Assembly (NCBI GenBank): GCA_965248835.1
Contig: CBDFLJ010000002.1
Location: forward strand, 2,336,001 to 2,400,000
DNA: 64,000 nucleotides
From: Alphaproteobacteria bacterium
Lineage (GTDB): Bacteria; Pseudomonadota; Alphaproteobacteria; MPNO01
Reading direction: 5' to 3'
Below, piece by piece: positions 1 through 64,000 of the stretch. The notes under the pieces are model-generated. The model was not told the DNA's origin. It searched no databases and saw only the letters and a program-made list of their open reading frames with translations. A program made the position numbers and the translations under genes. Within the stretch, counting starts at the first letter, position 1; every line of letters begins with the position of its first letter.

Positions 1-150
1 AACACATCGTCAACACGAGAGCATCAGCGCGATATGCGTGTTCCCCGTGACTTCATTGGGGACCGGGCGACCTGGGGCAAGGTCTTGCGCAACGCGCCCT
101 ACCCCTGCGGATCCGGCGGGAAATACGTGCACCGCCACGGCTGGGTCTGA
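1..150 (+). pseudogene. Degenerate SEC-C (SecA C-terminal zinc-binding) motif remnant
   Basis: Frame 1 reads [29 protein letters not shown], resembling the alphaproteobacterial SecA tail TWGKVGRNxxCPCGSGKKYKxCHG with two Cys lost. Confidence 0.7.
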
Positions 151-353
151 CGCCTGCCGGCCCCATCCTGGGGGAGGGTTCGGTTGGCTGCACGATTTCG
201 GCTTCGTCCGGAGGGGGGGCTGAGAAGCGGTCTGAAGACCCTGCACCGAGCCCGTCGAAGGGGCCGCGCAAAGAAGCGTCGTCCCCAAGGACGCAGCCGG
301 GAAAGCGGCCTGCGGGCTTGCCTTGCAGCCGTCGGGAGTGACAGGATTCGGGC

Positions 354-1217
354 ATGCCAGCAGGAAGGAGCCCTGCCATAATTTCGCGCCGTCACTTTCT
401 CGCAGCCTCGGCCGGCGCGGCGCTGCTGCCCTCGGCGGCCCGCGCCGTCGGCGCGCCGTTGCCGATCTTCGACGCCCATATCCATTTCAGCCACGACGCG
501 GCCGAGCGGTTTTCCGTCGGCGAAGCTGTCGCCATTCTGGAGAAGGCGGGGCTGAAGCGGGCGCTGGTGTCGAGCTCGGACGACGCAGGCACCCGCGCGC
601 TCTACGCCGCCGCGCCGGGCCTCGTCTTGCCCAGCCTGCGCCCCTACCGCCGGCGCGGCGAGATCAACAGCTGGGTCGACGATCCGTCGGTGATCGACTT
701 CCTCGAGCACCGTCTGAAGCGCTTCAAGTGGGTCGCGGTCGGCGAATTCCACCTCTTCGCCTCGCAAACCGACAAGGCGGTGCCGCGGCGCATGATCGAG
801 TTGGCGCGGCAGCACAATCTTCTCCTGCACGCCCATTCGGACGCCGGCGCGGTCGACGGGATCTTCGCCCAATGGCCGGAAGCGCGGGTCCTGTGGGCCC
901 ATGCCGGCTTCGTCGATCCGGATGTCGTCGGCTCGATGCTCGGAAAGCACACGAACCTGTGGACCGATCTGGCCTTCCGCAGCGAACACGCCCATGGCGG
1001 CCGGGTCGACGACGACTGGCGCAGCCTGTTCGCCGCCTTCCCGGACCGCATCACCGTCGGCACCGACACTTTCACGCCGGAACGCTGGCACTATGTCGTC
1101 GAGCACGCCGACTGGACCCGGCAATGGCTGACCGACCTGCCGCGCGACCTCGCCGAAAAGATCGCCTGGCGCAACGGCGAGGCGATGATCCGGCCGCACC
1201 TGGCGCAACTGCGCTAG
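354..1217 (+). CDS. Tat-exported amidohydrolase-superfamily (TIM barrel) protein
   Basis: SRRHFL twin-arginine signal; DAHIH metal motif; GEFH, HAH and GTD motifs. Confidence 0.85.
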   Translation: MPAGRSPAIISRRHFLAASAGAALLPSAARAVGAPLPIFDAHIHFSHDAAERFSVGEAVAILEKAGLKRALVSSSDDAGTRALYAAAPGLVLPSLRPYRRRGEINSWVDDPSVIDFLEHRLKRFKWVAVGEFHLFASQTDKAVPRRMIELARQHNLLLHAHSDAGAVDGIFAQWPEARVLWAHAGFVDPDVVGSMLGKHTNLWTDLAFRSEHAHGGRVDDDWRSLFAAFPDRITVGTDTFTPERWHYVVEHADWTRQWLTDLPRDLAEKIAWRNGEAMIRPHLAQLR

Positions 1218-1223
1218 CGCGCG

Positions 1224-1634
1224 ATGGCCCGGTGGCGCCTCGGCGGACCGGCGCTCGCGGCCGCGCTTACCCTCGTTCTCGCGGCCGGCCAGGCGGCGGC
1301 CTGCGCCCGTCCGCAGGGCTGGACCGGCGGCGCGAGAATCGCCGGCGCGCTATGGACGGCATGGTGGCGATCGGAACCCGCCCCGATTCCGGTCGGCGCG
1401 CATTTTTCCGTCCGTTTCCATCTGTGCGGGCCGCCGGTCGGCCGGGTCGGGGTGCGCGGCTGGATGCCGGACCACCGGCACGGAATGAACTACCGGCCCG
1501 CGGTAACCCTGAACGGCTCGTCCGGAACGGCCGAAGGCCTGCTGTTCCACATGCCGGGGCGCTGGCAGCTGATTCTGGATGTCCGCGGCGCGGCGGGCCG
1601 CGAGAAGCTGACCGCCAAAACGGTGCCGGAGTGA
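1224..1634 (+). CDS. Secreted YtkA/FixH-like protein
   Basis: Signal peptide; MPDHRHGMNY and FHMPGRW motifs typical of YtkA-like domains. Confidence 0.65.
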   Translation: MARWRLGGPALAAALTLVLAAGQAAACARPQGWTGGARIAGALWTAWWRSEPAPIPVGAHFSVRFHLCGPPVGRVGVRGWMPDHRHGMNYRPAVTLNGSSGTAEGLLFHMPGRWQLILDVRGAAGREKLTAKTVPE

Positions 1635-2857
1635 CGCCTTGGCGCTCGGGCGCGTCCGTCGCCGCGCGGCTGGCCGCTGGGCTCACGGGATTTCCGATCG
1701 TATTCTGTATACTTTCCGGCATCGCCGTGCTGGCGTCGGCGCTCGACTTCACCGCCGAGGAAGAACGCCGGATCCTGCGCCACGGGCCGTGGCCGCCAGC
1801 CTCGCGGCCCGATCCGAGCAACCGGGTTTCCGGCAAACCGGCCGCCATCGCCTTCGGCCGAGCGCTGTTCTTCGATCCGCGGCTGTCGCTCTCCGGCGCA
1901 GTCTCGTGCGCAACCTGCCACCCGCCGGACCGGGCCTGGACCGATGGCCTACCGCGAAGCCGTGGGCACCGGATCGTCGACCGCAACGCACCCAGCCTGT
2001 TCAACTTGCGGTTCAACCGGTGGTTCGGCTGGGACGGAGCGCAGGACACGCTGTGGGCGCAAAACCTGCGGCCCCTCCTCGACCGGCGCGAAATGGGTGT
2101 CGGCCCCGGCGGCGCGGCGCGGCTGGTCCGCTCCGACCGGCAGCTTTCCTGCGGCTACCGGAGCGCTTTCGGCGTAGCGCCCGGCGCAGACGACGCACGG
2201 ATTTTCGTCGATCTCGGCAAGACATTGGCGGCGTTCCTGGAAACCCAGGTCACCGGCCGGACGCCGTTCGATGATTTCCGCGACGCCCTGGCCCGCGACG
2301 ATGCGGCCGGTCGGGCCCGCTATCCGGCCGCCGCCGGGCGCGGCCTGCGCCTGTTCGTCGGCCGGGGCAACTGCGCCTTCTGCCATTTCGGCCCGGCGTT
2401 CACCAACGGCGAGTTCGCCGATGCCGGCGTGCCGCATTTCGTCGAACCCGGCCGGGTCGATCCCGGCCGACACGGCGGCATCCGCAAATTGCGCCGGAGC
2501 CCGTACACCCTGCTGGGCCGCTTCAATGACGATGCGCAACGCTCCACCGCCGCCAAGACCCGCTATGTTCGCCCGCGCCAAAGCAACTTCGGCGAGTTCC
2601 GGGTGCCGGGCCTGCGCAACGTGGCGCTCACCGGGCCCTACATGCATGCCGGCAGCCTCGAGACGCTCGCCGACGTCGCCCGCCACTATTCGACGATCGA
2701 CGAGGAACGGCTGCACGCCGGAGGTGAACGGATTCTGCGCCGCCTGGACCTTAGCGCGCGCGAACGGGCCGATCTCGTCGCCTTTCTCGAAACGCTGACG
2801 GAAAAAAAACCGCTTCACGAAATCGTAAAGAAAACCGGAATCGCCGTGTGCCGATAG
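1631..2857 (+). CDS. Di-heme cytochrome c peroxidase / MauG-family protein
   Basis: Two CxxCH motifs (CATCH, CAFCH); GRALFFDPRLS, RNAPSL, WDG and FRVPGLRNVALTGPYMHAG; GTG start overlaps the upstream stop (GTGA). Confidence 0.9.
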   Translation: MTPWRSGASVAARLAAGLTGFPIVFCILSGIAVLASALDFTAEEERRILRHGPWPPASRPDPSNRVSGKPAAIAFGRALFFDPRLSLSGAVSCATCHPPDRAWTDGLPRSRGHRIVDRNAPSLFNLRFNRWFGWDGAQDTLWAQNLRPLLDRREMGVGPGGAARLVRSDRQLSCGYRSAFGVAPGADDARIFVDLGKTLAAFLETQVTGRTPFDDFRDALARDDAAGRARYPAAAGRGLRLFVGRGNCAFCHFGPAFTNGEFADAGVPHFVEPGRVDPGRHGGIRKLRRSPYTLLGRFNDDAQRSTAAKTRYVRPRQSNFGEFRVPGLRNVALTGPYMHAGSLETLADVARHYSTIDEERLHAGGERILRRLDLSARERADLVAFLETLTEKKPLHEIVKKTGIAVCR

Positions 2858-2913
2858 CCAAATTCGCTTTCTGCACGATTGAACTTCCGGCAATAATCGC
2901 GATTCTTCGGTCC

Positions 2914-2994
2914 GTGCCGTCCTCTCTCGATTTCGAAAAACCGATCGCCGAACTCGAAGGCAAGATCGAGAAATTGCGCCATCTGCCGGACGGC
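2914..2994 (+). pseudogene. accA: 5' remnant of acetyl-CoA carboxylase carboxyltransferase alpha subunit
   Basis: VPSSLDFEKPIAELEGKIEKLRHL matches the AccA N-terminus; cut off by an IS256 fragment. Confidence 0.7.
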
Positions 2995-3261
2995 CGAGAA
3001 GCCGATCATCTCGCGCAAAAGGTCGGCGTCGGAACTCTTTTCCAACAGCGCGCGCAGGGTCATCATGTCGTTGGCGGTCATCGTGGTTCTCCTCCGGTCG
3101 GGTGGACTCTGCAAGCCCAACCCTAAACCGGTACCGCGATGGCCTCCGCTATGGATAACCGGCTCGCCGCCGCCAGACCCTTGGCGGTCGCTGCGGCGAG
3201 CCGCTTACCCACAGCTACCAGAGGCAGCCAGAGCTCCTACACCACGTCTGGGGACACAACC
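2992..3261 (-). mobile_element. IS256-family left end and transposase N-terminal fragment
   Basis: MTANDMMTLRALLEKSSDADLLREMIGFSA from ATG 3081; IS end-like GGTTGTGTCCC near 3261. Confidence 0.7.
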
Positions 3262-3318
3262 GCCGTTTGCTCGCTTGCATGGAACAGGGACGCTCATGCC
3301 GGCCAAAAGATAGCGACC

Positions 3319-3789
3319 TCAATCCCCCGCGAACGCGATCAATCGCCCACAGACGAGTGCTCCCAGCCAGCAAACCGTCGAGAGGATGGCATGACCGACC
3401 AGGCGGGCGCGCGGGGCGTCCTTGAGCAGGAACCCGTGGGCCCGGCACAGAGCGAGCGTAGACAGGACCCCGACAGCGATGAAGGTTAGCTTGAGCTGCA
3501 GGAATCCGACGCCGCTGTATTCCCGCGCCCGGACCGAGAACAGCAGCGGTCCCGTGAGCAGGGCAAGGGTCAGCCCGCTCGCCGCAACCGGCGCGAGCAC
3601 CCGCACCACCGCTTCGCGAGAGATACCGCGCCACACGCCAAGAAGCCGCAGATTGAGCGGGACGACGGACCCGATCAGCAGGGCGATCGCGAAGATGTGC
3701 GCGGTGTTGACTGCGGCATAGACCCAGCGGGACCCCCGCAGAGCCTGCGCCAGGGCCGTCCCCTCGAGCGCCGCGAACAGGGCCTCCAA
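3319..3789 (-). CDS. DUF6644/DUF2214-like inner membrane protein
   Basis: Four hydrophobic segments; HIFAIALLIG, NLRLLG, LKL and GRLIAF motifs; probable TTG start at 3789. Confidence 0.7.
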   Translation of the reverse strand: MEALFAALEGTALAQALRGSRWVYAAVNTAHIFAIALLIGSVVPLNLRLLGVWRGISREAVVRVLAPVAASGLTLALLTGPLLFSVRAREYSGVGFLQLKLTFIAVGVLSTLALCRAHGFLLKDAPRARLVGHAILSTVCWLGALVCGRLIAFAGD

Positions 3790-3793
3790 GGTC

Positions 3794-4162
3794 TCAGTCG
3801 CGCCCGGGGTAGAGGATGTACGCGCGTTTGCCCAGGAATAGCCGTTCCACCTTGATCCGTTTTTCCGACACATCGTCGGCCGGCTCGCCGATCAACCGGA
3901 TTTCGACCCCTTCGGCCAGATCGCCGTCCTTGAGGCCGGCGCGTTCGTTGCGCCAGGGCTGACCGACCTCGGCCGTCCACTCCTCGCCCTCCACGTCGAT
4001 CTTCAGAATGCCGTGGGGATTGCCCAGCCGGACGGTCTTGACGATGCCGGTCAAATCGATATTGCCGCCGGTCGTCCACGACCAGCCGTGATGGGCCAGA
4101 GTCCCGACCGTCGGAGCCGTGAGTCCCAGGGCCAAGACCGTGATGAACAAGAGCCTCATCAT
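3794..4162 (-). CDS. DUF6152-like secreted protein
   Basis: Signal peptide followed by HHGWSW and NPH motifs; 4 nt from the downstream membrane protein gene. Confidence 0.75.
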   Translation of the reverse strand: MMRLLFITVLALGLTAPTVGTLAHHGWSWTTGGNIDLTGIVKTVRLGNPHGILKIDVEGEEWTAEVGQPWRNERAGLKDGDLAEGVEIRLIGEPADDVSEKRIKVERLFLGKRAYILYPGRD

Positions 4163-4607
4163 GGTGCTCCTCCGATGCCTCAAGCGTTACCGGGAAGGTT
4201 GCGTCACACGATCGGACATTCAAGCCGACACGTCTCGGACAAGCTGCAAGTCTATCGCGATCATACCCTTGGAGAATAGATGACCGTACGGTTAAGCGAG
4301 GCATTTGCTTGGGTGAGTAGCTGAAGGGGTATCCTGCAAGTAAGGACGCCAAACGCACAGACCCGCATGCAGTCTTTGTGCGATCGGAGGATTGTCCTGA
4401 CTGTAAATAGCATATCTTTGTAATCATTGATGTTTTCGTGGTTGCCTGTCATGCGGATACCTGGCCGTCGCCGCGCCGCGGGAATCGGCGGAGAATCGTC
4501 CTGATTCTGTTGTCCGGCGCCTGGCTTGCGGTGCACGGCGAAATCGGGCTCACGGACCGCCCGACGCGTACGGTTTAGCCGGCCGCCTGGCACCGTCCGG
4601 TGCAGCG

Positions 4608-4838
4608 TCAGGCGAGGCGCCGCGCGACCTGCCAGCGGCGCGCGGCCACCACCGCCCAAATTCCCTCTGCGATCAGGAAGGGATAGGAATCGATCAGGTA
4701 GGCGTAGACCGCGGCGAGCGAGCAGCCGACCGCGAAGGCGGCGATGAAGAACGTGCCGCGTCTCTCGAGAGCGTAGGACGCGACCATCGTCGCGATGGCA
4801 ACGATGCCGAGGATTTCTACCAGGGGCGGGGCCGTCAT
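4608..4838 (-). CDS. Small membrane protein (CBU_0592-like)
   Basis: 76 aa with three hydrophobic helices; YALE and EGIW motifs. Confidence 0.6.
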   Translation of the reverse strand: MTAPPLVEILGIVAIATMVASYALERRGTFFIAAFAVGCSLAAVYAYLIDSYPFLIAEGIWAVVAARRWQVARRLA

Positions 4839-5074
4839 GACGGGTCGCCCCCGGGCCTGTCACCGTGGGGCGGCTCGGGGAGCGGCGCGTCCCGACCGGC
4901 GCGCTTCGCGCATTCGGTCGCTTGGTTCGCGAACCGCCGGGTGACGAGCGCCCGGTCATGGAACCGCCGGTGGCTGGAGACGCGATGCCGGAGATCCACC
5001 GGGTCCATTTTTTCGCAATAGCGGATAGTCGAGTCTGGCACGCCAAGCCGCGCCGTAACCTCGCCGATCGTCAT
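4835..5074 (-). pseudogene. MerR-family regulator remnant
   Basis: MTIGEVTARLGVPDSTIRYCEK is a MerR HTH start; the rest is degenerate. Confidence 0.6.
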
Positions 5075-5340
5075 CGTCGGACTCCCTTCCGCCTTACCCG
5101 TTTGTGGCGCAATTTAGCGCGACGAGCAGGCCGGCACCCATCGCGTCGAGCGCGATCCCGATGGGCTCGATAGTCGACACGGAGCCGAACGCCACTCGGG
5201 AGACAGCCCGGAGAGTTGGCGACCGCATCGGACATGTTGCGTCATCCGAACGGGAGCGAGATGTCTCGCGCACCGGGTCCGCGCGATGGACGGCCCGCTC
5301 AGCGCGGTGCTGTCGCAACACCGTATTTTGGCACCCCGCG

Positions 5341-5370
5341 CACCGGTTCGCTACACACCGGTTCGCTACA
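5341..5370. repeat. 15-bp direct tandem duplication CACCGGTTCGCTACA x2
   Basis: Exact duplication seen upstream of the ORF at 5452. Confidence 0.9.
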
Positions 5371-5451
5371 ATTGTCATGGTCGGGCCCGCGTCCTGGAAA
5401 CTGCGCATTCTTGCGTGCTACGATGAAACGTCTCTAACCGGAGGGCATGGC

Positions 5452-6729
5452 ATGGACGGGCACGAAGCGATCGAGAACCGCATTGCGCCGGGTGCGGAGA
5501 CGGATTCGTCGGGCTATGTGCCGTCGCTTCAACTCACGAAAGGACAGCCGCCGCCCATCGCGGCGAATGGCGGCTTGTCATACATGTCGTTCGATCGGGA
5601 CGGGGATGCGGGAACGGCCGCGGCGATCCAGGCGGCGCTCGACCAGGTCGCCGAAGGGCGTGTGCAGGCGTTTATCGATCGGATCGAAAGCGCGCCCCCC
5701 GGTCCCATCGAGACCGAGTGGGCCCCCGGGTTCCGCGAATACGAGGAATGCCTGGAGTATATTCGGGCGAACAACATCGAGGCCCCCGAAGGCGGTTTGG
5801 CGCTTCCGCTACGATACACTGCGCACGAGCAACCGTCCTACTCCATCGTTTCGTCCAACGCGCTCTGGCGGGACCCGGCGCGCGCGGCGGAGGCGAAAGA
5901 GTTGCGCAAGGCCGAAGAGAACAACGGGCGGCGCAGCCTCTACTTCCCGCAGGTGATGCGCGACGCACGCCGCATCGGGGAGTACTACCCCGGGCTATCG
6001 GTCGAGAGCCCCGAATGCATGGACAAGCTCGGCGTCTCGCTGGCGCATCTCGAATCCAAATGCGAAAACTTCTACGACTCGGCGGAGGTGGAACGCGTGT
6101 TCTACCCGGAGATCGAGAAGCTCCTGCTGTCGTTCTTCCCGGATGCGACCGATGCGCTCGTCTACAACCACGACATCTTCGACAAGGACTATCAGGGCGA
6201 CCGCACGGAAGACCAGGACGCCAAGAACCCGGGCGTGAACGCCAACTACGTCAACCTCGTGCACAACGACCTGAACGACAACAGCGGCCGGGTACGCTGC
6301 CGCGAGTTGCTGACGAAGAACCTGCGGAACTTCGGGCGCGAGCAGCACTGCACGGAGGCAGAGGCTGACGAGAAGATGTCGCGGCGATTCATGTCGATCA
6401 ATCTCGCCAAGCCGATGGAAACCGTAGGCCAGTTCCCCTTCGTTCTCTGCGCCTGGCCCTCTTTCGCCGACCAGCCCTACATCACGAATTATCGCGTCTA
6501 CGACGACCGCGTCGGCGAGACCACGCGTTTCACCTACCGGCCCGACCACGAGTGGTACTGGTTTCCCCAGCAGAAGCCGACCGAGATCTCGATGCTCAAA
6601 TGCTACGACACCATCGCCGACGGCTCCGTCTCACGCTGGTCTTTCCACACGGCCTGCATCGACCCGACCGAGCCCTCCGACGCGCCCTGTCGTAAGAACG
6701 CCGTGGTCCGCGCCTTTGTCTTCTTCTAA
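5452..6729 (+). CDS. CmcJ/NvfI (AsaB-like) family oxidoreductase with long N-terminal extension
   Basis: YPEIEKLL, VHND, WYWFPQQ, LKCYD and FHTA motifs; RBS GGAGGG upstream. Confidence 0.75.
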   Translation: MDGHEAIENRIAPGAETDSSGYVPSLQLTKGQPPPIAANGGLSYMSFDRDGDAGTAAAIQAALDQVAEGRVQAFIDRIESAPPGPIETEWAPGFREYEECLEYIRANNIEAPEGGLALPLRYTAHEQPSYSIVSSNALWRDPARAAEAKELRKAEENNGRRSLYFPQVMRDARRIGEYYPGLSVESPECMDKLGVSLAHLESKCENFYDSAEVERVFYPEIEKLLLSFFPDATDALVYNHDIFDKDYQGDRTEDQDAKNPGVNANYVNLVHNDLNDNSGRVRCRELLTKNLRNFGREQHCTEAEADEKMSRRFMSINLAKPMETVGQFPFVLCAWPSFADQPYITNYRVYDDRVGETTRFTYRPDHEWYWFPQQKPTEISMLKCYDTIADGSVSRWSFHTACIDPTEPSDAPCRKNAVVRAFVFF

Positions 6730-7009
6730 ATGCTTGAGCGGAACTGCAGATCGCGTTGGCGTTTCGGCAAAAATCCGGCGGTCCAATCGACGTAGGGGTT
6801 TCGACACCAACGCTTGACCCAGCTGCGCGGAAGGCCATGCGGCGCGGATTCTCTCCGCACCGTAAGACGCCAACGCCAACACCACGCGCTTCGCTCGCTG
6901 TCGCAATCTTGCCCTGCCGCGACCGGATCACCCGGCCGCCTTACCCCTGCGCCGTTCACAGACACTTCACAAGGCCAGGAAGGCCAAACGCTTACGAGAG
7001 GCATGAGAG

Positions 7010-7714
7010 ATGGACGGACGGAAAGTAGCGATCGTCACCGCCGGCGGCCGGGGGATGGGCGCCGCGATTGCCCGGGCTCTCGCCGCGCAGGATCACGCGC
7101 TTGTCCTGATGTCGCCCGGCGGGTCCGCAGAGGCGCTGGCCGCAGAGCTCGGTGCGATCGGCGTCAACGGTTCGGTCACCAGGGCCGGGGACCTCGAAAA
7201 GCTGGTCGGCGCCGCGATGGACGCCCATGGCCGGATCGACGCCGTGGCCAACAACACCGGTTTCCCGCCCAAGGGGCCGCTGCTCGAGATCCCCGACGAG
7301 GACTGGCATGACGGCCTCGATATGGTCCTGATGAACGTCATCCGCATGGCCCGGCTGGTGACGCCGATCATGGCCGGGCAGCGCGGCGGTGCGATCGTCA
7401 ACATTTCCACCTACGCCGCCGTCGAGCCCAGCCCGGCCTATCCGGTCTCCGCGACCTTCCGGGCGGGGCTCTCCGCGTTCACCAAGCTCTATGCCGATCG
7501 CTACGCCCCCGACGGCATCCGCATGAACAACATCCTGCCCGGCTTCATCGATACCCACGGCGTCGACGAAGAGGTGGCGGAAGGCATCCCCGCGCGACGC
7601 TACGGAACCCCGGAAGAGGTGGGCGAAACTGCGGCGTTCCTGCTCTCCGAGGGCGCCGGCTACATCACCGGCCAGAACCTCCGCATCGATGGCGGGCTGA
7701 CGCGGTCGGTGTAG
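7010..7714 (+). CDS. SDR family oxidoreductase
   Basis: TAGGRGMG, NNTG, VNIS, ILPG and ITGQNLRIDGG motifs. Confidence 0.92.
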   Translation: MDGRKVAIVTAGGRGMGAAIARALAAQDHALVLMSPGGSAEALAAELGAIGVNGSVTRAGDLEKLVGAAMDAHGRIDAVANNTGFPPKGPLLEIPDEDWHDGLDMVLMNVIRMARLVTPIMAGQRGGAIVNISTYAAVEPSPAYPVSATFRAGLSAFTKLYADRYAPDGIRMNNILPGFIDTHGVDEEVAEGIPARRYGTPEEVGETAAFLLSEGAGYITGQNLRIDGGLTRSV

Positions 7715-7829
7715 CCCGCCGCTTTCCTCACGGGTGCAACGAGATACAGATCGCCTCTTCGCCGGGTATCTCGCCGTCGAGCATCCGGACGGCCGGATCG
7801 AGATCGCGTTGTCGAACGGCCACCGGGTG

Positions 7830-8330
7830 AGCGCGGTCGGGGCGTTCTCCAGCCGGCTCATGGTGGGCTGCGAGCACAGCGGGCGGCCGCTCTCCGGCGC
7901 CTGGCCCACGGCCGGCTTGAGCAGGGGATCGGTGCGCAGGGCGTCGCAGTCCTCGGTATCCTCGTATCCGCAGGCGATCGCGAACATGCGGAAGCGCAGC
8001 ATTGCCGACAGCGTGTGCACCACCAGCGCCGGGTCGCGCCAGTCCCGGATGCAGCCCGCCAACGTCTCGGCCAGGCCGAGCCGGCGTTCCGCCTCGCGCA
8101 ACAGAACCAGGCCGCCGTCCGAGGAGATCAGGCCGCCATCGAAATCGGCGGTCACCTTCCTGCGTCGGACGGCTGGAAGATCGAACGGGAGAAGGGTATC
8201 TTCGGTCATGGCGGCGTGGCGCTTTCGTTGCCTGGAAAGAATGACGCTTCGACAACGAATTTCTACCCGACGACAACGACTTACGCCACGTTTGCCACCG
8301 CAACATCAGGCCCGGCATGAATAATGGGGG
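7830..8330 (-). mobile_element. IS1380-family 5' fragment
   Basis: MTEDTLLPFDLPAVRRRKVTADFDGGLISSDGG...CGYED...SQPTMSRLEN, then truncated; end motif CCCCCATTATTCATGCCG at 8330. Confidence 0.85.
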
Positions 8331-8510
8331 TTAGACGCCGGCCGTTTTGGTCTGTCTGATCCGGGCAGGGGCGTGCGACGCAATTTGGCGGCGCGTGTCG
8401 GATTGTCTGTCTAGAAGGCATCGTGTGCGTAAGCGATAGAGTGGATGCCTCGTCCCGACGACACCGCCAACCCGGCAGATCACGATGCCGTCGGGAGAGG
8501 GCGTCCACTT

Positions 8511-8559
8511 CATCATTTTTGTGCCGTCGCGCCGGTATATATTTGCTCCGTCGTTGACA
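8511..8559 (-). mobile_element. Isolated IS21-like terminal sequence
   Basis: Minus strand TGTCAACGACGGAGCAAAT, similar to the end at 49602-49653. Confidence 0.5.
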
Positions 8560-8885
8560 AGAGCCGTCTAGCCCGGCGAGGTGTCCGGTCAAATAAGGGC
8601 TACTCGAGCGTAGGCGTTCGGTGACTTTTTGTGATCGTTCAACCGCCGCTGTATGGCCTTCGCTTTCGATGCATTCGCTCGCGGTCACACCGCCAGGGGC
8701 ACCGGCATCCGGGGGTATTTCCGGCACCGCCGGTTGCAACGGCTGCCGGTAGCGCAGCCGGTGTACCTAGAGGCGGTTCGCGCGGCCTTCGCCAACCACA
8801 CCCATTGACCGGCACCGTTTGACATTGCTGCCGTCTTTATCCACATTAAAAGCCAGAGTCGACAAAAAAATGTCAGGATGGCCAC

Positions 8886-10094
8886 ATGTTGCACTGGATC
8901 AGTGTCAGAAACTGCGAATCCATACGGGATGAAATCGCGCTGGACTTCCGGGTCCCGCGCACGACACCGGAGAGGCCGTGGCTGCGTCGCTCCTCTTCAC
9001 GCTCCGATCTCCGCGTTCCGACGGTCATCGCCTTCATCGGTCCCAACGGGTCCGGCAAGACCACGTGGTTGCGGGCCCTGGCGGACACGATACGCTTCGC
9101 GGCGGATTCCTACGACAATAGGCCGGGCCCCATGATACATTTCCCTGCCTTTGCGTCCGAAGAGGCCCTGAGCAATCCAACGCGTATCGAGGTCGAATTC
9201 GATGCGCCCTGGCTGCTGTCCGCTGAGGAAGAGCCTAACCGCGTGTTCCGCTACACCCTGGAACTGCTGCGCGGGACACGGAATGTTTACCCCGACACAG
9301 TGGGTTACGAGGCGCTTCACGACTTCCCGCGGGGGCGTAGGCGGCGCCTGATGGAACGCCGCGGCGACCGGGCGGTCCACGTGGCCCGGGAGATGTCGAT
9401 CAAGCCGAGCGACGATCGCCTCGCCTCTGTTCCCGTCAACGCCTCCGTGCTGTCGACCTTATCCAGGATGGGCGTCGAGACCTTCTCGGCGATCGTCGAA
9501 AGTCTCGACGAGGTGCAGATGAACGTTACGGCAATCGATCCGATACGCCCCGACACCGAGACGGTGACGCACTACTTCCGCGGCAACCCCCAGGTAAAGG
9601 ACCGGATGGCGGACACGCTCGGGCGCTTCGATCTCAGTATCGAAGGCATGGACGTGCAGCAGTCTGATGACGGAAGGTGGCACCTGGTCTTTTCCCATTC
9701 CGGTCTTGGCTGGGATATCCCCTTTGTGTTCGAGTCCGCCGGGACGCGTCATATCGTGCGTGCTTTCCCGTATCTCAATTTTGCGCTCGAAACCGGAGGC
9801 GTGGCGGTGATGGACGCGCTGGATAACGATCTCCACGCCGATCTGGTGGACGAGATTCTCGGCTGGTTCCGGCGGGAAGACACCAACCCCCGCAACGCGC
9901 AGCTGATCTGTTCCCTGCACAGCCTGTCGGTGCTTGACGATCTCGAGAAGGAGGAGGTGTTCATCGTGGAAAAGGACCGGGCCGGCGTCACCCGGGCATA
10001 CGGGGTGCGGGACGTCCAAGGGATACGGAGGGGCATCGATCTTCGGAAACTCTACCGCGGCGGCGTGCTCGGCGGGCTGCCCAGGTTCGGCTGA
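8886..10094 (+). CDS. ABC-type AAA ATPase (AAA_21, RloA/AbiEii-like)
   Basis: Walker A GPNGSGKT; ESAGT signature; Walker B variant VMDAL...LH; H-loop SLH; C-terminal YRGGVLGG. Confidence 0.88.
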   Translation: MLHWISVRNCESIRDEIALDFRVPRTTPERPWLRRSSSRSDLRVPTVIAFIGPNGSGKTTWLRALADTIRFAADSYDNRPGPMIHFPAFASEEALSNPTRIEVEFDAPWLLSAEEEPNRVFRYTLELLRGTRNVYPDTVGYEALHDFPRGRRRRLMERRGDRAVHVAREMSIKPSDDRLASVPVNASVLSTLSRMGVETFSAIVESLDEVQMNVTAIDPIRPDTETVTHYFRGNPQVKDRMADTLGRFDLSIEGMDVQQSDDGRWHLVFSHSGLGWDIPFVFESAGTRHIVRAFPYLNFALETGGVAVMDALDNDLHADLVDEILGWFRREDTNPRNAQLICSLHSLSVLDDLEKEEVFIVEKDRAGVTRAYGVRDVQGIRRGIDLRKLYRGGVLGGLPRFG

Positions 10095-10097
10095 ATC

Positions 10098-10646
10098 GTG
10101 CCGCGTCGCCGGCCGGTTCCGAAGCGCAAACGGATTTTCGTCACGGCGGAGGGCGACGGCGACCGAGGCCTTGCGGTGTGGCTGCAGGGGCTGTGCGATG
10201 AACACGGCCTCCATCTCCATCTCGATGTCGTGGTCGCCGGCGGCGGAGACACCCGCCAAATTGTTGAGTTTGCCGTCGATCACCGGCGGCGACGTAACGA
10301 ATCTCGCTCACGGGACGAGGGGGCGCTGGTCTTTCTAGACGCGGACAGGCTCGCGCAGGACAAGGCCAATGGGCGCGATCCGGAGACGGTGGCGGGCCGC
10401 GAGCGTCTGCAGCTGGTTTACCTCAGGGTGAATCTCGAGGGGTTGCTGGTCCGCTTTCATGCCGGCTGCGAAACGCATTACCCGGGGGCGACCGAGGCAA
10501 GGAGTCGCCTGGAACAGCTCTGGCCGAAATACCTCAAGCCGATGTCCGCCGCCGCGCTGGGGCAGCGGTTTGGCCTGGACCATCTTCGCCGCGCCGCGGC
10601 GTACGACCCCGGTCTGCGCGACGCCCTCGCCCTGCTTGGCCTCTAG
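10098..10646 (+). CDS. RloB-like (TOPRIM-type) protein
   Basis: IFVTAEG, VFLDAD and NLEG motifs; 3 nt downstream of the AAA ATPase. Confidence 0.7.
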   Translation: MPRRRPVPKRKRIFVTAEGDGDRGLAVWLQGLCDEHGLHLHLDVVVAGGGDTRQIVEFAVDHRRRRNESRSRDEGALVFLDADRLAQDKANGRDPETVAGRERLQLVYLRVNLEGLLVRFHAGCETHYPGATEARSRLEQLWPKYLKPMSAAALGQRFGLDHLRRAAAYDPGLRDALALLGL

Positions 10647-10780
10647 CCGAGATGACCGGTCGGGCCGGGCAGCACCCATCTCCTGCACGCCTCTTTCATC
10701 CCTGCACGCTGCCCGCCGACCTTTGGTGCAGGTCAACCGTCGCCAATCGGTAAGCGTCCGGCGTGACCGGCCTTGCGTGA

Positions 10781-11005
10781 TCAGGCGTCAGCTTCGGGCT
10801 CTGTTGCCAGCGCGGTGTTCCATGGCAGCAGTTCGTCGATGCGGTTGATCTTGTAATCGGGGATGCGTTCGAGGACCTCGGCGAGCCAGGCCTGGGGGTC
10901 GACGTCGTTGAGCCTGGCGGTCTCGATCAGTGTGTAGGCGATAGCGGCAGCTCGGCCGCCGCTCGCCGAGCCCATGAACAGATAGTTCTTCCGGCCCAGC
11001 GCCAT
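10781..11005 (-). mobile_element. IS66 transposase C-terminal fragment
   Basis: [12 protein letters not shown]...[18 protein letters not shown]...IDELLPW. Confidence 0.9.
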
Positions 11006-11049
11006 CGTGCGTTCATTCTGCCCATATTGGGCAGGATTGCTTCGTCCAT

Positions 11050-11480
11050 TATCGCTGGCACGCGCATTTCGGACGGCGACTACTCCTTGAAGGCATCGAA
11101 CATCGTGCCGGCGGCTCTGTGGCCTCTGTCGTGGTGCAGCCCGGCCTGATCATCAAGATAGCCGCGTGGATGCTCGATCCGGCGGCCTGCGCCGGCATGG
11201 AGATCGGTGCACCTCGGGTGTCCCTGGCGGCGCTTGCCGCTCTCCATGAGCTTCTCGTTGCGCAAGGTTTGAGGCGAACCTTCCCCGGTGATCGGATCGT
11301 CATCGGGGAGAAGCACGATGAAGTCTTTGCCATCACCGCCGAGGTTGCCGAGTGAGTCTTGCCAACTGAGCATGCCCCTGGACGCACCCAAGCTGCGCGG
11401 GTTGAGCCGGAAGGAGCGGAACGCGGTGCTCGGCGCGCTTGCCGGGTTGTTGCTGGAGGCCGCGGAGGTCCCGATAAGGG
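11050..11480 (+). pseudogene. Remnants of small ORFs that typically precede large serine recombinase elements
   Basis: KIAAWMLDPAACAGM...VSLAALAALHELL and LRGLSRKERNAVLGALAGLLLEAA. Confidence 0.45.
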
Positions 11481-11483
11481 AGG

Positions 11484-11670
11484 ATGTCCCGCGACCGCAA
11501 CGGCACCTTCGTGCCTGTGATCGTGCCCAAGGGCGAACGGCGTCTCGACGGCTTCGACCACCGCATCCTGTCGCTCTATGCGCGCGGCATGACGGTACGA
11601 GAGATCCGCGGCCATCTGAAGGAGCTCTACGGCGTCGAGGTTTCGCCGGACCTGATCAGCCGGGTCCCGG
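11484..11670 (+). mobile_element. IS256 transposase internal fragment
   Basis: RDRNGTF...LSLYARGMTVREI..HLKELYGVEVSPDLISRV. Confidence 0.88.
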
Positions 11671-11901
11671 CCGGCAGGCAGACATATTCGGCAAAGCCGC
11701 CGTCGCGGTGGGCGCCGACATAGCCGCCGAATTTCGCGCACAGCGTCTCGCGCTCGCAACATCGCGAAGCCGCCGCCTGAAATTATCAACCAGGTGAGCC
11801 AGAGCCTCCGTTATTTTGGGCCCCACACTGTCTCAAATCATCTGACGACGGACAGTCCGGCGCCCCCGGCATCGCGATGGCGCCGGGGGTAGGTTAGAAT
11901 C

Positions 11902-12561
11902 GTGGCGGAAGTCGGATTTGGGAGAATGGTCGCCTTGAAAGCCGTCGCCAATCTCACCTTCGTCGCTCTTGCTACGGCCGTGCTCGTGGGGGGGTGTGCA
12001 TCCTCACCCCCGAAGCGGCAGGCGGATTTGTGCGCTGTCTTCGAGCAGTATCCCGACTGGTACGACTACGCCCGCGCCTCGGCGAAGAAATGGGGCACAC
12101 CTGTGCACATCCAGATGGCGTTCGTGCGCCACGAGTCGAGCTACCGGGCCACCGCGCGGCCGCCGCGCAAGTGGTTCCTGTTCATCCCACTGGGGCGTGC
12201 TTCTTCGGCCAAGGGCTATGCCCAGGCCCAGGACCCGGTGTGGGGCGAGTACCAGGAGGAGCGGGGCCGGCTGTTCAGGAGCCGTTCGGACATGGAAGAC
12301 GCGCTCGACTTCATCGGCTGGTACAACCACAAGACTTGGCGCCGGCTGGGCATTCCCCGTACCGACGCGTACCGGCTCTATCTTGCCTATCACGAAGGCC
12401 GGGGCGGCTACAGCCGCGGCAGCTGGAAGAAGAAGCCGAGGGTGCGGCGCTTCGCGGAGCGGGTAAGGGATACCGCCCGCAGCTACAAGTCGCAGCTCGC
12501 GCGCTGCGAGAAGCGCTTCCGTTGCGACTCCTGGTATCAGGTCTGGCCATTCTGCAGCTGA
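11902..12561 (+). CDS. Lipoprotein with transglycosylase SLT-like domain
   Basis: Lipobox-like VGGC; HESS catalytic Glu; SSAKGYAQA; YLAYHEG. Confidence 0.85.
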   Translation: MAEVGFGRMVALKAVANLTFVALATAVLVGGCASSPPKRQADLCAVFEQYPDWYDYARASAKKWGTPVHIQMAFVRHESSYRATARPPRKWFLFIPLGRASSAKGYAQAQDPVWGEYQEERGRLFRSRSDMEDALDFIGWYNHKTWRRLGIPRTDAYRLYLAYHEGRGGYSRGSWKKKPRVRRFAERVRDTARSYKSQLARCEKRFRCDSWYQVWPFCS

Positions 12562-12603
12562 CGGTCGAGGCCGGAGGGCTCCCGGGCTGCTTCCGCGCGT
12601 CCG

Positions 12604-12727
12604 GTTCCCCGGCGAGGAAGGCGCCGCGATCGATCGGTATATCCGTGAGCTCGACCGCCTTGCCGAGGCTCTCGACCCGCTCGACCTGCTCGACCGCGAG
12701 ATCGCCGAGAGTGCGCTGGACGATGCA
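12604..12727 (+). mobile_element. IS110-family transposase internal fragment
   Basis: PGEEGAAIDRYIRELDRLAEAL...LDREIAESALDD. Confidence 0.5.
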
Positions 12728-13095
12728 CGATGCAGGTCTGGACCGCGGCTTGTGGGATACGATCCGACAGGGTGGTGCCGCGCGTGCGGAAGCCCACAGG
12801 CTGTGTGACGCGCGACAACGGCTGACCCGTGTGTTGTTCGGCGCGGGGCTTCGATGCCGGCCGGCCTTTCAAGGAATTGATTTCGTTTGGATTGAAGGGG
12901 GCACCCTTCCGCATTTGACAACACTTTCGCAGAGCCGGAGAGGAAAAATCCTTCCATCGGTGGTAATATTTTGCCTATGATTACCTGCGAATTGGAGGCT
13001 ATCTGGGAAATGTCGAATAGAGCAACCAACGCGAGGAGGAATGCATGCTACGTCGCTTGATCGATGGGGCAGTGTTAACAATTCTGGCTTGATTT

Positions 13096-13482
13096 TTGAT
13101 TGTGCGGCTCGACGGCGGTCAGGTGGTGCTCGGGCTGGCTATTGCGGCGGTAATTGTCTTTACTGGCTGGCGCATTCATCGGCTGTGGCGAAAGTACCAG
13201 CGGCTGCTGCATGAGTTGGCGGCAGCGGAAGCGGCGAAACTGTCCGACGATCCGAAAGAGGTCGAACGGGCAGAACGGATCTTGGGTCAGCGCCGCATGA
13301 TGCACGCCGCCGACATGACTCTGATGAGCGGCTTTGTTTTGGGGGCCGCCGCGGCCAACGATTACGCGCCGATGGCGAATGGCGGGGGCGTGGGCGGCAA
13401 CTACGATGGGATTGGCAGCGACGGGGCTGGTGGCTTCGGAGGTGGCGATATGGGCGGTGGCTTTGGAGGTGGCGAGGGCTAA
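13096..13482 (+). CDS. Hypothetical single-pass membrane protein with Gly-rich tail
   Basis: One N-terminal TM helix; GGFGGGDMGGGFGGGEG C-terminus. Confidence 0.6.
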   Translation: MIVRLDGGQVVLGLAIAAVIVFTGWRIHRLWRKYQRLLHELAAAEAAKLSDDPKEVERAERILGQRRMMHAADMTLMSGFVLGAAAANDYAPMANGGGVGGNYDGIGSDGAGGFGGGDMGGGFGGGEG

Positions 13483-14122
13483 ACAGAAACACACGTTGCG
13501 CGGTCGATATCCTGCTGACCAGCCCCCCACTGACTGGTCCGGTTCGAGTGTTGCTGCAACCGACTTCTGCTGCGAGCCGATGTGCATATCGGGGGTGATC
13601 ATGGCGGCGGGCTCCATATAACGCGCGATGACGCGCGGTCGCCGGACCTGGAGATCGGTCTCGCCCGCCTGCCGCCGGCGAGCCGCCGGCCTCGTCCTCT
13701 CGATGGTGTCAGGGCCATGCCGGTAAAGCCGTCTGACACCATGGCTGATGTGCAGTGGGAAGGTCGCGAGCGAGGTGGCCGCCGCGCTCGAGAGGCGTCA
13801 GCGACCCGATGTCGAGCATGGGATCTGGTGCTAGGGTCGGAGTGAAGATCGCGCTCTCGGTGCGGGGCAATTCGCGTCCTTATTTGAACCATGAAAGGCG
13901 TTTTGGAGGGTGCCGCGACGAAGCCGAAAAATGGCGGCGCCGGAAGAAATCTACGACAAACGCGCACCTGGGTGCGCTGGCGTTGTAACGAATTCGGTTT
14001 CAGAATGATTACGAAAGTTTGAAATCAGATTTTCAGCCACAACCGGGCATAGTATATTTTCATAATATAATCAGAATGATAGAAGATTTTTGAGCCCACC
14101 AAAACCGAATTACATAACACAA

Positions 14123-14260
14123 CTGTGCCGCAGGTCATGGATGCGCACGTCGTCGAACCGAGCGCGCGCCCGGATGCGCCGCCAGGGGTGTTGCAGGTCG
14201 ATCAGATGGCTTCCGGGCTTGCGGCCCGCGATCACCCAGAGGTTGCCGTCAGGGTCGCCC
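14123..14260 (-). pseudogene. Tyrosine recombinase fragment (copy 1)
   Basis: WVIAGRKPGSHLIDLQHPWRRIRARARFDDVRIHDLRHS. Confidence 0.8.
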
Positions 14261-14299
14261 CTACGACCCCGACCGTCCGGCGCTGTTCCAGCCCCTGAG

Positions 14300-14358
14300 C
14301 GCGCCGCGTATTCACAGGGTGCGTTGAGGATCGGGCGGTCAAAGAAGCTATCCGTCAT
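14300..14358 (-). pseudogene. 5' remnant of a type III restriction enzyme Res-like helicase
   Basis: MTDSFFDRPILNAPCEY resembles the FFExPILNSPYEYP N-terminus of that family. Confidence 0.5.
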
Positions 14359-14380
14359 TTCCCAAGTTTCCGGCCCCTCA

Positions 14381-14671
14381 TCACGCCGCCGGCGACAGCC
14401 GCTCGACCTTGATGCGGTTCGCCTTCTTCATCGCCTGGGCCAACTCGTAGGCCGACTGAAGCCGGTACCAGGTCGCCGCGCCGCCGCCGAACGCCTTGTC
14501 GAGGCGGATCGCCATCTCCGGCGAAATGCCGGAGCGGCAGTTCACGATATCCGAAAGCTGCTTGCGGCTGACCCCGAGCTTGCGCGCCGCCTCCGTTACG
14601 CTGAGGCTCAAGGGCTCCAGACAGTCGTGACGCACGGACAGGCCCGGATGGGGTGGGTTCTTCATCGGCAT
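14381..14671 (-). CDS. higA: HigA family antitoxin
   Basis: [35 protein letters not shown]. Confidence 0.95.
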
Positions 14672-14683
14672 GTCCTGATCCTC

Positions 14684-14962
14684 CTAGTGATCGTCAATCA
14701 GGTCCACATCCCTGACATCGCGACTCTCGAAACGGAAGACGATGCGCCAGTTGCCGGACACCCTGACCGCCCAACAACCCTCCAGATCGCCTTTCAGCGG
14801 GTGCAGTCCGAAGCCCGGCAGGTTCATGTCCGCAGGCTTGGCCGCTTCGTCGAGACGGGCGAGAACGCGTTCGACCTTGGCGACCAGATTAGCCGAGACC
14901 CGCTTGCGGTCTCCCTTCTCGAACAAGCGTTCGAGACCCCGGTGGCGAAAGCCAAGGATCAT
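14684..14962 (-). CDS. higB: HigB family (RelE-type) toxin
   Basis: FRHRGLERLF, LHPLKGD, WAVRVSGNWRIVFRF; last residues DDH instead of the usual DYH. Confidence 0.92.
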   Translation of the reverse strand: MILGFRHRGLERLFEKGDRKRVSANLVAKVERVLARLDEAAKPADMNLPGFGLHPLKGDLEGCWAVRVSGNWRIVFRFESRDVRDVDLIDDH

Positions 14963-15012
14963 CCACGAATATGTAACCTATCACTGGGCAGCTTACAAAT
15001 AGAGACGGAGGG

Positions 15013-15290
15013 TCACCCCGCGACTTCGGCGATCCGGCTCGCGATGCGATTTGCGGCGGACTTGACGGGGTCGTTGGCGAGGTAGGCGTAGCGGGCCGTC
15101 GTCTGGACCTGGGTGTGTCCGAGCAGCTTCCCGATCATGGTCAGGCTTTCGCCGAGGGCCAGCGCGCGGCTGGCGAAGCTGTGGCGCAGGTCGTGGATGC
15201 GCACGTCGTCGAGCCGAGCGCGCGCCCGGATGCGCCGCCAGGGGTGTTGCAGGTCAGTCAGATGGCTTCCGGGCTTGCGCGCGGCGCGAC
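15013..15290 (-). pseudogene. Tyrosine recombinase C-terminal fragment (copy 2)
   Basis: HDLRHSFAS...IGKLLGHTQVQTTARYA. Confidence 0.88.
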
Positions 15291-15300
15291 CGCCCGGGAC

Positions 15301-15390
15301 ATGAGGAGCCTCTGCGAACGCGACATCTGCACCAAGTTCATTACGCCTGCCCTGCGCGAGGCCGGGCGGGACGAGATTGCGCAAATCCAT
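15301..15390 (+). pseudogene. 5' remnant of type I restriction enzyme R subunit (EcoAI/EcoEI-like)
   Basis: MRSLCERDICTKFITPALREAG.D...QI. Confidence 0.7.
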
Positions 15391-15534
15391 AGACTCCCGA
15401 TTCGGGCCCGCAATGGCGGGCCGATCTCGGTCCCGACCGGCGCCCGGCGCGGCGGCTTCACCGGCAATTCGAAAATGGTCGGCGCATGGATCATCTGGCA
15501 CATTGCGGCGTCTCGACAGCAGGGGAACCCGATC

Positions 15535-16391
15535 ATGGCCTCGAACGGCACGCGCGACGGCGGCACCGTCAAGGCGCTGTGGCGCTACCCGGTCAAGTCC
15601 ATGGCCGGCGCCAGGCTCGATGAGGCGCTGATCACCGAGGGCGGCATCCAGGGCGACCGCGCCTATGCGGTGATCGACCGGACCAGCGGCAGGGTGGGAA
15701 GCGCCAAGACCCCGAAGAAGTGGGGCGCGCTGATGGCGCTCGCCGCCGATTTCGTCGCGCCGCCGCAGGCCGGCGCGCCGCCCCCGCCGGTGCGCATCGT
15801 CTGGCCCGACGGCAGCGCGGCCTCCAGCGACGGCGCAGACCTGGACGCGCGGCTCTCCGCGACCCTGGGCCGGCCGGTCACGCTGACGGCGGAGCGACCC
15901 GACACCGTCAGCCTCGAACGGCTCGATCCGCTCGCGGAAGACGAGACCATCGTCGATATCGGCGCGCTGATGATGGCAGGCCGGTTCTCCGACTATGCGG
16001 CGCTCCACCTGATGACCACGGCGAGCTTGGCGCGCCTTGCCGCGCTCCGCCCGGAGTCCAGATTTCGACCCGCGCCGCTTCCGAGCCCAACGTGATCATC
16101 GCCACGCCCGAGGGCGCGCGCGGCTTCGTCGAGAACGACTGGGTCGGAAGCGAGATCGCGATCGGTGACGCGGTACGGCTCCGGGTTTCCGACCCGACGC
16201 CGCGCTGCTCGATCCCGACCATCGCCCAGAAAGATCTGGACAAGGACCCGATGGTCTTGCGCACCATCGCCGCGCACAACAGCATTCCCGTCCCCGTGCT
16301 CGACGGCGCGCCGCTGCCGTGCGCCGGCGTCTACGCCTTCGTCGTCCGCGGCGGCACGGTGAGGCGGGGCGACGCGCTGCGGGTGACGTGA
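15535..16391 (+). pseudogene. MOSC domain protein, frameshifted near 16062-16085
   Basis: LWRYPVKSM, GDRAYAV and PRC motifs; the FDPRRFRPN motif is broken by two +1 bases. Confidence 0.8.
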
Positions 16392-16617
16392 GGCCGCGCC
16401 CGCCCAGCCCGCCCGGCCCGCAACGCTCAGCGCGGTCGCGGCCTGTCGTGACTCCGTCGCGGACGTCGTCGAGAAACAGGCCGCAGAGGGACGCGATGCG
16501 ATTCACCCTCCGGGTTCCGCTTCCGACCCGCCCTCCATCCGTCCCAACCCCGTAATACGGAACATGGAATCGCTGTGCAGAAGGTCCGGAGCCGGAGCTC
16601 ACCTGGGAAATGCGGGA

Positions 16618-17067
16618 TTAGATGTTTTCGTATGCCTTTACCGTGCCGCTCCCATAGATGCCCGCCACGAATGGAGCAGGCGTCTCTGCGGCAAAGCGGG
16701 CGATCCGACGTCTTCCGTTCACCAGCAGCTCGGCGATGTCCGGCCCTGTCGCGTTCTTCATCCGAATCACGATGACCCGCGCCGAATGCCGCCTGATGGC
16801 ATCGAGCTCGGCGGCCCGGTAGCGGACGTTCCTGTCCTTGGTGATCGCCACCCAACCCGTCCGTCCGACGAGCGCAACCCATTCCTCGTCCGGCGCATCG
16901 AGCGGAAGGTGGTCGTCATGCACCTCGACCTTCATCCCTTCCGAACGAAGCCGGCCGGCGATGATGTGCCTTCCGAGGTTGCGATCGAGGAAAAGGGTCG
17001 GCCCTTCAGGCTGCGGCCTGGAGCTCGCACCGGATCGCTTCTTCGATTTCCGCATTTTTGCGTTCAT
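16618..17067 (-). CDS. PIN-like toxin (VapC45-like)
   Basis: LFLDRNLG, DEEW, ITKDRNVR motifs. Confidence 0.85.
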   Translation of the reverse strand: MNAKMRKSKKRSGASSRPQPEGPTLFLDRNLGRHIIAGRLRSEGMKVEVHDDHLPLDAPDEEWVALVGRTGWVAITKDRNVRYRAAELDAIRRHSARVIVIRMKNATGPDIAELLVNGRRRIARFAAETPAPFVAGIYGSGTVKAYENI

Positions 17068-17698
17068 AGTCCCGCGCCAGGTCGCCGACCGACTCACCGG
17101 CCTTGTAACGCTCGGCGATGAGCTGGGTGGTGAGTCCGGTGCCGGCGATGACAGGCCGTCCGGCGGAGAGCGCCGGGTCGATGACGACCATCGCAGGCGC
17201 ATCGTCTATGGCGGTCCGGGTGAACGGATAGAGCTTGATGGGTATGCCATCGGGGTCGCGGTCGATGCGACGCAGGGCCGCGCTGATGATCTCCCGCATG
17301 GCCGTCTGGCCCGCCCGACTGATATTGATCAGGTTTCCGTATGCCGCGGTGAACAGATCCAGGCCGTCCGTTTCCAGTTCGTGGCTGATCAGCGGATGCC
17401 GCTCGTCGATCGGTCGCCGAGCGTGCTCCGCCAGATACTGGATCGCCCTTCGGACGCTCGGCATCTTGACCTCGTGCTTGCGCCGGATTGCGGCAAGAAC
17501 GTGAAGCTCCGTGAGATTGAGGAACGACAGCAGCGTCGGGGAGTGTTCGGGTACCGTGATCAGCGCCACATAACCTTCCCGGCCCACCGACCAGTAGCGA
17601 ATCGTGGCCGCCGGCACCGTGAGATAGTGCGCCGCCTCCGAGATCGTGTAGGCAGGCAGCTCTCGGGGATCGTCGTTATGCGTTCGGCGGCCGGCCAT
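17006..17698 (-). CDS. DUF433 antitoxin (VapB45-like)
   Basis: N-terminal HTH YTISEAAHYL and LSFLNLTE; C-terminal DUF433 IDPALSAGRPVI...AGES. Confidence 0.88.
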   Translation of the reverse strand: MAGRRTHNDDPRELPAYTISEAAHYLTVPAATIRYWSVGREGYVALITVPEHSPTLLSFLNLTELHVLAAIRRKHEVKMPSVRRAIQYLAEHARRPIDERHPLISHELETDGLDLFTAAYGNLINISRAGQTAMREIISAALRRIDRDPDGIPIKLYPFTRTAIDDAPAMVVIDPALSAGRPVIAGTGLTTQLIAERYKAGESVGDLARDYERKNAEIEEAIRCELQAAA

Positions 17699-18049
17699 GA
17701 GGGTTGCCTCCCAAATGCACGCGATCGTTTTTGAGTCAAAAGGGGTTATACCTCGATTGCCGTCCGCAGTCCATTGCGGCCGGCTGACAGCGAAAGAGAG
17801 AAAGAATTCCGGACTCGTGCATCCTGGCGCGGCGAAGGGCGGTTTTTCGGGTAAGCAGAGCCGAAGTATCGATTGGTCCGCCGGAGGGCTCCGCGGCAAG
17901 GTCTCGCCGGGCCAATCCTCGTGCGGCCCGCGGCGGCCGCCGGGAAGCCTTGATCCGGACTTCGATACTGGAGCCGTAAGAACCCTTATGCGACATCGGT
18001 GGTGGACGGGCGGCTCAGCCGACGCGTTCGTCCTGCACCATCTTGGGAC

Positions 18050-18432
18050 GCTTGTCGATCGGGGCGAGGGGTCCGCCCGCCTGCTCCTATTGGAAAGCGC
18101 TCGCCCGAGCCGCCGCCGGCCGAGGTCTCTCCCTGGTCTGCGACCCGGATGCGGCGTAAGCCCGGGACGTTTGATCATTCCGCCCGACCGGCTGTTTCGA
18201 GAGGGGGATTGTTAACCTTGGAAAGCGGATCGCGTTCGGCACCTCGCGCAGGTCGACGCTCGGCTCGCGGCCCCGCTGCGCCGGCTTCGGCGGCTCGACG
18301 AAATCGGTCAGACCGCTCGTTGAGGGCTTCGTCTTCCGCGCGGCGGCCATGCGGCCTCGCGTCTGCCGTGTCCGCATGCACGGGGTGAATCGCCAAACCG
18401 GACCGATCGGAACTCCCTTTCTCAAACGGTCG
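18050..18432 (-). mobile_element. Degenerate IS5-family (IS1031-like) element
   Basis: End sequence TTTCTCAAACGGTC; DLREV.NAI motif; similar to 20638-20847. Confidence 0.7.
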
Positions 18433-18433
18433 C

Positions 18434-18829
18434 CTACAGGCCCGGGACGTCGAGCACTAGAACCAGGCCGCGGACCGCGGCGATAACAATTGCCGTCAGT
18501 GTCAACGCCATCCCGCCGGCGCGCCCGACCGGATTACCCTCCGTGAAGGACAGCGCCCAGCCGTGGGCAAGCCGGCCGACCAGCAACAGCCCGCCGATAA
18601 CGTGTAGCGAGGATTTGTCGGCGCCGCTGAGTTCCAGAAGTCCCATGAGGATGAGGGCCAGCGGCGCGTAGTCGACGAAATTTCCGTGGCCGCGGATCCG
18701 CCGTTGCAGCTCCAGGTTACCGCCATCGCCAAGGCTGATCGACGCGGTGCCGCGATAGCGGATCACCCGGATCGACAGGATGACGAACCAGAGCGCCAGC
18801 AGGCTGGTGTAGAGCAAGGTCACGGTCAT
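18434..18829 (-). CDS. MAPEG family membrane protein
   Basis: SLGDGG, RIRGHGNFVDYAP, GRLAH motifs. Confidence 0.92.
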   Translation of the reverse strand: MTVTLLYTSLLALWFVILSIRVIRYRGTASISLGDGGNLELQRRIRGHGNFVDYAPLALILMGLLELSGADKSSLHVIGGLLLVGRLAHGWALSFTEGNPVGRAGGMALTLTAIVIAAVRGLVLVLDVPGL

Positions 18830-18929
18830 TGCAGTCAGTCCTCGAAACGACGTTGCTTTAAGTAGTTGTACTTCCCTTGTCGCGCTTGAATCCGTCAGCC
18901 TTTATCCCTCGACGGAAACCAAGGCCCAA

Positions 18930-20847
18930 GAGACCGTTTGAGAAAGATCTCAATGGCTGGACGCCTCCATTTACCTCGCGAATTTTGCCTGGTTGTGATT
19001 CTCTACGGCGGTTCGGTTCGAGGAGGTATTGATGAGGCAGGCTGGTCTGTTCGGCTTACCGGATCATCTTCGGAAGCTATCGGCGACGGGTGATCCGTTG
19101 GAGGTGCTGGCGAAGGTCGTCGACTTCGAGATTTTCCGCGCGCCGCTTGAGGCGGCGCTGGGCTATTCGGACGGATCGAAAGGCGGCCGCCCGGCCTACG
19201 ATGCGGTGGCGATGTTCAAGGTACTGATCCTGGCCGCGCGGCACACGGTGAGCGACGAGCGGATGGAGTTTCTGATCCGCGACCGCTTGAGCTGGCTTCG
19301 CTTCCTGGGCTTCGATCTCGGAGCGCCGACGCCGGACCGCAACACCATATGGACCTTTCGCGAGCGTCTGGTCCGGGCCGGGGCGATGGATAAGCTGTTT
19401 GCCGCCTTCGATGGCGAACTGCGCCGGTGCGGCTATCTGGCGATGGGCGGGCAGATCGTCGATGCGACGTTGGTATCGGCGCCCAAGCAGCGCAACAGCG
19501 ACGACGAGAAGGCGGCGATCAAGGCAGGCAAGAGGGCATCCGAGATCTGGCCCGATCAGCCGGCCAAGGCGGCGCAGAAGGACACGGATGCGCGGTGGAC
19601 GGTGAAGACCGGGCGGCGCAAGAACCCCGCCGGGGCGCAACGGCGCATGCCCGACATCGCGATCCCGGTGTTCGGCTACAGCGAGCAGGACCGTCGCGCC
19701 AGTGGCGCGGCGTAAGCCCGCGCAGCCCATGTCGTCATCGATCGGGCCTACGGCTTCATCCGCAGCTCGGCAGTGACCGATGCCGCCCGCCATGACGGCA
19801 AGATGTTGCGTCATCTCGTCACCGGCGACAATCTGGCCGCCGGCGTGTGGGCCGACAGCGCCTATCGCTCGAAGGCCAACGAGGCGTGGCTGGCCGGCAA
19901 GGGTCGGGTCTCCCACATCCACCGCAAGAAGCCGCCGGGCCGGGCCATGCCCAAGGCGACCGCCCGGGCCAATGCCCGCAAGTCAGCGGTCCGTGCGCAT
20001 GTCGAGCACGTCTTCGCCCAGCAGAAGGATCGCATGGGCCTGTTCGTCCGTACCATCGGGCTCGAGCGGGCGGCGGCCAAGATCGGCCTCGCCAACCTGG
20101 CTTATAATTTCCAGCGTCTGATCTTCCATGAGCGCAGCGCCGCCATGGCATGAGTCCGCCCGAATAGCGCCAAAACCCTCCGCCGAGAACGAAACGGCGG
20201 ATGATTGCGGACGTCAACACCGCCGATCTCAGCGAAAGTCGGACAGCACACCGAAATCTTCGTCAAATCCCCCGGTTGTTAGAGGTCTCCGGCTGATTCT
20301 GCGGAACAGGAGGCTTCCGGCCGCAGCGATGTCCGCAATCCTGCTCGGCGGGCAACCACCGATATCGAAGATCGGACCACGCCGTAATACGCGGGCCGGG
20401 GCCGCATCGTCGTAGCCCCGCTTCGCCTTGGCCGCTTGCGCCTTGACCGTCTGGCTGTCGATGACCCCGGCGCTCGAGCCGGCCTTGCGGCCGGCGCGCT
20501 CGCGGTCGACCATCACGGTGATGTCACGGAGAGTGCGAAACAGCATCAGCCGCACGAAGCGGCGGAACCACCGGGACACCGTCTGCCAGGGCGGGAAGTC
20601 CTTCGGCAGCATGCGCCAGGCCCGTGCGGGTCATGCAGCGGATCGCGTTCGGCACCTCGCGCAGGTCGACGGTCGGCTTGCGGCCCCGCTGCGCCGGCCT
20701 GCGGCGGCTCGACGAAATCGGTCAGACCGCTCGGATAGCGCTTCGTCTTCCGCGCGGCGGCCATGCGGCCTCGCGTCTGCCGCGTCGACATGCACGGGGG
20801 GAATCACCAGACCGGGCCGAGCGGAACACCCTTTCTCAAACGGTCTC
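18930..20847 (-). mobile_element. Outer IS5-family (IS1031-like) element, decayed, containing a nested IS
   Basis: 16-bp terminal inverted repeats GAGACCGTTTGAGAAA (18930-18945, 20832-20847); flanking CAA duplication; remnant MLPKDFPPWQTV...VIDSQTVK. Confidence 0.8.
18959..20290 (+). mobile_element. Inner IS5-subgroup element; transposase 19029-20153 interrupted by an in-frame hairpin insertion with a stop
   Basis: GGRP, DRLSW, IVDAT, DTDARW, WADSAY and VEHVFA motifs; imperfect inverted repeats and GGCT duplication on both sides. Confidence 0.88.
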
Positions 20848-20903
20848 CAAGGCGTCGCGGTCGCGCCCGATCCGGTCTGCCGGGCAACTGTGAGCCGACC
20901 GGC

Positions 20904-21923
20904 CTACCGCGTCGCCTCGGCCGCGGCCTTCACCAGGGCGTACATCTCCCGCGTCTTGGGGTTCCCGCTCAGCAGCCGGTCGCCGAGCGGCTTCGCCCGG
21001 CGGAAGAATTCCTGGTGCTCGGCCGCCGACAGCCGATTGACCTCGCCGCCGTTTTCGATCCAGAGCTTCTCCCACTTCGCGGTAATCTCGACCGCGCTCT
21101 TGAGCGAGTCCTCGGTGATCGCCAGCCCGGTGGCATAGACCGCCGCTCTGAGGTCTTCGGGCAGCTTGTTGAGCCACACCTTGCTCGTCCACATCGCGGT
21201 CACGACGTGGCTCGAATGGATCAGAATCAGATGCTTGGCGACGGTGAAGAACTTCGACGGGCCCATGACGATGACCGCGCTGCGGGCGCCGTCGATGGTC
21301 CGCCGCTGGATCGACGGCAGGACCTCCGAATAGGGGATCGGCACACCGGTGACGCCGAACTCCTTCATCAACTCGATCTCCATCTTGGTCGCGAGCACGC
21401 GGATTTTCTTGCCGCGCATGTCGGCCAGCGATCGGATCGGAACGCGCGAGGCGATCGAGGTGTTGGCGACGCCCCAGATATAGGTCCCGACAATCCCGGC
21501 CCGCTCGGCCAGGGTGAGGAATTTTCCGCGCACGCTCGGGTGGTTGATCACCCGATGGACATGCGGGATCGAGTCGAACAGACCCGGCGCGTCCGGCACC
21601 TGGAAGGCCTGGTCGATGCCGACGAAGAACCCCGGCGGCGACAGGAACGCCTCCTGGGTGCCGAGCTGGATCCCCTCGATCTGACGCGGGATCTTGCCGA
21701 GCTGCGCCGCCGGGAAGATCCGCGCGGTGAGCCGGCCGCCGCTGCGTTTCTTGATCTCGGCCGCGAACAGTTTCGCCGAGGCATGCTGGGAATCGTTGAT
21801 CGTAACGAAGCCGATCTTCATATCGTGGCTTTGCGCCGCCGCCGTCCGATCCGCGGCGAGCGACGCGCACACGCCGATGCCCAGCATGGCCGTCAAGGTG
21901 GTCCGTCCAGCTTTCCCGATCAT
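20904..21923 (-). CDS. dctP: TRAP transporter substrate-binding protein (no permease genes adjacent)
   Basis: Signal peptide; IFPAAQLG, DMRGKKIRV, SEVLPSIQ..IDG. Confidence 0.9.
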   Translation of the reverse strand: MIGKAGRTTLTAMLGIGVCASLAADRTAAAQSHDMKIGFVTINDSQHASAKLFAAEIKKRSGGRLTARIFPAAQLGKIPRQIEGIQLGTQEAFLSPPGFFVGIDQAFQVPDAPGLFDSIPHVHRVINHPSVRGKFLTLAERAGIVGTYIWGVANTSIASRVPIRSLADMRGKKIRVLATKMEIELMKEFGVTGVPIPYSEVLPSIQRRTIDGARSAVIVMGPSKFFTVAKHLILIHSSHVVTAMWTSKVWLNKLPEDLRAAVYATGLAITEDSLKSAVEITAKWEKLWIENGGEVNRLSAAEHQEFFRRAKPLGDRLLSGNPKTREMYALVKAAAEATR

Positions 21924-22063
21924 GGTCTTGCTTCCCCGTAAAATTCGGCTTGTCCGATTGCCGGCATTTTCGATCCCGGCCGGTTTGGCGGGCGGCGGAA
22001 CGCGGCGCCGAACCGCCCAGAACATATGCTCCATCCCAGCACTTAGTAACCGTCCGGTCTCAT

Positions 22064-22114
22064 TTTTCCGGCCCGGATTTTCCGGCCCGGATTTTCCGGC
22101 CGAGATTTCCCGGC
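22064..22114. repeat. 14-bp tandem repeat TTTTCCGGCCCGGA, about 3.6 copies
   Basis: Units start at 22064, 22078, 22092 and 22106 with progressive decay. Confidence 0.85.
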
Positions 22115-22376
22115 TAAGGGCCGTCCCGGTCACCGAGCTTGACTCGAAACGGCTCGAACCGCAATCGCCATGAGCGTGTTGGGCGGGGCACGCAGATCGT
22201 CGCGCCGCTGAGCCGCAGCGGCGCGGAATACGCCGACCCGCGCGATGAACGGAGCCAGGCGGCCGTCGAGGCGCGCCGGCGGCCGCGACGGTCGACGGTT
22301 GTGGATGCCCATCCTGTGGGCGATCGAAGAGCGGCTGGGGAAGCGTGGCGGCGAGCCGGCGCATTGAGGCCGGTAC

Positions 22377-22427
22377 ACCGGGGGTGGCCTAGACCGGGGG
22401 TAGACCGGGGGTTGCCTAGACCGGGGA
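22377..22427. repeat. (TAG)ACCGGGG repeat x4
   Basis: Four G-tracts separated by short loops. Confidence 0.75.
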
Positions 22428-22489
22428 GTTCACGGCAACGGGTTGAATGGGAGAGGGGCGGTCACCGACCGCCTCTCGATCGACGACAT

Positions 22490-22699
22490 TCATTCAATGA
22501 TCGTCAGGTTCTCCGCAGACGACTTTCCATTGCGGCCCTGAACCAGCTCGAAGGAAACTTCCTGCCCTTCGTTGAGGCCGGTAAGGCCCGCGCGCTCAAC
22601 GGCACTGATGTGCACGAACGCGTCCTGTGAACCGTCGTTGGGCGCGATGAAGCCGAAACCCTTGGCCGAATTGAACCACTTGACAGTACCTTTGGTCAT
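22490..22699 (-). CDS. cspA: Cold-shock protein
   Basis: GTVKWFN, KGFGFI (RNP1), AFVHIS (RNP2). Confidence 0.97.
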   Translation of the reverse strand: MTKGTVKWFNSAKGFGFIAPNDGSQDAFVHISAVERAGLTGLNEGQEVSFELVQGRNGKSSAENLTIIE

Positions 22700-23015
22700 G
22701 ATTTTGTCCTTTAACGACAGTGTATGTGGGGCGCCGCTCGATGCGGGCGCTCCTGGTTTTGTTCACAATGTCGTGGAAGGTGACTTGGCTAACCGTCGAA
22801 ACAGTCCATCACGAGCGCAACAACGACCTCATAAACTGCCCGTGACTACACTGTCCCGGCGCCGGAGTCAACCGACCAAAGGGTCGGGCGCTGCACAGAG
22901 CGGCGAACGTCCTGCCCCCTCCCCCGGCGCGCCGGCCGGCCGGCGGCCGAGCCTATGGGCAGGAAATCGATCGAAAATGCCCTTATCCACAGCGGATTTT
23001 ATGGGAAAACTCCCT

Positions 23016-23048
23016 TTGACGCGGGGCATTCGTCTATCATATTGATAG
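23016..23048 (+). promoter_or_regulatory. Putative promoter with operator palindrome CTATCA-TAT-TGATAG
   Basis: TTGACG at 23016-23021; palindrome at 23034-23048 over the -10 region. Confidence 0.55.
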
Positions 23049-23116
23049 GTTCCTGGCGGGCGGCGGCCAGAATTGCCGGTCCGATCCGTGCGCAACCTGG
23101 CGTCGGAGGACCTGAA

Positions 23117-23662
23117 ATGAGCGAAGGCGCTCAAGCGCTCCGGTTGCGAAACACGGAAGAGGCCGTCCCGGCGCCCTATCACTACACCGCTTGCGGCCTG
23201 GACAACATCTACCTGCTGAGCGGCTACGCGCTGCATCGGACGCCTTACGGGCCGGGCGTGTCCGTCAAGGACGCGGACGGGCTCCACCGAGCCATCGGCC
23301 TCAGCCTGGCCGAACGCAAGAAGGTCCTGCAGCCGAAGGAGCTGAAGTGGCTCCGCAGGCACCTGGATCTGACCCAGTCCGAGCTCGCGCGCCTGTTGGG
23401 CTGCGACTCCCAGACGGTCGCGCGATGGGAGAAGGGCCACAGCAAGGCGCCCGGCTCGGCCGAACGCCTCATCCGCCTGCTATACGTCAACAAAGCCAGG
23501 ACCCGGCCGGACCTCCGCACGCTTCTGGAAGGCCTGGACGCCTCGGACGATGTCGTCGAGGCCGAGCGGCCGTTCGAAGCGGCGCCCGACGGCTGGCGAA
23601 TGGCCCGGGGCGCAAGCACCATGCGGCCCGGTTCCGGGCCAATGGGCGGCTTCCCGGGATGA
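23117..23662 (+). CDS. XRE/MqsA-like HTH antitoxin or regulator
   Basis: YHYTACGLDNIYL and LTQSELARLLGCDSQTVARWEKG. Confidence 0.85.
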   Translation: MSEGAQALRLRNTEEAVPAPYHYTACGLDNIYLLSGYALHRTPYGPGVSVKDADGLHRAIGLSLAERKKVLQPKELKWLRRHLDLTQSELARLLGCDSQTVARWEKGHSKAPGSAERLIRLLYVNKARTRPDLRTLLEGLDASDDVVEAERPFEAAPDGWRMARGASTMRPGSGPMGGFPG

Positions 23663-23739
23663 CGCTCGGCCGGCACGCGGTGGCGGCGTCCGAGACCGCG
23701 CGGCGCCGCGCCATGGCACCGATTTCCGAGGCCGAGGGC

Positions 23740-23847
23740 GGGAGCGATCCAGCCGCCCCGCGCGCGGTCCAGATCGTTCCCGACCTGCCGGCCGCCGCGA
23801 CCGGCAAGATCCTGCGCCGCGCGCTTCACACCCTCGAAGCGGGGTGA
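23740..23847 (+). pseudogene. C-terminal remnant of an AMP-binding (acyl-CoA synthetase) enzyme
   Basis: PRAVQIVPDLP..ATGKILRRAL (A10 motif). Confidence 0.65.
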
Positions 23848-23850
23848 AGG

Positions 23851-24459
23851 GTGGAGCTCTACGTCACCCCGACCTCGCCCTACGCCCGGCTGGCGATGAT
23901 CGCGCGGCTGGAGAAGGGGCTCGATGAGGTCGCGCTCGTTTGGACGCGCACCAGGGTACCCGACCACCCGATGCTCGCGTTCAACCCGTCGGGGCGCGTC
24001 CCGTTCCTCCGCCTCGACGACGGGACCGGCTTCGAGGACACCGACGTCATCGTCGAATATCTCGACGCGCTCGCGCCGCCGCACCGGTTCGCGCCGCCCG
24101 CGGGCGAGGCCTACTGGCCGTTTCGACGGCTTCAGGCAACGGCGCGGAGCATGCTGGACGGTGTCTCGCTGTGGGCGCGCGAGACCCTGCGCCCCGACGG
24201 CGAGCGGTCGGACCCGATCGCCGAACACGAGCGCCGCCGCGCCGCCCGCCTCGCCGATACGTTCGAGGCCGAAATCGGGGCGCCGGCTTTCGGCGGCCCG
24301 CTCAACATGGTCCAGATGCTCCTGTTCTGCACCCTCGATGTGGAACGCCGCCTGCCGGACTTCGATTGGCGCCCCGGCCGCCCCGGCCTCGCCGGATGGC
24401 ACGCGCGCATCGCGGCGATGCCGGCGGTGGCCGGCTCCCTCCCGCCGCCCGGGGTGTGA
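23851..24459 (+). CDS. Glutathione S-transferase family protein
   Basis: TSPYAR, NPSGRVP.L, DT.VIVEYLD. Confidence 0.9.
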   Translation: MELYVTPTSPYARLAMIARLEKGLDEVALVWTRTRVPDHPMLAFNPSGRVPFLRLDDGTGFEDTDVIVEYLDALAPPHRFAPPAGEAYWPFRRLQATARSMLDGVSLWARETLRPDGERSDPIAEHERRRAARLADTFEAEIGAPAFGGPLNMVQMLLFCTLDVERRLPDFDWRPGRPGLAGWHARIAAMPAVAGSLPPPGV

Positions 24460-24804
24460 GGGGTGGACGGGCGCCGCCGCGTATCGAAGCCCCCTGCCCC
24501 ATCCGCCTCCCGGCGGCAGAACGAGGCGCCGCGCTCCCGCTCGAACAAGGCGCGTGATCGCGGCAAAAGCGACCTGGGAAGTCTTGCAAATCATCTATCC
24601 CGTTCATCCGGGCATGGCCCGCGAATTCCGTGAGGGAGGCGCGAACTTCCTCCGGAAGCGGACGATGCCCGGTGATCGGATCATCAATTTCGATGATCGC
24701 CGGCCGGCGGCCGGACCCGTCAGCGGGTCCCGCACCGCCTGCGCATCGTGCGGGCCGATGATTTCGCAACAGCAGGTTTCGCGATACCGGCTCTGGTCGA
24801 TCTC

Positions 24805-27546
24805 TTAATGGCGGGCGGCTGTAGAAAGGCGTCGGAACTCCGGAGAGTCAACAAGAGTCCCTGCAACGGACCGGATTCGATCCAGTGCGTCCGTCAGATC
24901 ATGGGGAATCACCGCTGCCTCCGATGTTCCCACAGTCAAGTCGAGCAGCCGCAAGAGCGCGCTCGCCTTGACCTCATCATCGATGATGGAAAGTTTCGTT
25001 TCCCCATCGTCTTTGCCATAGAGGCCATAGTCGCGCATCGACGGGCAATCGAAAGGCAGGAGGAAGCGCTCGACCGCCCTGACGGCGTCAGCGAAAGCCT
25101 CTCTCGATGTCGCGGGTAACTTCGCGAAGGTACGCCTAACGCCCGGGGTAGCCAAAGAACGCTCCTGAGGCCACACCTGTCGAAGAAAGGGTGCGGCGGC
25201 GGATAGGAACAGCTCTGCCGCCGTCGGCGGCGTTTGGTTGTTGGCCGTCTCTTGCGAATTGTTATGAACGTAGCGTTGGATGGCGCCCGCCGCGGTTGCC
25301 CGATGCTCGTCATCGAGGGACCGCAGCATTTGCTGGATGCGAGGATTGGGCACCGCCGGCTCGCGGGTCTCGCGAAAGGCGCGCAAGGATTCGACAACCA
25401 GGCTGAACACCAGACGCTGCCGCGTTGCTCGCCGTATGCTCTCATCCGTTGCCCTTTTGGCCATCTCATCCCCGATGATCTTCAGGACATCGGTGGATTG
25501 ATTAGGCCGTCGAGCGATGGCGTCCCACAGGTCACGGGATGCGTCGTCGTCTACACGCAGAGGAGCGATCAAATGCTCCTCGGTCCAGTCGCGATCAGAC
25601 CTCCGAAAATACCGCAGGCCTTCGATCATCCGATGCCGCGCAATCAAACCGCTTCTGCCGGTGGCACCGACGACGGCGTCCCGCATTTGGCGCAGGTCGC
25701 TTCCGACGGCAAAGGGCTCAGCTACGTCCTTGAGCGAAGGACAAGAGGACAAGAATACTTCGACAAGTTTTCCCGAGGGATTATTGAGCGTATCGAGAGC
25801 CATGGGTTCCTGACCCTCATCCACGGAGTAGGGAAACTCGATCGATCCGGCATCCTCTTCCGGTTGCCGCCCGGTGTTGGTCGCTTCGACGGCGATCGGC
25901 CAGATCCGTAGCCACACCCCCGAGCCCGAGGGCGATGCAATGACCTGATTACCCCAGCTCCTCAGCCACTGGCTGATCCCTTCGATAGCGGCCGATAATG
26001 TTCCGTCGGACAGTTTTTCCAACAGGCGCAGAACCCGTTCCGCCTCGCCGTGCAAGTCGTGCTGTAGATCGTCCCCCGCCCCCGGCGGTTCGGGCGCATG
26101 CGCCTGACCAAAGAATTTCCATACGCTCGGGAACGTGTCGCCGCCATTCTCGACAGCTTCCAGATCGTCGAGGACGAGGGTCGTGTTCCCCGGTCGTCGG
26201 AGCCATTCGTCCGCGCGTGTTGCGGGGCCGCCGTACCAGATATCCGGATCACTGGACAAATCCGCTTCCAGGGCGCTCAATCGTGCGCTGCCTTGAAGCG
26301 CGTCGTATTGGTCATCGGGTCCGGGAGGGACGTAAGGAACCATGCGTGCTCCGGGAAATCCGTCATCGATCTTCATCTCGGCAAGTTCGCTAAACAGCCC
26401 AATTCTGCTCTCCAGCCATGAGCGCGCATCGGGCGGTAGATCGCCCCCGGCAACCTCGATCCGCTTGAGCTCCCGAGCAGCCCAATAGAGGCGGGCGTTC
26501 TTCACTTGGGCGGCATCCACCTTCCTCGGCCAATGATTACGCGGCGGGAGTTTGCGAAGCCGCGCGGCGATCGCTCTTTGGGTTTCTCTATCGAGCTCGC
26601 CAAAACGTAATGCCCGAAGCTCGGCAATTTCCGGAAATTCACGCAAGCCCCAGAAGTGACAATCATCGAGATCGGTAAGAAACACACCCACAACTTCGGC
26701 TGAAACCAGGCAAGAATTCAATGCGACCGCCGCCCACAGCCGGGTATGGATGGGAGAAGACCGCAAACGCCAGCGTTGAACGACGGGCAGCGCAACCCCG
26801 GGGTCCAACTCGATAATGCGCGCCACAACGGCGTGGAGCAGTTTGACTGCGGGGGCGATGCCGTCATGCCAGGCGTCGACCTCACCCTCTCTATCCGCTC
26901 TTGGGGCGGATTGTGTGTAGGACACCCGGAACAAAGAGCCCAACCGCCCAGGCTGCGATTTCCCATCCCAGCCAACCCGACGGGCGATGTCCAGGCCGTG
27001 ATTAACGGCTGCCTCGAGCGCGTTCGCCAAAGCGGACAGAAAGGGGGTTTCTTTGAGTTGCGCCAGCTCCAGAACATTCGGATCAATGAGATCGCCACTC
27101 GTCAGGCTCGCCAACAACAGCTCATCGAACGTGCTGGGGCGGCGCGGCTTCTTTTGGAGCAGCCATCGGAAGGCACTCATCGGCTCAACTTTCAAACGCG
27201 GCGCCACGAGGTTCGCGATTGCGGACACGATCGCGCCGGAACGGTCTCCGTGACGAAGGCGCTCTTGGATGCGGTAGATCGCCGTTGAGGGGCCTTCCTC
27301 GACGGTGACCTGGAACCAACTCTCTTCGATCAGGCGCCACGCGCTTGCCCAGGGCTCATCGAGCGCCGACCCTTCGGGCCTGTTCAACAACTCGGCGACC
27401 GCCATCCGTTCAATATGCCGATCAGGTTTCAACCCCAGTGCCCACTCGATCGTATCGGACTCGGCCAAGCGTTTTTCCAAGAAAGCGACCGTTGCCCGAA
27501 ACATGGCGCGATCGTTGCCGTCGAGGGTCGCCCAGGGAGGAATCAC
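24805..27546 (-). CDS. Large (about 913 aa) protein of unknown function coupled to the SIR2 gene; possibly equivalent to a Dsr1-like C-terminal region
   Basis: Long open frame, Trp-rich and probably helical; GTG at 27546 overlaps the SIR2 stop (GTGA). Confidence 0.8.
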   Translation of the reverse strand: MIPPWATLDGNDRAMFRATVAFLEKRLAESDTIEWALGLKPDRHIERMAVAELLNRPEGSALDEPWASAWRLIEESWFQVTVEEGPSTAIYRIQERLRHGDRSGAIVSAIANLVAPRLKVEPMSAFRWLLQKKPRRPSTFDELLLASLTSGDLIDPNVLELAQLKETPFLSALANALEAAVNHGLDIARRVGWDGKSQPGRLGSLFRVSYTQSAPRADREGEVDAWHDGIAPAVKLLHAVVARIIELDPGVALPVVQRWRLRSSPIHTRLWAAVALNSCLVSAEVVGVFLTDLDDCHFWGLREFPEIAELRALRFGELDRETQRAIAARLRKLPPRNHWPRKVDAAQVKNARLYWAARELKRIEVAGGDLPPDARSWLESRIGLFSELAEMKIDDGFPGARMVPYVPPGPDDQYDALQGSARLSALEADLSSDPDIWYGGPATRADEWLRRPGNTTLVLDDLEAVENGGDTFPSVWKFFGQAHAPEPPGAGDDLQHDLHGEAERVLRLLEKLSDGTLSAAIEGISQWLRSWGNQVIASPSGSGVWLRIWPIAVEATNTGRQPEEDAGSIEFPYSVDEGQEPMALDTLNNPSGKLVEVFLSSCPSLKDVAEPFAVGSDLRQMRDAVVGATGRSGLIARHRMIEGLRYFRRSDRDWTEEHLIAPLRVDDDASRDLWDAIARRPNQSTDVLKIIGDEMAKRATDESIRRATRQRLVFSLVVESLRAFRETREPAVPNPRIQQMLRSLDDEHRATAAGAIQRYVHNNSQETANNQTPPTAAELFLSAAAPFLRQVWPQERSLATPGVRRTFAKLPATSREAFADAVRAVERFLLPFDCPSMRDYGLYGKDDGETKLSIIDDEVKASALLRLLDLTVGTSEAAVIPHDLTDALDRIRSVAGTLVDSPEFRRLSTAARH

Positions 27547-28745
27547 GATTTGCGCCCCCGATCTTTCTCCCTGTATATCCCCACGATGGCGTCGAGCCAC
27601 CCCGGATCGGCTCTTGCGTCGGACGCCAACGCCGACAATCGAACGCGCTCGTTGGCGTTGCTCCTCCTGAGCAGGTGATCGAACAGGTCGCGGTCCGCGT
27701 CGGACGCGGCGGATCTGGCAGTTTTCACGATTCGCTGGATCTCCTTCTCGATCGCTTTCGTTTTTCCGTTAAAGGCCGAAAGCTCAGCCCACCGTTCCAG
27801 CGTCTGGTTTAGTGCGGCGTGATCGTTCCTGGACTCATAGTGGATCGGAGTGATCCCGCGTGATTTCCAATCCTCCAGAGCCACCGGGTCAGGACATTTG
27901 GCGCCGTGGAAGGTGAACCGCTCCTTGAGGTCGTCAAAACGAGATCCGTCCGCCGCAACGGCGTTCAAGAGATATCGCATCGGCGGGTCGTTGGCGCTGT
28001 AGCCGACCAGGACGAGGTGAAACAGGCGCGCGGCGTCATGGATGAAATCCGGGACGACCCGCCGCCGCAGGTAGTATTCGCCGAAATCCTGGTCGGAGAG
28101 AACGAGTTCCGAGAACCGACGCGGGTTTGTGTCCAACGCCCCGTGGATATGGAGCACGCCGGCGAACTCATTCCGTCGCGTCGGGCGCGGGATCGAGCCC
28201 AGCGAATAGGTCTCGACCGGGGGCCGAAGACGTTTCCCGGCGGCTTCGAGCAGGACGTCGAAGTTGGTCGTGACAATCGTCACCGCGCCGCCGCGGTCGG
28301 CGAGGCGCATGAGTGTGCGATGGATGGCCGCCGGCTTGTTTCCTTTGGCTCGCAGGAGTTTAACCACACATTGTCTTACGCTGCTGTCGTCTCGTGTCCG
28401 GTCGTCCAGGCGGCGTTCCAGCATGCCCAGCACGACATCGTAATCGCCAGCAATGAAACGCCTTACCTCCGCCGCTTGGCCATTGGTAAGACCCGAGCAA
28501 TCGGCTTGCCACAGGTTGCGGGCGTCACGCGGCAGACGGGACATGTCTTCGTGAACGGCTGGATCGAGCGCTTGATAAACATCGAGTACCAGTTCACGGA
28601 AAAGCGGCAGACCTGCCGGCTTCGAAATGCCGGCGCCGCAGATGAAGAGCACCTCGCCCCGCGCATGCGCCAGCAACAGGCGTTCCGGGATGGGCGGCAA
28701 GCCGGCGCCGAGCATGACGTGGCGGTCTTCGATGTCCGCTGCCAT
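27543..28745 (-). CDS. SIR2-like (defence-associated sirtuin NADase) protein
   Basis: ICGAGIS.PAGLP.F, TTNFD, HIHG and LVGYS motifs; PERLLLAHARGEV resembles the Dsr1-type N-terminus. Confidence 0.9.
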   Translation of the reverse strand: MAADIEDRHVMLGAGLPPIPERLLLAHARGEVLFICGAGISKPAGLPLFRELVLDVYQALDPAVHEDMSRLPRDARNLWQADCSGLTNGQAAEVRRFIAGDYDVVLGMLERRLDDRTRDDSSVRQCVVKLLRAKGNKPAAIHRTLMRLADRGGAVTIVTTNFDVLLEAAGKRLRPPVETYSLGSIPRPTRRNEFAGVLHIHGALDTNPRRFSELVLSDQDFGEYYLRRRVVPDFIHDAARLFHLVLVGYSANDPPMRYLLNAVAADGSRFDDLKERFTFHGAKCPDPVALEDWKSRGITPIHYESRNDHAALNQTLERWAELSAFNGKTKAIEKEIQRIVKTARSAASDADRDLFDHLLRRSNANERVRLSALASDARADPGWLDAIVGIYREKDRGRKS

Positions 28746-28750
28746 GCGGC

Positions 28751-30010
28751 TCAACGCCGAACCGTCAGTGCGCACTGCGCGGCGCGGCCGACCACCATCC
28801 GGGCCAGCCGCGAGAGCGTCCGTTCATCGACCCCGGGTTGCATCAGCGCGCCGGCGACGCCTTCTGCCAGGGTTTGCACGCTTGCGCCGATCTCGCCGAT
28901 CCGGCGGCGGACCAACGGCAGGCCGAGGCCCGCATCGGCCGCGAACGCCGCCCAGGCCTCGGCATCCATCTCGGCGAGCGTCGCGCGCTTGCCGATCTTC
29001 ATCGCCAGCCTGGGCGAAAGTTGGGGATAGGCGGGCGTCGCCAGAAGGTCGTAGAGCGGCGCGAGGCGCGGGCCGGCCTCATCGTACAGCAGGGAGAAGT
29101 TCTTGCCGTGCGCATCGGCGTTGCCGGCGATCAGATTGAAGATCACCGCGTCGAGCAGCTTCAGCACATCAACCGCGGGCCGCGACGCGAGGCGGCGAAG
29201 GATCGCGAAGCAATCCTCGAAGGCCGGGCCGCCCTCGCTTGGGTATTTCAACTCCGGGGCGACGCCGAGCGCCTGGCAAAAGTCCTCCTGGTGAACCCGG
29301 CGGGCGATGCCCTCGGCACCGGCCGATCGGTCGTAGCGCTCGACCAGCAGGAACGTGCGATCCCGCACCACGCGCGCCTCCACCGGCGCGACATCGAGAC
29401 CTGCCGCCGCGGCGAGGCGCATCACGAAGGCCTCGTTCTCGGTCGTGCCGAGAAAGCGCGCGATCGGCGGCTTGAGAATGTGGGTCGTCGGAACCGCTTG
29501 TACGGGCAACGCGACCGCGCCGTCGACCACGACCACCGGCAGCTTCGATTGCGCGCCGGCAAGCGAAAGTCTCAGCCCCCCTTCACCGGCCAGCAGCGGA
29601 CGCACCGGCAGCGTATCGAGCACACGGATCAGGCCCGCCTCGTCGAGCGGCTGCGGCCGCAGGCCCGGAGCGGGCGCCGCCGGCGGTGCTCCGGGCGGCA
29701 GAAGCTGAAGCGCGCCGGCGACATCGCCGCCGAGCCGATCGAGAAGGGCGAAATCATTGGCGCTTGAAACGCCGAGAACTTGCGCCGCCGCATCCCGCTG
29801 GCTTTCCTCGGGCAGCAGGCCGCCGAAAAACGGACGGCATTCGCGGCGGGAATAGGGCATTTCGCGCTTGGGCAAGGAGGCCGACAGGGCCGGAGCGTCC
29901 TCCTGGCCAAGCCAACCGGCCGCGTAGACGAAGCCGAGATCGCCGTGCCAGTCCTGTGTCAGCCGGCCGACATGCCGGCCTTCCCACCAGACATCGAGAA
30001 CACGGTTCAT
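28751..30010 (-). CDS. hipA: HipA family Ser/Thr kinase toxin
   Basis: LSASLP, FFGGLLPE, SLAGAQSK, HQEDFCQALG, GNADAHGKNFS, LAPLYD. Confidence 0.96.
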   Translation of the reverse strand: MNRVLDVWWEGRHVGRLTQDWHGDLGFVYAAGWLGQEDAPALSASLPKREMPYSRRECRPFFGGLLPEESQRDAAAQVLGVSSANDFALLDRLGGDVAGALQLLPPGAPPAAPAPGLRPQPLDEAGLIRVLDTLPVRPLLAGEGGLRLSLAGAQSKLPVVVVDGAVALPVQAVPTTHILKPPIARFLGTTENEAFVMRLAAAAGLDVAPVEARVVRDRTFLLVERYDRSAGAEGIARRVHQEDFCQALGVAPELKYPSEGGPAFEDCFAILRRLASRPAVDVLKLLDAVIFNLIAGNADAHGKNFSLLYDEAGPRLAPLYDLLATPAYPQLSPRLAMKIGKRATLAEMDAEAWAAFAADAGLGLPLVRRRIGEIGASVQTLAEGVAGALMQPGVDERTLSRLARMVVGRAAQCALTVRR

Positions 30011-30255
30011 CGCTTCGCGTTGCGCACGCCGTCGGCTTCCGGAGGCGGTGCGATGTCAAACGAGCAGCCCAGCGCCTGCAGCACCTGGAGCGCTTTGCCG
30101 AGCTGCACGGTGGGTTTTCCGGCTTCGAGATCGACGATGAAGCGCAGCCCGACGCCCGCCGCCCCGGCGAGCTCATACTGCCGCAGGCCAGCGGCTTTGC
30201 GGGCGGCGCGGACGATACGGCCGATCTCGGCCGGGGTCAGGGTTCGCTGAGACAT
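30007..30255 (-). CDS. hipB: HipB-like XRE antitoxin (y4mF-like)
   Basis: RKAAGLRQYELAGAAGVGLRFIVDLEAGKPT; ATGA overlap with hipA. Confidence 0.92.
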   Translation of the reverse strand: MSQRTLTPAEIGRIVRAARKAAGLRQYELAGAAGVGLRFIVDLEAGKPTVQLGKALQVLQALGCSFDIAPPPEADGVRNAKR

Positions 30256-30257
30256 GA

Positions 30258-30372
30258 TATTTACCGATCGGGAATATATTCGGAATCTTCAGGCGTGTCA
30301 ACAAAATTAGCCCGATCGGGAATATTGAGAGCATCCGGCGTTCAAGAATCAGTAAATGCCCCGTCCGGGAAT
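30258..30372 (-). promoter_or_regulatory. Sigma70 promoter TTGACA-N17-TATATT with three operator-like palindromes
   Basis: -35 at 30301-30296 and -10 at 30278-30273; repeats TTACCGATCGGGAAT, GCCCGATCGGGAAT and GCCCCGTCCGGGAAT about 48 bp apart. Confidence 0.75.
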
Positions 30373-30901
30373 GTCACGCGGTTTCGCGTAACGCGTCCTC
30401 GCCAAATACCCGGCAATCCTGCGTGCAGCCGTATCATCGCCGAGGTGCTGCGATGGCCGACGATCGCCGGGCCTTCCGCCGGGTTCGGCGTCAATCAGGC
30501 GATGGTCCGCCCGGCCAGCGCCTCACGGCCGGCATGCCGGTCCTGGGGCAAACGAGCCGAGATTTTCGCGCTGCCAGTGGTCCAACATCGGGGGCAAGTC
30601 CTTCCTCCTGGCTCCAAGACCCGAGGATGGACCGATTCGATGGGGGAGGATCGGCTGCGCGGCAAGCCGACGAAGCCCGCCGGATGTGCGAGCCGGGTGA
30701 GGTCCGTGTGTTGCCCGCGGCGTCTGGGACCGGGAAAACGCGACGCCCGCTCATGGATAGATCAAAGCGCCCCGACCGAGGAGCGTTTCGTTCTCGAGCG
30801 CATCGAAGATGGTTTCCACTTCCGCGAGGGGCACGCGCATACCGACGACGGGCTCCACCAGCCCGCGCGCCCTGATGACGGCATGACTCACGGCGGCGGG
30901 C

Positions 30902-31342
30902 TCAGACCCGGCCCGCGGTGGCGGACTGCGCAAGGTTCAGGCTGCGGATGAACTCGATCAGAAAGGCGGTAGTCAGGCCGAACAGGATCAGCCCGTCGGC
31001 GGCCAGCAGGCCGGACATCAGCCGGTACGGCCTGTCGAGGATGATGTCGCCGAACCCGAGCGTCGTGAAGGCGACGAGGGAAAAGTACACCGCAGTCTCC
31101 AGATCGGCCAGCGCACCGGTCCGATAGAAATAAAGCGCCCAGATCCACACGCTCACGCTCATGCCCGCCAGCAGCCACAGCGAGACGCCGCAGAAGGCGC
31201 CGGCGAGCTTGGGAAATTGCGGCCGACGGCCCAGCCAGCCCCCGCACCGCCGGAGCGCCCACACCGCGAAGGCCATGAACCCGGCCTGAATCGCGATGCT
31301 CAGCAGGATCAGCGCCGATCCGGACACGAGCTGAGCGATCAT
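30902..31342 (-). CDS. Small two-TM potassium channel-like protein (Ion_trans_2)
   Basis: AVYFSLVAFTTLGFGDI selectivity-filter-like motif. Confidence 0.88.
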   Translation of the reverse strand: MIAQLVSGSALILLSIAIQAGFMAFAVWALRRCGGWLGRRPQFPKLAGAFCGVSLWLLAGMSVSVWIWALYFYRTGALADLETAVYFSLVAFTTLGFGDIILDRPYRLMSGLLAADGLILFGLTTAFLIEFIRSLNLAQSATAGRV

Positions 31343-31720
31343 GGGGTATCCTTCTCCTCGCTTGGCACCGCCGGAGCGCCGGGTTTGCCGGCTTCCGGCC
31401 GGGTCTCCAGGCCGGACCCTTCCTGCGCGACAACACATAGATCGCCGAACCGCGGGGGGAAAGTCCGCGCCCCGCTCCTCGATCCCGTCGACCTCCGCGG
31501 GATTTCCTGCACCAGCCGGGCGGTTCTCACCCTCCTGCCCCGTCGGACGACCCGGGCCACTGGCTCACCAACCTGGAGGCGCTGTCGCCCGCCGCGCCCA
31601 TGGTGCAGGCCGCGCTCTACAAGCTCGTGCTCGACCGCAAGGCCGGCGAATAGGAACCGCACGGAGACGGCTGCGCCGGACAGCTGCGCCGGACGTCCAT
31701 GGACGCCCCCTATTTTCCTT

Positions 31721-33268
31721 TCAACCGCGCTTGGCGCGAATGAACCATGCCGGGATGACCGCTGCGAACCCGACGATGGCCAAAACGAGAAATCCGTCAC
31801 GATAGGCCAGCATCTGGGCCTGGTGGGCCACCGTCTGGAACAGGTAGAACAATGACGATGGTCCTTGGATCATTTCCGGCAGGCCGGCGTTTTCGAGCAA
31901 GCGGCGAAGCGCCTCGAGATGCTCCGTCGCCGCGGCATTACCCTCGGTCAAGGTCGCCGCGAGGTGGTCGCGGTAAAGGACGCTGCGCTGATCGGTCGAG
32001 ATCGCCAGGTAGTTGACCCCGAAGGCACCGCCCAGGGTGCGCAGGAAGTTGCTCGCGCCGGACCCCTGGCTGACCAGCTCCGGCGGCAGGACGTGGAGGC
32101 TGGCCGCCGACAGCGGCGGAAAGACCAGCGACAGGCCGACGCGGCTGAGAACGAGCCACCATGCAAACAGCCAGAACGGCGTGTCCACGTCCGCGCCGAC
32201 CATCAGATAGCTGGCATAGCCGAGCATCAGCAATCCGGTGATCATGAACGCGCGGGTCCCGCCCAGATCGGTCAACCGACCGACGATCGGAAAGGCGACG
32301 GCCATGGCCAGGCCGGCGGGGATCTGCAGCAGGCCCGACCGGGTCGGCGTGTAGCCTTGGACGAGCTGGACGAACAAGGGCGAGATATAGAGCGATCCGT
32401 ACAGGGCCAGGCCGAATACGAACGACACGAAGGCGCAGGCGCAGAACTTGTAGGATGTGAACAGCCGCAGGTTGAGCAGCGGCGCCGGTGTCGACAACTC
32501 CCAGATCACGAATCCCACAAACCCTGCCATGGAGGCCAGCAAGTAGGCGGCGATCCCATCGGAGTACCAACCGTCGCGGGGACCGTTGGTCAGGCCGACC
32601 ATCAGACAGACGATGAACACCAGCAAAAACGCGAACCCGATCCAATCGAAACCGACAGCCTCCACGCGTCGATCCCGCGGCGGGATCGCGAATAGCGCCA
32701 TGACCGAGGCGCACAGGCAGAACGGGACCGGAATGACCATGACCGAGTGCCAGCTCAGGGCGTCCACCGCCAGCCCGCCGACATAGGGCCCGACCGCCGG
32801 TGCCAGGATGACGCCGAGACCGTAAATGCCCATCGCCTTGCCGCGTTCGTTCGCGGGAAAGATCTGAAACATCGTCAGCATGGCGAGCGGCTGGATGATC
32901 CCGGCGGCGGCCCCTTGCAGGACACGACCTAAAATCAGGACCTCGATGCTGGTCGCGGTCCCGCCGATGAACGATCCCGCTACGAACACCGCCATGGCCG
33001 ACAGATAGGTCATGCGTCGGCCGATGCGCCGAATGCTCCAGTCGGCCAACAGCATCGCGCTGGTCGTCGCCGCCAGATAGCCCGACGACAGCCACTGCGC
33101 CTTGTCCTGACCGATGCCGAAGGCACCCATGATGTCGGGGATCGCGACATTGATGATGGTCGCGGTCAGGATCATCGCGATGGATCCGATCGAGACCGTC
33201 GCCGCGACGAGCCAGCGATTGGCGAACGCGCCGGGTTCAGCGGTCGTCGCGGCGCGAAGGGATGACAA
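31721..33268 (-). CDS. emrB: DHA2 family MFS efflux permease (EmrB/QacA)
   Basis: TIINVAIPDI, RVLQG, APAVGP, FDWIG, PLLNLRLF; many TM segments. Confidence 0.93.
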   Translation of the reverse strand: MSSLRAATTAEPGAFANRWLVAATVSIGSIAMILTATIINVAIPDIMGAFGIGQDKAQWLSSGYLAATTSAMLLADWSIRRIGRRMTYLSAMAVFVAGSFIGGTATSIEVLILGRVLQGAAAGIIQPLAMLTMFQIFPANERGKAMGIYGLGVILAPAVGPYVGGLAVDALSWHSVMVIPVPFCLCASVMALFAIPPRDRRVEAVGFDWIGFAFLLVFIVCLMVGLTNGPRDGWYSDGIAAYLLASMAGFVGFVIWELSTPAPLLNLRLFTSYKFCACAFVSFVFGLALYGSLYISPLFVQLVQGYTPTRSGLLQIPAGLAMAVAFPIVGRLTDLGGTRAFMITGLLMLGYASYLMVGADVDTPFWLFAWWLVLSRVGLSLVFPPLSAASLHVLPPELVSQGSGASNFLRTLGGAFGVNYLAISTDQRSVLYRDHLAATLTEGNAAATEHLEALRRLLENAGLPEMIQGPSSLFYLFQTVAHQAQMLAYRDGFLVLAIVGFAAVIPAWFIRAKRG

Positions 33269-34358
33269 TCTCGATCTCCACCATCATCCCGGGTGCCAGC
33301 GACAGCCCGTCACGCTCGATGGCGATCTTCACCGGGATCCGCTGCGAGATCTTGGTGAAATTCCCGCTCGGATTCGGACTGCGAAGAAGCGCAAACTGGC
33401 TTGTCGCGGCATTGCCGATCCGCACGACCTTGCCCGGGATGGAGCGGCCGGGATAGGCATCGACCATAACCTCGACGGGCGCGCCGACTTCGATGTGGCG
33501 CAGATCGGTCTCGCGGACGTTGGCATTGACCCAGACGTTCGCCGGGTCGTGGATCAACACCAGCCGTTGACCGGCCCTGACATACTCGCCGGCATCGACG
33601 AACGTCTGATCCACCAGACCGTTTATCGGGCTGACGATCGTCCGGTCATCGACCTCCAGCCGCTGTTGCTCGACTTGGGCCGCGACCCGCCTGGCCTCCG
33701 CGCGCAAGCGGTCGATCTGCCGGTTCAACACCGATACCTGCTTCAGGGCGGCCTTGGCTTCGGACAATTGCGCCTCGCGCGCCGCCAGCTCGGCGATCGC
33801 CTGGCTTTGCCGGTCGCGGGAGTCGCGCAAGGCTGCCTCGGCGGTCTCCAAGCGCTGCTGGGGCACGATCTTCCGGCCTGCCAGCGACCGGGTGCGCCGA
33901 TGTTCCGACGACAACAGATCGACCCGCGTCTTGGCGGCCTTGACGGCCGATCGGCCGGCGTTCACCCGGTGCCTCTGGGCATCGATCCGGTGCCGGGTCT
34001 GGCTCCGGATCATCGAGATCTCGGCTTCGGTCATTTTCTGCTCGGCCTCGATCTCGTCGATGCGCGCCTTGAGCTCCTCCAGCTTGTGCCTGGCGTCGCG
34101 CGCATCGACGTGGACCAGCACGCTGCCGGTGCGGATTCTGTCGCCCTGTTCGACATTGAGCTCGACGACCCAGCCGGCGACGCGGCTGCTGATCGAGACC
34201 ATGTCGGAGGCAATCCGCGCGTCGGTCTCGAACACGTGGCCCGCCCGGTGCTCGACCCACTGCGCCCCCCAATAGGCCCCGGCGCCGAGCGCAACCACGG
34301 CGACCGATGCGCGCAGGCGGAGGCGCGACCGCCGCGCGCGGCCCGGCCCCTCAGTCAT
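33237..34358 (-). CDS. emrA: EmrA/HlyD family membrane fusion protein
   Basis: TDA, coiled coil, VDAYPG, NPSGNFTKISQRIPVKI. Confidence 0.93.
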   Translation of the reverse strand: MTEGPGRARRSRLRLRASVAVVALGAGAYWGAQWVEHRAGHVFETDARIASDMVSISSRVAGWVVELNVEQGDRIRTGSVLVHVDARDARHKLEELKARIDEIEAEQKMTEAEISMIRSQTRHRIDAQRHRVNAGRSAVKAAKTRVDLLSSEHRRTRSLAGRKIVPQQRLETAEAALRDSRDRQSQAIAELAAREAQLSEAKAALKQVSVLNRQIDRLRAEARRVAAQVEQQRLEVDDRTIVSPINGLVDQTFVDAGEYVRAGQRLVLIHDPANVWVNANVRETDLRHIEVGAPVEVMVDAYPGRSIPGKVVRIGNAATSQFALLRSPNPSGNFTKISQRIPVKIAIERDGLSLAPGMMVEIEIVIPSRRDDR

Positions 34359-34809
34359 CTTTCGCGTCCAGTCGTTCGGCGTTGCGCTTGATGCATTCGA
34401 AGACATCCAGGCACGTCGCCAACTGGTCTTCGCCGATTCCGTCGAGCAGCTCCAGGCGCACGCGGTCGGCGACGCCCTGAATGCCGAGAACGCGGTTCCG
34501 GCCGACCCCGGTCAGATGGATGATCCTGCCCCGCCGATCGCCGGGCGAGACCTGGCGCTCCAGCAGCCCCTCGGATTCGAGCAGATCCAACAGACGGACC
34601 AGGCTGGGCCCTTCGATCCCGATCGCGACGGCCAAGTCCTTTTGCTGGATACCGTCGGCGGCCCGGGACACGAAAAACAGCGTCCGCCACGTCGCCTGCG
34701 AGAATCCTTCCGGGCGCAGCCTCGCATCGAGGAGACGGCGCCACTTGTGAGCCATCTCGACGAACACGAGCCCGAACGCGGCGACCAGCCGATCGCGATT
34801 GCCTGCCAT
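34351..34809 (-). CDS. MarR/SlyA family regulator
   Basis: QKDLAVAIGIEGPSLVRLLDLLE, DRR; upstream palindrome ATTAG-N9-CTAAT at 34808-34826. Confidence 0.93.
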   Translation of the reverse strand: MAGNRDRLVAAFGLVFVEMAHKWRRLLDARLRPEGFSQATWRTLFFVSRAADGIQQKDLAVAIGIEGPSLVRLLDLLESEGLLERQVSPGDRRGRIIHLTGVGRNRVLGIQGVADRVRLELLDGIGEDQLATCLDVFECIKRNAERLDAKDD

Positions 34810-34879
34810 TAGATATGCATCCTAATAAATAGCGTACTATCAAAATCGACGCTGTCAACCGAGGTGCGGGCCGGGAACG

Positions 34880-35293
34880 GATTGATCACACCAACCTGGT
34901 CGCAATGCGCTCCAGAACCCGCGGCGGGGCACGAGTTTGAAGCCCGGCTCGTCGTCGAGGCGGCGCACGACCTCGATGACGAGGTCGAGGAAGGCGGCCT
35001 TGTCCATGAGCTGGGTCCGATCGTAGTCGCCGTCGGCGAACAAGTGCTTGACCCACGGCCAACGCTTGCGGATGCCCTCCTGGATCATCTGGGCGCCGGA
35101 GCTGTCGGAGATATCGGCCGGGGTGAGGTTGACCATCAGCAGGCGGCCGTCGGTGTCCACCACCACATGCCGCTTGCGCCCGACCGTCTTCTTGGCCGCA
35201 TCGTAGCCCCGCTTCGCGCCCGGCGCGGGAGCCTTGAGCGTCTGGCTGCCGATGACCCCGGCCCCCATGGGAATCCCCGTTCTCAAACGGACA
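34880..35293 (-). mobile_element. Internally deleted IS5-family (IS1031-like) transposase
   Basis: GYDAAKKTVGRKRHVVVDTDG, FADGDYD; end sequence TTCTCAAACGG. Confidence 0.82.
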
Positions 35294-35352
35294 CCAAGGC
35301 CCGGAATAGCGGCTCCAGTCGACGACGTTGTTGTCCTGCAGGGCCTACAAAT

Positions 35353-35620
35353 TCAATTTGAAGGCGCTGAAAGAAAATTTCGAACGGCTCTGTTAAATTC
35401 TGCCGGTTGCTCAATGTTCGAGATGTGACCTGCTTGGGCGAGCTCGATGAATTGCGAGCCGCGCACCGCCTCGCGCATCTTGCGCATCACATCGGTGGGG
35501 ACCCCGGCGTCTTTTCCGCCGGCGATGAACAGCATTGGAGCGCCGATCTCTTGAAGCCTCTGCTGGTGGTCGAGACCCAGCAAGGCGCGCACGCAGCCAA
35601 CGTAACCTGCGGCCGCAGGT
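35353..35620 (-). pseudogene. Alpha/beta hydrolase (PcaD-like) C-terminal remnant
   Basis: LFIAGGKD, AGHISNIEQPAEF. Confidence 0.7.
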
Positions 35621-35748
35621 GACCCTCAGCGGACGCTGCCTATCGGGCCGCCATCTTCCGAGTCCAGGCCTTAGGAGACATAGCTGTCAGGTATATCGGG
35701 CACACAAGTGCGGTCGCGCTGTTCAAGCTCGATCTGGACTGACCGGGT

Positions 35749-37089
35749 TCAGCCGAGCGCGGCCTCGACCCCCGCGGCGAGGCGGAGCAGGGCGCGGTCG
35801 CCCATCCGCTCGCCCATCAGCATGAGGCCAACCGGCGCCTCGCCTGCGGCTTGGCAGGGCAGCGTGATCGCGCAGCGGCCGAGGAAGTTCGCCACGACCG
35901 TGTTGCGGAGGATCAGCGCGTTCGCCGCCATCCACCGATCCCGGTCTTCGGTGAAGTCCGTGATCGGCGGGGCTATGATCGGCACCGTCGGCATCGCCAC
36001 CGCATCGTAGTCGGCGGTAACCCGGTCGGCGCGTTTGGAAAGCGCCGCGCGGCCCTCGAGCATGGCGATGTAGTCGGCCGCGGTGATCTTGGCACCGCCC
36101 CGCAGACGCTCGGCGATCATCGCGTCGCAGAGATGGCCCCGGCTCTCCAGCAGCTCGCGGTGCAAGGCATAGCCCTCGGCGATCGGGATCGTGCCATGCC
36201 GGTGGATGCCGGCGATCTCGTTGAGTTCGGGAAAGTCGATCTCGACGATCTGTGCGCCGGCCGCCGACAGCCGCGCGAGCGCGCTCTGGAAGGCCGCCGA
36301 GACCGCCTCGTCGAGGTCGTCCAGGGCCAGGCTATCGGGCACGGCGATCTTGGCGTGTGCCACCGGGGCAGGCCGCAGCGGGGAAGGCGCTGTGCCGGCG
36401 AAGACCGCATCGAGCGACGCGCAGCAGGCGACCGACCGCGCCAGGGGACCCACCGAGTCCAAAGTGAACGAGAGCGGAAAGACGCCCTCGGTCGGGATGC
36501 GCCCGACGGTCGGTTTGAAACCGACGAGGCCGCAGAGGCCGGCTGGCACGCGGATCGAGCCGGCGGTATCGGTGCCGAGCGCCGCCGCCGCCATGCCATC
36601 GGTCACCGACACCGCGGCGCCGGCGGACGACCCGCCGGGGATCCGCCCGGTGGCGCGGTCCCACGGGTTCCTGGGCGTGCCGTAATGTGGGTTGACGCCG
36701 ACGACGCCCAAGGCGAACTCGTTTATGTTTGTGGTGCCGACGATGACCGCGCCGGCGGCGCGGAGCCGCGCGACAACAGCGGCGTCGGCCGCCGCCGGCG
36801 GGCGGTGCTCCAGCGCCCTGGAGCCGGCGAGCGTGGTGTAGCCCGCGACATCGCAGAGGTCCTTCACCGAGATCGGGATACCGGCGAGCGGCGAGGGCAC
36901 GATTCCGTGTCCGCGCATCGCATCGCTCGCCTCGGCGGTGGCTGTCGCCGCGTCCTTGAAAAGGTGGATAAAGCTGCGCCCGCCCTCACCGTTCGGCTCC
37001 TCGATGCGCTCGAACGCCTCGGCGACGAGCCGGACGCTGGTCGTGCGCCCGCCCGCAAGCGCGTCCGCGATTTCTTGCAGCGTGTTCAT
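35749..37089 (-). CDS. Amidase signature family protein
   Basis: GIPISVKD, GGSSAG, GTDTAGSIRVPA. Confidence 0.95.
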   Translation of the reverse strand: MNTLQEIADALAGGRTTSVRLVAEAFERIEEPNGEGGRSFIHLFKDAATATAEASDAMRGHGIVPSPLAGIPISVKDLCDVAGYTTLAGSRALEHRPPAAADAAVVARLRAAGAVIVGTTNINEFALGVVGVNPHYGTPRNPWDRATGRIPGGSSAGAAVSVTDGMAAAALGTDTAGSIRVPAGLCGLVGFKPTVGRIPTEGVFPLSFTLDSVGPLARSVACCASLDAVFAGTAPSPLRPAPVAHAKIAVPDSLALDDLDEAVSAAFQSALARLSAAGAQIVEIDFPELNEIAGIHRHGTIPIAEGYALHRELLESRGHLCDAMIAERLRGGAKITAADYIAMLEGRAALSKRADRVTADYDAVAMPTVPIIAPPITDFTEDRDRWMAANALILRNTVVANFLGRCAITLPCQAAGEAPVGLMLMGERMGDRALLRLAAGVEAALG

Positions 37090-37494
37090 CGTCCGCCTGT
37101 CGCCGGCAGGGATTTTCAACCAGGCCTCAGCTGTCCGAGACAGTATGTGCGCCGTCGCTGGGTCCCCGGTTGATGTCATTCTACTAGCTTTGAGCCGGAG
37201 TCCAACGCCGTTTTACAAGGTTCTGTGCCTCGACCATTGGACCCTGGCTCAAAGCCGGGGTGACCATTATTGCCATGGATGACGGCCAAGGCAAATTTAT
37301 GGAAACAAGGGCGAAGGGCCCGCCGGCGACTCTCCGGCCCGCAGGACGCGGGCGTCGACAAAGAAAGTCGCGGCTCAGTAGTCCAGCTTTTCAGGCGCTT
37401 CGCGTTTCCTCGATCACGAAATTGTCGCCCTTCACTTGCTAGAACTTGAGAGAGCATAGTTCTTCGATCCGGCAGCCGGTCCAAATGCCAAGCT

Positions 37495-37625
37495 CCCTAC
37501 CCTCAGTCGTTCTCGGAACGGCCGATCCCACTTTAGGTGCCTTTCACTCCTCATAGCCTCTTTCCTGCTCTGGTATCGCTCAGCGTACAGCAGCCTCCAT
37601 TCCCCGACTCTGGTCGATTGGTCCC
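37495..37625 (-). pseudogene. GIY-YIG nuclease (UPF0213-like) C-terminal remnant
   Basis: STR...WRLLYAERYQSRKEAM.SE.HLK. Confidence 0.6.
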
Positions 37626-38132
37626 GATGCCGTTGTTGTCGCCGATCGCCGCGACATGCCGCCATCAACCGCCGAAACAAGACGCTCACGCAAATCAATC
37701 GAAAGAGATTTCGCCATCCCGGCTGGCCTCCTTCACCAGCCCACATCTTGAATCAGATAAAACGAACCGTGGGAATCTGGAGGGTTCTGTGAGGTCGCGC
37801 CGCTCGAACGGCGGAGGATGGCGCGGGACGCGACCTGATTGAAGCCGGATTGAACGAAGCCGCGGGATGGCGGGCGGGCTATGGGGATTGTGGCTGCGGC
37901 GCCTGGTCCGAGAGGCCGGAATGGACCGGTGGCATGTCTGACGGATCGGCCTCATCGAGTGGGTGGCGGCCGGGTCTGGGATGCCGGTCCGGACGACGGG
38001 CTGCGGCTTCACTTCGGCGGCTACGATTGTGGCGTCGTGCGAGGCGGGCAGCGTCGCGGGATAGACCGGCTCGGTATCCGACGTGCAGGGTGCTGGGCAT
38101 TTGTGGTCCGGTGCTGTCCGACGGGCGGAGTG

Positions 38133-39311
38133 TCATGAGCTGTCCTGCCAGAAGGATGGCCGGCATGGCTCCGGCCGGGGCAGGATGGTGAGGATGATCA
38201 TGGTGCCGTTGCAGCACGGGCAGCGGTCGGGCGGGTGAGCCGGGACGGTGTCCCTGGCCTGCTCGGCGGCCGGTTGCGGTGGCGGGGCGTCGAGCAGTTT
38301 GCGGCAAAGCGCGAGCTTCGCCGCGCGGTGTCCGTTGGCGAGGAAGCCGTAGTGGCGGATGCGATGGAAGCCGTCCGGCAGGGTGTGCAGTAGAAAGCGG
38401 CGGATGAACTCGTCTGCGTCCAGGGTCATGACCTTCGTCTTGCCATGGTGGCGATAGTCCTTCCAGCGGAAGGCGACCTCGTCATCGGTTACGCCGACCA
38501 ACCGGGAGTTGGCGATCGCGACCCGATGGGTGTAGCGGCCGAGATAGGCGAAGACCTGCTCGGGGCCGCCGAAGGGCGGCTTGGCGTATACGACCCATTC
38601 GAGGCGACGCAACTCGCGGAGGCGGCTAATGAAGGCCTCAGGATCCGCGAGCCCGGCGAGCGCGCCAAAGAAGCCCAGACCGCCGGCCTCGAAGGCGGCG
38701 TGCAGTGCGTCGAGGAACAGGCGGCGGAAGAGGCGCGAGAGCACGCGGACCGGCAGGAAGAACCCCGGCCGGCACGGCACCCAGCGCGAGCCATCTGGAG
38801 ATGGGCCGCCGCCCGGCACGACGCAATGGACATGCGGATGATGGTGCAGGGTCTGGCCCCAGGTATGGAGCACGGCGACGAGGCCGATCTCGGCGCCGAG
38901 ATGCTTCGGGTCGGCGGCGATCCTGCGCAGCGTCTCGGCGGCGGTTCGGAACAGGACGGCGTAGACCGTCTCCTTGTTCTGGAAGGCGATCTCGGCCACC
39001 GGTGCGGGCAGCGTGAACACGACGTGGAAGTACGGCGCCGCCAGCAGCTCGGCCTGCCGGGCCTCGAGCCATGCGGCACGCGCCTGTCCCTGGCACTTCG
39101 GACAGTGCCGGTTGCGGCAGGAGTTATAGGAATGACGTATGAGGCCGCAATCGGAGCAGAACTCGGTGTGGCCGCCCAGCGCCGCCGTCCGGCACAGCGC
39201 GATGGCGCTCATCACCCGCCGCTCGACGCGGCCCAAATGACCATCGTGCGCGCGGCGATAGGCGTCGCCGTGGCGGCGCAAGACGTCCGCCACTTCTAGA
39301 CCGGCCGACAT
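38133..39311 (-). CDS. IS91-like (Y2 HUH) transposase with zinc-binding domain
   Basis: CRTAALGG, YNSCRNRHCPKCQ, HPHVH (HUH), YLGRYTHR (Y2), RHYG. Confidence 0.95.
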   Translation of the reverse strand: MSAGLEVADVLRRHGDAYRRAHDGHLGRVERRVMSAIALCRTAALGGHTEFCSDCGLIRHSYNSCRNRHCPKCQGQARAAWLEARQAELLAAPYFHVVFTLPAPVAEIAFQNKETVYAVLFRTAAETLRRIAADPKHLGAEIGLVAVLHTWGQTLHHHPHVHCVVPGGGPSPDGSRWVPCRPGFFLPVRVLSRLFRRLFLDALHAAFEAGGLGFFGALAGLADPEAFISRLRELRRLEWVVYAKPPFGGPEQVFAYLGRYTHRVAIANSRLVGVTDDEVAFRWKDYRHHGKTKVMTLDADEFIRRFLLHTLPDGFHRIRHYGFLANGHRAAKLALCRKLLDAPPPQPAAEQARDTVPAHPPDRCPCCNGTMIILTILPRPEPCRPSFWQDSS

Positions 39312-39320
39312 GGCGCCGGA

Positions 39321-40181
39321 TCAGACGGGTGGCACCACCTCCAGCGTCAGTCGGTCGAGCGGGCTCTCCGTCCGCCCGATGAGGCGGTTCGAGACCCGCG
39401 TGTAGCGCGCCGTGCTCGACAGGTTGGCGTGCCCCAGCAGGACCTGGATAATGCGGATGTCGGTGCCGCTCTCCAGCAGGTGCGTCGCGAAGCTGTGGCG
39501 CAGCGTGTGCACCGTGACCCGCTTGGCCAGGCCGGCCGCGGCACGGGCCGATCGGCAAGCGGCATGTAACACCTGGACGTCGATCGGCTTGGTCTCGTCC
39601 CGGCCGGGAAACAGCCAATGCTCGGGCCGGGCGAGACGCCAGTAGGTGCGCAGGATGCCGAGCAACTGCGCCGACAACATCACGGTGCGATCCTTGCCGC
39701 CCTTGCCGTGCTCGACCCGGATGACCATCCGGCCGCTGTCGATATCGGCCACCCTGAGCCTCACCACCTCGGACGCGCGCAGCCCGGCGGCATAAGCCGT
39801 CGTCAGCGCGGCACGGGCCTTCAAGCTCGGCACCGCCTCCAGAAACCGCACGACTTCGTCGGCATTCAGCACCACCGGCAGCTTGCGCGGCGCGCGCGCG
39901 TAGGGGATGCGCTCGGGGATCTCGCCGTGGTCGAGCGTGACGCCATAGAAGAACCGTAAGGCGCAGACCGTCTGGTTCAGCGCCGGCCACGAGATGCCGA
40001 TCGAGACCAGGTGGACCTGGAAGGCACGCACGTCCTCCAGACCCAGCCGATCCGGCGAGCGGCCGAAATACCGGCTGAACTTCGCGACCGCGTGCAGGTA
40101 GGATCGTTGCGTCGCCGGCGACAGATTGCGGACCGTCATGTCCTCGGTCATGCGCCGGCGTAGAGGGCTCATCTCGGCCAT
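39321..40181 (-). CDS. Tyrosine recombinase with SAM-like N-terminal domain
   Basis: AGLRASE, GKGGKDR, HTLRHSFATHLLE, LLGH...TARY. Confidence 0.95.
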   Translation of the reverse strand: MAEMSPLRRRMTEDMTVRNLSPATQRSYLHAVAKFSRYFGRSPDRLGLEDVRAFQVHLVSIGISWPALNQTVCALRFFYGVTLDHGEIPERIPYARAPRKLPVVLNADEVVRFLEAVPSLKARAALTTAYAAGLRASEVVRLRVADIDSGRMVIRVEHGKGGKDRTVMLSAQLLGILRTYWRLARPEHWLFPGRDETKPIDVQVLHAACRSARAAAGLAKRVTVHTLRHSFATHLLESGTDIRIIQVLLGHANLSSTARYTRVSNRLIGRTESPLDRLTLEVVPPV

Positions 40182-40411
40182 CGGGGGGCTCCTGTCTGGA
40201 AGGTCGGGCTTCAACAACCGCAATCCTCTCAGACCGGAGACCTTCCCCCTATCCGCCCACTCCTGTCCCGCGACAGCGGGTTCGTTCAATCCCGCACGAT
40301 TCTATATGACCGAAAATTGCTCAGATCTGTGGTCCAGCCACAATAGGTCCGGTTGGCACTGCCAATTATGTAGACGAAGTAGGACATGGCCGACATTCGC
40401 CGAGGTTAGCT

Positions 40412-40467
40412 CGAAATTTGAACCCGCGACCTTCAGGTTTTGAGCCTGACGATGGGCTACAGGCTCC
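40412..40467 (-). pseudogene. Degenerate initiator tRNA-Met fragment
   Basis: Minus strand TCGTCAGGCTCAAAACCTGAAGGTCGCGGGTTCAAAT matches the anticodon and T arms of tRNA-fMet; anticodon mutated, acceptor stem lost. Confidence 0.7.
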
Positions 40468-40488
40468 GATAGCGTCCCATCAACCAGG

Positions 40489-41889
40489 CTAGATTTGAGG
40501 CCGTCGTTCGAGCGTCGAGTGCGCGGCCTGGTACGCGTGGGCCGCCCGCAGCACAAGTTCGTCACCATGGATTGGTCCGACGATTTGCAGCCCGACCGGC
40601 AATCCTTGTTCGGTGAACCCGCAGGGCACTGTGATCGCGGGCTGTCCCGTCAAATTGAACGGATAGGTGAACGGCGACCACTGCAGCCAGTCCTCGGGAT
40701 CGTATCCGTCGGGCGAAAGCTGCCCCGCCGGGAACGCCGGAACCGCCAAGGTGGGCGTGAGCAGAATATCGAAACGTTCGTGAAACAGCCGGTTGGCCCG
40801 GCCGAGGGCGACGCGTTGGTCGACTGCCAGCTGAAACGCCGCCAGATCGGTCTCGCGCGCGGTTTCGAGGACGCGGGAAAGGCCGGGATCGAGCAGCGAA
40901 ATCTGATCCGGCCGCAGATCCCGCAACGCGTGCAAATTTCCGGCAAAGAAGTGCGTGCGGAAGCACTCGGTTGGGTCGGCGAACGGCGCGGCGACTTCCT
41001 CGACATGCGCCCCCAATTGTTCGAACGCGTGTGTCGCGGTCATGAACAGCCCCGCCACTTCCGGGTCGACCTCGGCGTAGCCGAGGGTTGGACTGAACGC
41101 GACGGACATCCCGCTGATACCGGCCTCGATCGAATCTGAATAACTGGTGTCCCGCCCTGGCAGGCAAAGCCAATCCCGGGCGTCGGGCGCGGATATGACG
41201 TCGAGGAGCAGCACGGAATCGCGAACGGTCCGGCAGATGGGACCAACATGGCTCAGGGTTCCGACGGCGCTCGGCGGATAGACCGGCACGCGACCGACCG
41301 TTGCCTTCATCGCGACGAGTCCGGTGAAGGCGCCCGGTATTCGGACCGAACCGCCGGCGTCAGTGCCGATCGCAGCGTGTCCAATGCCGGCCGCGAGCGC
41401 TGCCGCGGAACCACCGCTCGAACCTCCGGGGGTCATCCTGGTGTCCCAGGGATTACGTGTGATGCCGGACAGTGGCGAATCCGTCACGCCCTTCCAACCG
41501 AATTCCGGCGTGGTCGTCTTGCCAAGGATAACGGCGCCCTGCTCGCGGGCCCGTGCCACCGCCGGCGAATCTTCCGACCAATCCTGATCCGGGTCAACAG
41601 TTTTCGAGCCCCTGAGCGTTGGCCACCCCTTGGCCAGGACTTGGTCCTTAACGGTGATTGGAATGCCATCCAACGGTCCCAGCGGACTGCTCTCGCGCCA
41701 ACGCGCTTCGGCTTCGCGCGCCGCCGCGACCGCCTCCCCGGGCGCAAAATGACAGAACGCGTTGAGCTCCGGTTCCAGCCGGTCGACTCTATCAAGCGCG
41801 ATTTCGGTAACCTCGACGGGAGAGAGCGAGCCGCCTCGATACGCATCGATGACATCGACCACCGACAAATACGCAATATCCTCGTCCAT
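40489..41889 (-). CDS. Amidase signature family protein
   Basis: GIPITVKD, GKTTTPEFG, GGSSGG, GTDAGGSVRIP. Confidence 0.95.
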   Translation of the reverse strand: MDEDIAYLSVVDVIDAYRGGSLSPVEVTEIALDRVDRLEPELNAFCHFAPGEAVAAAREAEARWRESSPLGPLDGIPITVKDQVLAKGWPTLRGSKTVDPDQDWSEDSPAVARAREQGAVILGKTTTPEFGWKGVTDSPLSGITRNPWDTRMTPGGSSGGSAAALAAGIGHAAIGTDAGGSVRIPGAFTGLVAMKATVGRVPVYPPSAVGTLSHVGPICRTVRDSVLLLDVISAPDARDWLCLPGRDTSYSDSIEAGISGMSVAFSPTLGYAEVDPEVAGLFMTATHAFEQLGAHVEEVAAPFADPTECFRTHFFAGNLHALRDLRPDQISLLDPGLSRVLETARETDLAAFQLAVDQRVALGRANRLFHERFDILLTPTLAVPAFPAGQLSPDGYDPEDWLQWSPFTYPFNLTGQPAITVPCGFTEQGLPVGLQIVGPIHGDELVLRAAHAYQAAHSTLERRPQI

Positions 41890-42381
41890 GTTGGTTCCCT
41901 GGAGTTGGCGATCGGAAGGCGCTACTTGTTGTCATGCCAATTGTGGAGGCTCATGGCAATCTGTCGATTGGGAGGCGAGGCGGCGCTGATAATCCCGCTC
42001 GGCGGCGCGCTGGTCAGACCCGAGCCAACGCGCTGGCCGATCGACCGACCCCAGACGATCAACACCGCGATCGGCGAGGCTTTTCGCCACAGGGGCTATG
42101 TGCTGTTGAATACCGGATACGTTGAATACCGGATACATTGTGTGCGGGTTCCAGACGCTGTGACGCCACCCGTTTCCCGCCGATTCACGGCGGTCTCGGC
42201 ATCGCCAGCAGCACCGCTACCTGGGCCGCTGTCGCTGCTCGGCCCTCTTGTGGTTGCTGTCCCGCCAAGTTTCGAGAATTGCGCCGCCGGGCGATGGACT
42301 TCATGCGGGATACTTTCTTCGACTCGTTCGTGCTAACGTTCCCGGCGTAATTCGCATTCACTGAGACGGGGAGGAAACGAC

Positions 42382-43464
42382 ATGACCATGAAGCGAGTTC
42401 GATCGGCAGTTGGCGTGGCGGCGGTTGCCGCGTTGGCCGGATTCCTGGGCCTTGCCGCCGCGCCGGGCGCGCCAGCGCAAGCGCAAAATGCGTTGAAGCT
42501 CACTTCCTACGTGCCGGTCGGCTCCGGCACCTGGAACCTTTTCCACAAGCCTTTCATCGACCACGTCCACGACCTAACCGACGGTGAGGTCAAGATCAAG
42601 GGTTACAGCGTCGGCGTGCTGGCCAGCCCGTTCGATGCCTGGAAGAAGGTCCAGCAAGGCGTCGCCGACATCTGCTTATGCTTCCCGGCCTTCGCGGCCA
42701 ACGCCGATCCGACCAACGCGATCCTGGCGGGAATCGCCGGCGGCATGAACACCGATGCGTTCCTGCACTGGATATTCTACGGCGAAGGCGGCAAGCTGTG
42801 GCGCGCGTTCCGCCGCGATAGGGGCAATTTTGCAATAGCCCCCACGGCTGTCTCGCCGACCGAGATCTTCCTCCATTCGCACCGCAAGATCTCGAGCCTC
42901 GACGACCTCAAGGGCATGAAGATCCGCACCACCGGGGCGTGGGCCGACATCCTCAAGTCTCTCGGCGCATCGCCGACGGTGTTGCCGCCGTCCGACATCT
43001 ACACTGCGCTCGAGCGCAGGGTGATCGACGCGACGGAGTTCATCACTCCGGCGACCAATTTCAAGCTCGGCTATCACAAGATAGCTAAATTCATAATCAT
43101 CCCGGGCGTCCATCAGCCGTCGTCGGCCAACGAGATCGTATTCCGAGGCAAGGACTGGGACAAGATGTCCGCCAAGCACAGGTCGCGCATCACCATGGCT
43201 GCCCAGATGTCGGCCATTGACACGTATATGCGCCTCGGCTTGCAGGATTTCGACGCCATGAAGAAGTTGCGCGCGGGGCGCAACACCTTCATCACGCTTC
43301 CCGGCGACGTCATGGCCAAGGTCACCCAACTGTCCCGCGCCTGGACGGCAGATCAAGCCAAGAAGCAGGCCGCCAAGGGCAACATGTGGACGCAGAAGAT
43401 CCAGGATTCATACTGGGCCTTCTATGACAAGTACAACAAGTACGGTGATTACCGCGTCCAGTAG
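42382..43464 (+). CDS. dctP: TRAP transporter substrate-binding protein
   Basis: Signal peptide; DLKGMKIR, IYTALERRVIDATE. Confidence 0.93.
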   Translation: MTMKRVRSAVGVAAVAALAGFLGLAAAPGAPAQAQNALKLTSYVPVGSGTWNLFHKPFIDHVHDLTDGEVKIKGYSVGVLASPFDAWKKVQQGVADICLCFPAFAANADPTNAILAGIAGGMNTDAFLHWIFYGEGGKLWRAFRRDRGNFAIAPTAVSPTEIFLHSHRKISSLDDLKGMKIRTTGAWADILKSLGASPTVLPPSDIYTALERRVIDATEFITPATNFKLGYHKIAKFIIIPGVHQPSSANEIVFRGKDWDKMSAKHRSRITMAAQMSAIDTYMRLGLQDFDAMKKLRAGRNTFITLPGDVMAKVTQLSRAWTADQAKKQAAKGNMWTQKIQDSYWAFYDKYNKYGDYRVQ

Positions 43465-43536
43465 ACACCCATCATGTGAACGCCGGCTCGGCGGAGGACG
43501 TTCGCGTCCCCTGTCGGCCGGTGACCGCAAATTGCC

Positions 43537-44070
43537 ATGACACCGCTTTTCCGCGTCGTCGACCGACTATCCACCATGTGCGGCTACGCGATGATGGTGG
43601 TTTTCATCATCCTCGTCTCGGACATGATGTACGAAGTGGTCTCACGGCGAATCTTCAACGCGCCGACGCTGTGGGCCTACGATATTGCCTACATGTCAAA
43701 CGCGGCAATATTTATGGTCGCCGCCGGATATGCACTTCTGAATAACGAGCACATCCGCATCGATTTCCTGTCGACCCGGATGCCGGCACGGTTCCAGGAT
43801 TGGACGAACGCAATCGTTTATCTATTTCTACTGTTGCCAGCGCTGTGGTATGCCGGAACTGAAGCCGTGGCGGTCGCGTGGGAAGCATTCCAAACTGGTG
43901 AACTCGAGCCGTCGAGCCCGTGGAAGCCGGTGATTTGGCCCTATTATACCGCGCTCGCCCTTGGACTCATGGTGTTCTTCCTGCAGACAATCGTGCAATG
44001 TATCCGCCACGCCCAGGCGGCACTTGGGCATGGCAAGTCGCCTCTAGACCGTGCCGGTGGAAGCGCCTAG
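43537..44070 (+). CDS. dctQ: TRAP transporter small permease
   Basis: YEVVSR, HIRID; four TM segments. Confidence 0.92.
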   Translation: MTPLFRVVDRLSTMCGYAMMVVFIILVSDMMYEVVSRRIFNAPTLWAYDIAYMSNAAIFMVAAGYALLNNEHIRIDFLSTRMPARFQDWTNAIVYLFLLLPALWYAGTEAVAVAWEAFQTGELEPSSPWKPVIWPYYTALALGLMVFFLQTIVQCIRHAQAALGHGKSPLDRAGGSA

Positions 44071-44072
44071 CC

Positions 44073-45395
44073 ATGTTCGAAGGTTCAAATGCCGTACTGA
44101 TGTTCGTCATGCTGTTCGGGCTGGTGTTCCTCGGAATCCCGGTGGCGGTCAGCTTGATTTGTACTGCATTCGCCTTCGGTCTAGCGTTATTTGGCGATGC
44201 TTTGTCGGCCCAGTTTCACAGCCGGATCGACGATGTCGGCAAGAATTTCGTCCTTGCGGCGATCCCACTGTTCATTTTCATGGGCGCGATGCTCGAGCGT
44301 TCGGGCATCGCTAATCGGCTCTTCGAGGCGGTGCGAATGTGGCTCGGACGGCTGCCCGGCGGACTGTCGCTCACCACGATTGTGATGTGCGCGATCTTCG
44401 CAGCGACCTCTGGCGTCGTCGGTGCGGTCGAGATCGTCGTCGGGCTGATGGCGGTGCCGGCAATGTTGGCGGCAGGCTACAAAAAGGATCTCGCGGCGGG
44501 CTGCGTCTGCGCCGGCGGATCGCTCGGCACGACCATCCCTCCTTCGGTTGTGATCATCATCTACGCCTCGATTACCGAGCAGTCGATCGGCGATTTGTTC
44601 GCCGGTATCATGATCCCGGCAGTGGCGATGGTGGGATTGTTCATCCTATACATTCTGGGACGCTGCATTTTGCAGCCCAGCGCCGGGCCAGGCCTGCCGC
44701 GGTCGGAGAGCACCGCGAGTCTGGCTGACAAACTATGGTTCGGGCTCACCGCGTTCATACCGGCAGTGCTCCTCGTGACCGCCGTCCTCGGCAGCATTTT
44801 CGCGGGCATCGCCTCACCGACCGAGGCTGCCGCCGTCGGATCATTCGGCGCGGTGGTGCTGACAGCGTGTTACGGACGGCTCACGTTGTCGGTTCTGTTC
44901 GGGGCGCTAAAGCGCACCATCATGATCAACACCATGGTCATGATGATCGTCGTCGGCGGGGTGATGTTTGCCAGCGTTTTCATCGTCAACGGCGGCGACG
45001 AGCTCATCGGGCAACTCGTGAAGGTGCTCGAGCTTTCGCCGATGGGTATCGTCATCCTATTCCTGGCGATTGTCTTCATCTTGGGATTCGTACTCGACTG
45101 GATCTCGGTGCTGCTGATCGCGCTGCCGATCTTCGATCCGCTGGTCCGTGCCGCCTCGATCGATCCGATCTGGTTCGGCGTGCTGGTCTGCATCGCATTG
45201 CAGACCTCGTACCTGACTCCACCGATGGCACCTTCGATCTTCTATCTCCGCGCCATCGCGCCGCCCGATATCACCTATATCGACATGTACAAGGGCGTCG
45301 CGCCCTTCGTCATGGCGCAAGTCGCGACCCTGCTTCTCGTCATGCTGGTACCCTGGACGGCGACTTTCCTACCGGACTATTTGTTCGGCTGGTAA
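44073..45395 (+). CDS. dctM: TRAP transporter large permease
   Basis: AIPLFIFMG, GSLG..IPPS, PTEAAA, LTPP. Confidence 0.95.
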   Translation: MFEGSNAVLMFVMLFGLVFLGIPVAVSLICTAFAFGLALFGDALSAQFHSRIDDVGKNFVLAAIPLFIFMGAMLERSGIANRLFEAVRMWLGRLPGGLSLTTIVMCAIFAATSGVVGAVEIVVGLMAVPAMLAAGYKKDLAAGCVCAGGSLGTTIPPSVVIIIYASITEQSIGDLFAGIMIPAVAMVGLFILYILGRCILQPSAGPGLPRSESTASLADKLWFGLTAFIPAVLLVTAVLGSIFAGIASPTEAAAVGSFGAVVLTACYGRLTLSVLFGALKRTIMINTMVMMIVVGGVMFASVFIVNGGDELIGQLVKVLELSPMGIVILFLAIVFILGFVLDWISVLLIALPIFDPLVRAASIDPIWFGVLVCIALQTSYLTPPMAPSIFYLRAIAPPDITYIDMYKGVAPFVMAQVATLLLVMLVPWTATFLPDYLFGW

Positions 45396-45424
45396 CGCGC
45401 GTTAACGGCGGCGGCCGTCGCGCT

Positions 45425-45880
45425 ATGGCGGACGAGTTCGCCGTCGCCGGTGGCATCCGAGGCGAGGCGGTGCCGCTGATCAAGTACGAGACCGCTGACA
45501 TCGAGGTGCCGGCAACGGCTTAGATCGTCATCGAGGGCGAGATCCTGATCGACGGGCTCGACTCCGAGGGACCGTTCGGCGAGTTCTCCGGCTACATGGC
45601 CGGCGGGCGTGCCGGCCCGGTGTACAAGGCGACCTGCATCACCCACCGCAACGACCAGATCCTGCTCGGCAGCATCAGCCGGTTCCCGCCGAGCGAATCA
45701 TCGTTGATCAAGCGCGCGCTGCTGGAGGCCGGCCTTAAGAAGCACTTGCGCGACAGCTTCAACATCTCCGATATCTCGCTGCCGCTGATGGCGCACCTGC
45801 GGTCCGTCGCCGAGGACTGGGACGCCTGCGGCCTGCCCCCGCTGGACGAGCTCAAGCTGCCGCGGGGGGTTAAAGCATGA
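45425..45880 (+). pseudogene. UbiD-family decarboxylase internal/C-terminal remnant
   Basis: DEFAVAGG, VPA.*IVIEGEI (in-frame TAG), EGPFGEFSGY, CITHR. Confidence 0.82.
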
Positions 45881-45889
45881 TCCATTTAG

Positions 45890-47580
45890 CCTGCATTTCC
45901 CAAGTGAACGTCGTCTCTGGACGTTCTGGGCACCGATTCTATGATCTGTATCACACGGTTAGGTCGAATGGGGGCGGCTCGGATGCGGAACCCGGAGGGT
46001 GAATCGGATCGGCAGCCTCTGCGCCCGATTTTCGACCGCCGTTTGAAGCTTGAGTTTCACGGATCGCGGGTGACCTCCGACGCCGGTCTTCTTGCCTATC
46101 GCGAACTCGACGACGCCCTCGGACTGACTGCAATGGCGGGCGAAGTTCTCGCCGACAGCCGGACCGGCAGGAACGGCTGGCACGGCATCGTCGGTCTGCT
46201 TCGCCAGTCCGTCTGTGGTCGCCTCGCCGGGTACGAGGGCGTGAATGACGCCGACCGGCTCGGGCGCGATCCTGCGATGCGCTGGATCGGCGGCGGCAAG
46301 GTCGTCGAGCGCGGCGGTGCCTCGACCAGTCAGATGGGGAGATTCGAGACCACACTGCTGGCGACCGAGGAGAACCTCGCTGCCCTGGCGGATCTGTCGG
46401 GCGTTTGGATCGATCGGGTTCATGCGCGGAAGCTGCCGAGAATGATCGTTCTCGACATGGACAGCTCCGTCAGCCCGACCCACGGCGAGCGGGAAGGCAC
46501 GTCCTATAACGGCCATTTCGGCTGCACCTGCTATCATCCCCTTGATCCGCTTCGCGGCTAAAGCGTCTTCAACCAGTTCGGCGACCTGGAGCGCTGCACC
46601 CTTCGTCCCGGCAACGTGCACAGCGCCCACGAATGGCGCGACGTGCTGGAGCCGGTTGTCGCCCGGTATCGGGATCGGAAGCTGCGGCGTTATTTCCGAG
46701 GCGATGCGGCGTTTGCATTGCCGGGGATATACGAGTTTCTCGAGGCCGAGGGCTTCAGGTATGCGATCCGGCTTCCGGCCAACAAGGTGCTCCAGGACAG
46801 CATCGCGCATATGCTCAAGCGCCCCGTCGGCCGGCCACCGAACGATGTGCGCCGGTATCACGCAAACTTCAGCTATCAGGCTGCCAGTTGGACGAAGCCC
46901 CGGCAGGTCGTCGCCAAGGTCGAGTGGCATCCGGCCGAGCTGTACCCGCGTGTCGGGCTTGATCCGCTTCGCGGCTCAAGCGTGACCAACCTGAGCCGTC
47001 CCGCCGAGCGCGTGGTCGGATTCTACAATCAGCGCGGCACGGCCGAGCAGTACATCAAGGAGGGAAAGAACGCCATCAAGTGGACACGCCTGTCGTGCCA
47101 GAAGTTCCGCAACAATGAGGTCCGGCTCCAGCTTCACGCGCTGGCCGACAACCTCGGCAACTTCATGCGAACTCTGGCATTACCCGAGGCGGTCGAGCAA
47201 TGGTCGCTGACGACGCTGCGGGAGAAGCTCATCAAGATCGGGGCGAAGATCGTCCGCCACGGCCGCTACGTCGTGTTCCAGATGGCCGAGGTCGCGATCC
47301 CGCGTGAGCTGTTCGCTGACATCCTGCGCCGTATCGACCGGCTCAGACCCAAGCCAGCTCCGGCATGAGCGACCGCACCCCGTTCCTTCGCGTCGCCGCC
47401 GACAGGATCGGTGCGCCCGGATCACCGGCAAAAAAGCCATTCCGCGCCACCAACGCCGCCAATTGGTCCTCAATCATCCGCATCGACTCGAAGACGGACG
47501 TCATTCGAAGGCCGATTGCACATCGAGCGGTTTCGAGTCACGTTCAACGGGCTAGGAAGGTTCCATATGGGGAATCCCGG
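45890..47580 (+). mobile_element. IS1380-family element; transposase 45983-47368 carries two 24-nt palindromic insertions, one with a stop
   Basis: TSDAGLL, LDMDSS, RGDAAF, YNQRGTAEQYIKEGK; ends CCTGCATTTCCCAAGTG and CATATGGGGAATCCCGG. Confidence 0.92.
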
Positions 47581-47589
47581 ATTACGCCA

Positions 47590-47924
47590 AACACGGCTAC
47601 TACCCGATCATGCACCTGTTCGCGTTCAGGCGTGCGCTGATCGAGCAACATCCCTGGCTCGCCCGCGCACTGATGGATATGTGGGAGGACGCCAAGACCC
47701 AGGCACGGGCGTTCTACGAGGATCCGGGCTATGCGAGCCTCGCATTCGCCCGCAACGACTTCGAGGACCAGGTCGCTGCCATGGGGCCGGATCCCTGGCC
47801 GTCGGGCATCGCCGCCAACCGCGCGAACCTCGAACGGTTCATCTCCTATGTCCACGACCGCCGCCTGATCGAAACCCCGGTCAACGTCGACAGCCTGTTC
47901 CACGACACGACGCGGGATAGCTGA
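47590..47924 (+). pseudogene. C-terminal remnant of a 4,5-dihydroxyphthalate decarboxylase-like protein
   Basis: PIMH, HPWLA, DPWPSGIAANR, LF; 5' part absent next to the IS1380 end. Confidence 0.65.
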
Positions 47925-48057
47925 TCGGGGCTGAACCAGGACGGGGGCTTGACAGTTATGCGCCGCTGCCGAAAAGTCCCGGCGACGGCAAGTGATCAGG
48001 CCCGCTGCCCGGCCTGTGTCACGGTGATACCCTGGCACGGAACAAGAGGACCTGAAA

Positions 48058-48633
48058 ATGAAATGGAATACAGCCCATGCGATCTCGGCAGTCTTCGCGC
48101 TCGCATTGGCGGCGGCGCTTGCCGGTCAGGCCCATGCCGCCTGCGGCAGCGGCCAGAGAATGAGCCACCAGGACGCGGAATGCCTGCGCACCGCGACACG
48201 CACGGTTGAAAACGGAAAAACCGTCGAAGTCCAGAACCTGTGCCCGTCCTTCGGGGACGTTGTCGCATGGATCGACAGAGAGATAGAGACGGACCTGACA
48301 TTGTATTTGACCGGCGAAAACACGGTAAAACGGTCCGTCATCGAGGTCAACGGGGTTTACTGCTGCAAGGATCTGAGCGATCTCTGCAACACCTCGGACA
48401 TCGTCAACGATGAGTCGTGCTTTGACCAGTTCCAGGCCAGCGCCGCGAACGATTCGTGCAAGGATGAAACCGCCACCGCCAATGACGATATTAAGTGCAA
48501 GATCAGCGCGTATTGTAAGGACTCGGGTGGGACTTATTTGCGTGTTCCGTCAACGATAACCGTGCACTGGCCCACAGTCCCAAATCTCAAAAACTGTGGG
48601 GGTAACCTCTGCGGGTCTGAGAGTGTTGACTGA
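48058..48633 (+). CDS. Secreted cysteine-rich hypothetical protein
   Basis: RBS GAGGA; signal peptide ending AHA; 12 Cys in the mature region. Confidence 0.8.
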   Translation: MKWNTAHAISAVFALALAAALAGQAHAACGSGQRMSHQDAECLRTATRTVENGKTVEVQNLCPSFGDVVAWIDREIETDLTLYLTGENTVKRSVIEVNGVYCCKDLSDLCNTSDIVNDESCFDQFQASAANDSCKDETATANDDIKCKISAYCKDSGGTYLRVPSTITVHWPTVPNLKNCGGNLCGSESVD

Positions 48634-48900
48634 CCCGGAGTTCCGCGGCGGCCACCGGACTGATACCCCGCGGCGCCACGAACCCGACCCGATTCCGGGG
48701 AGCAAAGCGCTCGCTCAAAACAGTATGTAGCGCGTCAATCCGAGCGAAATAGCTGGCGGTGATGTCAGGCTGGGCAAACCACATCGAGCCCGCCAAGGAC
48801 ACCCGACACGGCAGATAAAGATTTAGTCTGCGAGGCACAGCTGGGGGTCGGATGTCATCCTTCCTGAAGACCTGTACAGACTGAATGGGACGTGATCAAT

Positions 48901-49533
48901 TCATAACGCGTAGACGATCACGCGGATGGGCGTCGGCTCGAAGCCGGCGGCGTTGTTGAGGGCCTCGGGACAGTTGGAGAGGACGGCCAGCACGTCGATT
49001 TCGGCGCGGAGGTCCACGTAGTCGCCGGCCTTCGATATCCCCGGGGCGATCGCCACGTCCCCGTTCGTCTCCACGGGCACGTACATGAAGAGGTTGATGT
49101 TGGCGACGACATCCTTCGGGCCAAGCCCATGCTTGGCGAGTTCGGACTCGAAATTGCCCTGGCAGCCCCGGCCATTGTTCTTGCCGAAGCGCACGTCGTC
49201 TATTTCCACGGAGCAGCAGCCGTAAAGGGTATCGTGGGAGCCGCAGGTATCTTCGATGAAAGTCATCAACTTGCGGGCCCGCACGGACCACACGCCCGAG
49301 TCCTTGCCGAGATAGATGTTGTTGTTCAGCTTGATGGTGTTGGCGGCATTGTAACGGTCCGTCGGGTCGTCGGCGTTGTAGCACAGAAAATCGACCGCTT
49401 GCTGGCCCTCGAGATCGATGATGCGCAGGATTTCCCCCTTGCGCATCCTGGTGCTCCACGGCTCGCGCGCCGGGACGATTACGTCCTCACGAATCGTTGC
49501 TCCTGGAATGGAAAGGTCTGTTTTCGCCGCCAT
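48901..49533 (-). CDS. DUF1989 urea carboxylase-associated family protein
   Basis: RIIDLEGQQAVD, DTCGSHDTLYGCC, INLFM, LSNCP..NN. Confidence 0.92.
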   Translation of the reverse strand: MAAKTDLSIPGATIREDVIVPAREPWSTRMRKGEILRIIDLEGQQAVDFLCYNADDPTDRYNAANTIKLNNNIYLGKDSGVWSVRARKLMTFIEDTCGSHDTLYGCCSVEIDDVRFGKNNGRGCQGNFESELAKHGLGPKDVVANINLFMYVPVETNGDVAIAPGISKAGDYVDLRAEIDVLAVLSNCPEALNNAAGFEPTPIRVIVYAL

Positions 49534-49601
49534 TTCTCCGCCCCTGATGCGTGGTCCGATTTGAATGTTAGCTCATGCCGCACCTCGGTTTCAATGGGAG
49601 C

Positions 49602-49653
49602 CTGGTCTCCAATTACTCCGCCCCGCTGGTCTAATCTTGCTCCGCCGTTGACA
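49602..49653 (-). mobile_element. Isolated IS21-like terminal sequence
   Basis: Minus strand TGTCAACGGCGGAGCAAGATTAGACCA with an internal repeat. Confidence 0.55.
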
Positions 49654-49658
49654 CCCGT

Positions 49659-49899
49659 TTAGTCCGAAGGCGCTTCTTGCGCGGCGTCCGCCTGGATGAG
49701 CCTGTCTGTCCGCTGACCGAACTTCACCAGGCTGCCGCTCGGGTCGATCACATACAGCTCGTCCATGCCCCACGGCGTTTCGACGACCTCACCGACATCG
49801 AAGCGCTTGGCGAAATCTGCATGCAGCGCATGAATGTCGTTCACACGGACGTAGCACGAGGTGTTCTCGGCGACGTGCTTGTCCGAGCAAAGCATAAGC
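49659..49899 (-). pseudogene. Glyoxalase/bleomycin-resistance (VOC) protein, 5' end lost at an IS1380 end
   Basis: SCYVRV.DI.ALH, PWGMDELYVIDPSGSLVKFGQ. Confidence 0.75.
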
Positions 49900-51581
49900 C
49901 CGGATATCCCAGATAGGAGCCGATTTCGCTGCCTACCGAAGCATGATAGTCCAGCCATTGCAGCAGGTTAGCCATGGAGGAGCGGGGATTTGGCGGTGAA
50001 CGCGACGGGTGAAGCAGAATCCGTCCCGCTGCGGCTCCAGTTTGACCGCTCGGTGAAGCTGGCGTTCTGCGGCTCTTCTATCAGTTCCGACGGTGGTCTG
50101 CTGCTTCACCGCGAACTCGATGATGCCCTTGGCCTCACCGGCATGGCGGCCGATCTCCTCGCCGATCCGCGCACCGGGAAGAACGGCCGTCACCATCTAG
50201 CGGCACTCCTGCGGCAATCGATCTTCTCTCGCCTGGCGGGATATGAAGACGTCAACGACGCGGATCGTCTTTGCCGCGATCCGGTGATGCGTCAGCTCGT
50301 TGGCGGACGGGCGGTGAAGCACGGTGCGGCCTCGGCGAGCGCCATGGGCCGGTTTGAGACGGAGATATTGACCCAGCCTGATAACCTTACTGCTCTCGCC
50401 GATCTGCCCGGCCGCTGGATTGATGCGATCCATGACAGGCGACCACCGAAGAGCATCACGCTCGACATGGACAGTTCGGAAAGCCCGGTGCACGGTAGTC
50501 AGGAGGGCTCCGCCTGGAACGGTCACTTCCAGTCGAAGTGCCTGCATCCGCTGTTCGTGTTCAACCAGTTCGGTGATCTGGAGCGGTGCTCCTTGCGTCC
50601 CGGCAACGTCCACAGCGCCGCCGGCTGGGAAGATGTGCTGCGGCCGGTTCTGGCGCGCTACTCCGCGTCTGCCCGGCAATCGATCACGCGGCGGCGGTTC
50701 CGGGCTGATGCTGCCTTTGCCATCCCGGCGTTGTTCGACCTGCTGGAAGCCGAGGGCTGGGACTACGCCATCCGAATCAAGGGCAATGCCAAGCTCCACG
50801 AGCGCATCGATTGGCTGACGAAGCGCCGGCCTGGCCGGCCGCCGAACCATGTCGTGCGCCTCTACACCAGCTTCCATTACCGGGCGAAGAGTTGGTCGAA
50901 GCCGCGCCGGGTGGTGGCCAAGGTGGAGTTCCATCCAGGCGAGCTGTTTCCGACCGTCGGCTTCATCGTCACCAACCGAGGCCTGCCCAACGAGCGGGTG
51001 CTGGCCTTCTACAACGACCGCGGCACCGCCGAGCAGCACATCAAGGAGGGCAAGTATGCGCTGAAGTGGACGCGTCTCTCCTGTATGCGCTTCGCGGCAA
51101 ACGCCGTGCGGCTCCAATTGCATGCGCTCGCCTACAACCTCGCCAACTTCCTGCGGACAGCGGCGACGTCTGAACTGATCGAGCGCTGGTCCCTCACATC
51201 CTTGCGCGAACGGCTGATCAAGACTGGCACGCGGCTCGTGCGCCACGCCCGCTATGCGGTGTTCCAGATGGCGGAGGCCGCGCTGCCCCGCTCTGTCTTC
51301 GCAGGCATACTCGGCCTCATCAACGGACTGCGGGGGCCGCCAGCCGTGACGGTGCCAGCATGATCAACGGTCATCTTCGAGCCGCGATGCGCACGGCCGG
51401 AGGCGCGAGAGGTGCGACCTGCGGGAGCCAAAATGGCTTTCCTCGCTGCGCCGAACCGCTACCGGCACGCTTTGCAGGCTCGACGTCGGCCGAACGAGGC
51501 GAAGCACAGGCATTCGTTGGCTTGATCAGCGACCCCACAAATGGCATCGTCAGTGGGAGTGTTCCATATGGGGAATGCCGG
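49900..51581 (+). mobile_element. IS1380-family element with intact transposase (49990-51363)
   Basis: 457-aa ORF with SSDGGLL, LDMDSS, RADAAF, YNDRGTAEQHIKEGK; ends CCGGATATCCCAGATAGG and CCATATGGGGAATGCCGG. Confidence 0.93.
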
Positions 51582-51584
51582 CTA

Positions 51585-52262
51585 ATGGCCACGGCCAATG
51601 GGGCTATCCGACAAGAGGTGATAACCGTTTGCCGTGTGCTGGACGGGTTGGGGTTGGTGGAGGGTTTCGGCCACGTCAGCGTTCGCCAGCCGGATGGCAA
51701 CGTACTCATCACCCCTGCCCGAGCGCCAGGGCTCGTACGACCAGACGAATTTCTAACGTTTAACCTGGAAGGCGAATTGGTCGCCGGAGACGACGGAACA
51801 GGGCCCTTGGAACGCTGGATGCACTTCGCCGTATACCGGGCGCGACCCGACATCCGGGCGATTGCTCGCACCCATTCTCGAATGGCTGCCGCGCTGGGTG
51901 TGGCGAATACGCCCATTTTCACCGCGCACGGCTTCGGCGGAATGTTGGGCGCAGTCGTACCTGTTCACCCAGAAAACGACCTGATTACGGATGATGCGAT
52001 GGGTCAGGCCGTAGCGGCGTCCCTGAATGGCAACGCCGGAGTGCTTCTGCGGGGAAATGGAGCGTTGGTGACAGGGACTACATTACCTCAAGCCTGCGTC
52101 CGCGCCATTTATCTAGAAGAGGCCGCTTGGTTGCAGGTAACAGCAGCCGGGGTCGGGGGGGTGGTTCCATTCACAGTGGACGAGCTAAACGCGCGGTCAC
52201 GCTGGCACGAAGCTGAGATGGAGCGCGCCTGGCATTACTACAGCGCCAAATTCGGCGTTTAG
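51585..52262 (+). CDS. Class II aldolase/adducin family protein
   Basis: GHVSVR, E..MH..VYRARPD; metal ligands altered (RTHS, LRGNG). Confidence 0.85.
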   Translation: MATANGAIRQEVITVCRVLDGLGLVEGFGHVSVRQPDGNVLITPARAPGLVRPDEFLTFNLEGELVAGDDGTGPLERWMHFAVYRARPDIRAIARTHSRMAAALGVANTPIFTAHGFGGMLGAVVPVHPENDLITDDAMGQAVAASLNGNAGVLLRGNGALVTGTTLPQACVRAIYLEEAAWLQVTAAGVGGVVPFTVDELNARSRWHEAEMERAWHYYSAKFGV

Positions 52263-52298
52263 GGGTCGCGTGTGCGACATAGCTGGTGAAGGTTAGGC

Positions 52299-52385
52299 AT
52301 GGCGCGGATCGGTTACGCTCGGGTCAGCTCCCGCGATCAGGATCTGAGCATCCAGCTCGACGCGCTGGAAAATGCTGGTTTAGAA
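52299..52385 (+). pseudogene. Serine resolvase 5' remnant
   Basis: MARIGYARVSSRDQDLSIQLDAL. Confidence 0.85.
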
Positions 52386-52444
52386 ACAAATCCCAGGTCA
52401 TTGGGAGCCATCCATCGTGGGGAATGTAAATTAATAGAGATTGG

Positions 52445-53076
52445 GTGATCCCCATCATTAGGAACAACAAAGGATATGAGAAATTACCAATATTTCTCAT
52501 GGGTTCTCTTTACATAGACTTTGAAGATGAGCTTCTTTACGAGAAAACTACGAAGAACTCCTTCGATCATTGTTGGATGAGCCTGTCCTGCCGATACCTC
52601 CGCTTGGGGAAAACCCATTTAAAACTGTAAGACAGTTCACCAATGAGAAATTCTTGCCCAATTCCGAAAAATACGTATCACCAGAAACTACGGGTAGAGT
52701 TACTTTCGACTATTCCAACAACAACGGAAGGTACTGCATTGGATCTGGAGAGTTAATGTTTGACATAAATTGGTCCAAGTCCAGTGATCATAACATTCAA
52801 CTTCTCAGTGATCCAGATAGTATCGACACTGTTGCAGTGGTCAAAGACAAGAATCAGATAAGAGAAATAGACGACGCGCGGACTTACGACAATTCTTCTA
52901 GGATTCGCCGTCCCAAGGTTGAACAGATTGCAGTGTTAAGGAACGCGAACGGGTTTTTTGCAGCAATAAAGGTCATAAGTATTAAGGATGACAACCGTGG
53001 TAGTCCATTCGATGAGATTACCTTCGACTATGTTATCCAGACCAATCGATCACCAAGCTTTGTCGGAAGCGCCTGA
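52445..53076 (+). pseudogene. AT-rich remnant of a TIR/SEFIR-type protein (TIR tail plus FDYSNNNG C-terminal domain)
   Basis: IPIIR...LP.FL...YIDFED tail, PPLG.NPF linker, VTFDYSNNNG; frameshift near 52545-52570; 5' end missing. Confidence 0.6.
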
Positions 53077-53269
53077 CCGCTATTTGAGTCCGTTTGTTGA
53101 TTCACATGCTCAAGAAGAGCTTGTACAGAGCGACGAGCCGTGCAAGTTGTCCCGTTCCTAAAACGGAGCCAAGCGACCACCTCTGCACCATACCTTGGCG
53201 TTCGTCTATGATGGGGAATGGCCCAGTTTACTGGATTCGGTCTAAACATGCACTGTTGGAATGCGGATC

Positions 53270-53648
53270 CAGACTCAAGCCCCTCCCCTTCATGATCAAC
53301 CGCGCGCCATAGATAATGTGTCTCGCCGTTGATCCGGACAAACACCTCATCAAGGTGCCAGGGCCAGTTCGAACACGAGTGATGATGAACCCGGCGCTTG
53401 CCGATCACCGCGGCAAACAGCGGACCGAAGCGGTGCCACCGGAACCGCACCGTCTCGTGACAGACGTCGATGCCGCGCTCGAACGGCAGATCTTCGACCT
53501 GTCTCCGCGGCAACGGGCAGCGGACACACATCATCACCGCGAGGCGGACGACCTCGGACGAACTATTGAAATAACGGAGGGGATTTCGCATCCGGCAAAA
53601 CTATGGATGCCCCATCTGCCCATCAATCCATTTTTGTCTGACAACGCC
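53270..53648 (-). mobile_element. IS6-family element 5' fragment
   Basis: HETVR..W..FGP, WHLDEVFVRING..HYLWRAVD; inverted repeat GGCGTTGTCAGACAAA at 53648-53633. Confidence 0.88.
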
Positions 53649-53827
53649 TCTGGATATGGTGTTCGATCCGGCGGCCAGAATATACGCTCTCGACCTCGGC
53701 CGGGTTGTTGCGTCCGGGGATTCGAACGCGATCCGCGGCAACGCGGCCGTCGCCGCATCCTGTCTCGGTCAGCTACGCGGATGCGCCGCGTGCGACCGGG
53801 CTTATCAACCCGATGGGAGATCATGCG

Positions 53828-54259
53828 ATGAGACTCAAGGAAGTCAGCATGGTGGCTTCTGACTGCGACCGAACGGCGGCTTTGCTGGCGCGGCTTCTGG
53901 ACTGCGAGGCGTCGCCGGCGGTGGTGTGCCCCGATCCGCCCGTCCAATCGCGGTTTGCAAGTCTGCGGTGCGGCGACGCAACGCTCGCCGTCATGGAGAG
54001 CACCGCATCCGGCAGTCCGATCGATCGCTTTGTCGGCGCGCGGGGCGAGGGTCTGTTCTCGATCACGTTCGAGGTCGATGACATCGACGCGGCGATGGCG
54101 CATTTTCGCGCGTGCGGCGCAGAGTTCGTGTGCGAGGAACCGGTTCGACTCGCGGACTATTCCACCGGGTTTGACACGTATCGGGAGTGCCTGGTCAACT
54201 TCACGCATCCCCGGTCGACGGCGCGGATCCTGATCGAGCTGCAGGAGCTCCGCAAATAG
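53828..54259 (+). CDS. VOC family (methylmalonyl-CoA epimerase-like) protein
   Basis: SPIDRFV..RGEGL, FEVDDI, FTHP, LIEL. Confidence 0.8.
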   Translation: MRLKEVSMVASDCDRTAALLARLLDCEASPAVVCPDPPVQSRFASLRCGDATLAVMESTASGSPIDRFVGARGEGLFSITFEVDDIDAAMAHFRACGAEFVCEEPVRLADYSTGFDTYRECLVNFTHPRSTARILIELQELRK

Positions 54260-54300
54260 CCGCGGACCCGCGCGCCGGAGAAAAGAGTAGCGAGGACGCC

Positions 54301-56337
54301 GTGACCAGATCGTTTTGCCGTGTCTGCGAACTAGGCTGCGGCTCGAGGGTCGAGATCGACGGCGAGATCGTCACCGTCGTCCCCGACCCGCAAAACCCCT
54401 ATTCCAAGGGCTATTTTTGCATCAAGGGGCGCTGGGCGGGGGCCGTCGAGACGGATCCGGCGCGGTTGGATTCGCCCCTGCTTCGTCGCAACGGACAGCT
54501 CGGCCCGGCTTCCTGGACGGAGGCGATCGACACGATCGGCGCGAATTTGCGCGACGTCGCCGCACAGTACGGTTCCCGGTCGATCGCCGTGTTCTCGGGG
54601 AACTCGGCGGCCTATTCGGGGCATATGAGCCTCGCTGTTCGCAACCTGATGGCCGGGCTCGGCACCGACACGCTGTTCACGTCGTTCACGGTCGACTGCG
54701 TCGCCCGCTATCACGTCGCCGCCGAGGCCCTGAACCTGATGTATGCGGTCCCCGTTCCGTTTTACGACGCGGTTCCCGGCATGCTCCTGATGGGCTCGAA
54801 CGCGACCGTAAGCCAGTGGAGCCCCGCCGGAAGCACACCCGGCGGCGCCAAGGTGGCGCGCGACCTCCGTGCGCGCGGCGGTTGGCTCGGCGTTGTCGAC
54901 CCCGTCCGTCATCAGGTCGCCGATCTGGCCGACGACCATCTGGCCATACGCCCGGGAACCGACGCCGTCTTTCTCGCCGGGTTGCTGTCGTTCGTATGGA
55001 ACGGGGGCCATGTCGCGCGCGACTATGTGGACAGACACTGCCTCGGTCTGGAAGACGTCGCGGCGGCGTGCGGCGAATGGAGCCCGAAAGATATTGCATC
55101 GGCCTGCGGGCTCGAAGCCGCGGACGTCATGCGGGTGTTCGAGCAAGTGGTCGCGCGTCCGGCCGTGGTGCTCGATCGTTCAGGCCTGAGCATGGCGCCG
55201 AACGCCACCGTCACCGCCGGTCTCGCCCTGGCGGTCAACGCATCGCTGGGCCGTCTCGATGTTGCTGACGGGCTGTTCGTCCCCGACTATTCGCCGGTTC
55301 GCGGGAGAGCGATTCGCGGACGGCCCGACGGCGCACGATACGGAAGGGAATGGCCGAGCGCGCTGTTGGCGACGGCGATCCTTGGCGGAGAGTCTTCTCG
55401 AACCGCGCCCGATCTCCCCGAGGTCAGGGCGCTCATCGTGGTCGGCGGCAACCCGGCGCGCAGCCTGCCCAATTCCGGGCGCGTCGCGGAAGCCCTGTCG
55501 GCACTCGACCTGCTGGTGGTCGTCGACATATTTCCCACCGATACGACGCGCCTGGCGCACGCGGTGCTGCCCGGCAGCGGCCATTACCAGCGCGCCGATT
55601 TCAACCTGGTGAGCGCCGGACTCACGCCCGAGCGCTATCGAATTTGGACCGAAGCCGCCCTGCCGCTCCGCCGGGGCCAACGCGAGGAGTTGTGGATCGC
55701 GGACCGCCTCGCTGCGGCGTTCAACGGGGCGGATGTCGACCGGCAGCCCGAGACATTCCGCGATGCCTTGGCGAGCTGGGGAGAGGCGGCGCCGGGTTGG
55801 GCGGGTGGCGTCGTCAGCGTCAAGCGATGCGGCAGGTATCTGGAGGAGGGCTTTCCGACGCCCTCCGGCCGCATCGAGTTCGATCGCCCCTGGACCGGAG
55901 GGATAGGCGCCGCCCTGCGATCGGCATGCGCGACGGCGCCGAAGGACCGGGGCGTGCTCGCCGTCGCCGGCCGTCGACTTTCCCATGCCGTCAACTCGTT
56001 TCTTCACAACATCCCGGAAGCTGCCGCACGGGGGAATCCCGCCGTCATCTCGCCGGGCGATGCGCGGGCTCTGGGATTGAATGCGGGAGAACGGGTGCGT
56101 CTCGACGGACCGGGCGGCACCACCGAGGCGGTGCTCGCCGTGAGCGCTCGCGTGCCCGATGGCTCGATCGTGCTGTCCCACGGGTGGGGCCACGACGATC
56201 CGGACGGGACGTCCCACGCCGGGAAGCGATCGGGAGCCAACGCAAACGCGCTTACAAGCGATGTCGATATCGACCCGTTCTGCGGCATGCCGGTCTTTCA
56301 GAGCCATGTCGTGCGAATTGGCAAGATGGCCGGGTGA
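54301..56337 (+). CDS. Molybdopterin-dependent oxidoreductase (DMSO reductase superfamily)
   Basis: 4Fe-4S motif CRVCELGC...CIKG; RPGTD, GGNP, TPSGRIEF; C-terminal molydop-binding domain with HGWG. Confidence 0.9.
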   Translation: MTRSFCRVCELGCGSRVEIDGEIVTVVPDPQNPYSKGYFCIKGRWAGAVETDPARLDSPLLRRNGQLGPASWTEAIDTIGANLRDVAAQYGSRSIAVFSGNSAAYSGHMSLAVRNLMAGLGTDTLFTSFTVDCVARYHVAAEALNLMYAVPVPFYDAVPGMLLMGSNATVSQWSPAGSTPGGAKVARDLRARGGWLGVVDPVRHQVADLADDHLAIRPGTDAVFLAGLLSFVWNGGHVARDYVDRHCLGLEDVAAACGEWSPKDIASACGLEAADVMRVFEQVVARPAVVLDRSGLSMAPNATVTAGLALAVNASLGRLDVADGLFVPDYSPVRGRAIRGRPDGARYGREWPSALLATAILGGESSRTAPDLPEVRALIVVGGNPARSLPNSGRVAEALSALDLLVVVDIFPTDTTRLAHAVLPGSGHYQRADFNLVSAGLTPERYRIWTEAALPLRRGQREELWIADRLAAAFNGADVDRQPETFRDALASWGEAAPGWAGGVVSVKRCGRYLEEGFPTPSGRIEFDRPWTGGIGAALRSACATAPKDRGVLAVAGRRLSHAVNSFLHNIPEAAARGNPAVISPGDARALGLNAGERVRLDGPGGTTEAVLAVSARVPDGSIVLSHGWGHDDPDGTSHAGKRSGANANALTSDVDIDPFCGMPVFQSHVVRIGKMAG

Positions 56338-56348
56338 GGCGGCCTGGA

Positions 56349-56364
56349 GGCATTGTCAGACCAA
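56349..56364 (+). mobile_element. IS6-type terminal inverted repeat
   Basis: GGCATTGTCAGACCAA, matching the IR at 53633-53648 at 14 of 16 positions. Confidence 0.65.
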
Positions 56365-57043
56365 CTGGACAGGATTTGTAGAACCTGCAATCAAGCGCCT
56401 TCAGGCTGCTTGTCTCTTCTATTTATTACATCGGCCCTCCCAACGACGGCTCGGTTTTCCGGAACGGACATCAAATTGATTAGTGGATTTTGCAATCGAC
56501 CACGAGCCAGCATCACCATGTTCATTTTTCCGGTTCGTGCCAGCGAACACTGTGCAAGGGCATGCGGATGCTGGCTGCGTCCATGTTGCCGCAGAGAGAA
56601 ATTGATCGAAGCCCAGCGGAGATAGTCAGGTCGCGAGACGCTCGTAACGATGATGCAGGCCACCGACCTTGGGCAGGGAAACAACCTTTCCGGGACTGGC
56701 CGGCTGAACGGGTCGTCCATACGGGTTGTCCTTGCCGAGCGACAAGTGGGTTCAAGCCCCACAGGCGCAGCAGCAACAGGAAGATCGATTCAAGGGAATA
56801 CTGGCAGCCTGAACTTCAACCGGAATACACCTTAGCCCGGCCGCCAGGCTGTCCGAAAAGGTGGAGCCACCTCAGATTTTGTGCATGCCGGAAAAGGTAT
56901 CCGGTGGTGATGCGAAATTCCAAGGTTTCTAAGGCAGAGGAGATAAATGGGAGGGACAGGACCCGGGGAATGCGGAATTCTTCGCGGATTACGGCCCGGA
57001 CATCAAGCCGTCGAGACGCGACCCCGCCTACCGGCGATGACGC

Positions 57044-57229
57044 TCAATCGGGATCGTCGGTCTTCCGTTTGGTCTCGGGGAACAGCCACACGGCAATCAC
57101 CATGAACGCGCCGAGGCCGGCGGCCAGCCATTTCAGAAAGACCCCCCCGGCGTTGTGTTCGAACCAGAAGGCCCCGCAGGCAATCAGCACCACGACAACG
57201 GTAAGCGCCGCGCGAATATTGTTGGGCAT
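57044..57229 (-). CDS. Small two-TM membrane protein
   Basis: MPNNIRAALTVVVVLIA...WLFPE; RBS GGGAAGG; divergent from the panB-like gene. Confidence 0.65.
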   Translation of the reverse strand: MPNNIRAALTVVVVLIACGAFWFEHNAGGVFLKWLAAGLGAFMVIAVWLFPETKRKTDDPD

Positions 57230-57394
57230 CGCCCTGCCCTTCCCCTCGATCGCCCATCCGCCCCGGCGACGGAGCGCCACGGCACATCATTGCCTCTCAA
57301 GGCGAAATCCGTCGCCGACACATTGACGGGTTCGATACGCTCCACCAAGATAGTACTTAATATATCACAGATAGATCAATGGAAAGCGGACGTC

Positions 57395-58273
57395 ATGGCA
57401 CAGACCGGCGAGACGGAAAGGAAGAAGCGGACCATCACCGAGATCCGGGAATCCAAGACCACCGGCGAGAAAATGGTCTACATGTCCGTGCCGGACTACA
57501 CCTCGGCGAGATGGGCGGAAATGGGCGGTGTCGATGTCGCCGTCGTCGGCGACAGCCTGGCGATGGTCGCCCACGGACATCCCAATACCGTACCGGCGAC
57601 CATGGAAATGATGATCATGCATTCGTTGGCGGTACGCCGCGGCGCCCCCAACACCTTCGTGCTGGGCTGTATGCCCTATCAGAGCTACAACACGGTCGAC
57701 CGGGCCCTGGTGAATGCGACCCGCTTCATGCAGGAGGCGGGGGCCGACGCGGTCAAACCCCAGGGAGGCAAGAGCCAGGCGCATGTTCTGCGGGCGCTGG
57801 TGGATTCCGGTATTCCGACCGCGTCCCATATTGGCCTGACGCCGCATACCGTGGCGGTGTTCGGCGGCTTCAGGATACAGGGCCGGACGGCGGTCGCGGC
57901 GATGAAGATTCTGGAGGACGCGCTGGCCATCGAGGATGCGGGGTGCTTCATGCTGGAGTTCGAGGCGGTGCCCGCCAAGATCGCCAGGCTGATCTCCGAA
58001 CAGCTGGAAATCCCCACCATCGGGATAGGCGCCGGAGCGGGGACGGACGGCCAGATACTCCTGTGCTATGATCTGCTCGGCGTATTCACCGACTTCAAGC
58101 CGAAATTCACCAAGCGATACACCAATCTGACCGAGGTCGCGGTGCGGGGAATATCGCAATACGCGAGCGAAGTCAGGGGAGGCGTCTTTCCGGACGATGA
58201 TCACAGCTATGGCGTCGACGATACCGAGTTCGAAGCTTTTGCGGCGATGGTGGAAAAGCGCCGCCAGATCTGA
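57395..58273 (+). CDS. panB: 3-methyl-2-oxobutanoate hydroxymethyltransferase (PanB-like)
   Basis: VGDSL, HIGLTP, FRIQGR, IGIGAG..TDGQILL..DLLG. Confidence 0.9.
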   Translation: MAQTGETERKKRTITEIRESKTTGEKMVYMSVPDYTSARWAEMGGVDVAVVGDSLAMVAHGHPNTVPATMEMMIMHSLAVRRGAPNTFVLGCMPYQSYNTVDRALVNATRFMQEAGADAVKPQGGKSQAHVLRALVDSGIPTASHIGLTPHTVAVFGGFRIQGRTAVAAMKILEDALAIEDAGCFMLEFEAVPAKIARLISEQLEIPTIGIGAGAGTDGQILLCYDLLGVFTDFKPKFTKRYTNLTEVAVRGISQYASEVRGGVFPDDDHSYGVDDTEFEAFAAMVEKRRQI

Positions 58274-58366
58274 TCCACCCGCCCTGTCGTCCGACCCCGG
58301 CGGCACCCGAAGCTGTCATGGCGACGATCGATCCGGCCCGGTCCGGCCCGGTCCGACGTTGACACC

Positions 58367-59041
58367 GTGAAGCACGCATCGGCGACCCTGACCGACCGCG
58401 CCTATGATCGGCTGGAAGAGTCGATCGTCACATTGCGGCTGCAACCCGGCTCCGTGCTGTCGGAAAGCGCGCTTGCCGCCGATCTCGGTTTCGGTCGCAC
58501 ACCGATCCGCGAGGCGCTGCAACGTCTCGCGCGCGAGGGGCTGGTCGTCATCCTTCCGCGGAAGGGAATCCTCGTCTCCGACATCAATCCGCGCAACCAG
58601 CTCCTGCTCCTGGAAGTCCGGCGGGAATTGGAAAGACTGATCGCACGCAAAGGCGCGCTTCGCCGCACGGAGGAAGAACGTCTGCAGTTTCTCGAAATCG
58701 CCGACGGGATGGAGAAGGCATCGCGCGAGAACGACGACATCGCGTTCATGCGATACGACCAGGCCCTCAATCAACTCCAAGCCCAGGCGTCGCACAACGA
58801 ATACGCGCAGCGCGCCATGGGTCAGACGCATGGGCTGTCCAGACGCTTCTGGTACATGCACTACAGGGAGGCGGCGGATCTGCCGCTCTGCGCCAGGCTG
58901 CATGCCGAGCTCGCCCGCAGCATCGCCGAAGGCGACCCGGATGCGGCGGGACGGGCCGCCGATCGTCTGATCGACTATGTGGAAGAATTCACCCGCGCGA
59001 CCCTGGACTCGGTATCGCCGGGCCGCGCGGTCGGGAGGTGA
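58367..59041 (+). CDS. GntR family regulator (FCD domain)
   Basis: LSE..LA..LG.GRTPIREALQRL..EGLV. Confidence 0.95.
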   Translation: MKHASATLTDRAYDRLEESIVTLRLQPGSVLSESALAADLGFGRTPIREALQRLAREGLVVILPRKGILVSDINPRNQLLLLEVRRELERLIARKGALRRTEEERLQFLEIADGMEKASRENDDIAFMRYDQALNQLQAQASHNEYAQRAMGQTHGLSRRFWYMHYREAADLPLCARLHAELARSIAEGDPDAAGRAADRLIDYVEEFTRATLDSVSPGRAVGR

Positions 59042-59125
59042 GAGCACCCTCGCCCGGCGCGGGCCAGCTTTACAAGCGTTCCCGGCCGGGATAGCATACC
59101 AGAGATATATCAGAGTGACGGCGCG

Positions 59126-59470
59126 ATGAAGGTCTATTCCGGCTCCCGGACCATCGACGGCATCGTGGTGCTGGTCGACGGCAAACCGCTCGATTGCCGC
59201 TATGGCTTGAAGAGATTCACGACAACCGGATTCGAATGGACCTATGAGGGCGCCGGGCCCGCCCAGCTCTCATTGGCCTTGCTGGCCGACCATCTGGATG
59301 ACGACGGAAAAGCCCTGGATCTTTGCCGGAATTTCATGCGCTCCGTCGTGGCCAATTTGGAGAACGACTGGGAGTTGACGGGCGACGACATCGACCGGGC
59401 CCTCGAGACCCTCGGGGACCGGAGTTCGGTAAAGACGCAACAAACCAATGAAGGGAGGAGCACATCATGA
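59126..59470 (+). CDS. DUF6166-like protein
   Basis: GFEWTYEGAGPAQLSLALLAD. Confidence 0.75.
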   Translation: MKVYSGSRTIDGIVVLVDGKPLDCRYGLKRFTTTGFEWTYEGAGPAQLSLALLADHLDDDGKALDLCRNFMRSVVANLENDWELTGDDIDRALETLGDRSSVKTQQTNEGRSTS

Positions 59471-60528
59471 CCCTTACACGAATTCATGCCCGGCTGGCCG
59501 CGGCGGCGGTTTTAGCGCTTGCCGTGACCGCGGCGCAGTCGGCCTTCGCCGCCGGCGAGCACAAGTGGAAATTGGCCGCAAGCTGGGGCGGCGGGCCGCT
59601 GATGAAGATCGGCGCCGAGGCCGTGGCCAAGAAGATCGACTTCCTGACCGAGGGCCGCATCAAGGTGCGGGTCTTCCCGTCCGGACAACTGTCCAAGGGG
59701 TTGGATGTCCGCAGCGCCGTCGCCAAAGGTGTGGCCGAGGCGGGTCACACCTGGATGGGCTATGACTGGGGCAAGGACAAGACAACCGTGCTGTTCGGCG
59801 GCTATGCCGGCGCCATGGATTCGGAACGCATGCTGCACTGGATCTATGAGGGCGGCGGGCTGGAGATGTGGCAGGAATTCAGCCAGGAGCGCTTCGGGCT
59901 CGTCTCTTTTCCGTGTTTCACCCGTACCGCTGAAGCCTTTCTGCACTCTCGCAAGGCGGTGAAGACCCTCGCCGATCTCAAGGGTCTCAAATTCCGGACG
60001 GCGGGCGCCTGGCTTGAGATTTCCAAGGGTCTCGGCGCGGCTCCGGTCACCATGCCGGGCGGCGAGGTCTACACCTCCCTGGAGCGCGGCACGATCGATG
60101 CCACGGAATGGGGCACGCTTTACGAGAATATCTCGTCCGGCTTTCACAAGATCGCCAAATACGTGATCATTCCCGGCATTCACCAACCGACCGCGCCCTT
60201 CGAGCTGGTCATCAACCAGAAGGCCTGGGCCAAGATCTCCGACCGGGACAAGCAGCTCGTGGCGCTCGCGGCCAAGCTGGTCACCTTCGAAAGCTGGACG
60301 CGGATCGGCCACGAGGACGCCAAGGCTCTCGACTTCTACAAGAAGCAGGGCAACGAGATCATCGTGCTCGACGCCGACGTCCAGCGGCAGGCGAAAAAGC
60401 TGTCGATCGCCTGGGCGCAGAAGCAGGCCAAGACCAACCCCTGGTTTGACAAGGTCCTGAAGAGCCAGCTGGCCTTCGAGCAGCTGTGGCGGGACGCGTC
60501 GCATTATCGCAACGTGATCTCCGACTAG
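59467..60528 (+). CDS. dctP: TRAP transporter substrate-binding protein
   Basis: Signal peptide; DLKGLKFR, GGEVYTSLERGTIDATEW. Confidence 0.95.
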   Translation: MTLTRIHARLAAAAVLALAVTAAQSAFAAGEHKWKLAASWGGGPLMKIGAEAVAKKIDFLTEGRIKVRVFPSGQLSKGLDVRSAVAKGVAEAGHTWMGYDWGKDKTTVLFGGYAGAMDSERMLHWIYEGGGLEMWQEFSQERFGLVSFPCFTRTAEAFLHSRKAVKTLADLKGLKFRTAGAWLEISKGLGAAPVTMPGGEVYTSLERGTIDATEWGTLYENISSGFHKIAKYVIIPGIHQPTAPFELVINQKAWAKISDRDKQLVALAAKLVTFESWTRIGHEDAKALDFYKKQGNEIIVLDADVQRQAKKLSIAWAQKQAKTNPWFDKVLKSQLAFEQLWRDASHYRNVISD

Positions 60529-60651
60529 CCCCGTCACCGCCAACGGTCGAGGAAGGTCGCGGCCCGCGCCGCGCCTTCCTCGTCGACCCCGCCGGCTGAA
60601 GCTCCGGCCGACCGCGACGATGTCACGCTCAGGCGCGGGGGCGCTGCGATC

Positions 60652-61176
60652 ATGATGGCAATGGTTCGCCTCATCGACCGGGTGAACGGGTTGTCCGGCG
60701 TCATTGTCGCCTGGGTCGTGTTCCCCCTGATACTCGCGAGCTGCTTCGAGGTCTTTTCCCGCTATGCGCTGAACGCGCCGACGATATGGGCGTTCGAGCT
60801 GGGTTACATGGCAATGGGGACCCATGCCCTGATCGGCGCCGCTTATACGCTGCGGGAAGGCGGCCATATCCGCATCGACGTGCTCTACAGCCACTTTCCC
60901 GACAAGACCAAGGCGGTCGTCGACACGGCCGGGTATCTGCTGCTGTTTCTCCCGGTGGTCTGCTGGGTGAGCTACGGTCTTTGGGACTATTGGGTCGAGG
61001 CCTATGTCGACAACGACCATTCGGGACAATCCGCCTGGAACCCGGTGATCTGGCCGTTTCGTCTGGTGTTTTTCGTCGGCTATTTCCTGCTCGCGTTGCA
61101 GGGCGTGGCGGAGCTCGTCAGATGCGTTCGCGTCCTGACCGGGAAGACGCCCGAGGGGCAGCCGCCCGATGGGTGA
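60652..61176 (+). CDS. dctQ: TRAP transporter small permease
   Basis: EVFSRY, APTIWAFE, HIRID. Confidence 0.93.
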   Translation: MMAMVRLIDRVNGLSGVIVAWVVFPLILASCFEVFSRYALNAPTIWAFELGYMAMGTHALIGAAYTLREGGHIRIDVLYSHFPDKTKAVVDTAGYLLLFLPVVCWVSYGLWDYWVEAYVDNDHSGQSAWNPVIWPFRLVFFVGYFLLALQGVAELVRCVRVLTGKTPEGQPPDG

Positions 61177-62491
61177 TTATCTCGCTTTGATCATGTTTCC
61201 GGTGCTGTTGCTGGCGCTGTTTATTGGGTTCCCCGTCGCCTTTTCCATGATGGGCGTCGCCCTGGTCTTCGGCTATCTGACCTTCGATTCCGCGGTCATC
61301 TTTCAGTTCGCCCAGAAGGTCGACGCCGTCGCATCGAATTTCGTCCTCGCGGCCGTGCCGTTGTTCATTTTCATGGGGGCGATGCTGGAGCGTTCCGGGA
61401 TCGCGGAAAAGCTGTTCGAGGCGGTGCATCTCTGGACCCGCCGCCTGCCGGGCGGCCTGGCCGTCGGCACTGTGGTCATGTGCGTGATTTTCGCCGCATC
61501 GTCGGGGGTCATCGGAGCCACCGAGACCGTCGTCGGGCTCCTGGCGATCCCGGTGATGATGAGATACGCCTACGACAAGGGCCTGATCTCCGGCACCATC
61601 TGCGCCGGCGGTTCGCTGGGGACGATCATTCCCCCGTCGGTGGTGGTGGTGGTGCTGGGCCCGGTGGCCGATGTCTCGGTCGGCGATCTCTTCGTCGGGA
61701 TGGTGTTCCCCGGCTTGCTGATGGCCGGGCTCTACATCGCCTATATCCTGGTTCGTTGCACCGTCGATCCCCGGGCCGGGCCGAGGATTCCGCCCTCGCC
61801 GGACGAGCCGCCGCTGCTCGCGAGGATCCACGTCACGCTGGTCGCCCTGGCTCCGCCCGTGGCGATGATCACCGCGGTGCTGGGTTCGATCATGTTCGGC
61901 CTCGCCGCGCCCACGGAAGCGGCCGCGCTCGGTGCCCTCGGGTCGATAATCCTGGCGATCCTCTATCGGCGCTTCAGCCTCGCGGTGTTGAACGAGGCCG
62001 TGCTGAAGACCCTGAAGGTCACCTGCATGATCTTCCTGATCCTGCTCGGCGGGAACATGTTTGCGGGCGTCTTCGTGGGGTCCGGCGGCATCGCGCTGGC
62101 GCAGGACCTCATCCAGCAGGCCCAATTGACGCCGTGGATGACGCTCGCGGTGTTTCTGTTCATATGCTTCGCCGCCGGGTTCGTGCTGGACTGGATCTCG
62201 GTGCTGTTGATCTTCATCCCGGTCTTCATGCCCATCGTCGAGTCGATGGGGTTCGATCCGGTCTGGTTCTGCGTCATGTTCCTGGTGGTGATCCAGACCA
62301 GCTATCTGACGCCGCCGATGGCCCCGGCGATCTTCTATCTGCGCGGCATCAGCCCGCCGGAGATCACCCTCCGCCACATGTTTTCCGGCGTGGTCCCCTT
62401 CATCCTCTTGCAGTTGATCTGCCTGGCGATCGTCGGCTATTTCCCGCAAATGGTGCTCTGGTTGCCGGCGCAGCTCCTCGGTTTCAGGTAG
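61169..62491 (+). CDS. dctM: TRAP transporter large permease
   Basis: AVPLFIFMG, GSLGTIIPPS, PTEAAA, LTPP. Confidence 0.95.
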   Translation: MGDYLALIMFPVLLLALFIGFPVAFSMMGVALVFGYLTFDSAVIFQFAQKVDAVASNFVLAAVPLFIFMGAMLERSGIAEKLFEAVHLWTRRLPGGLAVGTVVMCVIFAASSGVIGATETVVGLLAIPVMMRYAYDKGLISGTICAGGSLGTIIPPSVVVVVLGPVADVSVGDLFVGMVFPGLLMAGLYIAYILVRCTVDPRAGPRIPPSPDEPPLLARIHVTLVALAPPVAMITAVLGSIMFGLAAPTEAAALGALGSIILAILYRRFSLAVLNEAVLKTLKVTCMIFLILLGGNMFAGVFVGSGGIALAQDLIQQAQLTPWMTLAVFLFICFAAGFVLDWISVLLIFIPVFMPIVESMGFDPVWFCVMFLVVIQTSYLTPPMAPAIFYLRGISPPEITLRHMFSGVVPFILLQLICLAIVGYFPQMVLWLPAQLLGFR

Positions 62492-62540
62492 CGGCGACGA
62501 TGACCGGGGGGCTTGACCTTCGCTTCTGCTTGATGTTTTA

Positions 62541-62552
62541 CTGATATATCAG
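62541..62552. promoter_or_regulatory. Perfect palindrome CTGATATATCAG, putative GntR operator
   Basis: Related copies at 59102-59113 and 57357-57368, each upstream of a transcription unit. Confidence 0.7.
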
Positions 62553-62610
62553 ACACTGGGCGGGATGCGACACCGTCGCCGCTGATCCCGCGCGCGAGCC
62601 GAGAACCGCC

Positions 62611-63510
62611 ATGACACCAGACGAAATTCGTGCAATCCCGCCGAAATTCCTGAGCGAGGCGCAGCGGGAATCCTATTTCGAGACCGGCTATCTGCTGGTG
62701 GAAAAGGCCATATCCGACGACTGGATCGAACGGTTGTGCGCGACCACCGAGGAGATGATCGACCGCAGCCGCGCGATCGGGCGTTCGGACGCGGTGTGGG
62801 ATCTGGAAGAGGGTCACGGCGCCGCCAAGCCCCGCCTCCGCCGGCTCTCCAGCCCCAACGACGAGCATCCGACCTACTGGGACTATGCGGCCAAGTCGAT
62901 CGTGCCGGACATCGTCGCCGACCTGGTCGGGCCCAATGTGAAATTCCATCACTCCAAGCTCAACTTCAAATGGGCCGAGGGCGGCGAAGCCGTCAAATGG
63001 CACCAGGACATCGGCTTCTGGCCGCATACGAACTACAGCCCGTTGACGGTCGGCACCTATCTCTACGATTGCGGCCCCGACCAGGGACCGCTCTGCGTGG
63101 TCTCGGGAAGCCACAACGACGGTCTGCTCGATCAGTACAACGACGAGGGGGAGTGGGTCGGCTGCCTGTCCGACGCGGATGCGGCGGAGATCGACATGTC
63201 CCGGGTCAGGGATCTCGAGGGGCCGGCGGGGTCGATCACCATTCACAACTGCCGCACCATTCACAGCTCCCGGCCGAACAACTCGCCGATCAGCCGCCCG
63301 CTATTGTTGAACGTCTATGCGGCCGTCGACGCGTTCGCCTATACGGTCAATCCGCTTCGTTCCCGTTACGACCGGGCGATCCTGCGCGGCGGGCCCGTCC
63401 GATGGGCCCATCACGACCCGCGCCCGTGCCTGATGCCGCCGGATTGGTCGGGCGGCTACACGTCGATATTCGCCCTTCAGCAAGAGGAAGACCGGCACGC
63501 GTCGCCGTAG
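62611..63510 (+). CDS. Phytanoyl-CoA dioxygenase (PhyH) family Fe/2OG dioxygenase
   Basis: WHQD (HxD), SGSH, AGS, HSS.PN...R. Confidence 0.93.
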   Translation: MTPDEIRAIPPKFLSEAQRESYFETGYLLVEKAISDDWIERLCATTEEMIDRSRAIGRSDAVWDLEEGHGAAKPRLRRLSSPNDEHPTYWDYAAKSIVPDIVADLVGPNVKFHHSKLNFKWAEGGEAVKWHQDIGFWPHTNYSPLTVGTYLYDCGPDQGPLCVVSGSHNDGLLDQYNDEGEWVGCLSDADAAEIDMSRVRDLEGPAGSITIHNCRTIHSSRPNNSPISRPLLLNVYAAVDAFAYTVNPLRSRYDRAILRGGPVRWAHHDPRPCLMPPDWSGGYTSIFALQQEEDRHASP

Positions 63511-63536
63511 CCGGTGCGAACGAGGAGGACCACGAG

Positions 63537-64000
63537 ATGATGAGCCAGCGACAGGTCGAGTTCCGCCGGGAGTACCGCTCTCGCATCGCCGGTTGGTACA
63601 ACGGGTATTTCCATGTGGCGGTGATCTATGCGATGGGCGGCGCCGCGCTGCTCTACTTCCTGAGCCACCTCCAGAGCGTCCTGTGGTGGGAATGGCTGTT
63701 CGTGCCGGTGTTCTTTCTCGGCTGCAACGTCTTCGAATGGACGGTCCACCGTTTCGTCATGCATCGGCCCTACAACCAGCCCGGCCTGAGGGCCGTCTAT
63801 GTGCGCCACACGCTGAACCATCACCAGTTCTTTTCCGATTCCGAAATGCGCTTCCGGGGTCCGGGCGACTGGCGGGTGACGGTCTTTCCGCCCTTTGCCC
63901 TGGTCACCTTCATCGTCATGTCGGCGCCGGCCGCGGTGGTCCTCGGCCTCGCGGTTTCCGCTAATGCCGGCTGGCTGCTGATCACCACCACGGTGAGCAT
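63537..64000 (+). CDS. Sterol desaturase / fatty acid hydroxylase family protein (runs off the window)
   Basis: RBS GAGGAGG; MMSQRQVEFR...; His boxes EWTVHRFVMH and RHTLNHHQFF. Confidence 0.85.
   Translation, partial: MMSQRQVEFRREYRSRIAGWYNGYFHVAVIYAMGGAALLYFLSHLQSVLWWEWLFVPVFFLGCNVFEWTVHRFVMHRPYNQPGLRAVYVRHTLNHHQFFSDSEMRFRGPGDWRVTVFPPFALVTFIVMSAPAAVVLGLAVSANAGWLLITTTVS

What the first reader, a model, noticed from the sequence alone, without database searches (positions are those of the whole stretch)
24805..30372. hipB-hipA-SIR2-large partner: a four-gene operon joining a kinase TA module to a sirtuin defence module
Seen: one near-consensus promoter with three operator-like palindromes, then hipB/hipA (ATGA overlap), a 5-nt gap, the SIR2 gene, and a GTGA overlap into a 913-aa unknown protein; all four are intact in a heavily decayed region. 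Known: bacterial SIR2 domains deplete NAD+ in Thoeris, DSR1/DSR2, SIR2-HerA and SIR2-pAgo systems; HipA kinases arrest growth and HipB autorepresses. Inference: an undescribed antiphage system in which the large protein senses infection and gates the NADase, with HipBA providing transcriptional or phosphorylation control. This is the top candidate in the window.
Basis: partly seen in the sequence, partly recalled or inferred. Interest (0 to 1): 0.85.

Follow-up and report, generated by a model that had tools for sequence, protein, structure and literature searches.

The report
HipBA toxin-antitoxin fronting split DSR1-like sirtuin
The four genes are real and probably one transcript, but they are two separate modules: an ordinary HipBA toxin-antitoxin pair, and behind it a two-gene split form of the known anti-phage sirtuin DSR1, which nearly always occurs without HipBA.

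Summary
hipB, hipA, a 400-aa SIR2 gene and a 913-aa gene lie head to tail on the minus strand, with the stated ATGA overlap, 5-nt gap and GTGA overlap. They follow one near-consensus promoter with three palindromes.

SIR2 plus the 913-aa protein is a split member of the DSR1 (defence-associated sirtuin 1) family, not an undescribed kind of system. Both halves hit only Dsr1 models. They are collinear with about 1310-aa single-chain relatives, and a profile comparison covers the whole large protein. The split is old and stable: 46 of 47 loci show a 4-nt or 1-nt stop/start overlap.

hipBA is not part of that system as a rule. It precedes the pair in 2 of 46 assessable genome loci. The pair follows hipBA in 0 of 66 assessable metagenome hipBA loci. 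The palindromes are the operators of this hipBA lineage, with or without SIR2.

The linkage is still inherited rather than accidental here. Three loci share the same TGA-N5-ATG junction, and two related loci keep short hipA 3' remnants.

Best reading: a HipB-controlled operon carrying two stacked defence modules. Function is inferred, not tested.

The parts
30361..30374 (-). Distal operator-like box, a degenerate copy of the HipB-type palindrome
   Evidence: Third member (79% identity) of a 14-nt repeat family. It aligns with a conserved TTCCCG..CGGGA box in 6 hipBA loci.
30312..30325 (-). Operator-like palindrome just upstream of the -35 hexamer
   Evidence: Exact 14-nt repeat copy. The core TTCCCGAnCGG is invariant in 6 of 6 aligned hipBA promoter regions, whether SIR2-linked or stand-alone.
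30273..30301 (-). Sigma-70-type promoter, TTGACA-17-TATATT
   Evidence: 11 of 12 matches. It is the only promoter-like site on either strand of 24300-30700.
30264..30277 (-). Operator-like palindrome overlapping the -10 hexamer and the start of the transcript
   Evidence: Exact repeat copy and palindrome. Conserved in 6 of 6 hipBA loci directly before the hipB ATG.
30007..30255 (-). hipB, an HTH antitoxin and repressor of the Y4mF/couple_hipB type, 82 aa
   Evidence: Pfam HTH_3 at 6.7e-09. NCBIfam TIGR03070 at 79.6 bits, above the 71.65 cut-off. ATGA overlap with hipA.
28751..30010 (-). hipA, a Ser/Thr kinase toxin, 419 aa
   Evidence: HipA_C at 2.6e-51 and Couple_hipA at 6.8e-24. The stretches LAGAQSK, GNADAHGKN and LYDLL are present and largely invariant (17 of 21 residues) in the 5-sequence alignment. 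It is the only HipA in the genome at E<=1e-5.
27543..28745 (-). SIR2 subunit, the N-terminal part of a split DSR1-family protein and the predicted NADase, 400 aa
   Evidence: SIR2_2 at 4.6e-18. PADLOC Dsr1 at 1.2e-49 over model positions 8-294 of 1275. NCBIfam Dsr1 at 205 bits. 74% identical to residues 1-398 of the 1312-aa P0121. N161, D163, H199 and H201 invariant in 34 of 34.
24805..27546 (-). Sensor subunit, the rest of the split DSR1-family protein, an all-helical solenoid, 913 aa
   Evidence: PADLOC Dsr1 at 1.4e-16 over model positions 860-1236 of 1248; NCBIfam Dsr1 at 86 bits over positions 900-1262 of 1263. 57% identical to residues 401-1311 of P0121. hhalign against 13 single-chain DSR1-like proteins: probability 100, E 1.3e-45, columns 17-912 against 408-1244. 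AF2 model is all helical, mean pLDDT 71.3. GTGA overlap with SIR2.

Best explanation
The locus is a composite operon made of two modules that can each stand alone.

Module 1 is a classical hipBA type II toxin-antitoxin pair. It has its own promoter and three HipB-type operators.

Module 2 is a two-gene, translationally coupled split form of a DSR1-family defence sirtuin.
- The 400-aa SIR2 subunit is the NAD+-degrading effector.
- The 913-aa helical-solenoid subunit corresponds to the DSR1 sensor region.
- The two subunits are predicted to dock through the SIR2 C-terminal helices and the N-terminal helices of the large protein. These are the two ends that are joined in single-chain relatives.

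Inferred mechanism, by homology with E. coli Dsr1: the sensor subunit binds a phage structural protein. For EcDsr1 that protein is the major capsid protein. Binding releases the NADase, NAD+ falls, and phage replication stops.

In one small clade, module 2 was captured directly behind hipA with a TGA-N5-ATG junction. No promoter-like site lies between hipA and the SIR2 gene. Module 2 is therefore most likely transcribed from the HipB-repressed promoter.

HipBA is not needed to keep or run the sirtuin pair. It most likely acts as a second, independent defence or stabilising module, and it also sets the expression level of the pair.

Shown here: gene structure, homology, collinearity, distribution and junction conservation. 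Inferred: co-transcription, NADase activity, the trigger, and any defence phenotype.
For: Split DSR1-family identity:
- Both halves hit Dsr1 models.
- They are collinear with the 1312-aa P0121, with no gap between the halves.
- The profile comparison covers the whole large protein.
- Catalytic-type residues are invariant in 34 of 34 homologues.

The split is stable, not a pseudogene:
- SIR2 lies directly upstream of the large gene in 47 of 50 genome loci.
- The junction is a 4-nt NTGA overlap in 37, a 1-nt TGATG overlap in 9, and irregular in 1 of 47.
- Of the best 150 representatives of 50%-identity clusters, 100 are stand-alone (850-1000 aa), 42 are short and 8 are fused.
- dN/dS against L015 is 0.19 for SIR2 and 0.33 for the large gene.

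The subunits are predicted to bind:
- Score 0.73 against 0.00 for the best of 3 controls.
- That mark was reached by 58 of 80 solved complexes and 2 of 110 mismatched pairs. These counts hold only roughly here, because my own alignments were used.
- The runs agree in at least 96% of contacts, and the partner's pLDDT is at least 78.
- The interface is SIR2 residues 364-392 with large-protein residues 10-46.
- No chain in the PDB resembles the large protein by sequence, so recall of a solved complex is unlikely.

hipBA is separable:
- It is present in 2 of 46 assessable SIR2-pair loci.
- Clustering the upstream ORFs gives the two HipA as the only recurring family.
- None of 66 assessable metagenome hipBA loci carries the pair.
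- The operators are shared by stand-alone hipBA.

The linkage is inherited:
- The same TGA-N5-ATG junction occurs in the window, L015 and L017.
- The window and L015 group together in the sirtuin-pair tree (98*) and in the HipA tree (96/93*).
- L008 keeps a 20-codon hipA 3' remnant and L001 about 20 nt of one, each directly before SIR2.

One transcript:
- There is one promoter-like site in 6.4 kb.
- Of the 8 terminator-like sites, none lies between genes; the four on the coding strand fall inside the SIR2 and large genes. Shuffles give a mean of 5.1 such sites.

Known biology:
- DSR1 depletes NAD+ on infection (preprint 10.1101/2021.12.14.472415, passages).
- The major capsid protein triggers EcDsr1 through a sensor shared with Avs7 (preprint 10.64898/2026.01.04.697583, section 5).
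Against: - No experiment and no RNA data bear on this locus.
- The pair scores far below the NCBIfam Dsr1 equivalog cut-off: 205 and 86 bits against 1400. Transfer of function and trigger from EcDsr1 is therefore long-range.
- The structure searches gave only generic helical-repeat matches.
- The linkage has lasted between the window and L015 through a synonymous divergence (dS) of about 0.7-1.1 in all four genes. The junction is exactly conserved in three loci. Both would also fit selection for a functional coupling that I cannot see.
- In L001, which lost hipBA, the SIR2 match is split into two overlapping pieces, which suggests a frameshift or an assembly error.
Confidence: 0.7

Rival explanations
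1. This is an integrated four-gene defence system. HipB and HipA would gate the sirtuin, either by phosphorylating SIR2 or the sensor, or by de-repressing the operon when HipB decays during infection. On this view the pair depends on HipBA in this clade.
For: - The tight TGA-N5-ATG junction is conserved in 3 of 3 linked loci.
- Linkage between the window and L015 is retained at a synonymous divergence (dS) of 0.66-1.1, with all four genes under purifying selection, dN/dS 0.19-0.33.
- There is no promoter-like site between hipA and SIR2.
- A HipA-family kinase system (DS-6/HipAD) has been validated as a phage defence (PMC13092281, passages).
- L001, which lost hipBA, has a disrupted SIR2 match.
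Against: - 44 of 46 assessable SIR2-pair loci lack hipBA.
- None of 66 assessable hipBA loci carries the pair.
- L008 lost hipBA, leaving a remnant, yet keeps both genes open with dN/dS of 0.15 and 0.24.
- The operators and promoter are those of stand-alone hipBA.
- EcDsr1 works as a single protein.
Confidence: 0.12
2. hipBA serves as an addiction or stabilising module for a mobile cassette. It keeps the costly NADase pair from being lost and has no role in sensing or regulation beyond supplying the promoter.
For: - The pair is patchy and mobile. It was found in 1 of 40 other relatives and in 2 of 400 other genomes of the class.
- It occurs on seven conjugative plasmids; in the one inspected it is flanked by IS elements and an integrase.
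- The window/L015 clade spans two phyla.
- hipBA and the pair differ in G+C by the same offset in the window and in L015. This fits two sources joined once.
Against: - hipBA was itself lost twice while the pair stayed.
- The window's flanks are ordinary chromosomal genes with no integrase, and there is no tRNA gene anywhere in the window.
- This reading does not exclude the best explanation.
Confidence: 0.1
3. The pair is not a defence system. It is a housekeeping sirtuin (a protein deacylase) with a regulatory partner.
For: - There are weak matches to CobB-type deacylase models, 17-27 bits against cut-offs of 221-395.
- The immediate flanks are metabolic and transport genes.
Against: - The best matches by far are Dsr1 models.
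- The Pfam family is SIR2_2, not the canonical SIR2 family.
- The distribution is rare and patchy.
- Several copies are broken or interrupted.
- Neighbours in other loci include integrases, PIN, HepT, GmrSD, Old, HEC-06 and Uzume proteins.
Confidence: 0.04

Closest known systems
DSR1 (defence-associated sirtuin 1; EcDsr1 and the DSR1 tested in Bacillus subtilis; NCBIfam NF041818, PADLOC Dsr1)
   Same: - An N-terminal SIR2_2-type domain with the Asn/His motifs, followed by a long helical sensor region that is homologous over its whole length.
- The total length of 400 + 913 aa is close to the model lengths of 1248-1275.
- The expected output is NAD+ depletion.
- The expected trigger is a phage structural protein; for EcDsr1 it is the major capsid protein.
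   Different: - It is encoded as two translationally coupled genes instead of one polypeptide (46 of 47 loci).
- It is very divergent: 205 and 86 bits against an equivalog cut-off of 1400. Even fused relatives reach only 255-553 bits.
- The middle of the Dsr1 models (about 300-860) is not matched by hmmscan and is found only by profile-profile comparison.
- No activity has been tested.
DSR2 (Bacillus subtilis), a SIR2 domain plus an alpha-solenoid C-terminal sensor
   Same: It has the same logic: a SIR2 NADase held in check by a helical-repeat sensor that binds a phage structural protein. For DSR2 that protein is the tail tube protein (abstracts seen in the listing; PMC11850899 abstract: the CTD is an alpha-solenoid).
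   Different: - There was no Dsr2 model among the PADLOC hits of either protein at E<=0.01.
- No DSR2 chain appeared among the listed structure matches, which is inconclusive.
- DSR2 is a single chain.
Avs7 sensor domain (preprint 10.64898/2026.01.04.697583)
   Same: According to that preprint, the Dsr1 sensor is homologous to the Avs7 sensor and both recognise major capsid proteins (section 5). The 913-aa protein is homologous to the Dsr1 sensor region.
   Different: - There is no STAND NTPase here.
- I did not compare the 913-aa protein with an Avs7 sequence.
- The preprint's Supplementary Table 8 lists 9,097 sensor-bearing proteins with their architectures. I could not see it, and it may already include stand-alone sensors of this kind.
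E. coli K-12 HipBA type II toxin-antitoxin
   Same: - The order is hipB then hipA, with overlapping stop and start codons.
- The antitoxin is an HTH protein.
- The HipA N- and C-terminal domains are present.
- Several palindromic operators lie over the promoter.
- In the E. coli model, HipA phosphorylates glutamyl-tRNA synthetase and HipB neutralises HipA and represses the promoter (PMC13092281, passages).
   Different: - The operator sequence is different (TTCCCGAnCGGGAA).
- HipB is of the Y4mF/couple_hipB type.
- Two further genes follow on the same transcript.
- The target of this HipA is unknown.
HipAD / DS-6, a HipA-family kinase defence system
   Same: A HipA-family kinase whose catalytic residue is needed for phage defence (PMC13092281, passages). 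It shows that a HipA module can itself be a defence.
   Different: Its partner is a DUF3037/DUF1829 protein, not HipB. No sirtuin is involved.
Two-gene SIR2 systems: SIR2-HerA, Thoeris ThsA/ThsB, SIR2-APAZ/pAgo
   Same: Each is a SIR2 NADase encoded next to a partner gene that controls it.
   Different: - The partner here has no HerA, TIR, APAZ or pAgo domain. It has no Pfam family, and its only PADLOC hits are Dsr1 models.
- The SIR2 protein scores 1.2e-49 on Dsr1 against 9.4e-09 or weaker on the ThsA, SIR2 (HerA-type) and Aga models.

Membership tests
DSR1 (defence-associated sirtuin 1) | N-terminal SIR2 domain with the catalytic Asn and His | tested here: met
   SIR2_2 at 4.6e-18. Matches positions 8-294 of 1275 of the PADLOC Dsr1 model at 1.2e-49. 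N161, D163, H199 and H201 are invariant in 34 of 34 homologues. That these are the catalytic residues is my recall, by analogy with other sirtuins.
DSR1 (defence-associated sirtuin 1) | Dsr1-type helical sensor region after the SIR2 domain | tested here: met
   The large protein matches Dsr1 model positions 860-1236 of 1248 (1.4e-16) and 900-1262 of 1263 (86 bits). hhalign against 13 single-chain DSR1-like proteins gives probability 100 and E 1.3e-45 over columns 17-912.
DSR1 (defence-associated sirtuin 1) | Single polypeptide of about 1200-1300 aa | tested here: not met
   There are two ORFs with a GTGA overlap. The same split occurs in 46 of 47 loci. Fused relatives exist: 98 of the 108 proteins found in the longer-protein search have 1150 aa or more.
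DSR1 (defence-associated sirtuin 1) | Score above the curated NCBIfam equivalog cut-off (NF041818, 1400 bits) | tested here: not met
   205 bits for SIR2 and 86.1 bits for the large protein. The closest fused relatives score 277 and 255 bits; more DSR1-like ones score 553 and 501.
DSR1 (defence-associated sirtuin 1) | NAD+ depletion and phage protection on infection, with a capsid protein as trigger | not testable with these tools
   Known for DSR1 and EcDsr1 only from papers.
HipBA type II toxin-antitoxin | HipA kinase with the N-terminal coupling domain and the C-terminal kinase domain | tested here: met
   HipA_C at 2.6e-51 and Couple_hipA at 6.8e-24. Three kinase-type stretches are present and largely invariant (17 of 21 residues) in the alignment. 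Assigning them to the Gly-rich loop, the catalytic motif and the Mg-binding motif is my recall.
HipBA type II toxin-antitoxin | HTH antitoxin gene directly upstream, overlapping hipA | tested here: met
   TIGR03070 couple_hipB at 79.6 bits, above the 71.65 cut-off. ATGA overlap.
HipBA type II toxin-antitoxin | Palindromic operators over the promoter (autoregulation) | tested here: met
   Three boxes are present at the sequence level and conserved in 6 of 6 hipBA loci. Binding by HipB was not tested.
HipBA type II toxin-antitoxin | Toxicity of HipA and its neutralisation by HipB | not testable with these tools
   No experiment was done.
   hipBA precedes the pair in 2 of 46 assessable sirtuin-pair loci. 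The pair follows hipBA in 0 of 66 assessable hipBA loci. The linkage is confined to one small clade, plus L017 whose placement is unresolved.
SIR2-HerA, Thoeris, SIR2-pAgo | The partner gene encodes HerA, a TIR protein (ThsB), or APAZ/pAgo | tested here: not met
   The large protein has no Pfam family. Its only PADLOC hits are the two Dsr1 models.

The most novel reading that the evidence does not exclude
In this clade HipBA would be a working front end of the sirtuin system, making a two-signal defence. The HipB-operated promoter keeps the NADase pair nearly silent. Decay of HipB during phage-induced shut-off would then both free the HipA kinase and switch on the capsid-sensing split Dsr1, or HipA would phosphorylate one of its subunits. 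That would be the first case of a toxin-antitoxin module acting as the regulatory gate of a separate NAD+-depleting immune effector.
Probability: 0.12. Interest if true: 0.7.

Novelty: new variant of a known kind. Interest (0 to 1): 0.35.

Why it matters
Three points follow if the reading is right.

1. A large set of 'hypothetical' proteins of about 910 aa can be read as the detached sensor half of DSR1-type sirtuins. The set comprises 696 representatives of 50%-identity clusters at E<=0.001. They occur mostly in Alphaproteobacteria and also in Nitrospirota, Planctomycetota and Gammaproteobacteria. RefSeq annotation of the B. japonicum plasmid copy calls the pair 'SIR2 family protein' plus 'hypothetical protein'. 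Neither half reaches the curated Dsr1 cut-off, so model-based annotation with that cut-off would not name them. I did not run PADLOC or DefenseFinder as pipelines.

2. A natural split gives a clean system for asking how a DSR1 sensor controls its NADase. The predicted interface is SIR2 residues 364-392 with sensor residues 10-46.

3. The hipBA fusion shows how defence modules become stacked into one transcript and later come apart, leaving remnants of the deleted gene. It also offers a cheap test of whether a toxin-antitoxin promoter can regulate a neighbouring immune effector.

None of this would much surprise a specialist.

Tried and rejected
- **Expression.** The look-up of sequencing runs was busy at first. 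On the second try no RNA holder was listed: there were four runs from one study, each holding about 0.26 of the sampled words.
- **Island limits by synteny.** Same-genus and same-family genomes match only scattered conserved genes at about 70% identity, so no limits could be drawn.
- **PDB by sequence.** There were 0 hits for the large protein and only two weak, uninformative hits for SIR2.
- **Structure searches with the AF2 model** (pLDDT 71.3).
  - Foldseek gave karyopherin and importin solenoids at E about 1e-5 with TM 0.2-0.3.
  - VIA-align gave ARM/HEAT proteins at Z up to 9.6, and the Avs4 sensor at Z 7.9.
  - These Z values are below what counts for helical repeats, so the result shows only a helical solenoid. 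No DSR2 or Avs7 chain was listed, which is inconclusive.
- **Nearest relatives.** Whether they carry hipBA is unknown.
- **Viral contigs.** Only 1 related locus was found, so there is no sign that the pair is mainly phage-borne.
- **tRNA genes.** None in the window.
- **HipA with SIR2 or the sensor.** I did not test binding. The single complex job went to SIR2 with the sensor.
- **Literature.** Four searches listed no paper describing a hipBA-sirtuin operon or a split DSR1. I saw listings, abstract starts and the passages cited, never supplements. The HipA survey PMC8262856 has 0 occurrences of 'SIR2' or 'sirtuin' in its main text.

Full report
**What is there**

On the minus strand, four open frames follow each other without room for signals between them.
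- hipB lies at 30007-30255 and hipA at 28751-30010. Their stop and start overlap as ATGA.
- A 400-aa SIR2 gene lies at 27543-28745. Its ATG comes 5 nt after the hipA TGA.
- A 913-aa gene lies at 24805-27546. Its GTG overlaps the SIR2 stop as GTGA.

Upstream of hipB lies TTGACA-17-TATATT, the only promoter-like site on either strand of 24300-30700. One such site is also what shuffled sequence gives on average, so the count alone proves nothing. Three copies of a palindromic box lie over and upstream of this promoter. The remark that the surroundings are heavily decayed is not supported for the seven flanking ORFs I scanned, which give ordinary domain matches.

**The first two genes are a normal hipBA module**
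- HipB reaches the curated cut-off of the couple_hipB/Y4mF antitoxin model. HipA has both HipA domains.
- The genome holds no other HipA at E<=1e-5.
- I aligned the promoter regions of six hipBA loci: three with the sirtuin pair behind them (window, L015, L017) and three without (L080, L054, L077). All show the same TTCCCGAnCGGGAA box at the same three places.
- The promoter and its operators therefore belong to this hipBA lineage and are not a feature of a four-gene system.

**The last two genes are one split DSR1-family protein**
- In PADLOC the SIR2 protein matches the start of a Dsr1 model (positions 8-294 of 1275, E 1.2e-49). The large protein matches the end of one (positions 860-1236 of 1248, E 1.4e-16).
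- NCBIfam Dsr1 gives 205 and 86 bits in the same arrangement.
- A search for longer relatives of the SIR2 protein found 108 proteins, 98 of them with 1150 aa or more.
- The closest full-length one, P0121 (1312 aa), aligns with SIR2 over its residues 1-398 (74% identity) and with the large protein over 401-1311 (57%). Nothing is missing or duplicated.
- A profile of the large protein aligns with a profile of 13 more DSR1-like single-chain proteins over columns 17-912 against 408-1244 (probability 100, E 1.3e-45).
- All of these score well below the NCBIfam equivalog cut-off of 1400 bits: 255-553 for the fused forms. This is a distant branch of the DSR1 family, not an orthologue of the tested proteins.

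**The split is the normal state of this branch, not damage**
- Of 50 genome loci with a relative of the large gene, 47 have the SIR2 gene directly upstream. The other three are 5'-truncated copies or contig ends.
- In those 47 loci the stop and start overlap by 4 nt (NTGA) in 37 and by 1 nt (TGATG) in 9. One locus is irregular.
- Among the best 150 of 696 cluster representatives, 100 are stand-alone proteins of 850-1000 aa, 42 are shorter and 8 are fused.
- A complex prediction of SIR2 with residues 1-560 of the large protein passed.
  - The score was 0.73 against 0.00 for the best of three controls.
  - That mark was reached by 58 of 80 solved complexes and 2 of 110 mismatched pairs, counts that hold only roughly with my own alignments.
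  - The runs agree in at least 96% of contacts, and the partner's pLDDT is at least 78.
  - The contact joins SIR2 residues 364-392 to large-protein residues 10-46. These are the two ends that are continuous in the fused forms.
- The AF2 model of the large protein is entirely helical (mean pLDDT 71.3). It finds only generic solenoid proteins in the PDB.

**How often hipBA and the pair go together**
- From the side of the pair: 46 of the 47 loci have enough upstream sequence to judge, and 2 carry hipBA. These are L015, a Thermodesulfobacteriota genome, and L017, a Hyphomicrobiales genome.
- I clustered 126 upstream ORFs. The two HipA were the only family seen in more than one locus. The rest are a mixture that includes integrases, PIN, HepT, GmrSD, a resolvase, a transposase and metabolic genes. 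A few hit PADLOC models such as HEC-06, Old, UzuA and methyltransferases.
- From the side of hipBA: a metagenome scan returned 80 hipBA loci with HipA 45-80% identical. Of these, 66 have at least 300 nt downstream, and none has the pair.
- In a 400-genome sample of the class, the two closest hipBA (72% and 69% identity) have a convergent gene downstream instead. The tally of 24 of 401 genomes with a HipA match includes one genome flagged as unpublished (G279).
- The pair itself is rare. It was found in 1 of 40 other relatives and in 2 of 400 other genomes of the class, one of them a partial match at a contig end.
- It also occurs in seven conjugative plasmid records. In the one inspected (a B. 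japonicum plasmid) it sits among IS elements and an integrase and is annotated 'SIR2 family protein' plus 'hypothetical protein'.

**The linkage is nevertheless inherited, not a local accident**
- The window, L015 and L017 share the same junction: TGA, five bases, ATG.
- The window and L015 fall in one small starred group in the tree of the sirtuin pair (with L008; 98*; 34 rows, 17 loci left out as partial or broken).
- They also fall in one starred group in the HipA tree (with L080; 96/93*).
- L017 is unresolved in both trees. A tree that holds the window, L015, L017 and L008 together is not rejected (p-AU 0.61). I named that group only after seeing the tree.
- L008 lacks hipBA. Directly before its SIR2 start it keeps 20 codons that read like the HipA C-terminus, in frame and in place. 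They are closest to the L015 HipA (E 0.12 in a very small search, so the argument rests on position).
- L001 is the nearest genome relative (88.7% DNA identity over the pair). It keeps about 20 nt of the hipA 3' end, and homology starts 31 nt before the SIR2 ATG.
- The simplest history is one capture of the pair behind hipA, spread across phyla as a unit, and at least two later deletions of hipBA.
- All four genes are under purifying selection between the window and L015 (dN/dS 0.19-0.33). The sensor evolves fastest.
- hipBA is richer in G+C than the pair by a similar margin in the window and in L015, as expected for two parts of different origin.

**How it most likely works**

Shown: the architecture, the homology, and the absence of signals between the genes.

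Inferred:
- One transcript starts at the HipB-controlled promoter.
- The SIR2 and sensor subunits assemble into a DSR1-like complex.
- By analogy with EcDsr1, the sensor binds a phage structural protein and releases the NADase. In a 2026 preprint, the major capsid protein was the only activator found for EcDsr1, and the sensor is shared with Avs7 (10.64898/2026.01.04.697583, section 5).
- DSR1 was shown to lower NAD+ on infection, transiently and without growth arrest against phi29 (10.1101/2021.12.14.472415, passages). A 2026 paper still calls DSR1 poorly characterised (PMC13464706, passage).
- HipBA most likely acts on its own as a kinase toxin-antitoxin module. A HipA-family kinase system has been validated as a phage defence (PMC13092281, passages).
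- Close stand-alone relatives of this hipBA sit beside other defence genes: IetS in L077 and HEC-07 in L054. This lineage looks like a regular resident of defence islands.
- I could not test whether HipB repression or HipA activity matters for the sirtuin pair. I put that at about 0.12.

**Verdict**

The finding is real, and most of it can be explained by known families. It is a split, divergent DSR1-type sirtuin system, placed in one small clade behind a hipBA module. It is not a new kind of system. The split architecture and the composite operon are variants worth a short note and a simple experiment.

Noticed in passing
L077 6300-8807 (-); L094 5754-7922 (-); L054 47-1465 (+): Stand-alone close relatives of this hipBA (HipA 72-79% identical) have a known defence gene convergent to hipA. 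L077 has IetS (PADLOC, 986 bits), L094 has a Peptidase_S8 protein like it, and L054 has HEC-07 (506 bits). This hipBA lineage seems to live in defence islands.
   Followed up: partly
L081 1253-3553 (+): In the sister clade of the window's HipA (77% identity), a co-directional 766-aa ORF starts 70 nt after hipA. It has no Pfam or PADLOC family, but it is a conserved hypothetical protein: Atlas clusters of 114, 85 and 60 members. It has only weak structural leads to Card1/Mrr-type nucleases (TM below 0.5). It may be another cargo gene behind hipBA.
   Followed up: partly
L055 42-1475 (+): Another stand-alone hipBA (HipA 68-69% identical) is convergent to a phage-tail or gene-transfer-agent type protein (Phage-tail_3 and Rcc01698_C domains).
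   Followed up: no
L001 6803-8001; L028 5606-8001; L041 5570-7998: Several copies of the sirtuin pair look broken. In L001 the SIR2 match is split into two overlapping pieces, which suggests a frameshift or an assembly error. In L028 and L041 the SIR2 match is interrupted by about 1.2 kb. Of the 50 loci, 17 were left out of the tree as partial, split or carrying a stop; some of these are merely contig ends.
   Followed up: partly
window 22955-23662 (+): An ORF with an MqsA-like/Xre HTH domain (MqsA_antitoxin at 28.9 bits, just under the cut-off of 30) lies 1.1 kb downstream of the operon. I saw no obvious toxin partner.
   Followed up: no
window 52001-53000: G+C drops to 0.489, against 0.64 for the whole window. 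This is the lowest 1-kb bin in the window and may be foreign DNA.
   Followed up: no
window 24805-30255: Within the operon, hipB and hipA have G+C of 0.69-0.70 (third codon positions about 0.80). SIR2 and the sensor gene have 0.62 and 0.61 (third positions 0.74 and 0.68). The same offset is seen in L015.
   Followed up: yes
L161 (NZ_CP066352.1 119325-123286): A Bradyrhizobium japonicum conjugative plasmid carries the pair (sensor 53% identical) between IS elements and an integrase. RefSeq starts the sensor gene 63 nt after the SIR2 stop. This locus was not in my overlap tally; the tblastn match to the sensor begins 4 nt before the annotated SIR2 end, so the annotated start may be too far downstream.
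   Followed up: no
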